Assembly (NCBI GenBank): GCA_050633245.1
Contig: JBOEGD010000014.1
Location: forward strand, 9,918-73,917
Source of the DNA: Calditrichia bacterium
GTDB taxonomy: Bacteria > Calditrichota > Calditrichia > RBG-13-44-9 > J075
Direction: 5' to 3'
Length of the DNA stretch: 64,000 bases
Shown one piece after another: positions 1 to 64,000 of the stretch (position 1 is the first letter of the stretch; each line of letters begins with the position of its first letter). A program made the translations under genes and the position numbers. Below the pieces are notes generated by a model that was not told the DNA's origin, did no database searches, and saw nothing but the letters and a program-made list of their open reading frames with translations.

Positions 1-2
1 AG

Positions 3-806
3 ATCATCTCCGGGGCGTTTATCGCGATCTACGGGCCTTCCGGGGCCGGTAAAACCACTTTTCTCAGGTTGCTCGCCGGTCTGGAACAGCCCGATAGCGG
101 CACTATTATTGTTGATGATGAAGAGTGGGTTTCCTCAGAACGCAGTTTGCCGGTGCAGGAACGTTCAATCGGATTCGTATTTCAGGACTATGCCTTATTT
201 CCAAATATGACCGTGCGGGAAAACCTGCAGTTTGCGGGCAAGAAGAGCAGCGAAGCAATTATTAATGAACTGCTGGACATGATGAATATCGAAGATCTTT
301 CGCAACGTATGCCTGCAACCCTTTCCGGCGGGCAAAAGCAGCGTGTTGCGCTTGCAAGAGCGCTCGTTAGGCAACCCAAGCTCTTGCTATTAGATGAGCC
401 GCTTTCCGCGCTTGATAGGGATATGCGTCGCAGATTACAAGACGATATTCTAAAACTGCACAAGCGCTTCAAGACGACAGCTGTTTTGGTTAGTCATGAT
501 TTAAGTGAAATATTCCGTCTTGCCGATCAGGTCGTTATTCTACAGGATGGGCAAGTTCAACGTAGCGGCAGCGTCTCGGATGTATTTATTGGCAAAGAGT
601 TCAGTGGCAAGTTTCGCTTTCAGGGCGAGGTACTGCATATCGAGCAGGCTGATGCCATTTTCATCGTAACTCTCTCAATCGGTAATCAGCTGGCGAAGGT
701 TGTTGCGACGCCGGAAGAAATTACAAATATCAATATCGGTGATCATGTGCTGGTTTCATCAAAGGCATTTAATCCGTTAATTATTCCGCTAAAGAGCCAG
801 ATTTAA
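3..806 (+). CDS. modC: Molybdate ABC transporter ATP-binding subunit with C-terminal TOBE domain (5'-partial)
   Basis: The frame is open from the window edge and reads IISGAFIAIYGPSGAGKTT (Walker A) upstream of the track's start at 69. It has LSGGQKQR, LLLLDEP and VSHD motifs and a TOBE-like tail (IGDHVLVSSKA). Confidence 0.8.
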   Translation: MISGAFIAIYGPSGAGKTTFLRLLAGLEQPDSGTIIVDDEEWVSSERSLPVQERSIGFVFQDYALFPNMTVRENLQFAGKKSSEAIINELLDMMNIEDLSQRMPATLSGGQKQRVALARALVRQPKLLLLDEPLSALDRDMRRRLQDDILKLHKRFKTTAVLVSHDLSEIFRLADQVVILQDGQVQRSGSVSDVFIGKEFSGKFRFQGEVLHIEQADAIFIVTLSIGNQLAKVVATPEEITNINIGDHVLVSSKAFNPLIIPLKSQI

Positions 807-920
807 AGCAGACTGGAGCAGTTTTAAAGCAGACTGGAGCAGTTTCCAAAACTGCTCCAGTCTTTTCAAATGAAGCAGTCTTAGAGCAGATTAGAGCAGT
901 CTTGAAGACTGCTCCAATCT
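802..920. repeat. REP-like palindrome cluster
   Basis: A 21-bp direct repeat TTTAAAGCAGACTGGAGCAGT occurs twice (802-843). Two related 33-bp palindromes lie at 831-863 and 888-920. Confidence 0.8.
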
Positions 921-953
921 CATTAATCATTCACCGCAAGATTAGAGGATACT

Positions 954-1328
954 ATGGAAAACACAACGATACGATTTGGAATTAGCCTGATTGTTATTGG
1001 CGCAGCATCTTATTTTGGCACCGGTATGCAGAGTATCACCGCACTCATCCCATCATTTTTTGGAATTGCTCTGACCGGTTTGGGCTACCTGGCAACGAGT
1101 AAGGAAAGCCTTAAAAAACATGCAATGCACGGGGCAGCAATGGTTGGCCTGCTTGGTTTAATTGGTTCTGCACGTGGCATTCCCGGCGCGATCACCTTAC
1201 TTGGCGGTGGCGATGTTGCTCGTCCGCAGGCGGTTATTGTACAAGCACTGATGGCCATTATTATGCTGGTATTTTTGGTGCTCTGCGTGCGCTCCTTTAT
1301 GGAAGCACGACGCGAACGTAGCGCCTAG
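954..1328 (+). CDS. Small 4-TM membrane protein
   Basis: GAGGA RBS, four hydrophobic segments, SITALIP and KHAMH motifs. Confidence 0.75.
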   Translation: MENTTIRFGISLIVIGAASYFGTGMQSITALIPSFFGIALTGLGYLATSKESLKKHAMHGAAMVGLLGLIGSARGIPGAITLLGGGDVARPQAVIVQALMAIIMLVFLVLCVRSFMEARRERSA

Positions 1329-1348
1329 ACCTGATTTCTTATACAGTG

Positions 1349-1385
1349 CGCGAACCGTCATCACGTTTTGATGCCGCGGTTCGCG
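1349..1385 (+). terminator. Hairpin, probable terminator
   Basis: Inverted repeat CGCGAACCG...CGGTTCGCG just after the stop at 1328. Confidence 0.45.
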
Positions 1386-1423
1386 TTATATTGTACGACA
1401 TGCGCTTTATTTTCGGAGGGTTT

Positions 1424-1810
1424 TTGACAAGAGATCAAACACATCGGCATTTATTAATAAGTCTGCTGCTTGCCTTTATTCTGCAAGGCTGTGCAACATC
1501 GCGCTATGTTATGGTCAGAGGAAACAGCAAGACCGTTTCCAGAAAACTTCAGGATCGGCATATCGGCACTACGATATCGATCTTTGTTAAGAGTGGCAAC
1601 AAAATAAGCGGTAGATTAGCAAGCTATGATGAATCGTATGTATACCTCGGTGGAGAGCATTCTCAGCCGAGCACGCGTGTTCCGATTGAGACAATCGACA
1701 AGATTCAGCTGGAGAAGATAAATGAAAATAAGCAGGCGGTCTGGGTATTCATTGCTATTCCAATGGCCCTGATTTTTATAAGCTGGGGCACGGTAGCAGC
1801 ATTTGACTAA
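1424..1810 (+). CDS. Hypothetical lipoprotein with C-terminal hydrophobic helix
   Basis: An in-frame TTG at 1424 follows GGAGG (alternative ATG at 1400). Lipobox LQGC; the stop overlaps the alr stop. Confidence 0.6.
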   Translation: MTRDQTHRHLLISLLLAFILQGCATSRYVMVRGNSKTVSRKLQDRHIGTTISIFVKSGNKISGRLASYDESYVYLGGEHSQPSTRVPIETIDKIQLEKINENKQAVWVFIAIPMALIFISWGTVAAFD

Positions 1811-2967
1811 ACGATAATTCGCGACACTTCGCTACTTATTCGCGCAAGCACTTCATAGTTAATGGTTCCGCAAAGATCCGCTATGCTTTCTGCGGTAATC
1901 TCCTCATCGCCTTGCTTACCAAGAAGAACCACTTCGTCTTCCAGCTCGATATCCGGAATATCGGTTACGTCGACCATCATTAAGTTCATACAAATTCGAC
2001 CCAGCACAGCAGCTCGCTTACCGCGCACCAATACCACGCCCTGGCTCGACAACCCACGATCATAGCCATCCGAATATCCAACCGGTAAAACTGCAACCCG
2101 CGTCTTACGCGTCGTTTTAAAGGTACGACCATAGCCAATAGTACAATCCGGCTCTACCCATTTCAGCTGACCAATTCGCGTTTTCCAGGTGAGTACCGGA
2201 CGCAGCTTGCTATCTACTTTGAAAAACTTTTTCCCCTGATAAGAGACGCGGGTTTCTTTTGAAGGCCAAACGCCATATTGCCCCAGCCCCAAACGCACCA
2301 TATCCATATGCGTTTCGTGAAACAGTAAAATCGCAGCCGTGCAGGCCATGTGTTGCTTAATAATTGGAAAGCCTGATTTATGAATCATGTCGATCATTTG
2401 CCGAAAGCGATACTTCTGAAAGTCGGCAAATTCATGCGAGGTTGTGTCTTCTACATTAGCAAAATGGGTATAGACCGATTCGAATAGTATGCCTGGTGTT
2501 TCGCGCAGTCGCTGTACGTACCACTCCAGTTCATCCTGATCGACGCCATGACGATTGGTGCCGGTTTCCAGCTTTAGATGGATTCGCGCCAGCTTGCTGC
2601 GATTCGCGGTTAGCTTATGTAATGCCTCAACCGTCTCGCGATTAAATACGGCGAGACGCAGGTTATGCTCAACAACCTCATCCAGGTTAGATATGGGAAC
2701 ATGTCCCATAACCAGAATATTTTGATTAAACCCGGCGCGCCGCAATCGCAGTGCTTCATCGAGGGAATGAACACAGAAAGAGTCGGCGCCATGCTTGGCC
2801 GCCAAACGAGCAATAGACTGCCAGCCATGACCATAGGCATTGGCCTTCAGCACCACAGAAAGCTCCGGTTTGGAGCCGATAATTTTTCGGAAAAACTTTA
2901 AGTTGTTGGCATAGGCGGATTCGGAGATCTCCACCCAGGTGTTTTGTAAGAATCGCGTTTCTACCAT
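1807..2967 (-). CDS. alr: Alanine racemase
   Basis: VLKANAYGHG (PLP lysine), HLKLETG.NRHG, IGYG, GYSDG, GRICMN and GTINYE motifs. Start is 2967 or 2994. Confidence 0.95.
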   Translation of the reverse strand: MVETRFLQNTWVEISESAYANNLKFFRKIIGSKPELSVVLKANAYGHGWQSIARLAAKHGADSFCVHSLDEALRLRRAGFNQNILVMGHVPISNLDEVVEHNLRLAVFNRETVEALHKLTANRSKLARIHLKLETGTNRHGVDQDELEWYVQRLRETPGILFESVYTHFANVEDTTSHEFADFQKYRFRQMIDMIHKSGFPIIKQHMACTAAILLFHETHMDMVRLGLGQYGVWPSKETRVSYQGKKFFKVDSKLRPVLTWKTRIGQLKWVEPDCTIGYGRTFKTTRKTRVAVLPVGYSDGYDRGLSSQGVVLVRGKRAAVLGRICMNLMMVDVTDIPDIELEDEVVLLGKQGDEEITAESIADLCGTINYEVLARISSEVSRIIV

Positions 2968-3074
2968 TTTCTTATTCCGTAAGCTTCCCTGCATCGATTC
3001 ATGTAAGTATAAACTTACTACACCTGTCTTTTGTTTGGCTTAGCAGCCGTCACATCTGCAAAAAATTATTGAGC

Positions 3075-4922
3075 TTAGTCGAACAATGTCCAGTCGACTC
3101 CCAGCTTAAACACCAGAAAGCTATCGCTTACGCCGCGGACAAAAGTATAATCGTCGCGTAACAGGTTTTCCCAAATAAAAAATATGGCAGCATCACGAAA
3201 ATAGGACTGCAGGCGAGCACTGGAGATCAAATTACTCACTTCGGCTTCAAAGGTAGGGTGATAAAGCATTAACACTCGATTAAATGACAAAGGTCGATAA
3301 TCATCAATGTACCGGAATGAAGCTGAGCCGTCCAGAGGGAACGTCTCCCCGAACAGATCAAGTGAAAAATTTACAGAAGAGGCCATATCCAGTCTACCAG
3401 CAAAGTGAGGCGAGTTATTACCTGAGAACCAGGTCGCATTATGCTGCAGATGAATGGCTTTCCAGGTAAGCGAGAGGTTTCCCCTAACACCGGAGCCATC
3501 ATGTCCACCGGATGATACCGTTGCAGAAGGTAATCCAAAAAATGCGGGATATCCTACATCTTGGTAAAATGGAGTAATGCTCACTAAGACATTTGATGAC
3601 TTCCAGCCGAAAGTCGCACTTAATTCTTTCTGCTCAAGCAAGTCATTGCCACCATAAGCACCGACCGTGGAAGTATCATCTACGGTGCGCCACAACAGTG
3701 GCGCAGCACGCGGACGAATTGCCGCCTCCGCTTCAAAAAAACCTTTACCTGAGGCAGAGGTCATTTTTAATATCGCACTGCCAGAGAAGGCATTGCCGAA
3801 TTTGCTATGGCGATACAGCCCGGCCTGAATGTCAAGCATTGCCTGGCCTTTTTTCTTTTCCAGAGCAAACCCGACATAGCCGTCCCACTCATTCGCTTCT
3901 GTAAAGTTAGTGTCGGCAGATAAGCCAATGTGGCTGCCATTCACCTTGATGCCACTCATCCAATCACCATTGCCTATAAAATAAGCCAGTGACGCACCGG
4001 GAAGCTGGTAGCGATTATTGCGTCGCACCGCCGTTTGCACAAAGCGATCTTCAATCGTGGTGTATTCCGGCACAAACTCCAGCGAATCAGACGAGCCAAA
4101 TTTCCCACGCAGACGCATCCACGCTTCGTGATTCACCTGCTTAAAGCCCTCACGCACCTGCGAACCGCCCGCTCCGGAAATCGTTAACGCCTCCGGCTCC
4201 AGATTGTAGCGATGTCGCAGCTGCCAATAGAAGAAGTCCGCCGACCAGTTGTCGGAAAAACGCGTAGAAAGCTGCGCATTATAGGTATAAAGTGAGAACT
4301 GTGAATAGCCCGATGCAACGGAACCGTCTCCGGTAAAGTTTGTTCCGGCAAGCTGTAGATAGGTATTGGGTGAAAGCCGCTGCGCAAAATTAACGTCCAG
4401 ATAGTTTAGATCCAGAACGTAATCTTGCGAGAAAAGAATCGTACTTTCCGGCTTGTTCGATGTCGGTTCCCGAGCTTCCAGCAGCTCGCTTGTGCCTGCC
4501 GGTGATACGCTGCGACTGCCAATACGATGCGGCGACAACAACTGCTGATTGCGATAGCCAAAGAATGGGTTGCGCAAACGATGTCCGGCAAAGGATTGTT
4601 CGAGGCCACCGACGGGCAACCCGCGTATAGACAACGCATTTAAGCGACCGCGCTGTAACAGTGAAATCGGGAGATTATCGGAATATTGAAGACGATGTTC
4701 TTCTTCGGTGAGCACGCCAAAGGTCGCACCCTTTTCGGCAGCATTACGCTTTACAATAGCCGCTCCCGGAGGAATCTTAACCGCAGCTGCCGCGCGTAAG
4801 GCCGAGTCTGCCTGAACGGTCGCCGGCTTAATGTCTTCCATTTCCTGAGCAAAAACAGTAAAGCTAACCAGCAGGGACAATAGACACAGCCGTGCACTGC
4901 ATATAGTTTTTTGTTTTAACAT
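3075..4922 (-). CDS. Putative outer-membrane beta-barrel protein (putative porin/TonB-receptor-like)
   Basis: Signal peptide (VFA-Q), amphipathic beta strands, C-terminal FKLGVDWTLFD. Confidence 0.65.
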   Translation of the reverse strand: MLKQKTICSARLCLLSLLVSFTVFAQEMEDIKPATVQADSALRAAAAVKIPPGAAIVKRNAAEKGATFGVLTEEEHRLQYSDNLPISLLQRGRLNALSIRGLPVGGLEQSFAGHRLRNPFFGYRNQQLLSPHRIGSRSVSPAGTSELLEAREPTSNKPESTILFSQDYVLDLNYLDVNFAQRLSPNTYLQLAGTNFTGDGSVASGYSQFSLYTYNAQLSTRFSDNWSADFFYWQLRHRYNLEPEALTISGAGGSQVREGFKQVNHEAWMRLRGKFGSSDSLEFVPEYTTIEDRFVQTAVRRNNRYQLPGASLAYFIGNGDWMSGIKVNGSHIGLSADTNFTEANEWDGYVGFALEKKKGQAMLDIQAGLYRHSKFGNAFSGSAILKMTSASGKGFFEAEAAIRPRAAPLLWRTVDDTSTVGAYGGNDLLEQKELSATFGWKSSNVLVSITPFYQDVGYPAFFGLPSATVSSGGHDGSGVRGNLSLTWKAIHLQHNATWFSGNNSPHFAGRLDMASSVNFSLDLFGETFPLDGSASFRYIDDYRPLSFNRVLMLYHPTFEAEVSNLISSARLQSYFRDAAIFFIWENLLRDDYTFVRGVSDSFLVFKLGVDWTLFD

Positions 4923-5026
4923 GCTTATTCAACACCGGGATTAGAAGATGGTTTCGCGCCCCGAAACCGGGCGGAGAAATATAGGCTTTGCGAGGAGGTA
5001 AATAAAAGCGGAAAGATGGAAAAAAG

Positions 5027-5052
5027 ACTGCGGAGCACCTGCACCGCAGTCA
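5027..5052 (-). terminator. Intrinsic terminator
   Basis: GACTGCGG...CCGCAGTC hairpin followed by a T-run on the minus strand, downstream of 5068. Confidence 0.6.
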
Positions 5053-5067
5053 TAAAACAAAGGCAAC

Positions 5068-5682
5068 CTAGAAAGAGACACCGAGCATCGCAGCGAAGAC
5101 ATTATTCTTAACATCACCTTCAAGCAGGGGATCATCATTAATATTTGAAAGACCACGCATATAGCGTAAATCAATGATAAATTTTGTGCCGGCAGCACCA
5201 AGGGCAAGATCAATACCAACTGCAAAAGCCACATCCAGCCCTTTAACATCTTCTTTTAAATCTTCCGTCTCGCCCTCGAATTCACCTTCTGCCTTCAAGT
5301 TAAAGCCAAAAACTGGTCCTAAATAAAATGACGGCGTGGCCGGAGCCGGTGTAGCAAGCTGCAGTTTCACCAGAACAGGAACATCGATATAACTAAAGTT
5401 AAGGCTGGCTTCGCCGGAATCGCTATCTGCAGAGGCACCTTTTTGGATAAACAGACCTTCAATCTGAAAACCTAACGGTCCCAACGGATCGATTTCAAGA
5501 AAGGCACCACCAAGAAAACCGGTGCGATTTTTAAACGCATCATCGATGACATTTTCTGAGAAACTGACTTTGGCAATTGTTATTCCGCCTTTAATACCGG
5601 GATTTATCGATAACTGTGCGAACATACTTCCAGAAAGCAAAAGGGCAAAAATAATAGTCAATATAGATACAGGGCGTTTCAT
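5068..5682 (-). CDS. PorT-like 8-stranded outer-membrane beta-barrel protein
   Basis: Signal peptide, GIKGG, QIEGLFIQKG, YIDVPVL and DLRY motifs, C-terminal Phe. Confidence 0.85.
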   Translation of the reverse strand: MKRPVSILTIIFALLLSGSMFAQLSINPGIKGGITIAKVSFSENVIDDAFKNRTGFLGGAFLEIDPLGPLGFQIEGLFIQKGASADSDSGEASLNFSYIDVPVLVKLQLATPAPATPSFYLGPVFGFNLKAEGEFEGETEDLKEDVKGLDVAFAVGIDLALGAAGTKFIIDLRYMRGLSNINDDPLLEGDVKNNVFAAMLGVSF

Positions 5683-5836
5683 ACGTCCCCCTTCAGTCTT
5701 TTGAAAAAAGTTTGTTTAGGTGGATTATCAAAAACATATATTCAGCTTGAATGGAAACAAAGGCAATAAAAAAATACCGAGCGGTGATGTAATACATCTC
5801 CTCCCGGTAGAATTTTTATAAAAATGCAAATATTTT

Positions 5837-7831
5837 CTATTTTGCAGACTGCTTTGCCAACACGCGTTCTATTTTTTTCAAGAAATCGTGAATGGAAAAT
5901 GGCTTCAGAATAACGCCGGCCGCGCCATTTTCCAATAGTTGGCCAACCTCCTGCACTTCGCGCATTCCGGTAGCAATAATAACCGGGACATCTGGTTTGA
6001 TATGCTGCAATTGACTAAAGATTTCCGTACCATCCGGCCCCGGCATTAACAGATCCAGAATGACCAGATCGATACGCTCACCGTGCTGGCGAAAGATTTC
6101 AAGTCCACTAAGACCATCTTCTGCAAGCAATAGCTCATATCCGCGGCGAACCAATAAGTCCCGCGCCAGATCGCGAATGGTTTCTTCATCCTCTATCAAC
6201 AAAACGGTTCCCGCAGTTGCCTTATCTTTATCCGGAACGGCTTTATGCACCTTGAGATCGACTCCATCGAGCTGTGCACATGGCAGGTATATTCGAAACG
6301 TACTGCCACGACCGACAGTACTCTCGACCTGAAGATGACCACGGTGATTACAAATAATTCCATAAGTAAGAGACAGACCAAGGCCAATGTTCCCGGGGGA
6401 TCGGCGCGTTGTATAGAAGGGCTCATAGATCTTATCAATTTGATTTGCAGGTATGCCACAGCCTTCATCAACAATTTCCATTACGATACCCAACGGCTCC
6501 TGCAAACGGCTAAAGGCTGGCTCAACAACTTTTTCCTGCAGGCGCTTACACCGTACGGTGATTTTCCCGGTCAACCCCTCCATCGCTTCAATGGCATTGC
6601 GTAAGAGGTGAGTAATGCCCTGCTCCAGCTGAAGTGGATCGGCCTCTATTACGGGCGAAAAATCCATTTCTTCCAGCGCTATAGTCACAGATTCCGGAAC
6701 GCTCTGCTCCACCGTGTTGATAACATTTTGCAGAAACCGATTGACTTTTAATTCTCGCATGTCGCGATTACCAACGCGAGCAAGGCCGAGCAATCTGGAG
6801 GTTAAATCGATACCGCGTCGGGTAGCTTTTTCAACTGCAGTCATGTACTGATAAGCAGAGGATGAGGGCTCGACGGCGTCTTTGGTCATTGAACTGTAGC
6901 CGACAATACCGGTAAGCAAATTGTTAAAATCATGTGCTATTCCACCGGCAAGACGACTAATGCTTTCCATCTTGCTATCCTGCATTACTTTCTGCTGCCT
7001 TTTTCGTCTGGCGGTTACGTCGTGCATAATCCCGTTAAAAGCGATCAAATTGCCATCTACATCTTTATAGGCGTGGATATTCACGATCAATCGGTGCAGG
7101 GATTTTGATGCAGATCGAAGGGTAATTTCGAAGTCTTTAACTATAGCCTTCGATCGCAATCGTTCAAGCATATAGTGCCAGCTTTTCGGATTCTCAAACC
7201 AATTGCCAAGCGTTATATCAGCAGACAGTTCGCCAGAAGGAATTCCGAGCAGCTTTCTTCCGGCCGGATTAATATCTATCAACATGCCGTTTGGGCAAAT
7301 TCGAAAAATGGTCTCATGAGAATCGCGAAAAAGCTGCCGGTACATAGTTTCCGAAAGCTGAAGTTCTTCTTCAGCGCGACGCCTGGCAGTCACATCTTTT
7401 AAGATAAAGATGGCGCCTTGAAGTCCACCAGAAGTCTCGATCAGTGGCGTTGCACTACACTCCACATATCGTTTGCCAAGATGCGTGGAAACAAGAACCC
7501 GTTCCATTCCGGTAAGACTCAAACCTTCGCGTAGCGCAATCGATAGCAAGTCGGAAACTCGATTGTTTACGTCTGGCTCGTGCACCGCAAGCAGGTCGTG
7601 AAAGTTTTTACCGGTTATCTCGTTAACTTTACGGCCAAACAGCTGCTCGGCCAATGAGTTAACATAGGTAATTACCCCGCCGCTGTTTGTTGCAACCGCA
7701 GGCTCGCCGACCGTATCGAGGGTTTGTGCCAGCCAGTTTGTATCACCGGCTAAAGATTTTTGGAAGCTTTCATCAGCTGTCAATTCAGACTCCATCCCAT
7801 GTTCATTAATTCGTATAAACACACGCTCCAT
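5837..7831 (-). CDS. Cytoplasmic hybrid histidine kinase (PAS-PAS-HisKA-HATPase-REC)
   Basis: LAGGIAHDFNNLL H-box, NAIEAM, DEGCGI, EPFYTT, GLGLS; receiver with LIEDE, LDLLMP and KP. Confidence 0.92.
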   Translation of the reverse strand: MERVFIRINEHGMESELTADESFQKSLAGDTNWLAQTLDTVGEPAVATNSGGVITYVNSLAEQLFGRKVNEITGKNFHDLLAVHEPDVNNRVSDLLSIALREGLSLTGMERVLVSTHLGKRYVECSATPLIETSGGLQGAIFILKDVTARRRAEEELQLSETMYRQLFRDSHETIFRICPNGMLIDINPAGRKLLGIPSGELSADITLGNWFENPKSWHYMLERLRSKAIVKDFEITLRSASKSLHRLIVNIHAYKDVDGNLIAFNGIMHDVTARRKRQQKVMQDSKMESISRLAGGIAHDFNNLLTGIVGYSSMTKDAVEPSSSAYQYMTAVEKATRRGIDLTSRLLGLARVGNRDMRELKVNRFLQNVINTVEQSVPESVTIALEEMDFSPVIEADPLQLEQGITHLLRNAIEAMEGLTGKITVRCKRLQEKVVEPAFSRLQEPLGIVMEIVDEGCGIPANQIDKIYEPFYTTRRSPGNIGLGLSLTYGIICNHRGHLQVESTVGRGSTFRIYLPCAQLDGVDLKVHKAVPDKDKATAGTVLLIEDEETIRDLARDLLVRRGYELLLAEDGLSGLEIFRQHGERIDLVILDLLMPGPDGTEIFSQLQHIKPDVPVIIATGMREVQEVGQLLENGAAGVILKPFSIHDFLKKIERVLAKQSAK

Positions 7832-7958
7832 CGGTTAATCCTGGGAGGAAACCAAGGGAGGACACAACTCCATAAAAAAGGGAAACTAAAAATGATCAGT
7901 ATAGCAAATGCATGGCGCTAGCTAGAAACTATCGTCGATGGGGTAAGCGCTTCTGTAA

Positions 7959-7985
7959 TAATCGGCTGAGGTTGTAACAAGTTTA
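7959..7985 (-). promoter_or_regulatory. Sigma28 (FliA)-like promoter
   Basis: The minus strand reads TAAA-N15-GCCGATTA (consensus TAAA-N15-GCCGATAA), about 130 bp upstream of the hybrid kinase. Confidence 0.55.
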
Positions 7986-8015
7986 GAAAAAGTTAAAAAA
8001 AAATCGGGGAAGAAA

Positions 8016-11000
8016 TTATTCAATCGGCGTGGCTTTTATGCTGCCTCCTGTTGTTGTATCCAGGGGAACTTCAAGCGTGATTGTCGTGCCTTCATCTATC
8101 TCGCTACTAAACGAAACATTGCCTTTTAGATAAAAAATTCGCTCGCGAATTCCCAGAATACCGAGGGATTCAGGCGCATTTAGCTCTTCCTCTGTAATGC
8201 CGCGCCCGTTGTCTTCAATGGTTAGCAATAAACTATCATCACGTGTCTCAAGGATGACCGTTACCTCCGAGGCTTCGGAGTGCTGAGAGACATTGTTCAT
8301 TACCTCCTGAAAAATGCGAAAGAGAATGTTCGCCACATCTTTATCGAGAATAACATTTTTGGCACGAACAACCAGCTGGCAGGCAATATTGCTGCGACGC
8401 TCAAACTCCCGCGCCTGCCAGGAAATTGCCGCACTAAAATCCAGGTTGTCAAGTGCTTCCGGGCGCAGTTCCTGGGAAATACGCTGAACGCGCTGATTGG
8501 TAAGCTCAATGAGATTCGACATGAGCTTCGTCTTCTCGAAAAGTATCTTCTTACGCTTGGGCAGATGACTTTCCAGCCAACCAATATCAAGCTGTAATGC
8601 AGACAGTACCTGTCCAAGCTCATCCTGTATTTCGCGGGAGATGCGAGTTCTTTCCTGTTCTCGCATACTGTCGGTATGTAGAGAAAGACTGCGTAAACGC
8701 TCGTTCGACAATTTCAGCAAGCGTTCCGTTTTTACACTATTGGTGAGCTTTTCCTTAAGCTCATTGTTCATCAGCGTCAACTTATTGGTTCGTTCTTTTA
8801 TCAAGTCTTCCAGCTGATCATAATACTTGCGCAGTTCTTCTTCAATCAACTTACGCGCCGTTACTTCACGCGAAACGGCAATAGTTTCTTCGACAAGTCC
8901 GGTATCCTGATTAAAAATAGCCCGAACAGTCGTTTCGAGCCACACATATTTTCCCTCTTTATGCTGGGCACGAAAGGTTACCGTATCAACTATTGGTTCG
9001 CGAAATATTCTCGATCGACAATCCAACAGGGTATCCAGGTCATCTTTGTGGATCAAGCTGCACAGACTGGTTCCAACCAATTCATCCTGTGAATAACCGA
9101 GCAGGTTTTGTGAGGCAAGAGAAACGTACGAGAACGTCGCTTTGGGAGACTGCTTGCTAATCATATCTGTGGAATTGGCAGCAAGCATGCGATAGCGTTC
9201 TTCGCTTTCGCGCAGTGCCTTCTCAGATTGTTTCCGCTCTGCAATATTTCGCGCAATCGTTGAGAAATATTCGACTTCACCGTCAGGGGATTTATGAGCA
9301 ATCAATACCTGAAGGGTGGGAATTTCTTTATTATCTGGTCCCATAAAAACCGTTTCATTGCTCCAAACACCTTCCTTGATAGCAATCGGCATTCCCTCTT
9401 TTTCAATGATTTCGGCAACATCAGGTGGATGGAAATCGCGAAAGTGTTTTTCCAGCACATCCTGTTCATTGCTAAGCCCGAGCATATCGCGTCCGGCCTG
9501 ATTGATATAAAGAGAGTAACCATCCTTATTGATCATGCTTACAAAGTCAGTCGTCGCCTCAAGGATTGCCATAAAGCGCTGCAGTGCTTCTTCCGAACGG
9601 CTTCGTTCGGTAACATCACGAACGATGGCCATATATTGATTCTCCGGCAGGCGACGCATACTGGTTTCGACCAGTACCGTACTGCCGTCTTTACAGGCCA
9701 AATGCATTTCGCTAATCAGCGGCTTTTCCGCCTGAATACTTGCCAAATGGGCTGCTGCATCCAGGTTCGAACCAGCGAGTAATTTTTCAAGAGATAAGGC
9801 AAGAAGTCCACCTCGGGTATAGCCAAGCGTGCGGCAAACCCGGGTATTTACGTCGATACACGATCCATCTTCATCGAATAACAGAATACCGTCTGAAGCA
9901 TGCTCCACAACGGACTGATAAATTGTTTCCTTAATCGACTCGCCGTCGTCCGAGTTACGAGCTTCTTCCAACTGTCGCTGTAGTTCTTCGCGCGCTGTTT
10001 GCAAGCTGGCGATCTCTGAAGCAGTCGCCTCTTCAACTTCAAGGCGGGCTTCTTCTCGCAGCGCCTCAACATCGACAGAAGATCCGCCCAAACCAGAACG
10101 CGCAGAACGCAATGATTCTTCAAGTTCCATTATCCGACTGATATCGCGAGTCGATGAGACAACTTCGACAACTTCATTTGTCAATGGATCGACAATCGGA
10201 GTAAGAGTCATTTCACACCAAATGTAGTGACCTTCCCGATGGCGTATGCGTACATTTTCAGTAACCATTTCAATGTCTTCACGTGCACTTTGGAATATTT
10301 CCCGCATGGAAAACTCATCATCGGGGTGAAGCATCTCAAAGATATTCAGATCGATCAGGTCTTCCGGGTCAAAATCGAATAGCAGTTGCGAGGCCGGAGA
10401 GCTATAAATAAAAAAGCCGTCAGAAGAATGACGTGAAACCATTTCCCGTGAATTTGCCGCCAGCAGCTGGTAGCGTTCATGACCTTTTTCCAGCGCCTCT
10501 TCTGCTTCTTTCATCGGCGTAATGTCTGAGCAAACAATCAGCAGACCTTCGTCGTGGCGCGGATCGCTTATACGACGCGCGAAGTTCTGCACCCAAACGA
10601 CATCACCATTCTTACAAAGCATGCGAAACTGAACAGAATCGACATCTGATGGATTTGCCATACAGTGCTCAATTTGCGCTTCAAGCAATTCATGATCGGC
10701 AATGTGCACAACGTCTTGTAGCGCCAGAGAAGTTAACTCCGCTACTTCATAGCCAAGTTTTTCCGCAGCATAACTATTGACGGCAATAAAACTCCCATTA
10801 GATCGTGTGGTAAAATTTACGAGTGGAATGTCTTCGGAAAGCACTTTAAAGCGCTCATCATTTTCACGCAAAAACTCATTATTTTTTGCTTCCTGCGTTA
10901 CATCACGAATCAGCGAGGCCGCGCCAACCAAACGATTGTTTTCGTCGGTAAGCATGGTATGATACCATTCGCAGGTGAGCGGCTTGCCATTTTTACTAAT

Positions 11001-12509
11001 ATTGCGATTGATAGAATAAAATCCGTTTCGCCCTTTCAAGAGCGAATCCAATTTTTCCTCAACCTGTTCGGGTGTAGTATCAGAAGATGTAAGGTCCCAG
11101 ATAGAACGTCCAGTTGCCTCACTGCTGCTATAGCCGAAAATACGTTCAGCACCAGGATTCCAGGATGTAACCTCGGAGTTCAAGTTCCACTCGACAATTG
11201 CAATGGGGGATTGCAACACCAGTTGGGCCATTTTCCGCTCGGATTCCCGAACATCCATTTCTTCCAGCTTGCGCTGATGAATATCCAGGAGAGTATAAAT
11301 GAATCCCTCAAAAACGCCATTCGCAGCAAAGCGCGGTACGCCATGGCATAGCACCCAACGAAATTCTTCTCCCCGATAGCTGAGGCGAAATTCAACCTGT
11401 ACCTCAGCCTGGTTAATGAACCCCTCGTCGAGTAGATTAGAAATTGGTTCGCGATCGGTGGGGTGTAAATAATCGAACCAGCCGCGGTTTCGCAGCGAAT
11501 CTTCTTCTTCATCTACAAAATCTATCCAGCTTTCACTGAGATATGTTGTGCGCTGCATTTTATCTTCAATTCGCACAAGGAAAGGACCACTATCGGCGAG
11601 GAAAGAAAGATCCTCTTCCTTTTTCTGCAACAGCTGCTCAGCATTTTCGCTAAGACGCTGTAGCTCGTCCTCTTTATTCTGAAGTAAACTTTGCAATTGC
11701 TGAAGCGATTCATTCAGCTCGGTCTTTTGCTCTTCTGCCCGTTGCGCTGCCTGCTGACGAACCTGCTCAATTTCTGTTTGTCGCTCTGAAAGTGACTCGC
11801 TGAGCTGTTCAATTTCACCACGTAGCGTTTGCTCCAGCTGCTGCCACTCTTTTGCCGCTTTAGCTTGAGCCTTTTGAGCCTTCTTTTTCTCGCTGACTGC
11901 CTTATCGCTTTGCTCTTTTGCGTCGGCCTGCAGGCGCTGCTGTTCTTCCTGTAGCGCAGCTAAGTTTTCATCGCGATCGCGAATCAGCCGTTCGGCTTGC
12001 TTGCGATCTGTGATGTCAATGTACATGGCACGCGTGCCAAAAGCTTCCGAGTCCGCATCTTCTGCCTCAGGTATTGCTCTCATCAGCGTGTGCATCACCT
12101 CACCCTTCTTGGTGAGTAGCTGGCATTCTTCAGTAGATATTTCACCAGCAAGTGCGCGCCTGTAACCATCATCCAGCAGAGATTCTCGAAATTCCGGAGC
12201 GTAGAAATCGCTCAGAGGTTTTTCCATTACTTCTACGAGATTGTAGCCAAGAGATTGTAGAAACATTTGATTGCAACCGGTAACAATGGGGGCGCCATCT
12301 TGGTTGCGGGTGGTGACATAGAGGATGGGGGTTTCTTTAAATAAATTACGAAAACGCTGCTCGATCTTGCGTCGCTCAGCGTGCAGTAATCGCTCCAAAC
12401 TATCAACGGGCTTACCAGCGCCATTGACGGAACCATTCAGCTTGTTTTCGGACTGCAGCGATTTGATAGCCTCAATTAGCTGCTTCCGAGTCATCTTACT
12501 ATAATTCAT
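8016..12509 (-). CDS. Large multi-PAS, coiled-coil HisKA_3-type sensor; probable pseudokinase (His->Gln)
   Basis: About eight PAS/PAC repeats (DITxRK-like ends), two Q/E-rich coiled-coil inserts, H-box RISREIQDELGQ, and a HATPase with DNGRG and SLGILGIRER. Confidence 0.88.
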   Translation of the reverse strand: MNYSKMTRKQLIEAIKSLQSENKLNGSVNGAGKPVDSLERLLHAERRKIEQRFRNLFKETPILYVTTRNQDGAPIVTGCNQMFLQSLGYNLVEVMEKPLSDFYAPEFRESLLDDGYRRALAGEISTEECQLLTKKGEVMHTLMRAIPEAEDADSEAFGTRAMYIDITDRKQAERLIRDRDENLAALQEEQQRLQADAKEQSDKAVSEKKKAQKAQAKAAKEWQQLEQTLRGEIEQLSESLSERQTEIEQVRQQAAQRAEEQKTELNESLQQLQSLLQNKEDELQRLSENAEQLLQKKEEDLSFLADSGPFLVRIEDKMQRTTYLSESWIDFVDEEEDSLRNRGWFDYLHPTDREPISNLLDEGFINQAEVQVEFRLSYRGEEFRWVLCHGVPRFAANGVFEGFIYTLLDIHQRKLEEMDVRESERKMAQLVLQSPIAIVEWNLNSEVTSWNPGAERIFGYSSSEATGRSIWDLTSSDTTPEQVEEKLDSLLKGRNGFYSINRNISKNGKPLTCEWYHTMLTDENNRLVGAASLIRDVTQEAKNNEFLRENDERFKVLSEDIPLVNFTTRSNGSFIAVNSYAAEKLGYEVAELTSLALQDVVHIADHELLEAQIEHCMANPSDVDSVQFRMLCKNGDVVWVQNFARRISDPRHDEGLLIVCSDITPMKEAEEALEKGHERYQLLAANSREMVSRHSSDGFFIYSSPASQLLFDFDPEDLIDLNIFEMLHPDDEFSMREIFQSAREDIEMVTENVRIRHREGHYIWCEMTLTPIVDPLTNEVVEVVSSTRDISRIMELEESLRSARSGLGGSSVDVEALREEARLEVEEATASEIASLQTAREELQRQLEEARNSDDGESIKETIYQSVVEHASDGILLFDEDGSCIDVNTRVCRTLGYTRGGLLALSLEKLLAGSNLDAAAHLASIQAEKPLISEMHLACKDGSTVLVETSMRRLPENQYMAIVRDVTERSRSEEALQRFMAILEATTDFVSMINKDGYSLYINQAGRDMLGLSNEQDVLEKHFRDFHPPDVAEIIEKEGMPIAIKEGVWSNETVFMGPDNKEIPTLQVLIAHKSPDGEVEYFSTIARNIAERKQSEKALRESEERYRMLAANSTDMISKQSPKATFSYVSLASQNLLGYSQDELVGTSLCSLIHKDDLDTLLDCRSRIFREPIVDTVTFRAQHKEGKYVWLETTVRAIFNQDTGLVEETIAVSREVTARKLIEEELRKYYDQLEDLIKERTNKLTLMNNELKEKLTNSVKTERLLKLSNERLRSLSLHTDSMREQERTRISREIQDELGQVLSALQLDIGWLESHLPKRKKILFEKTKLMSNLIELTNQRVQRISQELRPEALDNLDFSAAISWQAREFERRSNIACQLVVRAKNVILDKDVANILFRIFQEVMNNVSQHSEASEVTVILETRDDSLLLTIEDNGRGITEEELNAPESLGILGIRERIFYLKGNVSFSSEIDEGTTITLEVPLDTTTGGSIKATPIE

Positions 12510-12778
12510 TGATCTTCTCCGGAATAGCTTATCCCCAGCGCTCCTAAGGTTTCAGCAGATAAATTGAGTTGCCTAATTCCTAATTTCCGACGGTATTTTA
12601 ATTAGGTCATACCAGCCGTTGCGCAAAAAATGCTATGTCCAGGTTGCGGCTTCTATACAGCTCCCCCACTGACATGTCTAAAATAACGCATGTACATCGT
12701 CTGAAATTTTGATTTATTCCACAAACTAGCAAGCGGCTTTAGTAACAATTTTTATATTGCGGCTAAAAAAACAGCATA

Positions 12779-15151
12779 CTATCGCCAGAAATAAGGGTGT
12801 ATTTCGTCTCCGTGTATCTCTAGCCAGATTGCCCCATGCCTGTCGGTCCGCAGTATTTTACTATCGAAATCCAACAGTCTTTGCAGCGTTCGTGGCGATG
12901 GATGCCTGAAGCGATTCTTCCTTCCCGCAGAAATAAGAGCATATTTGGGCTTCACATGCTTCAAAAGCGCAGGTGTTGCCGATGTTTTACTTCCGTGATG
13001 TCCAACCTTTAAAACAGTACTGTGCAAAAGCTCTTCCCATCCCAAGAGCGCCTCTTCGCCCACGGCTTCAGCGTCACCGGTAAATAACATACTGACCGAA
13101 CGATGGCGAATGAGAAAACACAGAGATCGGTTATTTATCGGAGAAGATAAGTCTTCGCGCCGCAGAATTCCCGGTGACGGTCCTAACATATACAAACGAG
13201 TTTCACGATCAAGTTCTAACCAGTTTCCGCGTTTCAAAGTGCGACTACCAATTCCATACCGTCCGACGAGCTTTTTTAATTCTCCGTTTTCATTAGAATC
13301 GACTCCATTCGGAGGCAAGTAAAGGCTGTCTACCGGAATAGTCGAAATTAGTTTTGACAATCCACCGGTATGGTCGCGATGAGGATGGGTGATAAAAATC
13401 TTATCCAAACGCTCGATACCAATTTCTTTCAAAGTTGGTAAAACTATCCGCTCACCGCTGTTAAAATAGCGGTTTGCCGGGCCGCAATCAATCAACAGCG
13501 TTTGGCCTGAGCGCAATCGCAATACCAGCGCTTCCCCCTGCCCCACATCCAGTACAATGAGCTGTGCAACAGGAACAGCAGGAAAATGACTGTGAATCAC
13601 CACAATGCCAACAAAGATCATGGCAATCGGACGCCAGAGCCGCAGGCGAAAGGGAAGCCTTATAAAAAAGACCGCAAGCAATAGCCAAACTAAAACCGCC
13701 TGCAATACGCTTGTAAGTTGGATGTCAAGAGCAACACCGGGCAGTTCACTCAATCTATGAACAGTATCGATTTTTGCCCGCAACAGCATGCCAATTAGAT
13801 CATTAACTAAATCTCCGACGTAAACAACCTCCTGGAGCAGGAAAACAAACGGGCCCGCACTAACTAAAAATGCAACAACAGGCAGAATGGCTAAATTAAA
13901 CACAATGGAAAGTGGTGCAAGTTGCCCAAAATAAAAGGCAACCAGCGGAGCCGTACCAATCTGAGCGGCCAGTGAAACCGCCAAAGATGGAGCAAGACGA
14001 ACCAGAGCATCCGACTTTGGCGACAGTTTCAAAACATTCTCAAACGCCAACTGAAGGCGCAGATAAATAAAATTGATCCAAAAGACCGCCATAAAAGACA
14101 GCTGAAAACCAATCCAAAACAGCTGCTGTGGCCACAGTAGCAAGATGATAAATGCCGCCAGAAACAATATTTGTTGAGAATGAACGGAGCGCTCCAATCC
14201 ACGGCATACCAACCACAAGGCACCCATAATCACCGCGCGCGTCACCGCAGGTTGAATACCGGTTATCAGTAAAAAAAGCAGTAGAGAGACAATAATTAGT
14301 ATACTGCGAGCCCAACCACGGAACCCTAACAGCTTGAATAGCGCCAGCAAAAGTGCAAGAAGAAATCCTACATGCAAACCACTAACGGCCAAGACGTGCA
14401 CCAAACCGGTTCGTTGAAAATCTTTCCGAATATCAGAGTCAAGCTGTTTGGCCTGCCCCAACCAAAGTGCCTTCAGCAATGAGGCTTCGCGCGGGGGAAA
14501 CGCCAGATCCAACCGTTCGGCAAGCGAGCTGCGTAAGTTTGCCAATTCGGAACGCAGCGAAGGGGCACCAACGAAATGCCTGAACTGAATCTGCTTGCGA
14601 ACATCGCAGATAATTCGAATACCGCGGCTTTCAAGATACTGCCGGTAGTCAAAGCTACCGGGATTGCGTGCCGAAAGTGGTTGTTCAAATTGAACCTTAT
14701 GCAGCAACACACCATCTCCCGGAGATAAATTGCCGGTTCCTGCAGGTAGATAAAGCTGGATCGTTTGACTTGTCTCAAATATGTCTTCCTCTAACCATAT
14801 CGCCCGCAGCTCCGCAACAGCACTCAGTCGACGCCCGGTACGCACCGACACAATCTCGGCCGCAACAGAATCACACTGCAAAGGAAGGTGCTCTACCGCT
14901 AGCGGCAAAAAGGATTCTGACTGCCAGATAGAGAAACGAAAAAAGCCTGCCAAGAAAACTATTAAGAGAAGCATTGTCGGTTTAAAGAAAAAGCGGTCTC
15001 TTGGGGTCAATATGCTGACGAGCGTTATTACGCTGCAAATTCCAACAATAAGGCCAACTACGGCAAAACGAAGTTCTACAGAAGCAGCAAAAATACCGCA
15101 GGCAAATACTGGTGTAACAATAACCAGAGGTGTTACTGTTGGAAATCGCAT
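12779..15151 (-). CDS. comEC: DNA internalization competence protein ComEC/Rec2
   Basis: NPGSFDY, GLVHVLAVSGLHV, GFQLSF; metallo-beta-lactamase domain with DVGQG, THPHRDH and KVGHHGS. Confidence 0.93.
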   Translation of the reverse strand: MRFPTVTPLVIVTPVFACGIFAASVELRFAVVGLIVGICSVITLVSILTPRDRFFFKPTMLLLIVFLAGFFRFSIWQSESFLPLAVEHLPLQCDSVAAEIVSVRTGRRLSAVAELRAIWLEEDIFETSQTIQLYLPAGTGNLSPGDGVLLHKVQFEQPLSARNPGSFDYRQYLESRGIRIICDVRKQIQFRHFVGAPSLRSELANLRSSLAERLDLAFPPREASLLKALWLGQAKQLDSDIRKDFQRTGLVHVLAVSGLHVGFLLALLLALFKLLGFRGWARSILIIVSLLLFLLITGIQPAVTRAVIMGALWLVCRGLERSVHSQQILFLAAFIILLLWPQQLFWIGFQLSFMAVFWINFIYLRLQLAFENVLKLSPKSDALVRLAPSLAVSLAAQIGTAPLVAFYFGQLAPLSIVFNLAILPVVAFLVSAGPFVFLLQEVVYVGDLVNDLIGMLLRAKIDTVHRLSELPGVALDIQLTSVLQAVLVWLLLAVFFIRLPFRLRLWRPIAMIFVGIVVIHSHFPAVPVAQLIVLDVGQGEALVLRLRSGQTLLIDCGPANRYFNSGERIVLPTLKEIGIERLDKIFITHPHRDHTGGLSKLISTIPVDSLYLPPNGVDSNENGELKKLVGRYGIGSRTLKRGNWLELDRETRLYMLGPSPGILRREDLSSPINNRSLCFLIRHRSVSMLFTGDAEAVGEEALLGWEELLHSTVLKVGHHGSKTSATPALLKHVKPKYALISAGRKNRFRHPSPRTLQRLLDFDSKILRTDRHGAIWLEIHGDEIHPYFWR

Positions 15152-15193
15152 TCTTTTAATATTCGCATTAGGTAAAAAGGAGGGGGTACTGTG

Positions 15194-15236
15194 TTATTCG
15201 GGCATAACTCATTTTTTTTGAATGATGCCCGAATAA
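15194..15236 (-). terminator. Hairpin downstream of the GH13 gene
   Basis: Inverted repeat TTATTCGGGCAT...ATGCCCGAATAA. Confidence 0.5.
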
Positions 15237-15245
15237 AGATTAGAA

Positions 15246-16706
15246 TCAATCTGAGGTTTTTAAAACGAGAGCCGATCGAGCTGGAATCGTGATATTCCTC
15301 AGAATACCGTTATCAGGCTGTAAATCCGCATGACGTCCCCAAACAGCGGATAGGAGAAACGTTGAACCAGGTTTCAGTTCAAGGTCAATCGTATTGGCAG
15401 TATCAGCAGCATTGAAAATTCCAACCATCACCTGACCATCAAGCTCGCGGGTGAATGCAAACACCTGATCGGCGGCAAGAATTTGTTTGTAAACGCCGGT
15501 TTGCAGAGCAGCATGATTATTGCGCAATGCAATCGCACGACGATAAAAGTTTAACAGCTCATTATCCCATAAAGCTTCATCATGCCAGGGAAACGCATTG
15601 CGCGATAGCGGTTCCTGTCCACCGGTAAGACCAACTTCATTTCCATAATAAACACAGGGTGCACCGGGCATCGTCATGTGGAATAGGATGCAAAGCTCCA
15701 TCGCGCTCCTGTCTTCGCCTACCATCCAGTGTAAACGTGCTGTATCATGACTATCAAAAAAATTCATCTGCGCAAAATTAATTTCCCAATCATACGAGGC
15801 ATATACTTCTTCAATCCGCTCTGCGAATACCGTTACATCAATAGAATTGAGCGTCATATCGCCACCTTTATAGTTCTCAGGGAGGGTTTTCGCAGCGAAG
15901 AAATTGATGGCCGCTCCACCGAATGGATAGTTCATGAGTGCATCGAAGCGATCGCCCTGTAGCCATTCCGGAGCAACATGCCAAATCTCGCCACAAATGT
16001 ATGCTTCCGGGTTTACGCCTTTCACAACCTTTCTAAACTCGCGCCAAAATGGTGGATCATCAATTTCTGCAGCAACGTCTAACCGCCAGCCGTCAATCCC
16101 AAATTCCACCCAATATTTTGCAACATCAAGCAAATACTTGCGTACGCCGGGATTCTTAATGTTAAACTTTGGCAAGGCAGGCAAATTCCACCAGGCATCA
16201 TAGTTTGGTGGGTTTTTCTTATTACTCGTATACGGGCGCAGCGGCCAATCGTGAACCTTGAACCAGTCTATGTAGGGCGAGTTTCCACCATTCTCCAGAA
16301 TATGATGAAAAGCCCAAAAGCCACGACTGGCGTGATTAAAAACGCCATCCAATACAATTTTTATATCGCGCTTATGCGATTCATCAAGTAGCTCTCTAAG
16401 TGCATCGTTGCCACCAAGCAACGGGTCTACCTGCATATAATCGAAGGTATGATAGCGATGATTCGAGGCCGACGAGAAGATGGGATTAAGATATATTGCA
16501 TTGATCCCGAGCTCTAGCAGATAATCCAGCTTGTCGACAACACCATACAGATCACCTCCCTGATACCCCTGCTCTTCGGGTGGACTTCCCCACGGCTTAA
16601 ACGTTATTCCAGACGTGTGTTTGGTACGCTCACTTTTAGCAAATCGATCGGGGAAAATCTGATAAAAAACCGCCCTTTTTACCCAATCCGGTGTCTTAAT
16701 CGCCAT
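15246..16706 (-). CDS. GH13 cyclomaltodextrinase/neopullulanase-type alpha-glucanase
   Basis: FYQIFPDRF, DGVFNH, GWRLDV (nucleophile), GEIW (acid/base) and SHD motifs. Confidence 0.92.
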   Translation of the reverse strand: MAIKTPDWVKRAVFYQIFPDRFAKSERTKHTSGITFKPWGSPPEEQGYQGGDLYGVVDKLDYLLELGINAIYLNPIFSSASNHRYHTFDYMQVDPLLGGNDALRELLDESHKRDIKIVLDGVFNHASRGFWAFHHILENGGNSPYIDWFKVHDWPLRPYTSNKKNPPNYDAWWNLPALPKFNIKNPGVRKYLLDVAKYWVEFGIDGWRLDVAAEIDDPPFWREFRKVVKGVNPEAYICGEIWHVAPEWLQGDRFDALMNYPFGGAAINFFAAKTLPENYKGGDMTLNSIDVTVFAERIEEVYASYDWEINFAQMNFFDSHDTARLHWMVGEDRSAMELCILFHMTMPGAPCVYYGNEVGLTGGQEPLSRNAFPWHDEALWDNELLNFYRRAIALRNNHAALQTGVYKQILAADQVFAFTRELDGQVMVGIFNAADTANTIDLELKPGSTFLLSAVWGRHADLQPDNGILRNITIPARSALVLKTSD

Positions 16707-16770
16707 CTATACTTTCCTTTCTGCTTTTCAGTTTGCGAAGAAGCTACTCATTTTTTCAGTTTGCGACAAC

Positions 16771-16949
16771 CGCGAAAGCGCAATCCCGAGGCGATACTTA
16801 AAATCGCAACGCCTCGGGACAAATCGTTGTAGAGCATGAAATAAGGAGCTGTAAACTTCCCTTAAATCATGCCCTACAAAAAATATAATAAACGTAGTTA
16901 TCCAAATTAAAAGGCAAGCCCGGAGGAAAACAAAATGTGTCCCTCCGGG
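16771..16949. repeat. Cluster of intergenic inverted repeats including a GTAG...CTAC REP-like element
   Basis: Stems at 16771-16780, 16784-16819, 16827-16879 (TTGTAGAGCATGA/TCATGCCCTACAA) and 16919-16949. Confidence 0.6.
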
Positions 16950-16959
16950 AGATTAGAGG

Positions 16960-18225
16960 CTAAAGACGTAGTCTGGAGCTCGCAGAGATTGTGACTCCTT
17001 CCGCCGTCCCTGGCAGGAAACTACCGTGGTTTACTATTCCTAAGTCGATATAAAAAAAACTGAGATTCAGACCTACACCTACAGCTGTAGACATTTTGTT
17101 AATTCCGCCAAATGACATTCCGGCGCGTAGCGGCAAAAACGAAAGCCAGCTAAATTCACTGCCAAACGACATTTCAAAACCCTGTGAATAAAGATCACCG
17201 GCAAATCCCTTGGAAATACGTCCGGTAAACAACCAGCTTTTTGAGGCTTGAAAAGCCGTGCCATAATCCAAAACCAATGGAAGGCGCGTGCTGAAAGCAC
17301 TGGCTGCAAAAGTAGTGTCTTCTGTGACAACTAAACTGTCTTCAATGCCGTCGACAGTGAGAGTGAGGCTGTCCGAGCTGATGTCGTATAATCTTATTTC
17401 CGGCTGATTGTTCCAGGTGATACTTCCCAGAACATTATTTACCGAAAAGCTATGGGTCCAATTTCCACGACTTTGGGCAACCACACCAATATCCAACCCA
17501 AATCCGCTACCCCCGCGGGCAGTAAGCAATTCCGCGCGGCCATCTAACTCCATAACCGGATTTTCAAAGCTGGCATTTGCAAATGAGCCGCTTGAGTTTT
17601 CCACATTAGCATAACCCAGCCCGCCAAAGTATTTACCATTTGCACCGATTGAGAAATGCTTAAAGTGTTTATTGTTGTCCATATTTAACGGAATCGCCAA
17701 TCCAAAGTTGATTGCCATCCCGGCCCAGGCGCCGCCGTCAACATTCGAGAAGTCGTAGGTTTTACCGAGCTCCTCATTGCCGTAGAAGGCCAGCTCTGCA
17801 ACCTCCTTGGGGATAACGAAGTCGCCATCTGCCATTGCAGTAACCCCGATAGTAAACTTCGGTGCATAAATGGACATTAAGTTCACGCGCGCTCGCATTG
17901 CCCCTTCAATTCCTGTAGATGGAATTGAGGAAAGCAGCGTATTTTTGTCCGTATCAGTAAGGAAGTCACCCGTGGTGAAGTAATCGTCGTAGGTGCCTCT
18001 ATTGAAGCTGTTATTCGACGCATTGAGGCTGGCAGATACCAGATTAAGTTCAAAGTTATAAGACGTCGGCAAAGCAAAACTGGCAGGGTTCAATCCCACA
18101 GCCTGCAGGCCGCGTGATGCAGCAGGATTGCTAAAAGCCATACCGGCAGCACGGGCATCATTACTCTGCTGAGCAGCCAGCGAGGTAATAAGAAACAGTA
18201 CTAACATGATCAATTTCGTTTTCAT
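16960..18225 (-). CDS. Outer-membrane beta-barrel protein, DUF5723/TraF-like
   Basis: Signal peptide, ARAAGMA...LNPA N-terminal motif, GFGLDIG and LPLRAG motifs. Confidence 0.7.
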   Translation of the reverse strand: MKTKLIMLVLFLITSLAAQQSNDARAAGMAFSNPAASRGLQAVGLNPASFALPTSYNFELNLVSASLNASNNSFNRGTYDDYFTTGDFLTDTDKNTLLSSIPSTGIEGAMRARVNLMSIYAPKFTIGVTAMADGDFVIPKEVAELAFYGNEELGKTYDFSNVDGGAWAGMAINFGLAIPLNMDNNKHFKHFSIGANGKYFGGLGYANVENSSGSFANASFENPVMELDGRAELLTARGGSGFGLDIGVVAQSRGNWTHSFSVNNVLGSITWNNQPEIRLYDISSDSLTLTVDGIEDSLVVTEDTTFAASAFSTRLPLVLDYGTAFQASKSWLFTGRISKGFAGDLYSQGFEMSFGSEFSWLSFLPLRAGMSFGGINKMSTAVGVGLNLSFFYIDLGIVNHGSFLPGTAEGVTISASSRLRL

Positions 18226-18264
18226 AGTCCCAAATCCTTTTGGTTTATGACCAGACGTCCCTGT

Positions 18265-20397
18265 CTAGTCTTTCACATTGATTTCTACGCGTGCCATACC
18301 GGCGATTTTAAGAAAGTCCGATGCCCGAACTGCGACCGTGCCGTTCGTTTCCGGAATGCGTAGCTGATAACCAATGCGCAGCGGTGGATTCTGAAATAAC
18401 ATTGCTTGCTCTTTAGTGAGCTGTAGAAGCAGTTCGTTTTGCGCTGCTTCCGTAACGAAGCCCGTGACCGGGTCAATAGTTGCTTCAGTAATGGTAATTG
18501 TTTTTTCAAACTCCAGCTCCGGATTAATCGGGGCTTCATCATAAATACTTATTCGGGCCGGGTCGGCGCTAACGATTAGCCTAAACGAGGCGCCCAGAGG
18601 CGTATGATTAGTAAGTTGAACCGCCAGTTCAGCATTTTCAAAGTTTTCCTCAGTGGCCTCCTGCAAGTCATCATCAATATCTTCATCGAACAGTATTTCT
18701 TCATCGCCTTCCCAAATAGCTTCCTGAGAAATTTCGAACATCAATGGTGTTGCAAAACTATAACTGCCAGAGATGGCGGCATTTTGATTGATTTCAACAT
18801 CTCCCGACCCACGAACATTACCCGAGGTGCGTATATCTGTTGGTAAAATGTTAAGCAGGTTAGCGATATCTGCTCCATCGATGGTTATAACTGTGGTTCC
18901 AGGTGCTCCCGGACGACCAGGGTTTATACGACGATCAGTAATCGCTACAACAGCCGAGTCTGTAATTCCGCCACTTTCCTCACGGTGGTAGCCAACAACA
19001 AACAAGTCCAGAGCTAAGTTCTCAATATAAATCTCATTATTTAATACGAGCTGCAAACTCGCATTATTTAGCGAAATACCTTCTGGAAAATCGGAGTAGT
19101 CAACAAGGTCTTTTTCTTCGATCGGGTCGATATCAAATGTATCAGGAGACATAAATCCGGCAAATGAACGTAGATTAATATTGCGAACTGAGATATCCAC
19201 AACTACTCGGTCACTCGATCGAACATGCAGGTAACCCTGTGGTGCTTCGGTAGTTGCCGTGTAGAAGACAGATAAGCTATCTACATATTTGCCTGTGGGC
19301 TCAGCTATGCGCATATCGCTCAGATCCAATACCAACTGCTGCTGATCGCCCGGCTCGAGGTGCAAGTTATCGACAAAACTATTTCCCTGTGCATCCAGCA
19401 AATTGGGAATATTTACTTCAACATCCGTTTCCAAACCTGTTTCATTGGTAAAATCAAGATCGATAACCCCTGCATCCATCACCACTTCACGCAGCTGGTG
19501 CTCCGTTTCAATTGCAAAGGAGAGGGTATCCGAGAATTCCTGTGGATCGATTCTGGCAATTGCCTCGTCGGCTACCACATCGTCCAGCGTTGAAGAAAGT
19601 TCAACCCCTGTAGAATCCAACATTCCCGAGCGCAGACCAAAGGTGGTTGTTTGTGGAACGGGCAGCGTGTAGCTTACAGTGAGTGGAGCATAAATCCAGC
19701 CATCCGGTGTTGTTAGCGGACTCGTTTCATCCACCGTATCTCCCGGCGCGACAGTAGTTGGGACGCTTACACTAAGCACTTCTTGTCCGGTGCTATCGGT
19801 AATCGTAAACTGCATTCCGTTTGGCGTAGCAGCGTTTGGTCCCAGTGAAAAAGGTAAATTATTTATAAACACGACGCGCATAGATCCGCTAACAACGTGG
19901 ATGCCAATAAAATCATCCGATTCGATAACCGTCGGATCCGGAGTGAGAGTCACTTCGGGAATCGTTACCGGGATTTCCAGACCGTCCTGTGCAAGCGCGC
20001 GCAATTCCGGATAAATCTGCCCCAATGTTACAGGATCACTTTCAATTACCTCCAGGCTGCCAATGTCGAGCTGCCCGACTGCGAAGTATTGCGTCGTGTC
20101 AATTGCGCCAAGCGTAAAGTCTACAGCTGAGACTTCTGTGGTATCCAGGTCGCCATCAAAGTTGATGTAAATCAGTGAATCCGCACCTTGCGCAACAATT
20201 GTAGAATCGTTAATTATTTCTTCGCCAAGCTTAAAAGTCTCCTCAGCAAACGGAACGTTTACCGTAACAGCCCACTGTGGAAGCACCGGTTCCTCGAAGG
20301 AACAACTGCTAAGCAGAGCCAGAATGAGTGCGCAAAAGATGCTGTAGAAGCGCAGACTAATTGGCGGATGGTTGGTCGAGTTGAATAATGCTTTCAT
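18265..20397 (-). CDS. Large acidic beta-rich lipoprotein
   Basis: Lipobox LSSC followed by SFEEPVLPQW; repeated N-x-L/T-P beta motifs; 39 bp upstream of the barrel gene. Confidence 0.75.
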   Translation of the reverse strand: MKALFNSTNHPPISLRFYSIFCALILALLSSCSFEEPVLPQWAVTVNVPFAEETFKLGEEIINDSTIVAQGADSLIYINFDGDLDTTEVSAVDFTLGAIDTTQYFAVGQLDIGSLEVIESDPVTLGQIYPELRALAQDGLEIPVTIPEVTLTPDPTVIESDDFIGIHVVSGSMRVVFINNLPFSLGPNAATPNGMQFTITDSTGQEVLSVSVPTTVAPGDTVDETSPLTTPDGWIYAPLTVSYTLPVPQTTTFGLRSGMLDSTGVELSSTLDDVVADEAIARIDPQEFSDTLSFAIETEHQLREVVMDAGVIDLDFTNETGLETDVEVNIPNLLDAQGNSFVDNLHLEPGDQQQLVLDLSDMRIAEPTGKYVDSLSVFYTATTEAPQGYLHVRSSDRVVVDISVRNINLRSFAGFMSPDTFDIDPIEEKDLVDYSDFPEGISLNNASLQLVLNNEIYIENLALDLFVVGYHREESGGITDSAVVAITDRRINPGRPGAPGTTVITIDGADIANLLNILPTDIRTSGNVRGSGDVEINQNAAISGSYSFATPLMFEISQEAIWEGDEEILFDEDIDDDLQEATEENFENAELAVQLTNHTPLGASFRLIVSADPARISIYDEAPINPELEFEKTITITEATIDPVTGFVTEAAQNELLLQLTKEQAMLFQNPPLRIGYQLRIPETNGTVAVRASDFLKIAGMARVEINVKD

Positions 20398-20569
20398 AGT
20401 ATTCTTCCTTGAATTTTTATGATTCTTCCCTGAATCCTTAGTGCTGTTTCGATGTCAAAGACCAAACCGAAGAAACAGCACGCAACTCCTGACATTATCT
20501 ACGACACGGCATGTTAGGACGTTAAATAATTCTTTTAAGGTACTCTTTTTCTGTGGGGTAACACAGACA

Positions 20570-20604
20570 ACAAAAAGCCCCCTGCCAAGGTTCTGACAGG
20601 GGGC
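20570..20604 (-). terminator. Intrinsic terminator
   Basis: The minus strand reads GCCCCCTGTCAG...TTGGCAGGGGGC-TTTTTG. Confidence 0.75.
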
Positions 20605-20751
20605 AAAGGTTGATCAAAAGAATCACATTGGAGCATTCTCACAATGGAGCAGTTTTTGTGAGCTAGACGGTGTACTCTTTATTCTTAATTTCTAAGAAAA
20701 TTTTGAACACTTTCTACATTTCTTTCAAAAGAGAACGACTTCCAGCGTATC

Positions 20752-22083
20752 TTAATAGCGGAATTCATCGCCTTTATGAACCGCAATGTCATTCGGAAAA
20801 TAACGGTTATAAATCAAGTCACTAAACTCAAGCGCTTCCTTAGAATATGGATTTGTGCTGAGCTTATAGAAAAAGCTGTCTATTAAGTTCGACGCATCTT
20901 TCCATGTTTCCGTGCCGTTAACGATGCTTATAAATTCATCATACTGCTTTTCCTGCTTCTTAAATATTCGCTTGATAAAACGCTTACGCTGCTTAACAGT
21001 AATCATTGTATTCAGATCACCAAGGTCAGTGCCCTTCATTTTATTACCAACCACATTTGCAAGATGCTCAGCGGCGGTATATGACGGATCGCGCATTGTC
21101 ATGCCCTTCGTCTCGGCAATAACCGGCAGTTCCTCTTCTTCGAAGGAATCACTATCATCCTCTTCAATAACCTCTTCCGGTTCAACCTGTTGCGGGACTT
21201 GAATTTCTTCTACATGCACAGCCGGCTTATCCTGCTCGATATCTTCGAGCGTCTCAACCGGAATCGGTTTCGGCAGCGGTTGTTCAACAGGGGTAGGTGC
21301 AGGCGTTGGTGTACTAAGTCGTGGGCTCTGACCTGTTCGAAGTAGAGCTTCCAGCTCAGTGAGGGTCAGTTTATCAGCGCCATTATTGCCTTCACGTTCT
21401 ACAAGTTGAGCGAAGTCGCTTAGATTGCGATCACGCAAAATCATACTGAGCATCTGAACGCTCATCTGCCCATTTTCACCTTCACTGCCTTCGGAAATAA
21501 AATTTCCAATGGTTTTGATGGTCTGAAGAGCCGTCTCGACAGGGTTACGGGAAAAGACCTGCAGGTCGATGCCTTTAATCAATTCTTCAAACTGAACCTG
21601 CGAAATTTCGCGAAGGTACTTCAGGTTAAAGTATTCAGTAAGCGCATCTTTGTAATACTGAAATTTATCGAAGTATTTGAGCATGTCGTATACTTCAATC
21701 GTTGTAATAACCTTCTTATCCTTAAACAAAAATTGCGTCAGCGTTTGATGGGGACGGATAAGATAGTTTGCTTCCAGCTTAATAGATCTTTCCAACAGTC
21801 GATTAAAACGGTTCGGATGAAATGTCGCTGTTTGCTTAAGGACATCAAAGATCTTGTCGACCAACATCTGAATTTCAGGTGCTTCGTAGTTGAAACGATC
21901 GCTATCGCTAAATTTTTCGGACTCTTCACGAAGCCAGATTTCGACTTCCTGATCGAAAAAATGCTTTACTGAATCCGGAATGTTTCTGGTGAAGATATAA
22001 GCCAGAGGAATTTGATCCATTGAAGGCTTAACAACTTCTGTTCGGATCTTCTGAATAATATTTTCAATAATTTGTTCAAGCAT
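20752..22083 (-). CDS. Conserved hypothetical protein (helical N-domain, acidic Pro-rich linker, helical C-domain)
   Basis: 443-aa ORF with GGAG RBS; C-terminal RKRFIKRIF...W...RY/F domain. Confidence 0.75.
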   Translation of the reverse strand: MLEQIIENIIQKIRTEVVKPSMDQIPLAYIFTRNIPDSVKHFFDQEVEIWLREESEKFSDSDRFNYEAPEIQMLVDKIFDVLKQTATFHPNRFNRLLERSIKLEANYLIRPHQTLTQFLFKDKKVITTIEVYDMLKYFDKFQYYKDALTEYFNLKYLREISQVQFEELIKGIDLQVFSRNPVETALQTIKTIGNFISEGSEGENGQMSVQMLSMILRDRNLSDFAQLVEREGNNGADKLTLTELEALLRTGQSPRLSTPTPAPTPVEQPLPKPIPVETLEDIEQDKPAVHVEEIQVPQQVEPEEVIEEDDSDSFEEEELPVIAETKGMTMRDPSYTAAEHLANVVGNKMKGTDLGDLNTMITVKQRKRFIKRIFKKQEKQYDEFISIVNGTETWKDASNLIDSFFYKLSTNPYSKEALEFSDLIYNRYFPNDIAVHKGDEFRY

Positions 22084-22216
22084 ACTGCAAACTCCAAAAA
22101 TTTATCTGCATTTTCACATTCAGGTCATGCCGCTCCTGAACGTGCAAATATCGTTCCTCCTGAAGAACCTTAGCCACCTCTATCCATGAGTGCTTATTGT
22201 GAAATAGCGTCATTTC

Positions 22217-22232
22217 GCATAAAATGTGCCGA
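22217..22232 (-). promoter_or_regulatory. Sigma54-like -24/-12 element
   Basis: The minus strand reads TCGGCAC-ATTTT-ATGC (GG-N10-GC), about 135 bp upstream of 22083. Confidence 0.35.
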
Positions 22233-22380
22233 TTTTCGGGTATAGTTTAGCATAATACCGAAAGCGTGAAAATACATTCAGCACAAATTCTGAAATTTAA
22301 TTTTAAGAAAAGCCCGGCGATGAGATTGCTTGGAATGTGAGAAATGAGTAAAAATTTCTCACATTTTTATCAAAGGTAAA

Positions 22381-23112
22381 TCAATCCCGCTGATTCAACA
22401 TCAGTTGTTGATTTGCTTCCTGAACAGCAGTTTGAACACCAACTAACATGGCTCGCTTTACAATGCTCAGCCCCATGCAAATATCTTCAATACGGGGAAT
22501 ACGCGCAAGGTATGGCAGGTGCTGATAACCGATCGATCCGTAGCAGTTTACACCGATCCCCAACTTAGCTGCCCCAAGCACCGCAGAATGCAGCTTATCT
22601 AATGCAACAAGTTCATCATTCGAATCTGCAGCACGGGTAATTTCCGAACAGTCAAACTCTACAAAATCCACGTCGATTCGATTCAACTGTTTTAGCAGAT
22701 TTATTTCCGGCATTGCGAAAGCGGCAACGGAAATCTGACTGGCACGAAAATCGGACAGGACGCCCGGCAGGGTTTCCACCAGCGTATGAGTTGAAAGCGG
22801 TGATATAGCAATAGCACCGGATTGCGAGACATCGACAAACGTAACCATATCGGGCTTTATACCAAGCGCAATCTTTACCATTTGAGGGTCAATTGGAATG
22901 TGTAAATTGAGAAAGCTCTTATAAACTTTTCGCAGCGTACGAATATCGCTTTCCTTCAAACCACGGTCAGAATCCGCCAGCGTTACGGATATCCCGCTTG
23001 CGCCGGCAACTTCGGCCAAAATAGCATATTGAACCGGATCAAAGTCTGTATCTTTTAATACGTAGCGGAGAGTTGCAACATCATCCACAGAAATCGTTAA
23101 TCGCTTTACCAA
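22381..23112 (-). CDS. PdxJ (PNP synthase)-fold protein with degenerate active site
   Basis: DDVATLR...DPVQ.A..AE.AGA.GI.V, LNL and KP segments align with PdxJ over the full length, but the catalytic His/Arg/Glu residues are replaced. TTG start with AGGAG RBS. Confidence 0.8.
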   Translation of the reverse strand: MVKRLTISVDDVATLRYVLKDTDFDPVQYAILAEVAGASGISVTLADSDRGLKESDIRTLRKVYKSFLNLHIPIDPQMVKIALGIKPDMVTFVDVSQSGAIAISPLSTHTLVETLPGVLSDFRASQISVAAFAMPEINLLKQLNRIDVDFVEFDCSEITRAADSNDELVALDKLHSAVLGAAKLGIGVNCYGSIGYQHLPYLARIPRIEDICMGLSIVKRAMLVGVQTAVQEANQQLMLNQRD

Positions 23113-23134
23113 ATCGCTTCTCCTGATATCATCA

Positions 23135-23671
23135 TTAAATCACTTTGTCTTCCCAACGAGCAATATACCACCGCTCATCATCCCGCAGTACGTATTGGAA
23201 AACCACTTCGCCATTAAAAACAGGATCGGCTCCGCCTCCATCGAGGGTCAGCGTGAATGTAAGAGTTTCCTGAACACGGGTTGCTTGCCCTTCATCATTG
23301 CGTTGAAGCGTATCGGAACGTATAGGCTCGTTGAAGGTAATATCCAGCGTGTTAAAAAAACGGAACATTCGTCCCACGACTCTTAATTCCTGATCGCGTC
23401 CCCAATTGATCGGCTCCGGGGGAGACACATTAAAATTGGTACTCACAAAAATAAACGTTGAATCCAGCAGCTCACTATAAACCAATGAATCTTTAAAGGA
23501 ATAGGCAAATGCAAAATTGAGTAATACCTCACCCGGGGATTTCTGTTCGGTAAGCAAACTATTTTGCCCGGCATTTTCATCGGCTAGCGCAGGTGCAAAT
23601 GGGTTTGCACAGCGAATGACAATAAGAGCCGTAAGCAGCAAACCGATAAAGAGAAAAGAATGCTTTTGCAT
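23135..23671 (-). CDS. Hypothetical lipoprotein (possible NTF2-like fold)
   Basis: Signal peptide followed by CANPFAP; F.F, W.R..E and W.I..W.D motifs shared with the upstream neighbour. Confidence 0.75.
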   Translation of the reverse strand: MQKHSFLFIGLLLTALIVIRCANPFAPALADENAGQNSLLTEQKSPGEVLLNFAFAYSFKDSLVYSELLDSTFIFVSTNFNVSPPEPINWGRDQELRVVGRMFRFFNTLDITFNEPIRSDTLQRNDEGQATRVQETLTFTLTLDGGGADPVFNGEVVFQYVLRDDERWYIARWEDKVI

Positions 23672-23680
23672 ATCAAGTAC

Positions 23681-24292
23681 TCAACGATACTTTGCGCGCA
23701 GCGTAGACCAGGTGCTGTCATTACCGCTAGTGGTTTCCAAATCCTGCCAACTCCGCACAAACCAATTTTCCTGGCTGGATTTTACGACGCGCAAAATAAC
23801 GCGCCCCTGATAGCGCTCTACGCGCTGACCGGTGCGCAGTCCGAGTAGAATCTCGTATTGAAAGCGCACCTCTTCCTCATCCTGAGTTATTGGCGTAAAA
23901 ACCGGATCCCCATCTTCAGGCAGATTTAAAACCGCACTTTCAACTTGCTCATCCTGAACCAACTGCTGAAAGTAAGCAATTTCGCGCATCCGATCCCAAT
24001 TTGAAAGTTCAGAAGCATCGCTACCCGCCCCGAGAAAAGTAAATAAGCTATCGAAACATTGTTCATAAGTTGAGGACAACTGTACATCAAAAGCGCTGCG
24101 AATTTTTGCTATCAACTGTTCCGGATCTGACTGAGACGTCACCAGATTGTCTCCGGAAGTCGGGGGTTCCGGCATTCGGGTGGCAAATGGGTTGGTACAG
24201 CTACCAAGAAAAATAAGTAAGATGACACAATGTATTCCGGGCGATTTTACGCTCATAAATTCAATGTAATTCGTTATTAATTGCTTTTCCAT
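23681..24292 (-). CDS. Hypothetical lipoprotein, paralog of 23135-23671
   Basis: Lipobox LGSC-TNPFA, WDRMRE and WFVRSWQD. The start may be the ATG at 24256. Confidence 0.75.
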   Translation of the reverse strand: MEKQLITNYIEFMSVKSPGIHCVILLIFLGSCTNPFATRMPEPPTSGDNLVTSQSDPEQLIAKIRSAFDVQLSSTYEQCFDSLFTFLGAGSDASELSNWDRMREIAYFQQLVQDEQVESAVLNLPEDGDPVFTPITQDEEEVRFQYEILLGLRTGQRVERYQGRVILRVVKSSQENWFVRSWQDLETTSGNDSTWSTLRAKYR

Positions 24293-24327
24293 AAAAAATT
24301 CGGCTTTTTATCGGAAAGAAAGAATAA

Positions 24328-26394
<2,067 letters not shown>

Positions 26395-26400
26395 ACGAGT

Positions 26401-26542
26401 AGAAACGGTGAGAAACAGTCAGAAATAGTGAGAAACAGGCAGAAACGGTGAGAAATGGCTAAATTGCCTTATTGCCTTATTGCCTTATGCCTTATGCCTT
26501 ATTGCCCTTTTCACGTTTCACGTTTCACGTTTTACTTTTCAT
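26401..26542. repeat. Composite short tandem repeat tract
   Basis: About 5.5 copies of a 10-mer AGAAAYRGKS (26401-26456), then (T)TGCCTTA x6 and TTCACGT x3. Confidence 0.9.
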
Positions 26543-26571
26543 CAATCAATCCAAGAACCCAGGGAGCAACA

Positions 26572-27300
26572 ATGTCCAAATATACAATACTTCTTCTAAC
26601 AGCAATTCTTTACCTAAATCCAAGTGTCGTGACCGCACAAAATGCCACTCTCGATGGCGTGCATCTGTTTCAAACATTTCTACTGGATGCTCCTGCTGCG
26701 CGAGATGCTTTTGGGGAGGCAGGGCTTGGATTCGCAGATTTTAACGGTGGTAGCGTTCTGAACGTAGGGGTGCAGGGAGGCGTTCCGATAGCAGAACGAT
26801 TTGAGGTAGACGGGCGCTTTCAGTTTATCAATATCGACCCGGATGGCGGCAATGGGCAATCAGGCTTGTCCGACCTGTTCGTTAGCGGACGCTACAACTT
26901 CCAACGTGGTCCAACTCCGATCTCCGCTGGTATGTATATAACTCTTCCTATAGGATCGGATGATGTTGGGCAGGGCGATACGGATATCGGGTTTTTCGGC
27001 GCCTTAAGACATCCAATCAATCGCACGGTCGTTTTAACTGCAACCACTGCACTCAACTTTAGCGATGGCGGCAATACCAGCCTGTTACTTGCCGGTGGTG
27101 CCATTTTTCGCGCAACCCGTGAGGTCAGTGTCGTTACAGAGTTCAATTTGGAAACCCAGGGCAACTATGCACTGTTAAGCGGTGGCATTGATTACCGCGC
27201 CTCGGGAGATACGCACCTACGCGGTAGTTTAGGGCTTGGGGTAGACGACGGCGCTCCTGATGTCTCAATTATACTGGGAATTTTAAAGTCGTTTAATTGA
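26572..27300 (+). CDS. Outer-membrane beta-barrel protein (MetA-pathway/transporter-like)
   Basis: ATG at 26572 after GGGAG; signal peptide VTA-Q; SGLSDL and TLPIG motifs; aromatic C-terminus. Confidence 0.7.
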   Translation: MSKYTILLLTAILYLNPSVVTAQNATLDGVHLFQTFLLDAPAARDAFGEAGLGFADFNGGSVLNVGVQGGVPIAERFEVDGRFQFINIDPDGGNGQSGLSDLFVSGRYNFQRGPTPISAGMYITLPIGSDDVGQGDTDIGFFGALRHPINRTVVLTATTALNFSDGGNTSLLLAGGAIFRATREVSVVTEFNLETQGNYALLSGGIDYRASGDTHLRGSLGLGVDDGAPDVSIILGILKSFN

Positions 27301-27655
27301 GTCGACTAAAGGATAATCCTTATAAATAAGTTTTATTCCATCATTTTTTTTGTTATTATTTGCAAATATTCACTGTGCGATATGCCGCACCTCCTGCGTC
27401 CCACTTGGTGATTTGACATATTTATTTTGTAGTAATTCACTTTCATGTCAAAGGATATCTGCTCGAAGTTGCCTTAAATCAATTCCTTAGAGCAACTTTA
27501 CCAGGCGACCCAATTAGTTGGTATGACAATTGTTTTTCTACAAAGTACAGTCTTTCAGACATTCGGCTTCAAACGAATTAAGCCGACAGGTAAAACGATA
27601 ATTACCGAGTTGACAATTTTATCGGCACTAAACATAATTATCAGGAGAATTTTTC

Positions 27656-28069
27656 ATGGCAAATTACAAGATTGAAGACGTTGAGGGCATTGGCCCGACA
27701 ATGGGAAAAAAGCTGCGCGCAGTTGGCATTAAATCCGTAAACGCCCTACTAAAAAAAGGTTGCACTCGTCAGGGACGCAAAGCACTTGCAACGGAATCCG
27801 GTATTGATGACTCCCAAATTCTGAAGTGGGTTAACATGGCCGATTTGTATCGCGTAAAAGGCGTTGGAAGCGAATACTCCGAGCTGCTCGAAAAAGCAGG
27901 CGTCGATACGGTAAAAGAATTGCGCAACCGCAATGCAGACAATCTGCATGCTAAGATGGCTGAGGTCAACAGCACCGGACGTGCTCTGGTTCGCCAACTT
28001 CCCAGTGCCAGCATGGTGAAATCCTGGGTTGAACATGCGAAAAAACTTGAACCAATGGTGACTTATTAA
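27656..28069 (+). CDS. DUF4332 helix-hairpin-helix protein
   Basis: IEDVEGIGP, WVNMADL.RVKGVG.EY..LLE.AGVDTV.EL and RQLPS motifs. Confidence 0.88.
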   Translation: MANYKIEDVEGIGPTMGKKLRAVGIKSVNALLKKGCTRQGRKALATESGIDDSQILKWVNMADLYRVKGVGSEYSELLEKAGVDTVKELRNRNADNLHAKMAEVNSTGRALVRQLPSASMVKSWVEHAKKLEPMVTY

Positions 28070-28177
28070 AAAATCACCTGTCTGGATAAATGAAGAACAA
28101 AAAGTAAATTCGCTTTAATTGAAGAAACCGGGCGGATTTACTTATCAACAACGTTTCAACACAAAGGGGAAACAACA

Positions 28178-28618
28178 ATGGGTTTTTTTGACTTTCTAGT
28201 AGATGCAGGCGCAGACCTGTTTGGTCTTGGCAAGGACGAAGCTGAAGAAGTAAAGACACTGCTCACAACTGAGCTGGGCGAAAGCATTCAGGATCTTGCA
28301 GTAACGTTTGAAGGTGGTGCAGTAACTCTTACCGGTGCTGCCGATTCTCAGGCAACCCGCGAAAAAGCTATGCTTCTCGCTGGTAACATCAAAGGCGTAG
28401 AGCGCGTAGACGCAGACGGCCTTACTTTCCCGGAGCCGGAGAAAGTAGAAGAAGTAGATTTTTATACGGTTCAGCGCGGCGACTCTCTTTCGCTTATTGC
28501 TAAGCGTCTCTATGGCAATGCCATGAAATATCCGGAAATCTTTGAAGCAAATCGCGAAGTGATTAAAGATCCCGATCTGATTTATCCGGGACAGACACTG
28601 CGCATTCCCAAGCAGTAA
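28178..28618 (+). CDS. kbp: BON-LysM protein (Kbp/YgaU family)
   Basis: MGFFDF..DAG start, EKA.L.AGN..GV BON motif, LysM YTVQRGDSLS.IA...DPDLIYPGQ.LRIP. Confidence 0.85.
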   Translation: MGFFDFLVDAGADLFGLGKDEAEEVKTLLTTELGESIQDLAVTFEGGAVTLTGAADSQATREKAMLLAGNIKGVERVDADGLTFPEPEKVEEVDFYTVQRGDSLSLIAKRLYGNAMKYPEIFEANREVIKDPDLIYPGQTLRIPKQ

Positions 28619-28630
28619 CGCTTTTTTCTT

Positions 28631-28665
28631 TCAGCCTGCATCATTCGATGCGGGCTGATTTTTTT
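28631..28665 (+). terminator. Intrinsic terminator
   Basis: TCAGCCTGCATC-attc-GATGCGGGCTGA followed by T7. Confidence 0.85.
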
Positions 28666-28694
28666 GTAACACTTTTTTCCGAACAGGAGACAGT

Positions 28695-29276
28695 ATGAAC
28701 TTTGTAGAAGAACTAATGAAATCAATGGGCCCTGAAATCACCAAACAACTCTCATCCAACCTCAATATGGATTCCGGCGCAGCTGCCGCGATTATCCCGC
28801 AGGTTGTTCCGATGATTCTTGGCGGTCTAAAGCGTCAGAGCCAACAGCATGGTGGTCAGCAGCGCGTTGATCACATTTTGAACAAATACGGTAGCGCCGA
28901 CGTGCTGAGCAATCTTGGCGACCTCTTTAGCCAAAAGAAGAACGATTCTTCGGTAGATTCCAGCCTTGGCGGCCTTTTAGGCAATTCCGGAATGGATGCC
29001 GAGAAAATGATTTCGAAACAATTTAATCTGGACAGCAGCATTGCTTCCAAGATAATCCCGATGTTAGCCCCGGTAGTGCTTGGCGCACTTACCCAGAAGC
29101 GCGATCAGGGTGGAGCAGGTTCCAGCGGTATCGAATCTCTGCTCGATCAGGACGGCGACGGCAGCATTCTTGACGACGTTGCAGGTTTTCTGCTTGGCGG
29201 TGGACGCCAGCAGCAGAGCAACAGCGGCGGCGGAATTCTCGGTAGCCTGCTTGGCGGACTCTTCGGCAAAAAGTAA
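28695..29276 (+). CDS. DUF937 family protein
   Basis: LAPVVLG, LLDQDGDGSILDDV and GGLFGKK tail. Confidence 0.85.
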   Translation: MNFVEELMKSMGPEITKQLSSNLNMDSGAAAAIIPQVVPMILGGLKRQSQQHGGQQRVDHILNKYGSADVLSNLGDLFSQKKNDSSVDSSLGGLLGNSGMDAEKMISKQFNLDSSIASKIIPMLAPVVLGALTQKRDQGGAGSSGIESLLDQDGDGSILDDVAGFLLGGGRQQQSNSGGGILGSLLGGLFGKK

Positions 29277-29415
29277 TTGAATATTTAGAACTTTCGGCGG
29301 GCATTTTCAGGCCCGCTGAGTTTAAGGCTGCTTCACAACAACGACCATCTCTTACTCTTCAACTTCACACCTTCAATCTCGAAGCACCTTGCAACACTCA
29401 ATCAGGGGAAAAATT

Positions 29416-30255
29416 ATGACAAGCTCAATGCGAACCTTTGGCCTAATGACCGCACTTACGGTGCTCTTTGTATGGGTTGGTGGAGCAATGGGTGGGCAAA
29501 ACGGAGCTATTATTGCCTTAATCTTCGCTGGCGGTATGAATTTCTTTAGCTACTGGTTCAGCGACAAAATGGTTTTGAAACGCTATCGCGCAGAAGAAGT
29601 CGGCAGCGATCATCCAAGTGGACTCTACCAAATGGTTGAACGCCTTGCTATAAATGCCGAACTACCGATGCCAAAAGTTTATATCATTCCGGAAGATACG
29701 CCAAACGCCTTTGCAACGGGCAGAAATCCGGAAAATGCTGCCGTAGCAGCAACACGCGGCATATTAAGATTGCTGGATGAAGATGAACTAGCCGGAGTAA
29801 TGGCTCATGAGCTTGCTCATGTAAAACATCGGGACATCCTAACCAGTTCCGTAACGGCAACCCTGGCAGGTGCCATTACCGCTGTCACCCAATTTGGACG
29901 TTTTATGGGCGGATCCAGCCGCAATCGCAATCCTATTGGCGGACTGTTAATTCTTGTTGGCGCCCCATTGGTGGCAACTGTTATCCGAATGGGCATTTCA
30001 CGGGTTCGTGAATATGAAGCCGATCGCGGTGGTGCAGAAATCTCCGGGCAGCCACTGGCACTTGCAAACGCCTTGAACAAACTGCAAACAGGTGTCGCAA
30101 AATATCCGCTGCGCAACGGAAATCCCGCACATTCGCACATGTTTATCATAAATCCGTTTTTGGGACTTGGAGGCATACAGCGCCTGATGACAACCCACCC
30201 CCCTACTGATGAACGTATTCGTCGCCTGGAGGAACTCTCGCGACAAATCGCCTGA
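29416..30255 (+). CDS. htpX: Membrane zinc metalloprotease HtpX (M48)
   Basis: PNAFATGRNP, HELAH, SRVREYEAD and THPP motifs; ATG at 29416. Confidence 0.95.
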   Translation: MTSSMRTFGLMTALTVLFVWVGGAMGGQNGAIIALIFAGGMNFFSYWFSDKMVLKRYRAEEVGSDHPSGLYQMVERLAINAELPMPKVYIIPEDTPNAFATGRNPENAAVAATRGILRLLDEDELAGVMAHELAHVKHRDILTSSVTATLAGAITAVTQFGRFMGGSSRNRNPIGGLLILVGAPLVATVIRMGISRVREYEADRGGAEISGQPLALANALNKLQTGVAKYPLRNGNPAHSHMFIINPFLGLGGIQRLMTTHPPTDERIRRLEELSRQIA

Positions 30256-30379
30256 TACTTCAGCGCGTTTTAACACTCCACATGGACGTCATTCCGTAAA
30301 AACGGGGCCGCTAAGCGCCTCACACCGATATACACGCCCCTGTATTTCACCCTATTATCCACATGATGGAGGAGATCTT

Positions 30380-30973
30380 ATGGACAAATCTGCTACGGGG
30401 ACACGTTTTGTATCAATTCTTTTTATCTCATTGCTGATCGCTGGCTGTGCTACTGGTCCGATTCTAACTTCAACACCATCCGAGGCGCTATCACAAACAA
30501 CTGCCGTCAATATGCTCGATCAGCAAAAGATTGCTGGCAAGTCTACCATTGATAAGGATGCGCAAAAAGAAACCGCAAAGACTTCGGCCGAAACAACTAC
30601 CGCGCCTGCAACTCAGAGTAGTGTAGAGACTGACGATGAACAACCCGTTGAGGAAAGTGCGGATGCAATTGTTGAAGAAGTCGCAACGATTATAGACACC
30701 AATCTCGGTATTGCCGAAGAACATTTGCCAAAGCCGGGCAGCTGTCGCATCTGGTATCTCGAAAAGTCAGCCGCTGATCAGCCCGCAGCAAAGAGCAACT
30801 GCAAACGCGTGCAGAAACATATGCCGGCAGGCGCAATTTTGCTTTATCGTCCGCTGGTAAATAGCGAATATGTTGAGGTTTGCCACTTCGACGCGAATAA
30901 GCGTGAAGTCGTTAAAATGGTTCGGTTTTATCTCGCTGCCACCGGCGAACTCAAGCGCGAAGAACGGTTCTAA
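30380..30973 (+). CDS. Hypothetical lipoprotein with HLP.PG.CRIW domain
   Basis: ATG at 30380 after GGAGGAG; lipobox IAGC; Thr/Ala/Glu-rich linker. Confidence 0.7.
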   Translation: MDKSATGTRFVSILFISLLIAGCATGPILTSTPSEALSQTTAVNMLDQQKIAGKSTIDKDAQKETAKTSAETTTAPATQSSVETDDEQPVEESADAIVEEVATIIDTNLGIAEEHLPKPGSCRIWYLEKSAADQPAAKSNCKRVQKHMPAGAILLYRPLVNSEYVEVCHFDANKREVVKMVRFYLAATGELKREERF

Positions 30974-31035
30974 TGCAGCACATTTGATTATCTGCTCCAC
31001 GAGCCTTATTTTCATTAAAAAGACCCGGCAAGCTT

Positions 31036-31566
31036 ATGAGTTATGAATTGACAACGGCTTCTGAAAAAGAAGTCGTTTTAACAGGCAAATCGAAGTTCAA
31101 TCCCACCGTGCTTATTATCCAGGCTCTATTTTTTTCTTTCTGGTACTATGTGCTGCTTTCAGATGTCCTGTATGATTCAGATAGTATTACAGAAGCTTTC
31201 TACGACCTCATCGAAAACAATAAGGTTATACTCATTTTCTTGTTTGCCCCCCTGTTGATGTTTGCACTCTCATTCAGACATCAAAAGCGAATAAAAAAAG
31301 GCAATATGCTGGTATTCTCTCGAGAGTCTAACAGCATCCTTAAAAACCATCGAAAGATTGCACCACTGGAAGACCTTGAGAAGATCCTTCTTGAAGCACA
31401 TCACAGCCTCGAGGATGGCCCTGCGTATAAACTACTCATCAAGCTGAAAAGAATACCCGATATCACGCTTATTTCCAGCACCGATACAATTCAGATTGAT
31501 AAAACAGCAAAAGCTCTGGGCGATCTCACCGGAGTCCACCCGGAGAACAAACGAGTCCGCGAGTAA
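31036..31566 (+). CDS. Hypothetical 2-TM membrane protein
   Basis: 176-aa ORF with two hydrophobic helices; abuts the next gene. Confidence 0.65.
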   Translation: MSYELTTASEKEVVLTGKSKFNPTVLIIQALFFSFWYYVLLSDVLYDSDSITEAFYDLIENNKVILIFLFAPLLMFALSFRHQKRIKKGNMLVFSRESNSILKNHRKIAPLEDLEKILLEAHHSLEDGPAYKLLIKLKRIPDITLISSTDTIQIDKTAKALGDLTGVHPENKRVRE

Positions 31567-31568
31567 AT

Positions 31569-32501
31569 ATGGCAACTCTTATTCACCACGGGGTTTGTGA
31601 TGCGTCCGCTGCTATTCCACTTACCCCTGGTCACTTTCTTCTCGCCGGAGACGAGGATAATATTCTTCGTTTTTATAACGCCACTTCAACCGGCGGGCCA
31701 ATTTTAATCGCAGATATTGCCGCCTATTTTCCCGGAAATGAGAAAAATGCCGAAACGGATATTGAAGGGGCCTCACAATTAGGCGACACTATTTTCTGGA
31801 TCACCTCACATGGTCGCAATCGACGTGGTAAACATATCGCCGCTCGCTATTATTTTTTTGCAAATACTGTGCAGCTTATAGACGGCGAGCTTCATCACCA
31901 ATCTGTGGGCCAGAGTTATCAAGGGCTGCTAGAAGATATGCTAAACGACCCGGCCCTCGATAAATATGAGCTTAAGAAGGCTGCGAAACGAGCGCCAAAG
32001 TCTGGTGGTGGACTCAACATTGAAGGTCTTGCCGCAACGCCCGAGCAAAAGCTGCTCATTGGTTTTCGCAACCCCGTACCTGATGACAGGGCGCTGATTC
32101 TTCAGCTGGAAAACCCCTTCGGCGTTCTTCAGGGTGAAAGAGCACTCTTTTCCGAGCCCATCGAGTTGGATTTAGACGGTCTTGGCATACGCAGCATCGA
32201 GTATTGGCCAACAAAGAATTGCTATCTGATAATCGGGGGCGCTTTTTCGGGAGTTCGCAAATTCGGTATTTACCGCTGGAGCGGCAAGCGAGATGATTTA
32301 CCTGAACGCCTCAACCACTTGAATTTCAATGATTTAAATCCCGAAGGACTCGTTATCTACCCCGAAGAGCCAGACCATTTTCAGATCATCAGCGATGACG
32401 GTAATGTTGAACGCGATAATTGCCGATGCAAGCGTCTGCCCGAAGGTCATCCGGGTAAATACTTTCGGAGCCAATGGTTCAAATTAGAAATTGATGAATG
32501 A
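31569..32501 (+). CDS. DUF3616 family beta-propeller protein
   Basis: CDASA, DEDN.LR.Y, DIEG, WITSHGRN, NIEGL, GFRNP, NPEG and SDDG motifs. Confidence 0.75.
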   Translation: MATLIHHGVCDASAAIPLTPGHFLLAGDEDNILRFYNATSTGGPILIADIAAYFPGNEKNAETDIEGASQLGDTIFWITSHGRNRRGKHIAARYYFFANTVQLIDGELHHQSVGQSYQGLLEDMLNDPALDKYELKKAAKRAPKSGGGLNIEGLAATPEQKLLIGFRNPVPDDRALILQLENPFGVLQGERALFSEPIELDLDGLGIRSIEYWPTKNCYLIIGGAFSGVRKFGIYRWSGKRDDLPERLNHLNFNDLNPEGLVIYPEEPDHFQIISDDGNVERDNCRCKRLPEGHPGKYFRSQWFKLEIDE

Positions 32502-32665
32502 TGAATTAAGGTTTATGCTTTAGAAAGCACTGCTTGCTTCTTGCTTCTACCTTCCGTGAAGATTGCTATTAATCGATCGGTGATTTCACACAAGTTCAAA
32601 GCCCACGTGCCCAATATATTTATTTTACTCACGCTACAGCCAAAACGAATGTATGCTTCGGAGGA

Positions 32666-33385
32666 ATGATGGCGGATAAACATGAAGATATCCGACTGGC
32701 ACGTGCCTTATTTCAGGAAGAAAAACACGCTCTTCTGTCAACCAATTCAGTTAGAATGCCAGCGTTCCCGCTCGGGTCGTTTACAGCCTATTGCCTGAAT
32801 AACTCAGGACAGCCGGTTGTGCTCATCAATTCTATCGGACAGGAAGCAGAAAATATTATGGAAAGCCGCCATGTTTCACTTGCTATAGCGGAAAAAAAAC
32901 CTGCCGGTATCAATAAGTGCCTGAGCGTAACCTGCCTTGCTGAAGCGAGTCGTCCTGAGCCGGAAGAGTTAGATGAAATTGCCGAGCAGTATTATCATTA
33001 CTTTCCAGAATTCAGGGGCTACCACGAAACGAATGAGTTCAATTTTTTTACTCTCGAACTGCGCGAAATTCGTATCCAACGCAGCATTCATAATATTTTC
33101 TGGATTCGTCCGGAAGAGTTTACCGCCAGCAGTCCCTTTAGCAAGAGTGTCGTGCAGCGCATCGTGTCACACATGAACGACGATCATCAGGATGCCTTAA
33201 AATATCTTCTCGCAGAACACAAAAATCACCTTGTAAATGGCGATTCGGTTGAAATGGTTGGCATAAACGGAGACGGTTTCGATTTGCGCGTCGATAGTCA
33301 ATTTTTTCGTATTCAGTTTGACTCACCGGTAACAACATTGATGGAAGCCCGCAAAACCCTGATGGCAATGACCAAGTTGGATTGA
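32666..33385 (+). CDS. HugZ-like heme-binding protein (PNPOx split barrel plus DUF2470)
   Basis: LST.S...P.GS N-domain; HMNDDH and GI..DGFD C-domain. Confidence 0.8.
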   Translation: MMADKHEDIRLARALFQEEKHALLSTNSVRMPAFPLGSFTAYCLNNSGQPVVLINSIGQEAENIMESRHVSLAIAEKKPAGINKCLSVTCLAEASRPEPEELDEIAEQYYHYFPEFRGYHETNEFNFFTLELREIRIQRSIHNIFWIRPEEFTASSPFSKSVVQRIVSHMNDDHQDALKYLLAEHKNHLVNGDSVEMVGINGDGFDLRVDSQFFRIQFDSPVTTLMEARKTLMAMTKLD

Positions 33386-33644
33386 TGAATGCTGATTGAT
33401 GAGGTATGACTCAGAATTTTAATTCATGAATCATCAATCATCAATCTCTAACAGTATCCTTTTTTATACTACCTGTCTACAAAAACATACACCACTCTTG
33501 CTTCCTCGCTAAATTCCACACGCCATAATTCATTTATAAATAATAGTTTATCAGCCACTAATTATCTCGGTACGGAATTTGTTCTTATATTCGAGGATTT
33601 CTACTGCTTTCTGCTTAGATTTTGCAGATATGTAAGGAGAGATC

Positions 33645-34370
33645 ATGAATACTGAACAAAGCGGATGCCTTTACATCGTAAGTACACCTATTGGCAATCT
33701 GGAAGACATCACCTATCGGGCCGTGCGAATCCTGTCTGAGGTCGATGTCATTTGTGCCGAGGATACCCGCGTAACAGGGAAGCTGTTAAAGCATTATGAG
33801 ATTGAAAATCGCATGTTAAGCTACTATGCCCACAATGCCAAAGGTCGCATTCCGCAAGTATTGGAAATGCTTCACAATGGTCAAAATATCGCAGTCGTAT
33901 CTGATGCCGGAACGCCAGGAATCTCTGATCCTTCAGAGCGGTTGGTTTCTGCCGCCGCTGCTGAGGGCATCCGTATTATTCCCATTCCCGGAGCCTGTGC
34001 CGCCATTACCGCACTGGTTGTTTCCGGGCTTCCAACAGATCGTTTCGTCTTTGAAGGCTTTCTACCAAAGAAAAAAGGACGTCAAACCCGCTTCAGATTT
34101 ATAGCCGAAGAAGAGCGCACTATCGTGGTTTACGAGTCCCCACACCGCATCCAAAAAACTTTGGAAGATATTGTAAAGCATATGGGGAATCGCTATATTG
34201 TTGTCCTGCGTGAATTGACCAAGCGGTATGAGGAAATCATCCGTGGAAGCGCTGTAGATCTGGTACAGAATCTGTCTTCACGTAAACTAAAAGGAGAGAT
34301 TGTTCTATTAGTTGCAGGAAATAAATTTGATACTACAGACCCAATGATGAAAGAGTTACCACATGGATAA
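33645..34370 (+). CDS. rsmI: 16S rRNA (cytidine1402-2'-O)-methyltransferase
   Basis: TPIGNLEDIT.RA, AEDTR, SDAGTP.ISDP, YESPHR and RELTK motifs. Confidence 0.96.
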   Translation: MNTEQSGCLYIVSTPIGNLEDITYRAVRILSEVDVICAEDTRVTGKLLKHYEIENRMLSYYAHNAKGRIPQVLEMLHNGQNIAVVSDAGTPGISDPSERLVSAAAAEGIRIIPIPGACAAITALVVSGLPTDRFVFEGFLPKKKGRQTRFRFIAEEERTIVVYESPHRIQKTLEDIVKHMGNRYIVVLRELTKRYEEIIRGSAVDLVQNLSSRKLKGEIVLLVAGNKFDTTDPMMKELPHG

Positions 34371-35037
34371 AAAGGGTTTTAATGTTCTGTCCCCCGCCAT
34401 CAAGGACGGCTTCTTACGTCTAATCGAACCTCCCGTCGACTTCATCGTCCGCTTAAATGTCCACCCGAATTTTTTTACAATTCTCGGTTTCATCCTCAGC
34501 ATTGTCGGCGCTTATTTCTATGCAACGCTGTCAATTGTGTATGGTGGGCTTTTCACGCTATTTGGCGGAATTTGCGATATTATCGATGGAAAGGTGGCGC
34601 GTAAATCCGGATTGTCGTCTAAATTCGGAGCCTTGTTCGATTCAACAATTGACCGCTATTCTGAATTTGCAATGTTCTTTGGTGTAGGCGTTTACTTTCT
34701 GCGCTCAGATCTGCAATTTGGCGAGTTAACAACCGCGATTGCCTTTATTGCTCTCGGCGGTTCAATGATGGTGAGTTACATTCGTGCACGTGCCGAAGGC
34801 CTTGGCTATGACTGTAAGGTTGGCATGATGCAAAGACCGGAACGCATTGTCTATATTGGAATCAGTTCACTGGTTCACTCCATGGCGCTAACAGTCGTGA
34901 TTTACTTTATTGCCATCATGGCAAACTACACGGCTTATCAGCGTATGCACCACGTCTGGGCTTCTGAGAAACTGGAAAACAATCCGGAGACAGTCGAGGC
35001 ATCTGATGACACAATTACAAATAAAACATCTGAATAG
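34363..35037 (+). CDS. CDP-alcohol phosphatidyltransferase, probable phosphatidylinositol-phosphate synthase
   Basis: DIIDGKVAR...G..FD...DR signature, SYIRARAEG and G.MQRPER; adjacent to ino1. Confidence 0.88.
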   Translation: MDKKGFNVLSPAIKDGFLRLIEPPVDFIVRLNVHPNFFTILGFILSIVGAYFYATLSIVYGGLFTLFGGICDIIDGKVARKSGLSSKFGALFDSTIDRYSEFAMFFGVGVYFLRSDLQFGELTTAIAFIALGGSMMVSYIRARAEGLGYDCKVGMMQRPERIVYIGISSLVHSMALTVVIYFIAIMANYTAYQRMHHVWASEKLENNPETVEASDDTITNKTSE

Positions 35038-35051
35038 AAAGGATTTACCAA

Positions 35052-36383
35052 ATGAGTAGCAACGCACCGAAGGTGACTATTGCCCCGGCCAAAGGCCGTC
35101 TCGGGATTCTTACGCCCGGAATGGGAGCTGTAGCCACTACATTTATTGCCGGCGTAATGGCCGTTCGTAAAGGTCTTAGCAAGCCTATCGGCTCCGTAAC
35201 AGAAATGGGCACGATTCGCGTTGGCAAACGCACTGAAAATAACGTTCCAAGCATTCGTGAATTCGTTCCACTCACAGAGCTAAACGACATCGTTTTTGGT
35301 GGATGGGATCTGTTTGAAGAAAATGCTTACGAGTCTGCCCTACACTCCGGCGTGCTGGATAAAGAACTCCTCGAGCAAATTCGCCCTGAGCTGGAAGCTG
35401 TGAAACCGATGAAAGCCGTATTCGATCGCAACTATGTGAAGAAGCTGGATGGCAAACACGTTAAAGAAGCAGCAACAAAATGGGATTATGCCCAGATGTT
35501 GATGGACGACATCGAGAAATTTAAGGCAGACAACAATGTCGATCGCTGCGTGATGGTTTGGTGTGGAAGCACCGAGATCTTTCTGGAGCAGGAAGATATC
35601 CACCAAACGATTGAAGCGTTTGAGCAAGCGATGAAAGATAACCACCCTGGTGTGGCACCAAGTATGATTTACGCCTACGCCGCTATTAAAAAGGGAATCC
35701 CTTACGCAAACGGTGCACCGAATCTGTCTGCAGATATGCCGGCATTCTACGACCTGGCAAAGAAAACAGGATCACCGATTGTTGGCAAAGACTTCAAGAC
35801 GGGTCAGACACTAATGAAAACAATTTTGGCACCGGGTCTGAAAGCTCGCCTGCTGGGATTAAACGGATGGTTCTCTACGAACATTCTCGGTAACCGTGAT
35901 GGTGAAGTGCTGGACGATCCGGAATCCTTCAAGACGAAAGAAGAGAGTAAGCTCTCTGTGCTTGAGCAGATTCTGCAGCCAAAGCTTTATCCGGATCTGT
36001 ATAAAGATTTCTACCACAAAGTTCGCATCAACTACTACCCGCCGCGTGGTGATAATAAAGAGGGTTGGGACAACATCGACATCAACGGCTGGCTTGGCTA
36101 TCCGATGCAGATTAAAATCGATTTTCTCTGCCGCGATAGTATCCTCGCTGCACCGCTGGTTTTGGATCTGGCTCTTTTCCTCGACCTTGCCAAACGTGCT
36201 GAGTTCTCCGGGATTCAGGAATGGCTATCGTTCTATTTTAAGAGTCCGACTGTAAAGCCAGGCCTCTATCCTGAGCATGATATTTTTATCCAGCATATGA
36301 AGCTGAAAAATACGCTTCGCTATATGATGGGTGAAGATCAGATTACGCACCTTGGTGCCGATTATTATGAGTACTATAAATAA
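35052..36383 (+). CDS. ino1: myo-Inositol-1-phosphate synthase
   Basis: GMGAVATT, GKDFKTGQT, NILGNRDG, GDNKEGWD, CRDSILAAP and YFKSP motifs. Confidence 0.96.
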   Translation: MSSNAPKVTIAPAKGRLGILTPGMGAVATTFIAGVMAVRKGLSKPIGSVTEMGTIRVGKRTENNVPSIREFVPLTELNDIVFGGWDLFEENAYESALHSGVLDKELLEQIRPELEAVKPMKAVFDRNYVKKLDGKHVKEAATKWDYAQMLMDDIEKFKADNNVDRCVMVWCGSTEIFLEQEDIHQTIEAFEQAMKDNHPGVAPSMIYAYAAIKKGIPYANGAPNLSADMPAFYDLAKKTGSPIVGKDFKTGQTLMKTILAPGLKARLLGLNGWFSTNILGNRDGEVLDDPESFKTKEESKLSVLEQILQPKLYPDLYKDFYHKVRINYYPPRGDNKEGWDNIDINGWLGYPMQIKIDFLCRDSILAAPLVLDLALFLDLAKRAEFSGIQEWLSFYFKSPTVKPGLYPEHDIFIQHMKLKNTLRYMMGEDQITHLGADYYEYYK

Positions 36384-36433
36384 TTGCCCAAGAGAAAGCA
36401 GATCACTATATTAGGTCTGCCACTAAGTATTTG

Positions 36434-36467
36434 GTCCGGCGGCAGCAGTGTCGCCGGACTTTTTTTT
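36434..36467 (+). terminator. Intrinsic terminator
   Basis: GTCCGGCGGCA-gcag-TGTCGCCGGAC followed by T8. Confidence 0.88.
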
Positions 36468-36490
36468 GAACGGATTCTGCGAACTTACAG

Positions 36491-37903
36491 GTGATCAGGT
36501 TGTCAGCTCCTACGAAACGATCTTCCCTGGGAGATGTATTAAGAACCTCCCTGCCCGCCGCAATCGATTTATCATCACAGACAATTGCCTGGCTAATCGA
36601 AGCTATTTTTATAGGTATGATCTCTGCCGCTGCCTTTGCGGGCGTTGGCATTAGTCTACAGATAATCCTACTTACATTTACTGTAATCCTGACCTTCGTT
36701 GTTGGCGCATCGGTCATTATTCTCAATTATCTTGGAGCAAATGATGAGTGGGGAGCCAACCATGTCTTCGCTCAAGCCCTGATAATTGGTACCATCCTCT
36801 CTTTTCTGATCTCCATTTTTTGGTACTTCGGCGGGTCGCAACTAATGCTCCTGATTGGGGAAGATGAGCCTGCTGCCAGGGAATACGGCATTCAGTATCT
36901 CAAAACCGTTTCATGGTGTGGACCGTTAATCATTCTAAATTTTATCGCTCTTGGCATTATGCGCATGGCCGGTGATACACTTACCACCATGAAAATTAAT
37001 CTCTTCGCCAATGGTTTGCATATTACGCTCAGCCCCATCTTTATTTTTGGCTGGGGATTTATTCCGCGAATGGAAGCAACCGGTGCCGCCATTGCTGTAA
37101 GCATCGCCCATTCACTTGCATTTTTTATCACCCTTTATCACCTCCGCAGTCGCAATAACATTCTATTTCTCTCGCTGAGAGAATTCACCAAGCCCAATAT
37201 GGAAACGGTTAAAAAGCTGTTTCGGCTTGGGATGCCAACAACGGTGGAACAACTGGTTTGGGCAGTAGGCCAGCTGGTGCTCAGTTTTTATGCCGGGCAA
37301 ATCAGTATTTTAGTTCTGGCAACGCACACTGCATACGTCCGCATTCAGTCTGTACTGACAATGGCTTTTCAAGGATTTGGACTCGCCTCAATGTCACTGG
37401 TAGGTAAAAGTCTGGGAGCCCAAGATGACCAAAAAGCAATTGACGCCGGTGCTACAGCGCAGAATGTCGCATTAGGATTCTCTATTGCATTTGCCGTGCT
37501 ATTGGTCGTATTTAAGCGGCCGTTACTGGAGATTTTTACAACAGAAGCGGAAGTTATCGCATTGGGAATATCGAGCATGCTGATTGTCGCGATCATTCAA
37601 ATTCCCAAAGGAATAAACGCTGTTTTGTCTGGCAACCTACGTGGCAGCGGCGATCTGAAATGGCTGATGTATATCTCTCTGTTCAGCGTTGTGCTGTTCG
37701 AATTGATTGGAGGCTACTACAGCTCCTTCGTATTTCACTTCTCTCTCGCTGGACTATGGGCGCTTCAGGGTGCAGATGAAACGCTGCGCATGGTGCTAAA
37801 CTACTGGCGTTTCAAACGCGGAAAGTGGAAAATCCGCGATCTTCTGGGAGACAAAATCCCATTTAGAAATCCGCTGAAAGACAAGGGACAGGATTCGGAA
37901 TGA
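36491..37903 (+). CDS. MATE family efflux transporter
   Basis: About 12 TM segments, R.AGD...M, P.FIFG, GAAIA and LRGSGD motifs. Confidence 0.9.
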   Translation: MIRLSAPTKRSSLGDVLRTSLPAAIDLSSQTIAWLIEAIFIGMISAAAFAGVGISLQIILLTFTVILTFVVGASVIILNYLGANDEWGANHVFAQALIIGTILSFLISIFWYFGGSQLMLLIGEDEPAAREYGIQYLKTVSWCGPLIILNFIALGIMRMAGDTLTTMKINLFANGLHITLSPIFIFGWGFIPRMEATGAAIAVSIAHSLAFFITLYHLRSRNNILFLSLREFTKPNMETVKKLFRLGMPTTVEQLVWAVGQLVLSFYAGQISILVLATHTAYVRIQSVLTMAFQGFGLASMSLVGKSLGAQDDQKAIDAGATAQNVALGFSIAFAVLLVVFKRPLLEIFTTEAEVIALGISSMLIVAIIQIPKGINAVLSGNLRGSGDLKWLMYISLFSVVLFELIGGYYSSFVFHFSLAGLWALQGADETLRMVLNYWRFKRGKWKIRDLLGDKIPFRNPLKDKGQDSE

Positions 37904-38535
37904 AACAGAGTCGATTTATTTCTTTTGAAGGACTCGATTTTTGCGGAAAGACAACGCAAATAAAGCTGCTCTTGGATCGACTTGCAGCACTGAAAATCGA
38001 CGTAAACCTGTTGCGGGAACCTGGCGGAACCGCCGTGTCCGAGCGTGTGCGCGACATTGTCCTCGATCCTGCTCATCCCGAGATGGACGACCGAACCGAG
38101 ATTCTACTTTACTCTGCAGCCCGCGCGCAGCTGGTTCATCAAAAATTGATCCCCCTGTTAGATCATAATGCCTATGTCGTTGCCGATCGCTTTTTCGATT
38201 CTACCAGTGCCTATCAGGGCTTTGGACGTGGCCTCGATATGGATTTTGTGCAACGCCTTAATCTATTTGCCACCTCTGGCATCATGCCGGATAAAACGTT
38301 GTTTATCGACATTTCACCGGAAGAATCGGTTCGGCGACGCCGGTCTGCCGGGCGCATGGCCGATCGCCTGGAAAGTCAGGCCATCGAGTTTTACCACACT
38401 ATCCGCAGTGGCTTTCATCAAATTGCCGACAACAACCCGGAACGCTTTATTGTTATCCCGGGCGAAGAGAACATCGACGTTATCTCCCAACGCATCTGGT
38501 CGACCGTCTCGAAGATCTGGGGATTGGGAGAGTAG
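37900..38535 (+). CDS. tmk: Thymidylate kinase
   Basis: FEGLDFCGKTTQ, REPGGT, DRF..S..AYQG and DRLE motifs. Confidence 0.96.
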   Translation: MKQSRFISFEGLDFCGKTTQIKLLLDRLAALKIDVNLLREPGGTAVSERVRDIVLDPAHPEMDDRTEILLYSAARAQLVHQKLIPLLDHNAYVVADRFFDSTSAYQGFGRGLDMDFVQRLNLFATSGIMPDKTLFIDISPEESVRRRRSAGRMADRLESQAIEFYHTIRSGFHQIADNNPERFIVIPGEENIDVISQRIWSTVSKIWGLGE

Positions 38536-38755
38536 GGCGCTCATTGCGTTCACTATCGGGGCGTCACTACGTGACTTATGGGTCGCTTCGCTCATAGGTC
38601 GCTCACTGCGTTCGCTTATTGGACGCTCATTACATTCGCTATAGGATAGGTAAAGAATTTTTTCCTACAGTGCCGCAGACACATCCTACCACCTACCAGC
38701 GGCAAAGCCGCGATCTACCTCCGACCAGCGTAGAACAAAGGCCGAAGCGACCTGC
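38533..38755. repeat. Degenerate mini-hairpin repeat element
   Basis: About five units of (T)RGGNCGC-TCAYTRCRTT-CGCT on the left, with complementary GCGACC/CCTAC motifs on the right. Confidence 0.65.
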
Positions 38756-38915
38756 AAATTCGTTTAAGTTTTAAATTCAAAAAATGTTAGCTAAAATATC
38801 TCCGACAGGTTTCGATAGTATATATTACCCTGTCCGTAAGCAGCTTCCCGTTTACCGACCGGTCACAATCACTCACACTTATTCACACGATGAATGCCAA
38901 AAGCAGGAGTCTGAT

Positions 38916-40601
38916 ATGCCTGACGGCAAAAGAACAGTTACCTGGTTCAGTCTATTTATGTTCTTTTTTTCCATTGGTTGGTTTGTAAACAGCACAATGG
39001 CTAGTAATGAGACCAATTATCACAAAATCGATAAAGGTCTCGTTTATATGAAAAAGGTTTTCGAAACGGTTTCCAGAAGTTATGTGGATAAACTGGACCC
39101 GGAGAACCTTAGTAAATCTGCCATCGACGGGATGTTGAATGAATTCGATCCCTATACCGTCTTTTTTGAAGATCCCGGCTCTCACCAGCTGCAAATGATT
39201 ACTCGCGGCAAATATGGCGGAGTCGGCATGGAGATCAGCATTCAGGACGATCGGATTGTAGTAATCTCACCGATGGAAGGCACTCCGGCGCAGCGCGCCG
39301 GCGTTAGAGCAGGAGATATCCTTTACACCATTAATGGACTCCCGACAACTGATATGACTACCGAAGATGCTTCACGGCAGCTGCGCGGAAAAATCGGTAC
39401 CACGGTTCAAATCGAAATGGAACGTGCCGGGTTGGATGAGCGACTTTCCTTCGAGCTTACGCGTGAAGAAATCGTTTTAAAAGATGTCACATTTAGTGAT
39501 TTTATTAAGCCAGGCGTAGCATATTTTCGCCTCTCCGCTTTCTCGGACAAGGCCGGGAAAGAACTACGTGAAGCCGTTTTCGAACTTGAGGATCGCGGTG
39601 AGATCGAAAAAGTTATTCTCGATCTGCGCGGCAATCCGGGTGGATTGCTGACCGCAGCAGTAGATGTGCTTGATATTTTCCTGCCGGAAAACCACCTGGT
39701 TGTCTCTACCCGGGGCTCCCATGAAAATGAACACAAGTTCTATACAGAAACAGCTGCCATTCTTCCCAATGTACCGCTAGTTGCGCTGGTGAATCAGTCC
39801 AGTGCCAGCGCATCGGAAATTGTCGCGGGCGCAATTCAGGATCTAGATCGTGGCGTAGTTATTGGTGAGGCTACCTTCGGAAAAGGTCTGGTACAGAAAG
39901 TCTACCCGGTTGATAAGATCTCTCAGGCCTACTTGAAAATCACCACCGCAAAATACTACATCCCTTCCGGACGTTCTATTCAAAAGGAAGACTACAAGAA
40001 AAATAATACGGTGTTTACCGACCGCTCTGATAGCGTAGAATACAATCAGGATATCAACTATTATACTGCTAACGGACGCATCGTGCACAGCGGTAGCGGA
40101 ATTACACCAGACATTCCGGTTGTCGAAGAACATTTCGATCGGTTTATCCAGCATCTGTTATCCAAGGCCTATTTCTTTCGCTATACCGTAGATTATCTGA
40201 ATAAGTATCCGGAGAAGCAAAAACAAAAGAGCATAATTATCTCTCCAAAAATGCTGGCCGATTTCGAGAAGGTTGTATTAAAGGATGGATTTAAGATCGA
40301 ACTTGAAGGGGAGAAGGAGCTGAAGAAGTTCCTCGATATTGCTGAGAAGAAAGACTATAATTCCTCGATGGAAGAGCTGGTCTCAAATGCGTTAAAACAG
40401 CTGGAGCGGCAAAAGCGCACGATGTTCACAAAAAATCGCGAACATATTAAACACATGCTGATGGTAGAGTTTGCCGAGAAGCTCGGCGGTGCAAAACAAC
40501 GGATTAAGATGCTTTTGGCACGCGACAAGCAAGTCAATCAGGCGCTCGCCGTTCTGGTTGATCATCGCGAATATCGCGATATTCTGGCTGTTGGCAATTA
40601 A
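38916..40601 (+). CDS. ctpA: S41 carboxyl-terminal processing protease (PDZ)
   Basis: DPYT, GGVGM PDZ, DLRGNPGG, SASASEIVAG and TFGKGLVQ motifs; ATG at 38916 after AGGAG. Confidence 0.93.
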   Translation: MPDGKRTVTWFSLFMFFFSIGWFVNSTMASNETNYHKIDKGLVYMKKVFETVSRSYVDKLDPENLSKSAIDGMLNEFDPYTVFFEDPGSHQLQMITRGKYGGVGMEISIQDDRIVVISPMEGTPAQRAGVRAGDILYTINGLPTTDMTTEDASRQLRGKIGTTVQIEMERAGLDERLSFELTREEIVLKDVTFSDFIKPGVAYFRLSAFSDKAGKELREAVFELEDRGEIEKVILDLRGNPGGLLTAAVDVLDIFLPENHLVVSTRGSHENEHKFYTETAAILPNVPLVALVNQSSASASEIVAGAIQDLDRGVVIGEATFGKGLVQKVYPVDKISQAYLKITTAKYYIPSGRSIQKEDYKKNNTVFTDRSDSVEYNQDINYYTANGRIVHSGSGITPDIPVVEEHFDRFIQHLLSKAYFFRYTVDYLNKYPEKQKQKSIIISPKMLADFEKVVLKDGFKIELEGEKELKKFLDIAEKKDYNSSMEELVSNALKQLERQKRTMFTKNREHIKHMLMVEFAEKLGGAKQRIKMLLARDKQVNQALAVLVDHREYRDILAVGN

Positions 40602-40640
40602 CACTATATAATGAACATCTACATGCAGAGCGGGAAATGA

Positions 40641-40669
40641 TTGCTTTTTCCCGCTTTCCTGTGTATTAT
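40641..40669 (+). promoter_or_regulatory. Sigma70-like promoter overlapping a hairpin
   Basis: TTGCTT-N17-TATTAT upstream of 40733, overlapping the inverted repeat AGCGGGAAA/TTTCCCGCT. Confidence 0.45.
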
Positions 40670-40732
40670 TTCTCCCTCATATAGACACAACTGACTCAAC
40701 AAGCGCGGTCTGATATTGCGAAAGGAACTGCT

Positions 40733-41548
40733 ATGGCAACATCTCCTCCAAAAGCCTATAAGAACCTGGACTTTTTAAATAGTCCTGATGCCCGAACAAT
40801 TCGTATTCTGGCCGAATACTTGGAGCCACAGTCTCGTTTCGCAAAAGAGCAGGTAAACAACAGCATTGTATTCTTTGGTTCAGCCCGCTTCATCGATCGC
40901 AAGACGGCCGAGTCGCGACTGACAAAAGCACGCGCTGCTCATGAAAAACAGCCGACCCCTGAAACAGAGAATTCACTGCTCGTTGCACGCCAGAAAATGA
41001 TTTCTTCTGAATACTATGAAGATGCAAGAGAGCTGGCACGCTTGCTAACGGAATGGAGCATTGAAACCCATAGTAAAGAGGAGCGCTATTACATTGCCTC
41101 CGGTGGCGGCCCGGGCATTATGGAAGCTGCAAATCGCGGTGCGTCGGAAGCAAAAAATGGCGAGTCGATTGGTCTGAATATTTCTCTTCCCATGGAACAG
41201 GGCTGCAATGATTACATCACCGATAAACTAAATTTTGAATTCCACTACTTCTTCACGCGGAAATTCTGGTTTATGTATCTGGCAAAAGCGCTGATTATTT
41301 TTCCGGGTGGGTTCGGTACATTAGATGAAATGTTTGAAGGCCTGACGCTTATTCAAACAGATAAGACAAATCCCAATATGCCGGTTATTCTTTATGCAGG
41401 CGACTACTGGCGAAAGGTAATCAATCTGGAAGCACTTGCTGAAGCCGGTACAATTAGCCCGAAAGACCTCGAGCTATTTGAGGTCATTGATACACCTACT
41501 GCCGCGTTCGAATACCTCAAAGAACGTCTGCCATCAACCTCCAGATAA
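40733..41548 (+). CDS. LOG family nucleotide phosphoribohydrolase (TIGR00730-like)
   Basis: FFGSAR, GGGPGIMEAANRGA, FHYFFTRK and PGGFGTLDE motifs. Confidence 0.92.
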   Translation: MATSPPKAYKNLDFLNSPDARTIRILAEYLEPQSRFAKEQVNNSIVFFGSARFIDRKTAESRLTKARAAHEKQPTPETENSLLVARQKMISSEYYEDARELARLLTEWSIETHSKEERYYIASGGGPGIMEAANRGASEAKNGESIGLNISLPMEQGCNDYITDKLNFEFHYFFTRKFWFMYLAKALIIFPGGFGTLDEMFEGLTLIQTDKTNPNMPVILYAGDYWRKVINLEALAEAGTISPKDLELFEVIDTPTAAFEYLKERLPSTSR

Positions 41549-41561
41549 CGTCGTCTTTGCA

Positions 41562-42416
41562 ATGAGTGGGTTCTTTTTCGCAGCTCTGACGGCTGTTTTC
41601 TTCGGCCTTCAGAGTAGCTACAGTAAATACGCTGCAAAGGACTTATCTTATCTGGCTCTTACGACAGCAACAATATGTTCTGCCCTTCCGGTTCTCCTCG
41701 CCTATCTTTTCTACAGCGGTATCCCTGATGTAGATGTTCAACCATTTTTACTGGCGACCTTTACCAGCTATGCGTTTAATCTTTTTGCCTTCCCTCTTTT
41801 CTTTCGCGCTATTGTGGTGTCACCGCTTTACTTAACAATGCCGTTTACAGCATTTACCCCGCTTTTTCTGATACCTGTTGCCTGGCTTACCTTGGGAGAA
41901 TTACCAGATAGATCAGGCCTTGCCGGCATCCTTATGATTATTGGAGGCGTTTACGTCATTTATCTTCGCGGGGACTGGTTATCCCCATTTCGCAGCCTGC
42001 TAAATGAGCCCGGCAGTCGCTACATGCTGCTGGTTGCCGTTTTATGGTCTGTTTCCGGAACGGTCGAGAAGAATGCCGTCCTTGCTTCATCTGCTGCGTT
42101 CTATGGAACGGCAGTCCACGTTATGCTGGCCATCAGCTTCGTAGCCTACATGGCGTTTAAACAGCCAAAAGAGCTTAAAAAAATCCGGCTGCATCCACGC
42201 ACCTTAATCATACTCAGCCTGATCTCCGGCTCACTGGTTATCTGCCAACTCACGGCACTTACTCTGCTTCAGGTAAGCTATGTACTTTCATTTAAACGCG
42301 GTGGTATTCTCATCAGCATTTTTCTTGGCTACCTGTTCTTTAGGGAACCCAATCCTGTTAAAAATCTTGCCGGCGGAGCAATTATCGTTGCCGGAGCAAT
42401 CCTTATGATGATTTAG
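41562..42416 (+). CDS. EamA/DMT family transporter
   Basis: About 10 TM segments in two repeats, FTPLF, LGE and LFFRE motifs; ATG at 41562. Confidence 0.85.
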   Translation: MSGFFFAALTAVFFGLQSSYSKYAAKDLSYLALTTATICSALPVLLAYLFYSGIPDVDVQPFLLATFTSYAFNLFAFPLFFRAIVVSPLYLTMPFTAFTPLFLIPVAWLTLGELPDRSGLAGILMIIGGVYVIYLRGDWLSPFRSLLNEPGSRYMLLVAVLWSVSGTVEKNAVLASSAAFYGTAVHVMLAISFVAYMAFKQPKELKKIRLHPRTLIILSLISGSLVICQLTALTLLQVSYVLSFKRGGILISIFLGYLFFREPNPVKNLAGGAIIVAGAILMMI

Positions 42417-42539
42417 ACAATTGTCAATTCGACGATCTCAAATAATAATTCCCGGCCTCAGAGCACAACATTCCAACAAGACTCTACCAACAAGAGCCCT
42501 GAAACTGCCTCAAATACAGCTGAAGACCCTATTTTCTGC

Positions 42540-42568
42540 TTGATTGCCCCTGCATATTTCGATATATT
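42540..42568 (+). promoter_or_regulatory. Sigma70-like promoter
   Basis: TTGATT-N17-TATATT, 46 bp upstream of galT. Confidence 0.5.
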
Positions 42569-42614
42569 TTATACTGTTGTAAAACAAATGGTTAAATGGT
42601 AAAGCATACTGGGA

Positions 42615-43607
42615 ATGCCCGAGCTTCGCAAAGATCCTGTTATTGACCGTTGGGTGTTAATCTCGACGGATAGAAATCGACGGCCTTCCGATTTTGTCGC
42701 TACAATAGCTGAACAAAATCGAAGTTTTTCGCCCTTTTCCCCCGGTAACGAAGCAATGACTCCCCCGGAAATTTTATCTCTGCCAAAAGGCCGCTCTTTA
42801 GACCAGCCGTGGACACTACGAGTCGTACCAAATAAATACCCGGCAATCAAAAATGAGACGTCGCTAAAAGAGACCAAAAACGGCCTTAATCAAATGCTGC
42901 AGGGAGCAGGTTCACATGAGGTAATCATTGAGACACCGCATATGGATCTGCAAACTTCGGAAATGAAGCCGAAAGATCTGGAGAATTTAATTCGAACCTA
43001 CTGCATGCGAATAAAAAGTCATCGTAGGAATGAGAATTTAAAATACGTTCAGATCTTCAAAAATCAGGGACCAACCGCCGGCGCAACATTGCGACATGCC
43101 CACTCTCAATTGCTGGCACTGCCCCGGGTTCCAATGAACGTCAAAAATGAATTGCGAGGCGCAAAACGCTATTTCAAAAAGTATAAGTGCTGCATCTATT
43201 GTGAAATCATAAAGCAAGAAAAATCAGCTGACGTTCGCATCATCTATGAGAATAGTATGTTTATAGCTATTGCGCCCTATGCTTCGCGTTTTTCTCATGA
43301 ATCCTGGATTTTGCCAAAACACCATGAATCGCATTTTGAGAAGATGAACCGGCGGCAGCAAAAAGCTGCGGCGGCAGCACTGAAAGATGTTTTATTGAGA
43401 ATTGACTATGTTTTGCAGAAGCCGGATCTAAACTATGTTCTGCATACGGCACCGCTGCAAAGCAAAAAGCTAAAGCATTATCATTGGCACATAGAAATCA
43501 TCCCGCGAGTAACGCGGATCGCCGGTTTCGAGCTCGGTAGCGGAATTCATATTAATCCAACGAGCCCGGAAGACGCAGCAGCCCAACTGAAGAAGATTAT
43601 TATTTAG
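42615..43607 (+). CDS. galT: GalT-family hexose-1-phosphate nucleotidyltransferase
   Basis: ELRKDP...WV, R..RP, PNKYPA, HEVIIE, FKN.G..AGA and the HAHSQ nucleophile motif. Confidence 0.9.
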   Translation: MPELRKDPVIDRWVLISTDRNRRPSDFVATIAEQNRSFSPFSPGNEAMTPPEILSLPKGRSLDQPWTLRVVPNKYPAIKNETSLKETKNGLNQMLQGAGSHEVIIETPHMDLQTSEMKPKDLENLIRTYCMRIKSHRRNENLKYVQIFKNQGPTAGATLRHAHSQLLALPRVPMNVKNELRGAKRYFKKYKCCIYCEIIKQEKSADVRIIYENSMFIAIAPYASRFSHESWILPKHHESHFEKMNRRQQKAAAAALKDVLLRIDYVLQKPDLNYVLHTAPLQSKKLKHYHWHIEIIPRVTRIAGFELGSGIHINPTSPEDAAAQLKKIII

Positions 43608-43629
43608 AATACACAAGCAAAGGATCAAT

Positions 43630-45111
43630 ATGAATCCGTTGAAAGTATGTTATGTCTCATCAGAAGTAGTTCCCTTCACACCATCCGGTGAGTTGGCATT
43701 TTATTCCAAATCACTACCGGTGGCGCTAAAGGAAATGGATCAGGACATTCGTCTGATGATGCCCAAGTATAAGTCGATTAATGAACGTAAGTTCGTGCTG
43801 CGCGAAGTTATCCGTCTGCGTGAGGTCAACGTTTCCTTAAACGATGATAACAAACCGGCAAATGGTAAAACCGCTTTCCTGCCAAATTCCAAAGTGCATG
43901 TCTACTTTCTTTCCGTTCCTGAATACTTTGATAAAAAGGGCGTGTATAGCGATCCAAAAACCGGAAAAATATATAAAGATAATGCCGAGCGATTCGGCTA
44001 CTTCTGTAAAGGCGTTCTGGAAACGCTAAAGCTTCTCTACTGGCAGCCAGACATTATTCACTGCGGCGGTTGGTCCTCATCACTCATCCCATATTATCTG
44101 AAGAACCATTTTAAAGATGATGAGTTTTTTGCCAATACCCGCACGGTTCTAACAATACACAATTTCCGCGAACAGGGTGAATTTTCGATGAATGTCGCAC
44201 AAAAAATTGGTATTGACGAAGAATTACTCGCTAAAGGACAGCCCTTTGAAGCAAACGGCAAGTTCAATTTTCTGAAAGGCGGTCTGCACTACGCCGACGT
44301 TATAAATACAGTAAGTGAAGATTACTGCGCATCAATTACCGACAATCCGAAGACAAAGGTATTTGGATTAGAAGAAGCTCTTGCCGGTCGAAAGAAAGAC
44401 TTTTACGGTATAGCTAATGGTACCAGTTATGGCATCTGGAATCCTGAAACCGATGCTCACTTACCACAGACGTTCGATTCAAAAAGCCTAGACCTGAAAT
44501 CTGAAAGTAAGCAGGAACTTCGCGAAGAGCTTCAACTCCCGGAAGAAAATCTACCCATTATCGGCTTTGTAAGCGGAATTGAAGAAGACTCCGGACTAGA
44601 TCTATTTATGGAATCTCTGGATGATTTGCTCAAGCAAAAACTTCAGCTCGTTGTTGGTGGAATCTCTGACGAGAAGCTTGTAGAATCTCTACAAAAGATT
44701 GCCAAGAAACATCCCGAGAAGATGGCTGTTATCGAAACAATGGATAAGTCGACACATCACCTGCTTACTGCCGCCGCAGACATTATGCTTTTCCCAACCC
44801 CAATAGCCGGAGGTGGAAACTATCACCTAAGCTGCATGAAATATGGCACAGTTCCTGTCGCACACGCTGTTGGCGCACTGGCAGATGCTGTTAAGCCATT
44901 CGACGGTGAAACGGGAAAAGGGAACGGTTTTACCTTTGACGCATATAAAAAGGCGCCGTTCTTAAAAGCTATTAAAACAGCACTAAAAGCGCAGACGGAC
45001 GAAAAATTATGGGCAAAGGCTCAAAAAAACGGTATGCGTCAGGATTTCTCCTGGGAAAACACTGCCAAGAAATATCAAAAGCTATATGAAAAAGCGCTCA
45101 AGAAGAAATAA
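43630..45111 (+). CDS. Glycogen synthase (GT5)-fold protein with degenerate catalytic motifs
   Basis: SSEVVPF, DNAERF, PDIIH, TIHN..QG, TVS..Y, WNPETD and YGTVP....G.L.D give a full GlgA scaffold, but the KxGG, RxxxxKG and EPCG motifs are absent. Confidence 0.85.
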   Translation: MNPLKVCYVSSEVVPFTPSGELAFYSKSLPVALKEMDQDIRLMMPKYKSINERKFVLREVIRLREVNVSLNDDNKPANGKTAFLPNSKVHVYFLSVPEYFDKKGVYSDPKTGKIYKDNAERFGYFCKGVLETLKLLYWQPDIIHCGGWSSSLIPYYLKNHFKDDEFFANTRTVLTIHNFREQGEFSMNVAQKIGIDEELLAKGQPFEANGKFNFLKGGLHYADVINTVSEDYCASITDNPKTKVFGLEEALAGRKKDFYGIANGTSYGIWNPETDAHLPQTFDSKSLDLKSESKQELREELQLPEENLPIIGFVSGIEEDSGLDLFMESLDDLLKQKLQLVVGGISDEKLVESLQKIAKKHPEKMAVIETMDKSTHHLLTAAADIMLFPTPIAGGGNYHLSCMKYGTVPVAHAVGALADAVKPFDGETGKGNGFTFDAYKKAPFLKAIKTALKAQTDEKLWAKAQKNGMRQDFSWENTAKKYQKLYEKALKKK

Positions 45112-45115
45112 AGTT

Positions 45116-46201
45116 ATGTTCAGACTATTTAAACTTTCAACAACTTTGGTTGTTTCGATATTGCTATTTGCTTGCGGTTCGAGTGACAAAAAACAGGCAT
45201 CAAAATCAATTCCGGAACCTGCCAGAAAGGCAACGGTAGGCGAGAAAGCTCCTATCCAGAGCTTCTCACCTCAGAAGACAGATTACAGCGGCTACTATGT
45301 TGGAACAATTAATTCCAACTTTCCTGTGCAAATGGAGCTGACTCTTACCGGAGATTCAGCAGCCCTGGCTGGTAGCTACTACTACGAATCCTCTGCCAAA
45401 CCACTTTCGCTTCGCGGCAAGCTGACCTCAAAGGCGTTGACGATTACCGAGACCAATCACGAAGCTGTCAAGACCGGCTCGTTTAATGGACAGCTTACGG
45501 CGCCAAACCGCTTTGAGGGCGTTTGGAAAAACAGCAGTGGTAAAAAGAATCTTCCCTTTGGCCTAAAACGGGTCGCATCCTATCAAGCAAAGCAGGAAGC
45601 AGCGGCAAAAGCATCTACCCGGAGCATTATTCCAACCTTTTTAAGCAAATCACGACCACTTGGGAATTTGAATGAAACGTTGAAGGCCGAGGCCGTTAAG
45701 CGTAGTCAGGAATTTTTGAAAAATGGCGAAGAGTTTGCCGTTTCGAAGAATAGCGTTGGTTGGGAGATGAGTCAGGACTGCAAGATCACCTTCTATTCGG
45801 AAGAGCTAATAAGTCTGATGACCACGATCTATGAATACAGTGGTGGTGCGCACGGTAATACGGGGTATTCAACAAATACTTATCGTGTAAGTGGAGAAAA
45901 GCTGATAGACGTGTCACTGGCAGATTTGTTCGTCAAAAACTCAAATTATCTTCAGACACTGTCCAAACTGGTTGTCAACGAGTTAAAAAAACAAAACGCC
46001 CCGGAAGTCGTCTCGGGACGCATAGCAACGTTTAATGCAGAAGATCTGAAGAACTTCTTTCTTACCAGCAAATCTATTAAGTTTGTATTTGAGCCCTATG
46101 CCGTTGGCCCTTATGCGGCAGGCACCTACTTTGCCGAAATTCCGTATGGTCAACTGAATGCGATCATCAACGCAGACGGCCCGCTAAAACCGCTTTTGTA
46201 A
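45116..46201 (+). CDS. Lipoprotein with DUF4163/DUF3298 (RsiV/PdaC-like) domains
   Basis: Lipobox LFAC; Y.GTI and G.YYY N-domain; YSGGAHG and F.PYAVGPYAAG motifs. Confidence 0.85.
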   Translation: MFRLFKLSTTLVVSILLFACGSSDKKQASKSIPEPARKATVGEKAPIQSFSPQKTDYSGYYVGTINSNFPVQMELTLTGDSAALAGSYYYESSAKPLSLRGKLTSKALTITETNHEAVKTGSFNGQLTAPNRFEGVWKNSSGKKNLPFGLKRVASYQAKQEAAAKASTRSIIPTFLSKSRPLGNLNETLKAEAVKRSQEFLKNGEEFAVSKNSVGWEMSQDCKITFYSEELISLMTTIYEYSGGAHGNTGYSTNTYRVSGEKLIDVSLADLFVKNSNYLQTLSKLVVNELKKQNAPEVVSGRIATFNAEDLKNFFLTSKSIKFVFEPYAVGPYAAGTYFAEIPYGQLNAIINADGPLKPLL

Positions 46202-46211
46202 CGTTGAGACA

Positions 46212-46266
46212 TACCGTGGGTCGTAGTACCGTGGGTCGTAGTACCGTGGGTTGTAACCCACGGTAC
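46212..46266. repeat. GTAG-type REP-like palindrome with tandem half-copies
   Basis: TACCGTGGGTCGTAG x2, then the perfect hairpin GTACCGTGGGTT-gt-AACCCACGGTAC, between convergent genes. Confidence 0.85.
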
Positions 46267-46285
46267 GCACAATTATCATCTAAGC

Positions 46286-47347
46286 CTACAAGAACTCCAG
46301 ATATTGCCCCTCGTTTTCCGGTAGCACCTCACCAATAATAGCCGAAGCAGGATTTCCTGCAGCAACTAATTGCTCAACTGCCTGTGCAGCTTCATCAGCT
46401 GGCAAAGCAACTAATAGTCCACCGCTGGTTTGTGGATCATATACGATTTCCTGATGCCAGGCCGGTAGCTCGCGCCCAAAACGAAGGTAGCTTTTCACCA
46501 TCTCCTCATTGAAACGATTTACTCCGGTATTCATGCCTTTTTCATACATCGCAAGTGCAGAATCCATTGTGGGAAGCGCATTCAAATCGATGGATAGCAT
46601 GGCATTCGAACCACGCGCCATTTCCAAACCATGCCCGGCTAAACCAAAGCCGGTAACATCGGTAGCAGCATGCACGTGAAACGATTGCAATACTTGGGCT
46701 GCGGCGCGGTTCAACAGCGTAACACTGGCAAGACAGGCCTTCATCGCTTCATCGCTAACCCAATTTTTCAGGTTCGCATTAAATAAAACTCCACTACCAA
46801 TGGCCTTGGTTAAAATTAACGCGTCGCCCGGTTTTGCCCCGGTATTTCGCCAGATTTTTTGCGGATGCACAATGCCATTCACCGACAGTCCAAACTTCGG
46901 CTCTTCGTCTTCGGTAGTATGTCCACCTGCCAAAACGGCTCCGGCTTCGGTTATCTTACTTAATGCGCCTTCGACAATACCGAGCAGTATTTCCGGCCCT
47001 AGTCGGGTTGACGGAAAGCCAATAAGATTCAGCGCGCTGATCGGTTTACCACCCATCGCGTAGACGTCACTGATTGCATTCGCAGCGCCAATCTGCCCAA
47101 AGAGGTACGGATCATCTACCGGCGGCGTAATAAAGTCTGCAGTGGTGACAATAGCCGTTTCATCGTCGATGCGATAAACACCCGCGTCATCACTGGTTTC
47201 ATATCCAACCAGCAGATTCTCATCCTGCTTTTTCGGCAACTTGGCCAATAATTCTCCCAGCCCGACCGGACTGATTTTAGCCGCTCAACCGCAGGTTTTT
47301 GCGAGACTTGTAAGAGTATGTTTTCGACGCAGGTTTAGTATTGACAC
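46286..47347 (-). CDS. selD: Selenide, water dikinase; selenoprotein (Sec21)
   Basis: GTG at 47347 gives MSILNLRRKHTLTSLAKTCG-U(TGA 47287-47285)-AAKISP in frame with DDAGVY, DFITP, NAISDVYAMGG, GGHT, TDVTGFGL.GH and DPQTSGGLL. Confidence 0.95.
47258..47273 (-). promoter_or_regulatory. Bacterial SECIS element
   Basis: CAGUCC-GGUC-GGGCUG hairpin beginning 11 nt downstream of the in-frame UGA. Confidence 0.8.
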
Positions 47348-47460
47348 GTGAACTTCCGAAATAGTGATTGTTAACGATACAAATTCGATTTACTATTTAG
47401 CTGGTTAAAAAATACAGGTCTTCAACTCACAAAAGCAACCCCTAGTTTGGAAGGTTCAGC

Positions 47461-48027
47461 ATGGAATATTTTGAAAATGAAAAAAATGCTCGCGACTATA
47501 TCAAAATGTGCGAAGGCTATGATGGGCAAGAACTGGTTGAACTTCTGCGGCAGCACCTTCCAGATCAGTCTACTTTGCTGGAACTCGGCATTGGACCGGG
47601 AACAGACTTTGAGATCCTCAAAAATCACTATCGCGTAACGGGATCAGATTTCTCTTCAACCTTTCTTAAGCTTTATCACGAAAAGGATCCGGAGGCCAAT
47701 CTCATTCAGCTGGATGCCGTTACAATGGCAACTGAGCAATTATTCGATGGCATCTACTCCAATAAAGTGTTGCATCATCTATCGAGAGAAGATCTTAAAA
47801 CTTCACTGGCAAATCAATACAACAGGTTAAATGAGAATGGTATTCTGCTACACTCTTTCTGGCATGGCAACAAGGAAGAAACGCATCATGGGATGCGATT
47901 TATTTATTATACAGAAGAGCAACTAAGCAGGCTCTTTCAACCTCAATTCACTATTTTATACATGGCGCGGTACTCGGAAATGGATGAGCAGGATTCAGTG
48001 GTGCTGATTGCTAAAAGGAACCAGTAA
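47461..48027 (+). CDS. Class I SAM-dependent methyltransferase
   Basis: LELGIGPG, GSDFS and FDGIYSNKVLHHL motifs. Confidence 0.88.
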   Translation: MEYFENEKNARDYIKMCEGYDGQELVELLRQHLPDQSTLLELGIGPGTDFEILKNHYRVTGSDFSSTFLKLYHEKDPEANLIQLDAVTMATEQLFDGIYSNKVLHHLSREDLKTSLANQYNRLNENGILLHSFWHGNKEETHHGMRFIYYTEEQLSRLFQPQFTILYMARYSEMDEQDSVVLIAKRNQ

Positions 48028-48028
48028 T

Positions 48029-49204
48029 ATGATACGAGAAAAGATTGAGCAGGCTGGCACCATCTTAAAAGAATTGGATATTGATTGCTGGCTGATCTTC
48101 CTGCGCGAAACATTGGTCACTCCAGACCCGATACAATCCTACGTAGTGGGCGCTGATGTGACCTGGGAATCTGCCTTTATCTTAACCGCCTCCGGACAGA
48201 GCATAGCCATTGTCGGCAGTCTGGATGCTGGTGAACTGCAAGAGCAACGCAACTTTGGACAAATTATCACTTATGTAGAAGGGATTCGCCAAACTCTTCT
48301 GGAAACCCTGCTACAGATAAATCCCAATAAAATTGCCGTGAACTATTCCGAGAGTATTCCAGCCGCTGACGGCCTGACTCACGGTATGCGACTAAAGTTG
48401 GAAGAGTATCTGAAAGAAACCGATCTCGCAAAACGCATTGTGAGTGCCGAGCCGGTTATTACACGCCTGCGCGGGCGCAAAACAGTATCGGAGAAGCAGG
48501 CCATGCAGCAGGCGATCGCTGAAACACTGGATATTTTTGCCGTTGCTGCTAATGCGATTCAACCCGGCAAAACAGAGTTGGATATTGCTAAAATTGTCCA
48601 GCAGGAAATGGATGATGCCGGTTTGGAACCAGCGTGGAGTCGCGCAATGTGTCCGGCAGTATTTACCGGCCCGGATACTGCTATTGCACACGCTGCTCCA
48701 ACTGAACGCATCATTGAAGCAGGTCATATTATCAACATGGATTTTGGCGTTAAAATTAATGGCTACTGCGCAGATCTACAGCGAAGCTGGTATGTTCGCC
48801 ATGCGGACGAGAAGACAGCACCTGACGCGGTACAGCATGGTTTCGACACATTGATTGCTGCCATCACGCTTGGTGCAGAACATATGAGAACCGGTGCTAT
48901 CGGTAAAGATATTGATACTGTTGTCCGCGAGTATCTAATAGCTAATGGCTACGAGGGTTATCCGCACGGCTTGGGGCATCAGCTTGGCCGGGTTGCGCAT
49001 GATGGTGGTGCACTCGTGGCTCCTGCCTGGGAGCGCTATGGTAATACGCCGTTCATTCCGCTGGAGGCCGGACAGATCTTTACCATCGAGCCTCGCCTAA
49101 CTGTTAAAGGGCATGGTGTTGTGACCATCGAGGAAGAAGTGCTAATTACCGATTCTGGTGCCGAATTTCTTTCACCTCGCCAACATAAAATATGGCTTCG
49201 CTAG
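48029..49204 (+). CDS. M24 Xaa-Pro aminopeptidase family protein
   Basis: DFG...GYCAD.QR, HGLGHQLG..AHD, TIEP and IEE motifs; ATG at 48029. Confidence 0.92.
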   Translation: MIREKIEQAGTILKELDIDCWLIFLRETLVTPDPIQSYVVGADVTWESAFILTASGQSIAIVGSLDAGELQEQRNFGQIITYVEGIRQTLLETLLQINPNKIAVNYSESIPAADGLTHGMRLKLEEYLKETDLAKRIVSAEPVITRLRGRKTVSEKQAMQQAIAETLDIFAVAANAIQPGKTELDIAKIVQQEMDDAGLEPAWSRAMCPAVFTGPDTAIAHAAPTERIIEAGHIINMDFGVKINGYCADLQRSWYVRHADEKTAPDAVQHGFDTLIAAITLGAEHMRTGAIGKDIDTVVREYLIANGYEGYPHGLGHQLGRVAHDGGALVAPAWERYGNTPFIPLEAGQIFTIEPRLTVKGHGVVTIEEEVLITDSGAEFLSPRQHKIWLR

Positions 49205-49217
49205 AAATGGTCTCCGA

Positions 49218-49973
49218 ATGCTTAAACTACATATTCTCACATTAAAGATACGCTGGCGGGCATTTTTACAGCGAATGCGCGACCGACTTCGCAGCTTACG
49301 TAGCGGATTTTCACCCTGGTTGTTTGCCCTGAGCACGCTTTACACCATCTTTAAATATGCACTACTTCTGACGGCACCATTTATTGTGCTGATACGAGGC
49401 GGTGTCTATTTATATGAAGCGTGGTACCTGCCACATTGGCTGGCATTGCTGGGGGGAGTCTTACTCTCTGCTCTCTTGCTCTTCATCTACTTAACCTGGA
49501 TTTACGGAAGCGTTGCCGGACGCATTGGCTCACAAACTGCACTTACGACCCGCTATGCGATCGTCTTGTTATTTGTATTGGGTTACGCGTTGAACGGTTT
49601 GCTCTTCCTGGCAGATGGAAATGCCAAGCATCCGGCGGTACAAGAAGAATACAATAGCCTACATCCCATTCTACGACTGGGAATCGGCACGATTGTCTTT
49701 TTTGATGAAGGGGTGGTAATCACAGATGCGAATCGAAAACCGGAAGATTACAAGCAGATGGGCTTACCTACCAAGTCCCGCTCGCTTCATTACAAGCAAA
49801 GCAGCGGCTACTCACATGCTATTGACATTCGCGTGAACGACCGTGGATTCTTCCGTAATGCTATAACAAAGGGCTATTTCAACTTGATGGGATTCAATAC
49901 GCTGCGCCACGGGGGAACGGCAGATCATCTTCATGTATCACTCTCGAGTAGGGATATTCCTGGCGGGATTTAG
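49218..49973 (+). CDS. 3-TM membrane protein with C-terminal M15/LAS-like zinc motif
   Basis: Three hydrophobic helices followed by ITDANR...SLH...AIDIR...HLHV. Confidence 0.7.
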   Translation: MLKLHILTLKIRWRAFLQRMRDRLRSLRSGFSPWLFALSTLYTIFKYALLLTAPFIVLIRGGVYLYEAWYLPHWLALLGGVLLSALLLFIYLTWIYGSVAGRIGSQTALTTRYAIVLLFVLGYALNGLLFLADGNAKHPAVQEEYNSLHPILRLGIGTIVFFDEGVVITDANRKPEDYKQMGLPTKSRSLHYKQSSGYSHAIDIRVNDRGFFRNAITKGYFNLMGFNTLRHGGTADHLHVSLSSRDIPGGI

Positions 49974-49999
49974 TCAGAAGTGAGAAGTGCAGTTCTGCC

Positions 50000-50494
50000 T
50001 TATTCTAGCCGAAATTGCTGCGACTGAAACGGATTGCTACTATCATAATCGACGTCATTCGTAATATCCAAGAAACCGAGCGTCATTCGTGAACGGCCGT
50101 CTTCCGTTGATTCAACAAGAACAACAAAGTCATGCTGTAATCCTCCAGATAGAACGCCTCCTTCATCATTCAAAATGTAATCAACAGACTCGCCGTTCGG
50201 CAGCTCTACCTCTACAAAAAACGGTTGATCCCATATAATATCCGGCTGTGGAGAACTAATCGAAAAGCATACTTCAAAAACATAACCTTCAATCGGCCCC
50301 TGTATTCGTCGCCCCGGATAACTTCGAAGCACGGTAGCTGAGATGCCATACAGGGTGTCAACACAAGCAGCTTCAATAGAATTTAATGTAAAGGGATAGA
50401 ATGATGAAGACCACGGGTCTTCCGGGTCGATCTGTTGCTTCACGCTGCTGCAGGAGCCAAACAGCACAATTGTCAATGGGATTAGCCAACGCAT
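50000..50494 (-). CDS. Hypothetical lipoprotein
   Basis: Short signal peptide with lipobox FGSC. Confidence 0.7.
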   Translation of the reverse strand: MRWLIPLTIVLFGSCSSVKQQIDPEDPWSSSFYPFTLNSIEAACVDTLYGISATVLRSYPGRRIQGPIEGYVFEVCFSISSPQPDIIWDQPFFVEVELPNGESVDYILNDEGGVLSGGLQHDFVVLVESTEDGRSRMTLGFLDITNDVDYDSSNPFQSQQFRLE

Positions 50495-50570
50495 AACAAT
50501 TCATCATAACCTTTTTTAAACAACAAAAGCAAGAGTAAAACCTTCCTTACCTTACTGCCTTACTGCCTTC

Positions 50571-53018
50571 TCACTTTCGACTCCGCTCAGTCTGACGCGG
50601 ATTATCAGTCTTACTACTATTCAATAACTCAGTGTATTTTTCCACCTCTATTGGACGCGCTAAACTTTCATAAAGCTTAATAAGATATTTCAGGAGTGCA
50701 GCCTGCCTTTTTTGTAGCCGCTCGGGGTTCTTTTCAATCAATTCCAGACATTCCATAAAAAATGATTCAGCTTCAGAATAACGTTTTCTGTCTTGAAGCA
50801 GGCGAGCCATCGAATAGATGTAAACATAATTTCTATAATTCCCGGGCGGATAAGCCTTACGAGCAACTGTGACTGCCGCACGATAGTGCATTTCCGCTTT
50901 GTCCATGTCATTCTTCTTGCGATAAAAACGTGCAGCGGTTCTTTCCAATCGAGCCCTTTGAAAATGGTCTTTAGCAACTGTGCTGTTCGTTATGTCAGTC
51001 AGCTCCTGCAATGCCCTTTCGGCCTCTTCAAACCGCTGAAGATCCGTCAAATTTTTTACAATTCGTCTTAAATTATCCTTAACGTACGGATGCGCTGGCC
51101 CATGGGAGTCTTTGCTTATTTTTACCGAGCGGCGAAGTAATTTAATCGATGTTTCAAGGTCGCCATTCGTCATATGCAAACCGGCCAGGTTACTAAGAGC
51201 CAAACAGAGTCCTGGATGATTATCGCCATATATTCGCTCACGTCTCCAAAGAGACTCTTCATACAGCTTTTTCGCCTCATCCAGTCTCCCGGTACGACGG
51301 TATAATGCTCCCAGATTGTTTGCCACTATTGCGATCTGCGGATGGTATTCTCCATGATATTCTTTTGCCAGCGGCATCAGTTCATTATACATTTGTTCAG
51401 CTTCTTCAAGCCTTCCGGAGCGACTGTAACTGGTGGCAAGGTTATTCATACTGGTCAGTCTCTGATCCATATCGTCGACGGCTTCTGCCAGCTGTAATGC
51501 CTTCTCATATAGAAGCATTGCTTCTTCATCTTTCCTAAGACGACGCTGAATCTTTCCAAGTAAGTTAAGCACCTCACAGTGCTTCTTTGGGCTGTATTCC
51601 GAAAGCCTATTATTACCAGCATATTTAAGCGTAACAGTTAATAGAGATTCTGCCTCAACGTACTTTCCAGTATAATAAAGCGCATCGGCTAAAGTCTGGC
51701 GACTTTCAATTGTTTCAAAACTATCCTCTGAATAATGTTGAAGCGTTAAATCCAGTCCCTTTTTAAGGAGGTCCTTTGCCGGGTGCAGCAAACCTAATCG
51801 ACGATAAACTCTACCGATCGTACGCGTTAGCAATACCTTTTCTTTCGGCTGACCCTTCAGTTCACTTTCAATACGTCTTGCACCATTGTCCACTAATTTC
51901 TTTGCAGTAATATCGGTAGCATAATTACCACGTCTATTGTTGGTGTCAAAAAGGCCTTGAAGAAAACCGCTTAGTGTTTCCGCCCGCTTGAGCTGGCTAA
52001 ATGCCTCCTGCTGTTCCTGTTGTAGTCTGAATGTATAGAACATAACGGTGAGGAAGATTGTAAGGATAATTGCTGCTGAAGGAAGAACAACAAGCGCATT
52101 GCGCTGCAAATACTTTTTTAGTACATATCCGTGACTTTTCGGTTTTGCCGAAATGGGCAAACCAACAGCATAGCGATCAATATCTTCAGAAAATGCTTCA
52201 ACAGACGCATAGCGCATCTCTGGTTGTTTGTCCAAAGCTTTCAGGCAAATGGTGTCTAGTTCACTTGTTATTGAACCGATTTTATGAATACGCTCTGGTT
52301 CAACTCTGATTGATGGCTTTTCGATTTGAGTCTCAGTAATAATCCGGAGTGCCTGAAGGGCTGTTTTATTCTCAAGGTCAAAAAGAGACTCACCGGTTAG
52401 GATTTCATACAACACAACACCAAGCGAGTATATATCCGTCGCGGTTGTCAGCGCTTCACCTTTCACCTGTTCCGGACTGGCATAGGCAGGAGTAAATAGC
52501 TGTTTTTCAATCGTAGCGCTATTGGTGTTCTTCTCCTGCAAACGCGCCAGACCAAAGTCAAGAAGCTTAATATGACCATCGCTATCAACCAGAATGTGCT
52601 CTGGTTTCAAATCGCTATGGATAATCAGTTTTTGATGTGCATAACGAACCGCTGCACAAGCCTGCTGAAAAAGGCATAGTCTCTGAGGTAGTGAAAGATC
52701 GTTCTTTTTGCAGTAATGGGTAATGGAAACGCCTTCAACATACTCCATTACGTAATAAGGTTGGCCATCGGAAGTAATTCCGCCACCAAGCAGGCTGGCA
52801 ATTCCCGGGTGCTGTAAGCTCGCAAGAATTTGCCGCTCACGCGCAAAGCGGCGCATGCCACCTTTCGTTTGCCGAAAGGCCTGCATTAGCTTTATAGCAA
52901 CCTGCTGCTTATACCCACCATCAATGCGCTCTGCCAGCCAAACCTCCCCCATGCCACCGCTGCCAAGCGGCTCGAGGAGAGAATATGGCCCAATATGTTG
53001 ACCAGCCTGAAGAGGCAT
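50571..53018 (-). CDS. Hanks-type Ser/Thr kinase-TM-TPR protein (copy 2)
   Basis: LGSGGMGEVW, VAIK, HSDLKPEH, DFG, TPAYASPEQ and DIYSLG; one TM helix; kinesin-light-chain-type TPRs (HP....NNL). Confidence 0.93.
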   Translation of the reverse strand: MPLQAGQHIGPYSLLEPLGSGGMGEVWLAERIDGGYKQQVAIKLMQAFRQTKGGMRRFARERQILASLQHPGIASLLGGGITSDGQPYYVMEYVEGVSITHYCKKNDLSLPQRLCLFQQACAAVRYAHQKLIIHSDLKPEHILVDSDGHIKLLDFGLARLQEKNTNSATIEKQLFTPAYASPEQVKGEALTTATDIYSLGVVLYEILTGESLFDLENKTALQALRIITETQIEKPSIRVEPERIHKIGSITSELDTICLKALDKQPEMRYASVEAFSEDIDRYAVGLPISAKPKSHGYVLKKYLQRNALVVLPSAAIILTIFLTVMFYTFRLQQEQQEAFSQLKRAETLSGFLQGLFDTNNRRGNYATDITAKKLVDNGARRIESELKGQPKEKVLLTRTIGRVYRRLGLLHPAKDLLKKGLDLTLQHYSEDSFETIESRQTLADALYYTGKYVEAESLLTVTLKYAGNNRLSEYSPKKHCEVLNLLGKIQRRLRKDEEAMLLYEKALQLAEAVDDMDQRLTSMNNLATSYSRSGRLEEAEQMYNELMPLAKEYHGEYHPQIAIVANNLGALYRRTGRLDEAKKLYEESLWRRERIYGDNHPGLCLALSNLAGLHMTNGDLETSIKLLRRSVKISKDSHGPAHPYVKDNLRRIVKNLTDLQRFEEAERALQELTDITNSTVAKDHFQRARLERTAARFYRKKNDMDKAEMHYRAAVTVARKAYPPGNYRNYVYIYSMARLLQDRKRYSEAESFFMECLELIEKNPERLQKRQAALLKYLIKLYESLARPIEVEKYTELLNSSKTDNPRQTERSRK

Positions 53019-53145
53019 ACCATCACCCAGTTAGTAAGATCTACTAAAAACTACAAATACCTTGCGATAATTCGAGTGATGAATGGGAATGATTAAGGTA
53101 TCGAGAGTTTCTCTTATACATAGAGGCAATGAATTATAAAACTGC

Positions 53146-55563
53146 CTAATTTTCCGTAGATTCCAATAAAATCGCCCTAAACTTCTCTGCTTTTTCGGGT
53201 CGATCCATGCTGACATAGAGGCCAACTATTTTCTTTAGAAGAGGGGGATGTTCATTTGCCAATTGCGCGGCATTTTTTGAAATGATCTCGAGGCAGTGCA
53301 AGAATATCGGATCGGCTTCGTCATATCGTTTTTGTTCCTGAAGAAAATCCGCAAGAGAATAAGAGTACGTGTAATGTTTATGGTTGTCTGCCGGGAATGC
53401 CTTTCGTATAATGCGCACCGCCTCACGATAGTGAACCTCTGCTTCATCAGGCCTTTTCATGGCATGATACAGATCCCCGGCAGATTTCTTCACCCTGGCC
53501 ATTCTTTCATGTTCTACGCCAAATGCAGTTTTTGTTAGTTCAATTAGCTCTTGATGCGTTTCTTGAGCTTCATTGTAACGCTGCACTTTCACCAGATCAG
53601 AGATAATATTAATTAAATTGTCCAGCACATAGCGATGATCATTGCCATAAAACTTTCTGCTTATTTCCGTAGAGCGTCGACGCAACTTTATTGCATGCTG
53701 CATGTCGCCTTTTTCAGCATGTAAATCAGCCAGATAATTCAACACAGAACGCAGTTTCGGATGGCTTTCTCCATAAACTTTTTCTCTTAAGCTTAGGGAT
53801 TCCTGTAAATGCTGAATGGCTTTATCCGTCAGCCCAAGCTGCTGATATACGATTCCCAGACTAGACAAACTCGACGCCATGTGAGGGTGATCTTCTCCGA
53901 ACTGATCCTTGACCAATGGTATCAGCCTAATTAATATGTCTTCCGCCTCAGCCATCTTATTTGTTCTTCTATAGGTGTTGGCGAGGTTAAACATACTCGT
54001 TAGCGTCTGAACCGTGTCTCCGGCCTCTTCTCCCATTTTCAATGCCTGTTCCAATAGTGGTATTGTCTCACTGTATTTCTTCTGCCGTCGTTTCATCACA
54101 GCAAGGTCATTGATCACCGCACTATGTTGTTGAAAGCGATACTCCTCTCTCGTCTTATCACCTGCAACATGTAAAGCAATTGTTAATTGTGAATCTGCTT
54201 CAGCATTTTTGCCGGCATGCGACAACGCCTCGGCAAATGCGCGACGGCTTTCAATTAACTCTAAGCTATTCTCAGGAAACTCACCAAGAGCCAGTTCCAT
54301 ACCTTTTTGCTGAAATTTCTGTTCAAGATCCTGAAGTCCTAATCTGTAATACACTCTGCCAATTGTCCGCATCAGTATGGCCTGCATTTGAGGTTGATCT
54401 TTCAGTTCCACTTCAATGCGTTGTGCTCCCTGATCTACCAGCTGCTTGGCAGTCAGCTCAGCGGCATAGTTACCACGCCTCTCGCCGGTTTCGAAAAGCT
54501 GCTGCAAAAAATTGGTGAGTGATTCAGCACGTTGCTGCTCTTCGATGGCAGTAGTGCGTTCCTGCTGCAGTTTAAGCGTATAAAACGTTGTTGTAAAAAT
54601 GATTGTGGTAATGGCAACTGCCGCGAATACGCTGGCAAGAGCATGCCGTTGAACATACTTTCGGAATGTATAGAAACGACTTTCAGGCTTGGCAGCTATC
54701 GGTAATCCTGCTTCATATCGACTCAGGTCTTCAACTAGCGCTTCGACCGACACATAACGTTCTTCTGGCTTCTTTCGCAGCGCCTTCAGGCAAATTAGAT
54801 CGAGCTCTGGGGTCACATATTTGTTGGAGGAAGATTCACTATTACGGTGTTTTAGCGATGGACTTAAGGGTTCCTTTTCAGTAACAATCTTTAGCGTCTG
54901 AAGAGCCGTTTTATTCTCAAGATCGAAAGGATGGCTATTTGCCAGCATCTCATAGAGAACAACGCCAAGAGAATAAACATCTGCCGAAGTAGTCAGTACG
55001 TCACCGGCAATCTGCTCCGGACTCGCATAGGCAGGTGTGAAGAATGGCTCTTTGGCTAAGGTTTCACCACTTTGTTGCTCCTGAAGACGAGCCAGCCCAA
55101 AATCCAGAAGCTTAACATGGCCTTCTCTATTAATCAGAATATGTTCCGGCTTCAGATCGCTGTGGACAATCAGCTTCTGATGCGCATAGCGAACCGCAGA
55201 GCAGACTTTTTGAAAGAGGTTAATTTTCTGAGAGACAGAAAGAGAGTTTTCAGAACAATACTGAGTGATCGAAATGCCATCAACATATTCCATCACATAA
55301 TAAAGTTGCCCCTCATCAGTAATACCGCCATCGAGCAGGCGAGCGATTCCCGGATGCTGCAGGCTGGCAAGTATTTGTCGTTCTCGTGCAAAGTGATAAA
55401 TTCCGTCTGGCGTTTGCCGAAAGGCCTGCATCAGCTTTATAGCAACCTGCTGCTGATAACGACCATCGCTGCGTTCGGCACGCCACACCTCACCCATGCC
55501 ACCACTACCGAGCGGCTCGAGCAGGGTATAGACACCGATTTTTTGACCAATCTGAGGAGGCAT
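53146..55563 (-). CDS. Hanks-type Ser/Thr kinase-TM-TPR protein (copy 1)
   Basis: Same architecture and motifs as 50571-53018, collinear over the full length. Confidence 0.93.
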   Translation of the reverse strand: MPPQIGQKIGVYTLLEPLGSGGMGEVWRAERSDGRYQQQVAIKLMQAFRQTPDGIYHFARERQILASLQHPGIARLLDGGITDEGQLYYVMEYVDGISITQYCSENSLSVSQKINLFQKVCSAVRYAHQKLIVHSDLKPEHILINREGHVKLLDFGLARLQEQQSGETLAKEPFFTPAYASPEQIAGDVLTTSADVYSLGVVLYEMLANSHPFDLENKTALQTLKIVTEKEPLSPSLKHRNSESSSNKYVTPELDLICLKALRKKPEERYVSVEALVEDLSRYEAGLPIAAKPESRFYTFRKYVQRHALASVFAAVAITTIIFTTTFYTLKLQQERTTAIEEQQRAESLTNFLQQLFETGERRGNYAAELTAKQLVDQGAQRIEVELKDQPQMQAILMRTIGRVYYRLGLQDLEQKFQQKGMELALGEFPENSLELIESRRAFAEALSHAGKNAEADSQLTIALHVAGDKTREEYRFQQHSAVINDLAVMKRRQKKYSETIPLLEQALKMGEEAGDTVQTLTSMFNLANTYRRTNKMAEAEDILIRLIPLVKDQFGEDHPHMASSLSSLGIVYQQLGLTDKAIQHLQESLSLREKVYGESHPKLRSVLNYLADLHAEKGDMQHAIKLRRRSTEISRKFYGNDHRYVLDNLINIISDLVKVQRYNEAQETHQELIELTKTAFGVEHERMARVKKSAGDLYHAMKRPDEAEVHYREAVRIIRKAFPADNHKHYTYSYSLADFLQEQKRYDEADPIFLHCLEIISKNAAQLANEHPPLLKKIVGLYVSMDRPEKAEKFRAILLESTEN

Positions 55564-55676
55564 ATCACTATCCGATTAAGAATACCTGATAAAAGCTACA
55601 GATGGCTTAGATGAATAAACGTGATGGATTCTGCCGGATAAAGCAAGGAGGAATTTCAGAGAATGGAGGGAATTGG

Positions 55677-55709
55677 TTTCTTCAACCGCAATTCTTGCGG
55701 TTGAAGAAA
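55677..55709. terminator. Perfect 15-bp hairpin, probable terminator
   Basis: TTTCTTCAACCGCAA-ttc-TTGCGGTTGAAGAAA just downstream of 55718. Confidence 0.7.
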
Positions 55710-55717
55710 AAAGTAAT

Positions 55718-56170
55718 CTAGGCAGGCCAGATAATTTCATCGTCATCGCCATACTCGGGAAAGATGGTAATAGAGTCAACTTTGCCTTCAAGCAGCCAAA
55801 ACGATACGCCGCTTTTCTCAGAGAAATAGTCTTTCGAGTCCAGATCCTTAAAGTCATCTTCCAGTTCCAAATCTTCCAGCCCACGTTCCGCTGCCTTGGC
55901 AACAAAATTTGCTTCTGCTTCGCCGATTAACGAGTGTCCTAAAAAGGTATAGTCTTTTGCAAAAAACGTTATGGTACCGAGCTTAAAAGCATCACCCGAG
56001 TAAAACGTAATGTCTACTCCCAGCTTCTCATATTTTAGCGAAACATCGTTCGTGCCGTCTTCGAAGTTTTCCGTCTCGCGATGAGTCGCCGGACCAAGTT
56101 TGGCAACAACCTCTTCTTCAGTTAGACCAAACTGAATATCTGCAAAACCAATAAAGGGTTTAATTTCCAT
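55718..56170 (-). CDS. Acidic hypothetical protein
   Basis: IKP..G...I.FG.T..EV...LG.P-like N-terminus; AAGGT RBS. Confidence 0.75.
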   Translation of the reverse strand: MEIKPFIGFADIQFGLTEEEVVAKLGPATHRETENFEDGTNDVSLKYEKLGVDITFYSGDAFKLGTITFFAKDYTFLGHSLIGEAEANFVAKAAERGLEDLELEDDFKDLDSKDYFSEKSGVSFWLLEGKVDSITIFPEYGDDDEIIWPA

Positions 56171-56269
56171 TTTTTACTACCTTTCAATATTCGAATAAAA
56201 ATTAATTACAAAAGTGCTGCAATAAGTACTGAATCATTTGGTTGATAACAAGCATTTGTTTTCATGATA

Positions 56270-56803
56270 TCAAAAGTCGGTAAATCGGCCTATTCTCACT
56301 TGCATACCAAACCAAAACAAACGCCAATAGTGTTTCAAACCACTCACCTGCCAATTCACATCAAACTTACGGTGACCACCAGGCTCACGCCCTAAAGACG
56401 TAAAGTATTTATCTGCGTAGGGGGGAATGGGTATTTTCCAGTTAACGTCTACTTCGTGGTCTTTCTCTCTTAAACCATATTGGGGATCGTGAAGGATATA
56501 GCGAATATCGACAATCGTTTGTTCTTCAATCACTCGGTAAATTTCCAAGTTAATTTCATGAATTTTCGGATACAATGCCAGTAGCGTCGAAAGCAAAGTG
56601 GTAAGCTCACTCGGCATCTTCTTATGGTTCTCTTTATTTCGCCTTTTCATAGAGTCCTTAAGGCTTTCTCCATCACGAAACGTAACGTCCGACAAAATAT
56701 AGGCGCAACTATTTGGAATGGTATTCCAACAAAAATCTCTGGTACAATCGATTAGCTGATTCGTTGCCACCAGAATTTGACGTTCAAGAACATGCATAGC
56801 CAT
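56270..56803 (-). CDS. Hypothetical protein
   Basis: 177-aa ORF co-oriented with its neighbours; KFDVNW motif. Confidence 0.6.
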   Translation of the reverse strand: MAMHVLERQILVATNQLIDCTRDFCWNTIPNSCAYILSDVTFRDGESLKDSMKRRNKENHKKMPSELTTLLSTLLALYPKIHEINLEIYRVIEEQTIVDIRYILHDPQYGLREKDHEVDVNWKIPIPPYADKYFTSLGREPGGHRKFDVNWQVSGLKHYWRLFWFGMQVRIGRFTDF

Positions 56804-56945
56804 TTGGTACTCACTTTATTCAATAGTAAAAGCTAAATCTATCACCGCACTACGGGCAAAGTCATCATGCCCTCTAAATTCTCTGAACAGTATTGAATAC
56901 ACAATCTCAGCTCCATAACCCACAGTAATACAGTTGGTTTCTATT

Positions 56946-57791
56946 TCATTTTTCTTCTTCTACCTTAAACAGCTTCTCAAAAGCTCTATAGGCTGCCTGA
57001 TGAAGCGCATCACCATGATTATGCTTTTCCAGGAACTCGAAGAATAACGGCGTATCGGGTTTTGTCGATAACTTTAACTTGTCAAATAGCTCTTTTGCGA
57101 CGCGTTCCATAACCTCGCCCTCTTTTCCAACAGCAATATAGACAGACTTTTTTTCTTCGAATTTTACCGGCTGCTGTTTTAGCAGCGACTCATCATCCCA
57201 CCATAAACTCGGGCTAACTATGATATAATTCCTAAACAGGTCAGGTTTTCGGAAAAGAATCTCGGTTGCCAACAGTCCACCAAGCGATTGCCCGAGCAAC
57301 GTCTTCACAGGGCTCGTCTTATAATTACCGTCGATAAACGGCTGCAGCTCTTCTGCAAGAAAACGAATAAACGTTTGCGAACCTCCTGTCGTTGGGAAAT
57401 CGGCCAACAGCTCCTTATTCTCGGTCGGATAGGTAAAGTCTCGCTTTCTATCCACATTAGCAATGCCGACAACAATTGTTTCGGGAATCAGGTTTATCCA
57501 CGAGAACGAGCCAAACTGCACCAGACCGGCGATGTGAATAAAGTCTTCATCTGCCGAGCCATCCAGCAAATAAATCACCGGATAGGTTTTTGCAGAGTCG
57601 GCTGAGTAGCCATTTGGCAGGTAAATATTGATCGTTCGGTTTTCACTCAGAATAGCCGAACGGATTTCAATGGACTCACCAATTGTAAAGGCTTTCTTAT
57701 CTATAGTAATTAGTTCATCCTGGGCCAAACAGGTTCCGCTAAGCAGAATTATAATGAGAAAGAACATTGTCATCATTTTCATAAACACCAT
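56946..57791 (-). CDS. Secreted alpha/beta hydrolase (IroE/BesA-like esterase)
   Basis: Signal peptide, YPVIYLLDG, R.RDFT, GQSLGG nucleophile elbow, SPSLWW and a C-terminal His. Confidence 0.88.
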   Translation of the reverse strand: MVFMKMMTMFFLIIILLSGTCLAQDELITIDKKAFTIGESIEIRSAILSENRTINIYLPNGYSADSAKTYPVIYLLDGSADEDFIHIAGLVQFGSFSWINLIPETIVVGIANVDRKRDFTYPTENKELLADFPTTGGSQTFIRFLAEELQPFIDGNYKTSPVKTLLGQSLGGLLATEILFRKPDLFRNYIIVSPSLWWDDESLLKQQPVKFEEKKSVYIAVGKEGEVMERVAKELFDKLKLSTKPDTPLFFEFLEKHNHGDALHQAAYRAFEKLFKVEEEK

Positions 57792-57816
57792 TACCTTAGC
57801 TCTTTATTGCACTATT

Positions 57817-57851
57817 TTCACCGTTCACCGTTCACCGTTCACCGTTCACCG
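57817..57851. repeat. Heptamer tandem repeat (TTCACCG)5
   Basis: Five perfect copies immediately after the ABC transporter stop codon. Confidence 0.95.
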
Positions 57852-57852
57852 A

Positions 57853-59688
57853 TCACTCACGATACCCTTCCGCCTGCAAATGAAAAAGCTCTGCATAAAG
57901 CTGCTCGTTTTCCAGTAGCTCGGCATGTGAACCATTTTCCAGAATGCGACCATTTTCAAGCACTAAAATACGATCGGCCATGCGAACCGTCGAAAATCGA
58001 TGAGAAATAATTATGCTGGTACGGCCTTCAGTCAAACCAATAAAGCGCTGAAAAACTTCATACTCGGCCCTGGCATCAAGCGCGGATGTTGGTTCGTCCA
58101 GAATAATGATGGAGGCATCGGACATATAGGCACGGGCAATCGCCAGCTTTTGCCATTGCCCACCAGACAAATCCGTACCATTTTTAAAGCGCTTACCCAA
58201 CGGCTGTTCATACCCCATCGGCAATGCGGAAATAACATCATCTGCCAAACTGCGAACAGCAGAGTCTTTTATCTTTGCATCATTCTCGACGGCGTCAATA
58301 TGCCCAACAGCGATGTTCACTTTCGCGGTTAGGTAATACTTCACAAAATCTTGAAAAATAGCACCGAACAGCTTTTGATATTCAGCTTTGTCATAATGAC
58401 GTATATCTACGCCATCAAGAAGAATTGCGCCCTCCGTCGGTTCATACAACCTTAGCAAGAGCTTGATCAACGTGGTTTTACCTGCTCCGTTCTCGCCAAC
58501 AAAGGCAAGCTTCTCACCACGATCTAATCTGAATGAAATGTTTTCCAACACATAGCTGTCGGACTTTGGGTATTTGAAGCTGACGTTTTGAAATTCAACA
58601 CCTTTGTAGATTTCTTTCGGCGTTTCAAATTGCTCATAACCAATGTCATAATCAAACTCCATATCAATAAAGTCAAAATAGTCCTGAAGATACATGGCAC
58701 TCTCACTGATACGGGTAAAGCGGCTAAACATGGACTGAAGTCTCCCGCGCAACCGATTAAACGAGCCGGCCAAAAATGTCAGTTCACCAAGCGACACATC
58801 TCCACTAACCGTTCTAAGTACAATCAACACATAGGCGCCGTAATAAGCCGCATCGCCCAAGACATGAAACATCCCACCCCAGAGTGTCCGCTGTATCGCC
58901 AGCTTTTGCGTTGCGAGATAGTATTTATGTGCAAGTTTCTGAAACGTTTCACTGATAAAGTCAGCCAGTCCAAATAGCTTTACTTCCTTTGCAGTCATAT
59001 CACTCGCACCGATTAGGCGCATATAATCCAGCTCGCGACGCTCCGGCGTCCAGTGGCTTTGCAGAAGGTAATTCGAGCGGCTAAATTTCATCTCATTCAT
59101 AAAGGATGGAATGATTGATACGATCAGCAAAATGATCAGCAGAGGATAAAAATAGATCAGCGCTGAAACTAAAGAAATGATGGTAATGCTATCCTGAATC
59201 TGTGCCAGCACATTCGACAACAGCACGGTGCGGCTACTGGTCTGCCTGCGCGCACGCTCCAGCTTGTCATAAAATTCGGCGTCTTCCAGAAACTCCAGCT
59301 CGACCTTCGCCGTCTTCTGGATTAGCTCGACGGATGAACTGTTTGAATAGAGCATACCGATAAGATTGTCCGTTAGACCAACCAGGCGACCGAATATATC
59401 TCCCAATAGTGCCAGACCAAACTCAATAGCGATTAGCCAATACAGACGATCGAGCAGTGGGCTTGCAGCATCAATCTGCAAAACGACTTCATCAATAATT
59501 TCTTTTCCAACCCATAGCATTGCAACAGGAAGAAAGGCTTTGACAAGTCGAAGAAACATATTTGCGATAAATAGCTTGGGACTGGACTTAAAAACAAGTG
59601 AGAAAAAGCGCGGGAGAAATCGTAGTGAGTAAAGTGAACCGGGATTTCGGATTTGTTCGTTTTCTTTGTTTTCATTCTTTTTTCGAAT
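57853..59688 (-). CDS. ABC transporter fused permease/ATP-binding protein (start uncertain)
   Basis: TM domain, GENGAGKTT, LSGGQWQK, LDEPT and ISHR motifs. The frame stays open upstream of the ATG at 59559; proposed ATT start at 59688. Confidence 0.88.
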   Translation of the reverse strand: MRKKNENKENEQIRNPGSLYSLRFLPRFFSLVFKSSPKLFIANMFLRLVKAFLPVAMLWVGKEIIDEVVLQIDAASPLLDRLYWLIAIEFGLALLGDIFGRLVGLTDNLIGMLYSNSSSVELIQKTAKVELEFLEDAEFYDKLERARRQTSSRTVLLSNVLAQIQDSITIISLVSALIYFYPLLIILLIVSIIPSFMNEMKFSRSNYLLQSHWTPERRELDYMRLIGASDMTAKEVKLFGLADFISETFQKLAHKYYLATQKLAIQRTLWGGMFHVLGDAAYYGAYVLIVLRTVSGDVSLGELTFLAGSFNRLRGRLQSMFSRFTRISESAMYLQDYFDFIDMEFDYDIGYEQFETPKEIYKGVEFQNVSFKYPKSDSYVLENISFRLDRGEKLAFVGENGAGKTTLIKLLLRLYEPTEGAILLDGVDIRHYDKAEYQKLFGAIFQDFVKYYLTAKVNIAVGHIDAVENDAKIKDSAVRSLADDVISALPMGYEQPLGKRFKNGTDLSGGQWQKLAIARAYMSDASIIILDEPTSALDARAEYEVFQRFIGLTEGRTSIIISHRFSTVRMADRILVLENGRILENGSHAELLENEQLYAELFHLQAEGYRE

Positions 59689-60184
59689 GAGATAAACCTC
59701 CGTTAATGTTACGCAGCAATCCAGCGTTTATTTAACACATCATCGCAGACGGCTGCAAAAAAGTCTCTTTGCTATAAGAGACGAAAAGTTGTGCAGGTAT
59801 TCTTATTTGATATTTTGAAGCAGGAAAAGATACATTTCTTGTAATCAATGTAGTCCGACGGGAACCGGGCTACTAATTGAAACCCAGCGCTGTTCAGTTT
59901 AATCTTTGCCAACATAAATCTGATTTGTCGATTCTCGAATTGTGCGAATATACCATTCCGTTAACAGAACACCGCAATACATCACCACAAACTATAGCAT
60001 CAGCGCAATCATTTCCGTATCAACACGCCATCACATACTATTGGGCGCTCTCATGGGAAGGGATAGGTAAACCGCTAATATTTAGTAGAAAAAGCAGAGT
60101 CATTGAAATGGCCGAAAGAATTTTTCGGAATGCTGAATACAAGGAACTCTCTTTAAGTTGATATGTACAAATCTTTCCAAACCG

Positions 60185-60598
60185 TTAAGTAAACGGCAAA
60201 AGGTCCGGCTCAAGATAACGATGCTTCGCTTCCGGCAATTTGTAGATATCCATTTTGTAATGGTAGGCCATCAAATCTTTAAAATTTGTTTTCAGGCGCG
60301 GAAATTCAGTGATGAAATCGCCGAAGTTATCGGACTTCGATTTTTGCAGAAAATGATAAACAGCTTTAATTGCAGCAACGGTAACGGTTTCGTTATACTT
60401 ACCCGGATCACCATGGAAGGTGGCAAACTTTCGAATTTGAAGCGTAATATTTGCTATGGCCTGTTGCTCACCGAACTGAACAAGATGAATCCATGCCAGC
60501 CGCAAATGCGCTTCATGTGAAAATAAGGTTGGATTTAGTGTGAGATCAGAAAACTGCTGAGCAAATTCAGCATCGCTTAAACTAAAATGATCGTTCAT
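60185..60598 (-). CDS. Conserved hypothetical protein
   Basis: F.HEAHLRLAW, KYNET.T and EPDL.P motifs; AAGGGGG RBS. Confidence 0.8.
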   Translation of the reverse strand: MNDHFSLSDAEFAQQFSDLTLNPTLFSHEAHLRLAWIHLVQFGEQQAIANITLQIRKFATFHGDPGKYNETVTVAAIKAVYHFLQKSKSDNFGDFITEFPRLKTNFKDLMAYHYKMDIYKLPEAKHRYLEPDLLPFT

Positions 60599-60616
60599 AC
60601 TGCCCCCTTTAGTCAG

Positions 60617-62812
60617 TTACTTCAACTCCAGCTCAATCTGCATGCCTTTCGCGGCTCCAAGTGAAAGCGAGCGTTCCGTCGGCACGCTTCCGGCAAGAGA
60701 AATAGTAAACCTGCCCTTTTCAAGAACCGCTTCGCCGCTGGCTGAAATGAGCTTGAGCATATTTGTTGTGAGAAAAAAAGATACGCGTTTTTCCTGCCCC
60801 GATTCCAGCATTATTCTTTTTATTCCTTTCAACGAAAACAGTGGTGTAGAGACACTTGCTTTTTTATCGGTCACATAAAGCTGCACGACTTCTTCAGCAG
60901 GAATATCGCCTTCGTTTTTAACTACACAGCTTACTTCAACCGTTTTGCCCTTCTTAATTTTTGACGACGAGAGCTTTATATCGCTATAAACAAATGAGCT
61001 ATAGCTCAACCCAAATCCAAACGGATACATCGGTTCTTCTGTCATATATCGATAAGTGCGGCCGACCATGCTGTAGTCCTCGTATGCAGGAAGCTGTTCG
61101 AGCGATTTCGGAAAAGTGATCGGCAAGCGTCCGGACGGCGAAGCATTACCAAAAATCAGATCCGCGATAGCACTTCCACCCTCCTCACCGGGGTACCAGG
61201 CAAATAAAACAGCATCGGCAATTTCGTGAACTTCAGCAAGATTCATCGGACACCCCCCTGTGATAACCGCAATAACCGGCTTCTCATGATTACCCCTGAT
61301 CTTTTTCAGGTAGTCGATTTGGTTTTCCGGAATATTATAATCCAAACGATCTCCGAAATAAGGTGATGAAACAGATTCCCCTTCCTCGCCTTCAATATGC
61401 CTCGTCAGTCCCATGGCAATAATTGTAGCATCGGCATTAGCAGCTTCGCCTGAAGACCAATCAATGGGGTTGACGTTTGGACGATCCAGTGTTGTTCCGG
61501 GACTGTATTGCACCTGACTGGACGGTGCAACACGGGATACCAGGCCTTCTAAGACCGTAACGATGTTTGGATTTACACCAAAGTAATTTCCCAGCTGCGC
61601 ATCTATTGAGGCCGCATTTGGACCAACTACATAGTAAAAATTCAGATTGTTTTTTAACGGAAGCACGCCATTATTTTTTAATAATACGACAGATTTTAAA
61701 GCCGTCTCATACGCCAACTGACGATGGTTGTCACTATCGACAACGTCATAAGAAATTTCATTGTATGGGTTATTCTCTGCGGGATCAAACATGCCGAGTT
61801 TAAAACGGGTTGCAAGCAATCTTGCTAATTCCTTATTCAAAACTGCTTCACTAACCAAACCCTGGCGAACGGCATCGGCCAAGACCTCATAGGTATTTCC
61901 ACAGTTCAAACTAACACCGCTTTTAAGAGCCAGTGCTGCTGCCTCTTCCTTTGAGGATACCGTGCCATGACCGTTTTCAGAATAGAAATCAACAATTGCC
62001 CAGCAGTCGCTTAAAATATGTCCCTTAAAATTCCATTTTTTTAGAAGTACTTCAGAGAGCAGGTAATTGCTGGCACAACACGGATCACCATTAGTTCGGT
62101 TATAGGCACACATTATCGATTCCACACCGGCATCGACCAATGCTTTGAAAGCCGGTAAATACGTCTCGTATAAATCTTTTGGATTCGTTATGGCATCAAA
62201 CTCATGACGCAGTTTCTCTGGCCCACTATGAACGGCAAAGTGTTTTGCACAGGCCGCGGTTTTCAGATAGTCCGGATTATCACCTTGAAGCCCTTTTACA
62301 AAGGCAACGCCCATTTGGCTGGTAAGCCATGGATCTTCGCCATAAGTTTCCTGTCCACGCCCCCAACGCGGATCGCGAAAGATATTCACATTCGGCGTCC
62401 AAAAAGTTAGACCGGCATAGCGATTAAAGTTTCCGGCGGCTTGAGAAACATTGTATTTTGCTCGCGCTTCATCAGAAATAGCAGATGCAACGCGAAATGC
62501 CAACTCCGCATCAAAGGTTGCTGCAATTCCAATAGCCTGTGGAAAAACCGTGGCTTTTCCCGATCGCCCCACTCCGTGAAGCGCCTCATTCCACCAATCG
62601 TATGCCGGAATATTCAGACGCGGAATTGCTGGAGCATTCATCAACATCTGAGCAGCCTTTTCATCCAGTGTAAGTTTCGAGATCAGATCGTCCACGCGTT
62701 TGTTCAATGGTGCAGCGGGCTGCAGATAGAGTTCCTGCGCGTTCCCCAAAGCCACAAACATCAACATCAAGAAAATTAATAGGGGGTGGTTGTTCATCGA
62801 AATCACCTTCAT
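60617..62812 (-). CDS. GH3 beta-xylosidase/beta-glucosidase with Fn3-like domain
   Basis: Signal peptide, WNEALHG, WGRGQETYGEDP, KHF, SDC nucleophile, EGEE, YPFGFGLSY and EVVQLY. Confidence 0.94.
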   Translation of the reverse strand: MKVISMNNHPLLIFLMLMFVALGNAQELYLQPAAPLNKRVDDLISKLTLDEKAAQMLMNAPAIPRLNIPAYDWWNEALHGVGRSGKATVFPQAIGIAATFDAELAFRVASAISDEARAKYNVSQAAGNFNRYAGLTFWTPNVNIFRDPRWGRGQETYGEDPWLTSQMGVAFVKGLQGDNPDYLKTAACAKHFAVHSGPEKLRHEFDAITNPKDLYETYLPAFKALVDAGVESIMCAYNRTNGDPCCASNYLLSEVLLKKWNFKGHILSDCWAIVDFYSENGHGTVSSKEEAAALALKSGVSLNCGNTYEVLADAVRQGLVSEAVLNKELARLLATRFKLGMFDPAENNPYNEISYDVVDSDNHRQLAYETALKSVVLLKNNGVLPLKNNLNFYYVVGPNAASIDAQLGNYFGVNPNIVTVLEGLVSRVAPSSQVQYSPGTTLDRPNVNPIDWSSGEAANADATIIAMGLTRHIEGEEGESVSSPYFGDRLDYNIPENQIDYLKKIRGNHEKPVIAVITGGCPMNLAEVHEIADAVLFAWYPGEEGGSAIADLIFGNASPSGRLPITFPKSLEQLPAYEDYSMVGRTYRYMTEEPMYPFGFGLSYSSFVYSDIKLSSSKIKKGKTVEVSCVVKNEGDIPAEEVVQLYVTDKKASVSTPLFSLKGIKRIMLESGQEKRVSFFLTTNMLKLISASGEAVLEKGRFTISLAGSVPTERSLSLGAAKGMQIELELK

Positions 62813-62966
62813 AAGTGAAAAAAGCGAATAAAACAGCTACAAATCTTAAAAAACCATGCAATATACCCCAGTAGCGGCATTTTACCTAACAACAGCAATG
62901 CTATAGGTTTAAGTAGAATTAACTCTTGACCAGACAAGTGGAATTGTCAACTAAAATACTCTTTTT

Positions 62967-63024
62967 GTAAAACATGCTTGACTTTTAGATATTCAAAAGC
63001 TACTTTTTGTCAAGTTTGCTTTAC
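62967..63024 (+). promoter_or_regulatory. Sigma70 promoter flanked by two palindromic operators
   Basis: TTGACT(62978)-N17-TACTTT(63001); operators GTAAAA-catg-CTTGAC (62967-62982) and GTCAAG-tttg-CTTTAC (63009-63024). Confidence 0.7.
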
Positions 63025-63046
63025 AAAAAACTCAAAAGGATAGATA

Positions 63047-63469
63047 ATGAATAGGCAAATAAGTGAATCGACAGGTTGGGCTGAACGTAACAAAAAGAAT
63101 ACGATACAATTAGGCATTTGGACAGCGGCTTGGACACTCAGCATGGCGCTGGCGACATTTGGGCCAATGTTTATCTGGGACGGCATGCCACTACTAACCA
63201 TAATAGGGATCGTACTTAATGCTGCTATTGGAGTAGGTATGATTATCGCCAATAAGAATCATCTTAAAGGGCTAGACGAACTGCAGCAAAAAATTCAGCT
63301 GGAAGCAATGGCAATTGCTCTGGGAGTCGGAGTGGTGTTTGGTCTCAGCTATTCCCTTCTGGACATTACAAATCTCATTGGTTTTGATGCCGAGATAGGC
63401 CATTTGGTCATGCTAATCAGTTTGACCTACTTGGGAGCTATCACAGTGGGAAGGAAACGCTACCAGTGA
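63047..63469 (+). CDS. 4-TM membrane protein (LDELQ..IQLEA motif)
   Basis: AAGGA RBS, four TM segments, 4-bp overlap with the XRE gene. Confidence 0.8.
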   Translation: MNRQISESTGWAERNKKNTIQLGIWTAAWTLSMALATFGPMFIWDGMPLLTIIGIVLNAAIGVGMIIANKNHLKGLDELQQKIQLEAMAIALGVGVVFGLSYSLLDITNLIGFDAEIGHLVMLISLTYLGAITVGRKRYQ

Positions 63470-63669
63470 AAAATCGCTTAAAAGTACTCCGGGCCGAGCG
63501 CGATTGGACTCAGTCAGATCTGGCTGACGCACTGGAAGTATCGCGACAGACAGTGAATGCCATTGAAAAAGGCAAGTTTGATCCCAGTTTACCGCTGGCA
63601 TTTAAAATGGCACGGCTGTTTAATATGCAAATTGAAGACATTTTTTTGGAAGAAACAAGTAGCGAGTAG
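63466..63669 (+). CDS. XRE-family HTH transcriptional regulator
   Basis: MKNRLKVLRAE..WTQ.DLA..L.VSRQTVNAIE.GK.DPSL.LAF. Confidence 0.93.
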   Translation: MKNRLKVLRAERDWTQSDLADALEVSRQTVNAIEKGKFDPSLPLAFKMARLFNMQIEDIFLEETSSE

Positions 63670-63693
63670 CGAGAAGCGCGAAGGGTGCTCATT

Positions 63694-63933
63694 TTACGGA
63701 TTTGATATCGAGCGCGTTCTTAAATATGCTGTTAGTAGAAAGATTGGAAGTAATAGCAGAATCAACGGTAAAAACCAGCTGCCGAACGTCTCCCAAATAA
63801 AGCTCCAATTGGTTCCATCAGCCGTTTGAAAGATGCTGCCGGGATTTTCCAGCCAGTTCCAGAGTGCCATCCCCCCCGAAATCAACACGCTGACCCCGAC
63901 ACCTGCCAAAATGGCTATCCGATAGTTTTTCAT
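63694..63933 (-). CDS. Small 2-TM hypothetical protein
   Basis: W.W.ENP..IF....GTNW.F..ET..SWF.P motif between two TM helices. Confidence 0.65.
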   Translation of the reverse strand: MKNYRIAILAGVGVSVLISGGMALWNWLENPGSIFQTADGTNWSFIWETFGSWFLPLILLLLPIFLLTAYLRTRSISNP

Positions 63934-64000
63934 ATATTCTGTGTTCTGATGAGTGCACGTACGCGTGGGTCAAGACCTACGTTACTGCTCATCTGCCATC

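Follow-up and report, generated by a model that had tools for sequence, protein, structure and literature searches.

The pdxJ gene is used as the signature of the DXP-dependent PLP pathway and is called well annotated (PMC9997740, as available in part); the active site of its product does not come up in that portion. In the same portion of this source, Caldithrix abyssi is placed among ten bacteria that apparently have both PLP pathways, and the DXP-dependent pathway is said to be possibly incomplete in such bacteria. C. abyssi can make PLP according to the available portion of a second paper (PMC5317091). A precedent for a protein family of the DXP-dependent pathway with members in another role is provided by PdxA2 and PdxA (PMC9997740, available portion). 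In PdxA2 the catalytic machinery is intact and the substrate is known, whereas the machinery of the PdxJ-like protein described here has been replaced.

The closest described relatives of this protein are the PdxJ enzymes themselves (PF03740; 1HO1, 1M5W), which have the same family assignment, the same length and the barrel with extra helices that is predicted for it, and whose solved structures are 24-27% identical to it in sequence. In E. coli PdxJ, we take Glu72, His45 and His193 to be the acid/base residues, and the two substrate phosphates are presumably held by Arg20 (from the neighbouring subunit), Arg47, His52, Thr102, Thr103 and His216. PNP synthase depends on a partner, PdxA, for its aminoketone substrate, and PdxH also serves salvage. 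Barrels of this class grip a phosphate with Gly-rich loops at beta7 and beta8, and several ribulose-phosphate-binding barrels combine such loops with acidic residues and a metal.

Here we examine a pdxJ-like gene in a stretch of 64,000 nucleotides from a Calditrichia bacterium (hereafter the window). The gene encodes a strongly conserved, selected descendant of PdxJ that lacks the PNP synthase active site and that is found throughout the phylum. No published description of non-canonical PdxJ-like proteins was found in the literature searched, in keeping with an earlier sequence-only reading of this DNA, whose author knew of no described family like it.

Family membership and predicted fold

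The sole Pfam match of the window protein is PF03740, PdxJ (E 3e-40; 138.2 bits against a gathering cut-off of 24.5). The alignment spans residues 4-235 on positions 1-232 of the 234-position profile, which places the protein within the PdxJ family. All eight of its solved relatives are PNP synthases, with E. coli PdxJ (1ho1/1m5w) recovered by HMMER at E ~3e-22, and its matches in the ESM Atlas belong to generic PdxJ-family clusters only. The protein scores below the cut-offs of all six NCBIfam equivalog models for PNP synthase (EC 2.6.99.2), with score and cut-off pairs of 132.7/190, 117.1/207, 112.7/347, 108.4/192.75 (TIGR00559), 95.8/331 and 75.5/222. Similarly, three further orthologues from the phylum score 120-160 on these models.

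An AlphaFold2 model of the window protein, made with a 37-sequence alignment, has a pLDDT of 93.9 and a pTM of 0.91. The best 12 Foldseek matches listed are all PdxJ proteins (TM 0.84-0.93), the top of which reach TM 0.90-0.93 at 24-27% identity. The next folds are ribulose-phosphate epimerase (RPE), KGPDC, MfnB and HPS at TM 0.62-0.68, a likeness of fold class only, given 12-16% identity and no sequence-family match. The model confidently predicts a PdxJ-type (beta/alpha)8 barrel.

The sequence-only reading described the open reading frame as full length, preceded by a ribosome-binding site and free of frameshifts, and this is borne out by the 243-residue open frame and its AGGAG element (Table 1). 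Among the loci compared, the spacer ahead of the start codon measures 14-22 nt. A search of Rfam over positions 20000-25000 gave sub-threshold matches only (a SAM riboswitch at 24.9 versus 44.4 bits, within a coding region), and promoter-like sites are fewer than in shuffled sequences (5 observed versus 7.9). No RNA run is listed as containing this stretch; three poly(A) RNA runs with the species label of the runs that do contain it place no reads on it, which is no test of expression.

Table 1. Positions of the PdxJ-like gene and surrounding features in the window.
Feature	Positions	Strand	Remarks
Terminator-like hairpin, strong	20577..20604	-	12 pairs, 8 of them G-C, with T-run; after the 443-aa gene
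443-aa protein of unknown function	20752..22083	-	297 nt downstream of the PdxJ-like gene; a neighbour only in the window's own family, f1
PdxJ-like ORF	22381..23112	-	243 aa, TTG start, uninterrupted frame
Spacer, lipo178 stop to PdxJ-like TTG	23113..23134	-	22 nt
Ribosome-binding site of PdxJ-like gene	23120..23124	-	AGGAG (ctcct on the plus strand), 7 nt before TTG
lipo178, 178-aa lipoprotein-like gene	23135..23671	-	Signal peptide, NPFAP motif, no Pfam match, predicted NTF2-like cone
lipo203, 203-aa lipoprotein-like gene	23681..24292	-	First of trio; distant lipo178 paralogue
LigA, NAD-dependent DNA ligase	24367..26394	+	Divergent; context only, as a marker of the trio's conserved position

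Loss of the PNP synthase active site

To describe the active site we used a set of 16 canonical positions in E. coli PdxJ numbering (N9, D11, H12, R20, H45, R47, H52, E72, T102, T103, E153, H155, H193, G194, G215 and H216), read from a HMMER alignment and from a MAFFT alignment that includes the E. coli K-12 gene (L003). The window protein retains three of the 16, namely D11, E153 and G215, and has replacements at H12, R20, H45, R47, H52, E72, T102, T103, H155, H193 and H216. Specifically, Glu72, His45 and His193 have become His, Thr and Gly, which removes the catalytic acids and bases. The side chains that would hold phosphate are likewise gone, with Arg20, Arg47, His52, Thr102, Thr103 and His216 changed to Leu, Ala, Gly, Ile, Ala and Leu. 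The only phosphate contact left is the backbone-donating Gly215, to which Gly194 is added in 32 of the 50 orthologues examined.

The sequence-only reading, made by eye against E. coli PdxJ, had listed N9S, H12D, R20L, H45T, R47A, H52G and E72H, and each of these substitutions recurs in the HMMER and MAFFT alignments. The same is true of its change from EIHTG to EFDCS, its loss of His193 (which aligns to Gly) and its H216L. Its broader statement that nearly all catalytic residues are replaced is right overall; the exceptions are Asp11, Glu153 and the beta8-loop Gly, which are still present.

The same pattern extends across the phylum, where all 50 orthologues examined are non-canonical and retain between one and seven of the 16 sites. 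The residues most often kept are D11 (49 sequences), G215 (46), E153 (45), G194 (32) and R47 (18). H12, R20, H52, E72, T102, H193 and H216 are found in none of the 50, and H45 has been lost from 48. In families f4-f8 the protein is somewhat less altered, having Asp/Asn9, Pro12, Tyr45, Arg47, Thr52 and Arg72.

Vitamin B6 genes in the phylum

The sequence-only reading advised a search of the genome for a second canonical pdxJ or for pdxST. The genome that carries the window (6.35 Mb, 97% complete) was found to encode PdxS and PdxT side by side and to hold no second PdxJ-family gene. The partner of PNP synthase is likewise missing, as this 97%-complete genome yields no match to PdxA (PF04166), although PdxH is present (264 bits versus a cut-off of 180). 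We show here that PLP in this genome comes from PdxS/PdxT. Thus, with PdxS and PdxT adjacent, no PdxA and no second PdxJ, the PdxJ-like protein is not the PNP synthase, and it does not form part of a PdxJ octamer either.

The octamer idea had been put forward in the sequence-only reading, which saw in the protein a possible non-catalytic subunit or regulator of canonical PdxJ. Its PdxJ fold and PdxJ length would suit such a part, but there is no other PdxJ in the genome for it to join, most phylum genomes have a single match, and the 50 copies examined are all non-canonical. We therefore regard this role as highly improbable.

No canonical PdxJ was seen among the 50 phylum genomes whose copy was examined, and PdxS is encoded by 82 of 86 phylum genomes. 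PdxA-family genes are distributed unevenly. In the order to which the window belongs, they occur in one of 36 other genomes (f1, 1/15; f2, 0/4; f3, 0/17), and elsewhere in the phylum they occur in f4 (1/1), f5 (21/26), f7 (2/2) and f8 (10/10), and in none of the ten f6 genomes. The lone f1 copy is probably a catabolic gene of the PdxA2 type, because it adjoins a D-threonate-kinase-like gene. This kinase-linked copy also has the highest TIGR00557 score of the four tested (359.6 bits), and so TIGR00557 does not separate catabolic PdxA2-type genes from the others.

These distributions bear on whether the protein could still be a PNP synthase that uses different residues, at least in the families that combine a PdxA homologue with Arg47. 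The PdxA-family genes of f4, f5, f7 and f8 exceed the TIGR00557 cut-off, the proteins of the same families keep Arg47, D11 and E153, PdxH is encoded in the window's genome, and some of these proteins are labelled as PNP synthases in public records. However, TIGR00557 is blind to the PdxA2 distinction and PdxH has its salvage function, while f6 carries the same type of protein with no PdxA at all. Within the window's own order PdxA is absent from the genome at hand and is kinase-linked in the single other genome that has it, and PdxS is nearly universal. Most directly, the exchange of Glu72 for Arg or His is accompanied by the loss of H12, H52, H193, H216 and T102 from every orthologue and of H45 from all but two. 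Because Glu72 has become Arg and five His residues are lost, we consider residual PNP synthesis very unlikely in f4-f8, and the same holds for this explanation as a whole.

Retention and selection across the phylum

Our phylum sample comprises 86 species genomes, from 50 of which, covering all eight families (f1-f8), the orthologue was extracted. A PdxJ-like orthologue is matched in 81 of the 86 genomes and in all 53 of good quality, almost always as a single copy. The five genomes that gave no match are 52-87% complete. In a word-indexed search, 31 cluster representatives are 47-100% identical to the window protein, followed by a gap below 47%, and ordinary PdxJ proteins first appear at 36% or less. 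The new residues are common to the aligned family of the window protein, whose close relatives are named Calditrichaeota or Calditrichia in public sources. Nitrospirota served as a control: of 121 genomes, 120 have a PdxJ that scores 240-346 bits, and no low-scoring PdxJ paralogue was found in these 121 genomes.

Selection on the gene is strong. The dN/dS of the PdxJ-like gene is 0.039-0.103 (Nei-Gojobori, six pairs with unsaturated dS), which is equally low as the 0.065-0.116 of a neighbouring lipoprotein gene. The protein diverges faster than LigA and lipo178: identity between the window and other families is 28-33% for the PdxJ-like protein, 34-48% for lipo178 and 49-54% for LigA.

The loss of catalytic residues and the fast divergence across the phylum are what one would expect of a pdxJ relic that decays neutrally after PdxST has taken over. 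Against this, the frames are stop-free in all but three of the matches listed, no good-quality genome is without the gene, and low dN/dS goes together with a confident structural model, such that decay is the least probable of the explanations weighed, with next to no chance of being correct. The sequence-only reading had likewise argued for repurposing rather than decay, and the intact ORF, the dN/dS of 0.04-0.10, the phylum-wide retention and the confident barrel model all agree with it. It had named a lack of conserved orthologues together with neutral evolution as a finding that would count against it, and neither was seen. The loss of catalytic residues, combined here with purifying selection and a retained predicted fold, is a mark of a pseudoenzyme, while residue conservation points both ways as to whether all activity has gone. 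Given the loss of the active site and retention in every good-quality phylum genome, the PdxJ-like protein must do something else, and we hold it very probable that it is a selected, functional protein other than a PNP synthase.

Gene neighbourhood

Unlike genes in a vitamin B6 context, the window gene resides in an operon with lipoprotein genes, in a genome that has no PdxA. The trio lies on one strand in the order lipo203, lipo178 and the PdxJ-like gene, with ligA adjoining its start. Of 50 loci, 47 have a same-strand lipo178 homologue upstream of the PdxJ-like gene, and two of the remaining three are at contig ends or have short flanks. Nineteen loci were retrieved with 4-kb flanks, and ligA is present in 16 of these. 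No terminator-like hairpin was found in a scan between the PdxJ-like gene and the 443-aa gene that follows it. In f4-f8, the downstream genes encode a secreted GH2-like protein of ~830 aa and then smc.

The lipo203 and lipo178 ORFs are 21-27% identical, and no Pfam family was found for either. Each has a signal peptide, and a Cys that precedes an invariant NPFAP. A profile search recovered 665 relatives of these lipoproteins, and every organism name among the 120 matches listed is from this phylum. The lipo178 model (pLDDT 85.3) forms an NTF2-like cone whose best matches are PhzA/B, SnoaL-like and ketosteroid-isomerase-like proteins. Because the lipoproteins are exported and no signal peptide was found in the PdxJ-like protein, a direct complex between them is unlikely. 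The operon link may stem from common regulation, or from a gene order that was simply inherited, and not from a shared function.

Related proteins beyond the phylum

We searched 1.84 billion cluster representatives exhaustively with HMMER and obtained 1323 matches at E <=0.001, only six of which reach <=1e-30. Among the best 150 of the 1323, a sample biased towards the query, 140 are full length: 85 of these have nine or fewer of the 16 sites, seven have 10-12, and the other 48 have 13 or more, including 27 with all 16 intact. Glu72, His45 and His193 are kept together in 45 of the 140 representatives. The same three residues are present at all five PdxJ loci compared from Nitrospira, Nitrospirota and Omnitrophota, which retain 14-16 of the 16 sites (the locus with 14 is cut at a contig end).

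In a FastTree phylogeny, 77 of the 84 non-canonical representatives placed fall into one clade of 129 rows (local support 97). The remainder of this clade consists of all 50 sequences from the phylum plus one row that is canonical and one that is intermediate. Within it, a subclade of 57 rows (support 97) unites the phylum sequences with seven representatives. The larger clade may correspond to an old paralogous family. Alternatively, it may be an artefact of long-branch attraction, a possibility raised by the non-canonical representative P0058, which is 38-47% identical to the canonical PdxJ proteins of Nitrospira, Nitrospirota and Omnitrophota. When P0058 was used to search genome contigs, only canonical PdxJ genes from these same groups were recovered, and the Nitrospirota control genomes, with no low-scoring paralogue, likewise did not reveal the lineage of P0058 itself. 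Among the named non-canonical PdxJ-like proteins are one from a MAG of candidate division Zixibacteria and one from a MAG of 'Calditrichaeota', both labelled pyridoxine 5'-phosphate synthase.

Non-canonical PdxJ-like proteins of this kind are common in metagenomes (examples are the P0049, P0052, P0053, P0061 and P0073 clusters, and one such protein bears the name of candidate division Zixibacteria). In common with the window protein, they have the PDMVT(L/F)V and DYVE motifs. Like the window family, they often have Arg at 72 and Gly at 193. They differ in that His216 is present in most of them and Arg47 or His45 in many, and their identity to the window protein is 26-31%. One could imagine that the window protein belongs to a large, unrecognised PdxJ-derived clade spanning the phylum, Zixibacteria and many uncultured lineages, the members of which would have an acidic site with new chemistry instead of the His/Arg-rich pocket for two phosphates. 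Within this phylum, the protein would then act with both NTF2-like lipoproteins in a lineage-specific, envelope-linked pathway. We judge this extended proposal to be unlikely.

Remnants of the pocket and possible functions

Conservation in both halves of the phylum reveals what has been kept. In window numbering, the residues are D10, R16, D25-P26, E34, G37, D56, N69 and H/R71, then P87-D88-M89-x-T91-F92-V93, N125, I127, P135 and K141 in the middle of the protein, then D149-(Y/F)-V-E152, D163 and K183-L-G185-x-G187-V-N189, and finally G192, E209-D210, G214 and G225 in the C-terminal part. D/E11, T44, G51 and D154 are well kept within the window's order. Asp10 and Glu152 are equivalent to D11 and E153 of E. 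coli PdxJ, and the residues that PdxJ and the PdxJ-like orthologues have in common are D11, E153, N70, N190, G215 and, mostly, G194.

From barrel topology and the strands of the model, D10/D11, T44, H71, E152/D154, N189/G192 and G214 are predicted to be located at the C-terminal ends of the strands, on the usual active face. Judged from the aligned residues, the PdxJ pocket would still have its floor and the beta7 and beta8 Gly loops, whereas its lid and its walls of His, Arg and Thr would have been replaced, so that on balance the pocket would have turned from basic to acidic.

Two other groups of residues were considered and dropped. A new surface at the bottom of the barrel formed by D88, E209 and D210 is not particular to this protein, since canonical sequences such as P0032 share these residues. 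Similarly, the conserved Cys residues of the EFDC, VNC and DIC motifs are replaced by A, V, I or T in sister families, which speaks against a metal site. Among the new-looking acidic residues at the barrel bottom, D149 is the only specific one.

We favor, tentatively and at slightly less than an even chance for the reading as a whole, the following explanation. The first part of it is shown by the data above: the gene is the phylum's own vertically inherited pdxJ orthologue, from which the PNP synthase active site has gone and whose contribution to PLP is supplied by PdxS/PdxT. It is nevertheless kept under strong purifying selection as a folded barrel, and it stands last in a conserved trio, behind two phylum-specific genes for NTF2-like lipoproteins. 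The top of the pocket would still be in use in reduced form, built from Asp10, Glu152, Asn69, Asn189 and the Gly-rich beta7 and beta8 loops. The gains would be Asp/Glu11 for His12, Asp154 for His155 and His/Arg71 for Glu72, and all of the Arg, His and Thr side chains that held the two substrate phosphates would have been given up. Such a barrel would not condense DXP with aminoacetone phosphate, but would bind, and probably transform, a different small ligand at its acidic site. From residue types and barrel topology, this site may need a divalent cation or may anchor a monophosphate. The arrangement we infer, of acidic residues with a possible metal beside phosphate loops, is the pattern found in ribulose-phosphate-binding barrels.

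Taken by itself, a new catalytic activity is a real but not quite even prospect, and a competing explanation has nearly comparable merit. In this alternative the protein is a non-catalytic pseudoenzyme whose barrel provides a scaffold, senses a ligand allosterically or partners another protein, with its pocket residues needed for stability or binding only. When the 16 ex-catalytic positions are taken as a set, their conservation does not exceed that of the other positions: in the window's order, mean entropy is 1.22 for the set versus 1.37 for the rest (permutation P 0.25), and in the other families it is 1.11 versus 1.23 (P 0.27). Positions 9, 47, 102, 103 and 216 are highly variable among orthologues, and free variation is seen in the lid loop and at positions 9, 47 and 216. 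The best-conserved stretches are instead core strands (PDMVTFV, DYVEFD and KLGxGVN). Furthermore, the two halves of the phylum differ at position 12 (D/E versus P), 45 (T versus Y), 47 (variable versus R) and 52 (G versus T), which argues against one conserved chemistry, and the protein evolves faster than its neighbours.

Other observations weigh against a purely non-catalytic role. A polar set at the top of the barrel (D10, D/E11, T44, H/R71, E152, D154 and N189) is kept in the window's order, dN/dS is as low as that of ordinary enzymes, no canonical PdxJ is present to be regulated, and no partner has been identified. We consider the non-catalytic explanation possible, though somewhat doubtful. 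Owing to the entropy values, the variable sites, the differences between the phylum halves and the fast divergence, we rank a new enzyme only slightly above it.

Implications

The PdxJ-like protein is a more general phenomenon than the sequence-only reading of one gene could reveal, as it extends throughout the phylum and lies within a broad, mostly unnamed set of PdxJ-like proteins. Many similar proteins in public data carry the PNP synthase name. Our findings suggest that calls of both PLP pathways in one organism can rest on a PdxJ-like protein that is unable to be a PNP synthase.

The gene is also a clean example from nature of how an enzyme of an essential pathway can outlive that pathway, wherein pdxJ was remodelled and kept, rather than lost, after PdxST. 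Because at least one member of the phylum has been cultured (PMC5317091, available portion), it offers a tractable system in which to study the reuse of 'ex-enzyme' barrels.

Genes and intergenic features around the PdxJ-like gene

The two lipoprotein-like genes directly upstream of the PdxJ-like gene, lipo178 and lipo203, are paralogs, and both products carry the motif Cys-x-NPF(A/S)(P/T) behind the signal peptide. Modeling predicts an NTF2-like fold for each. Their family, for which there is no Pfam model, numbers 665 relatives and, among the matches listed, the organism names all come from this phylum.

Features flanking the PdxJ-like gene (window coordinates)
Feature	Position	Strand	Remarks
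Lipoprotein-like gene (710 aa) and DUF5723 outer-membrane-type gene	16960-20397	-	DUF5723 match, 70.6 bits
443-aa protein, function unassigned	20752-22083	-	Middle part acidic and proline-rich
SAM-riboswitch-like Rfam match	21990-22066	+	24.9 bits versus gathering score 44.4; E 0.027
A/T-rich inverted repeat, 10 bp (tgtgagaaat ... atttctcaca)	22336-22372		T-run after it on the plus strand
Paralogous lipoprotein genes (178 and 203 aa)	23135-24292	-	

On the downstream side, a 297-nt gap that includes the inverted repeat separates the PdxJ-like gene from the gene for the 443-aa protein. The repeat is absent from the list produced by the terminator scan because it has too few G-C pairs, and no plus-strand gene lies upstream of it. 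As a downstream neighbor, the 443-aa protein is conserved only in the window's own family, with 56-83% identity across 13 loci. The weak SAM-riboswitch-like match lies antisense within this open reading frame and is probably due to chance. Past the 710-aa lipoprotein-like and DUF5723 genes, which come next, lie genes for an alpha-amylase-family protein, ComEC and a multi-PAS histidine kinase of 1497 aa.

PdxA-family genes and unusual PdxJ-like copies in the phylum

The sole PdxA-family gene of the window's family adjoins a D-threonate-kinase-like (DUF1537-type) gene at positions 3786-6329 of locus L068 (genome G055, family f1), and the locus is probably a catabolic cluster of the PdxA2 type. 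The PdxA-family gene occurs twice in the G055 assembly, with identical scores. Elsewhere in the phylum, PdxA-family genes that exceed the TIGR00557 cut-off stand alone at loci L064 (f5), L066 (f8) and L067 (f7), and the genomes concerned each encode a single, non-canonical PdxJ-family protein and also PdxS.

Two PdxJ-like matches with identical scores are present on contig C18 of genome G040 (family f8), at 33605-34294 (+) and 46348-47037 (-). They lie in opposite orientation with 12 kb between them, the product of an inverted duplication of recent date or else an artefact of the assembly. Separately, one lineage within the window's order (L053 from genome G053, family f2, and cluster representative P0043) has a far more divergent PdxJ-like copy on a long branch. 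This copy carries the signature DTPFISGMNDIDGNGK, with Ile in place of Glu153 (E. coli PdxJ numbering), and retains its position behind both lipoprotein genes.

The arrangement in other public data

Public runs other than X1, labeled as coral, marine or plastisphere metagenomes, contain only small shares of window positions 20500-24400. In public run X1, a single contig spans this entire interval with 144 differences and two single-base gaps, both of which fall outside the PdxJ-like open reading frame. Because the contig covers the interval in one piece, a strain that is approximately 96% identical has the same arrangement.
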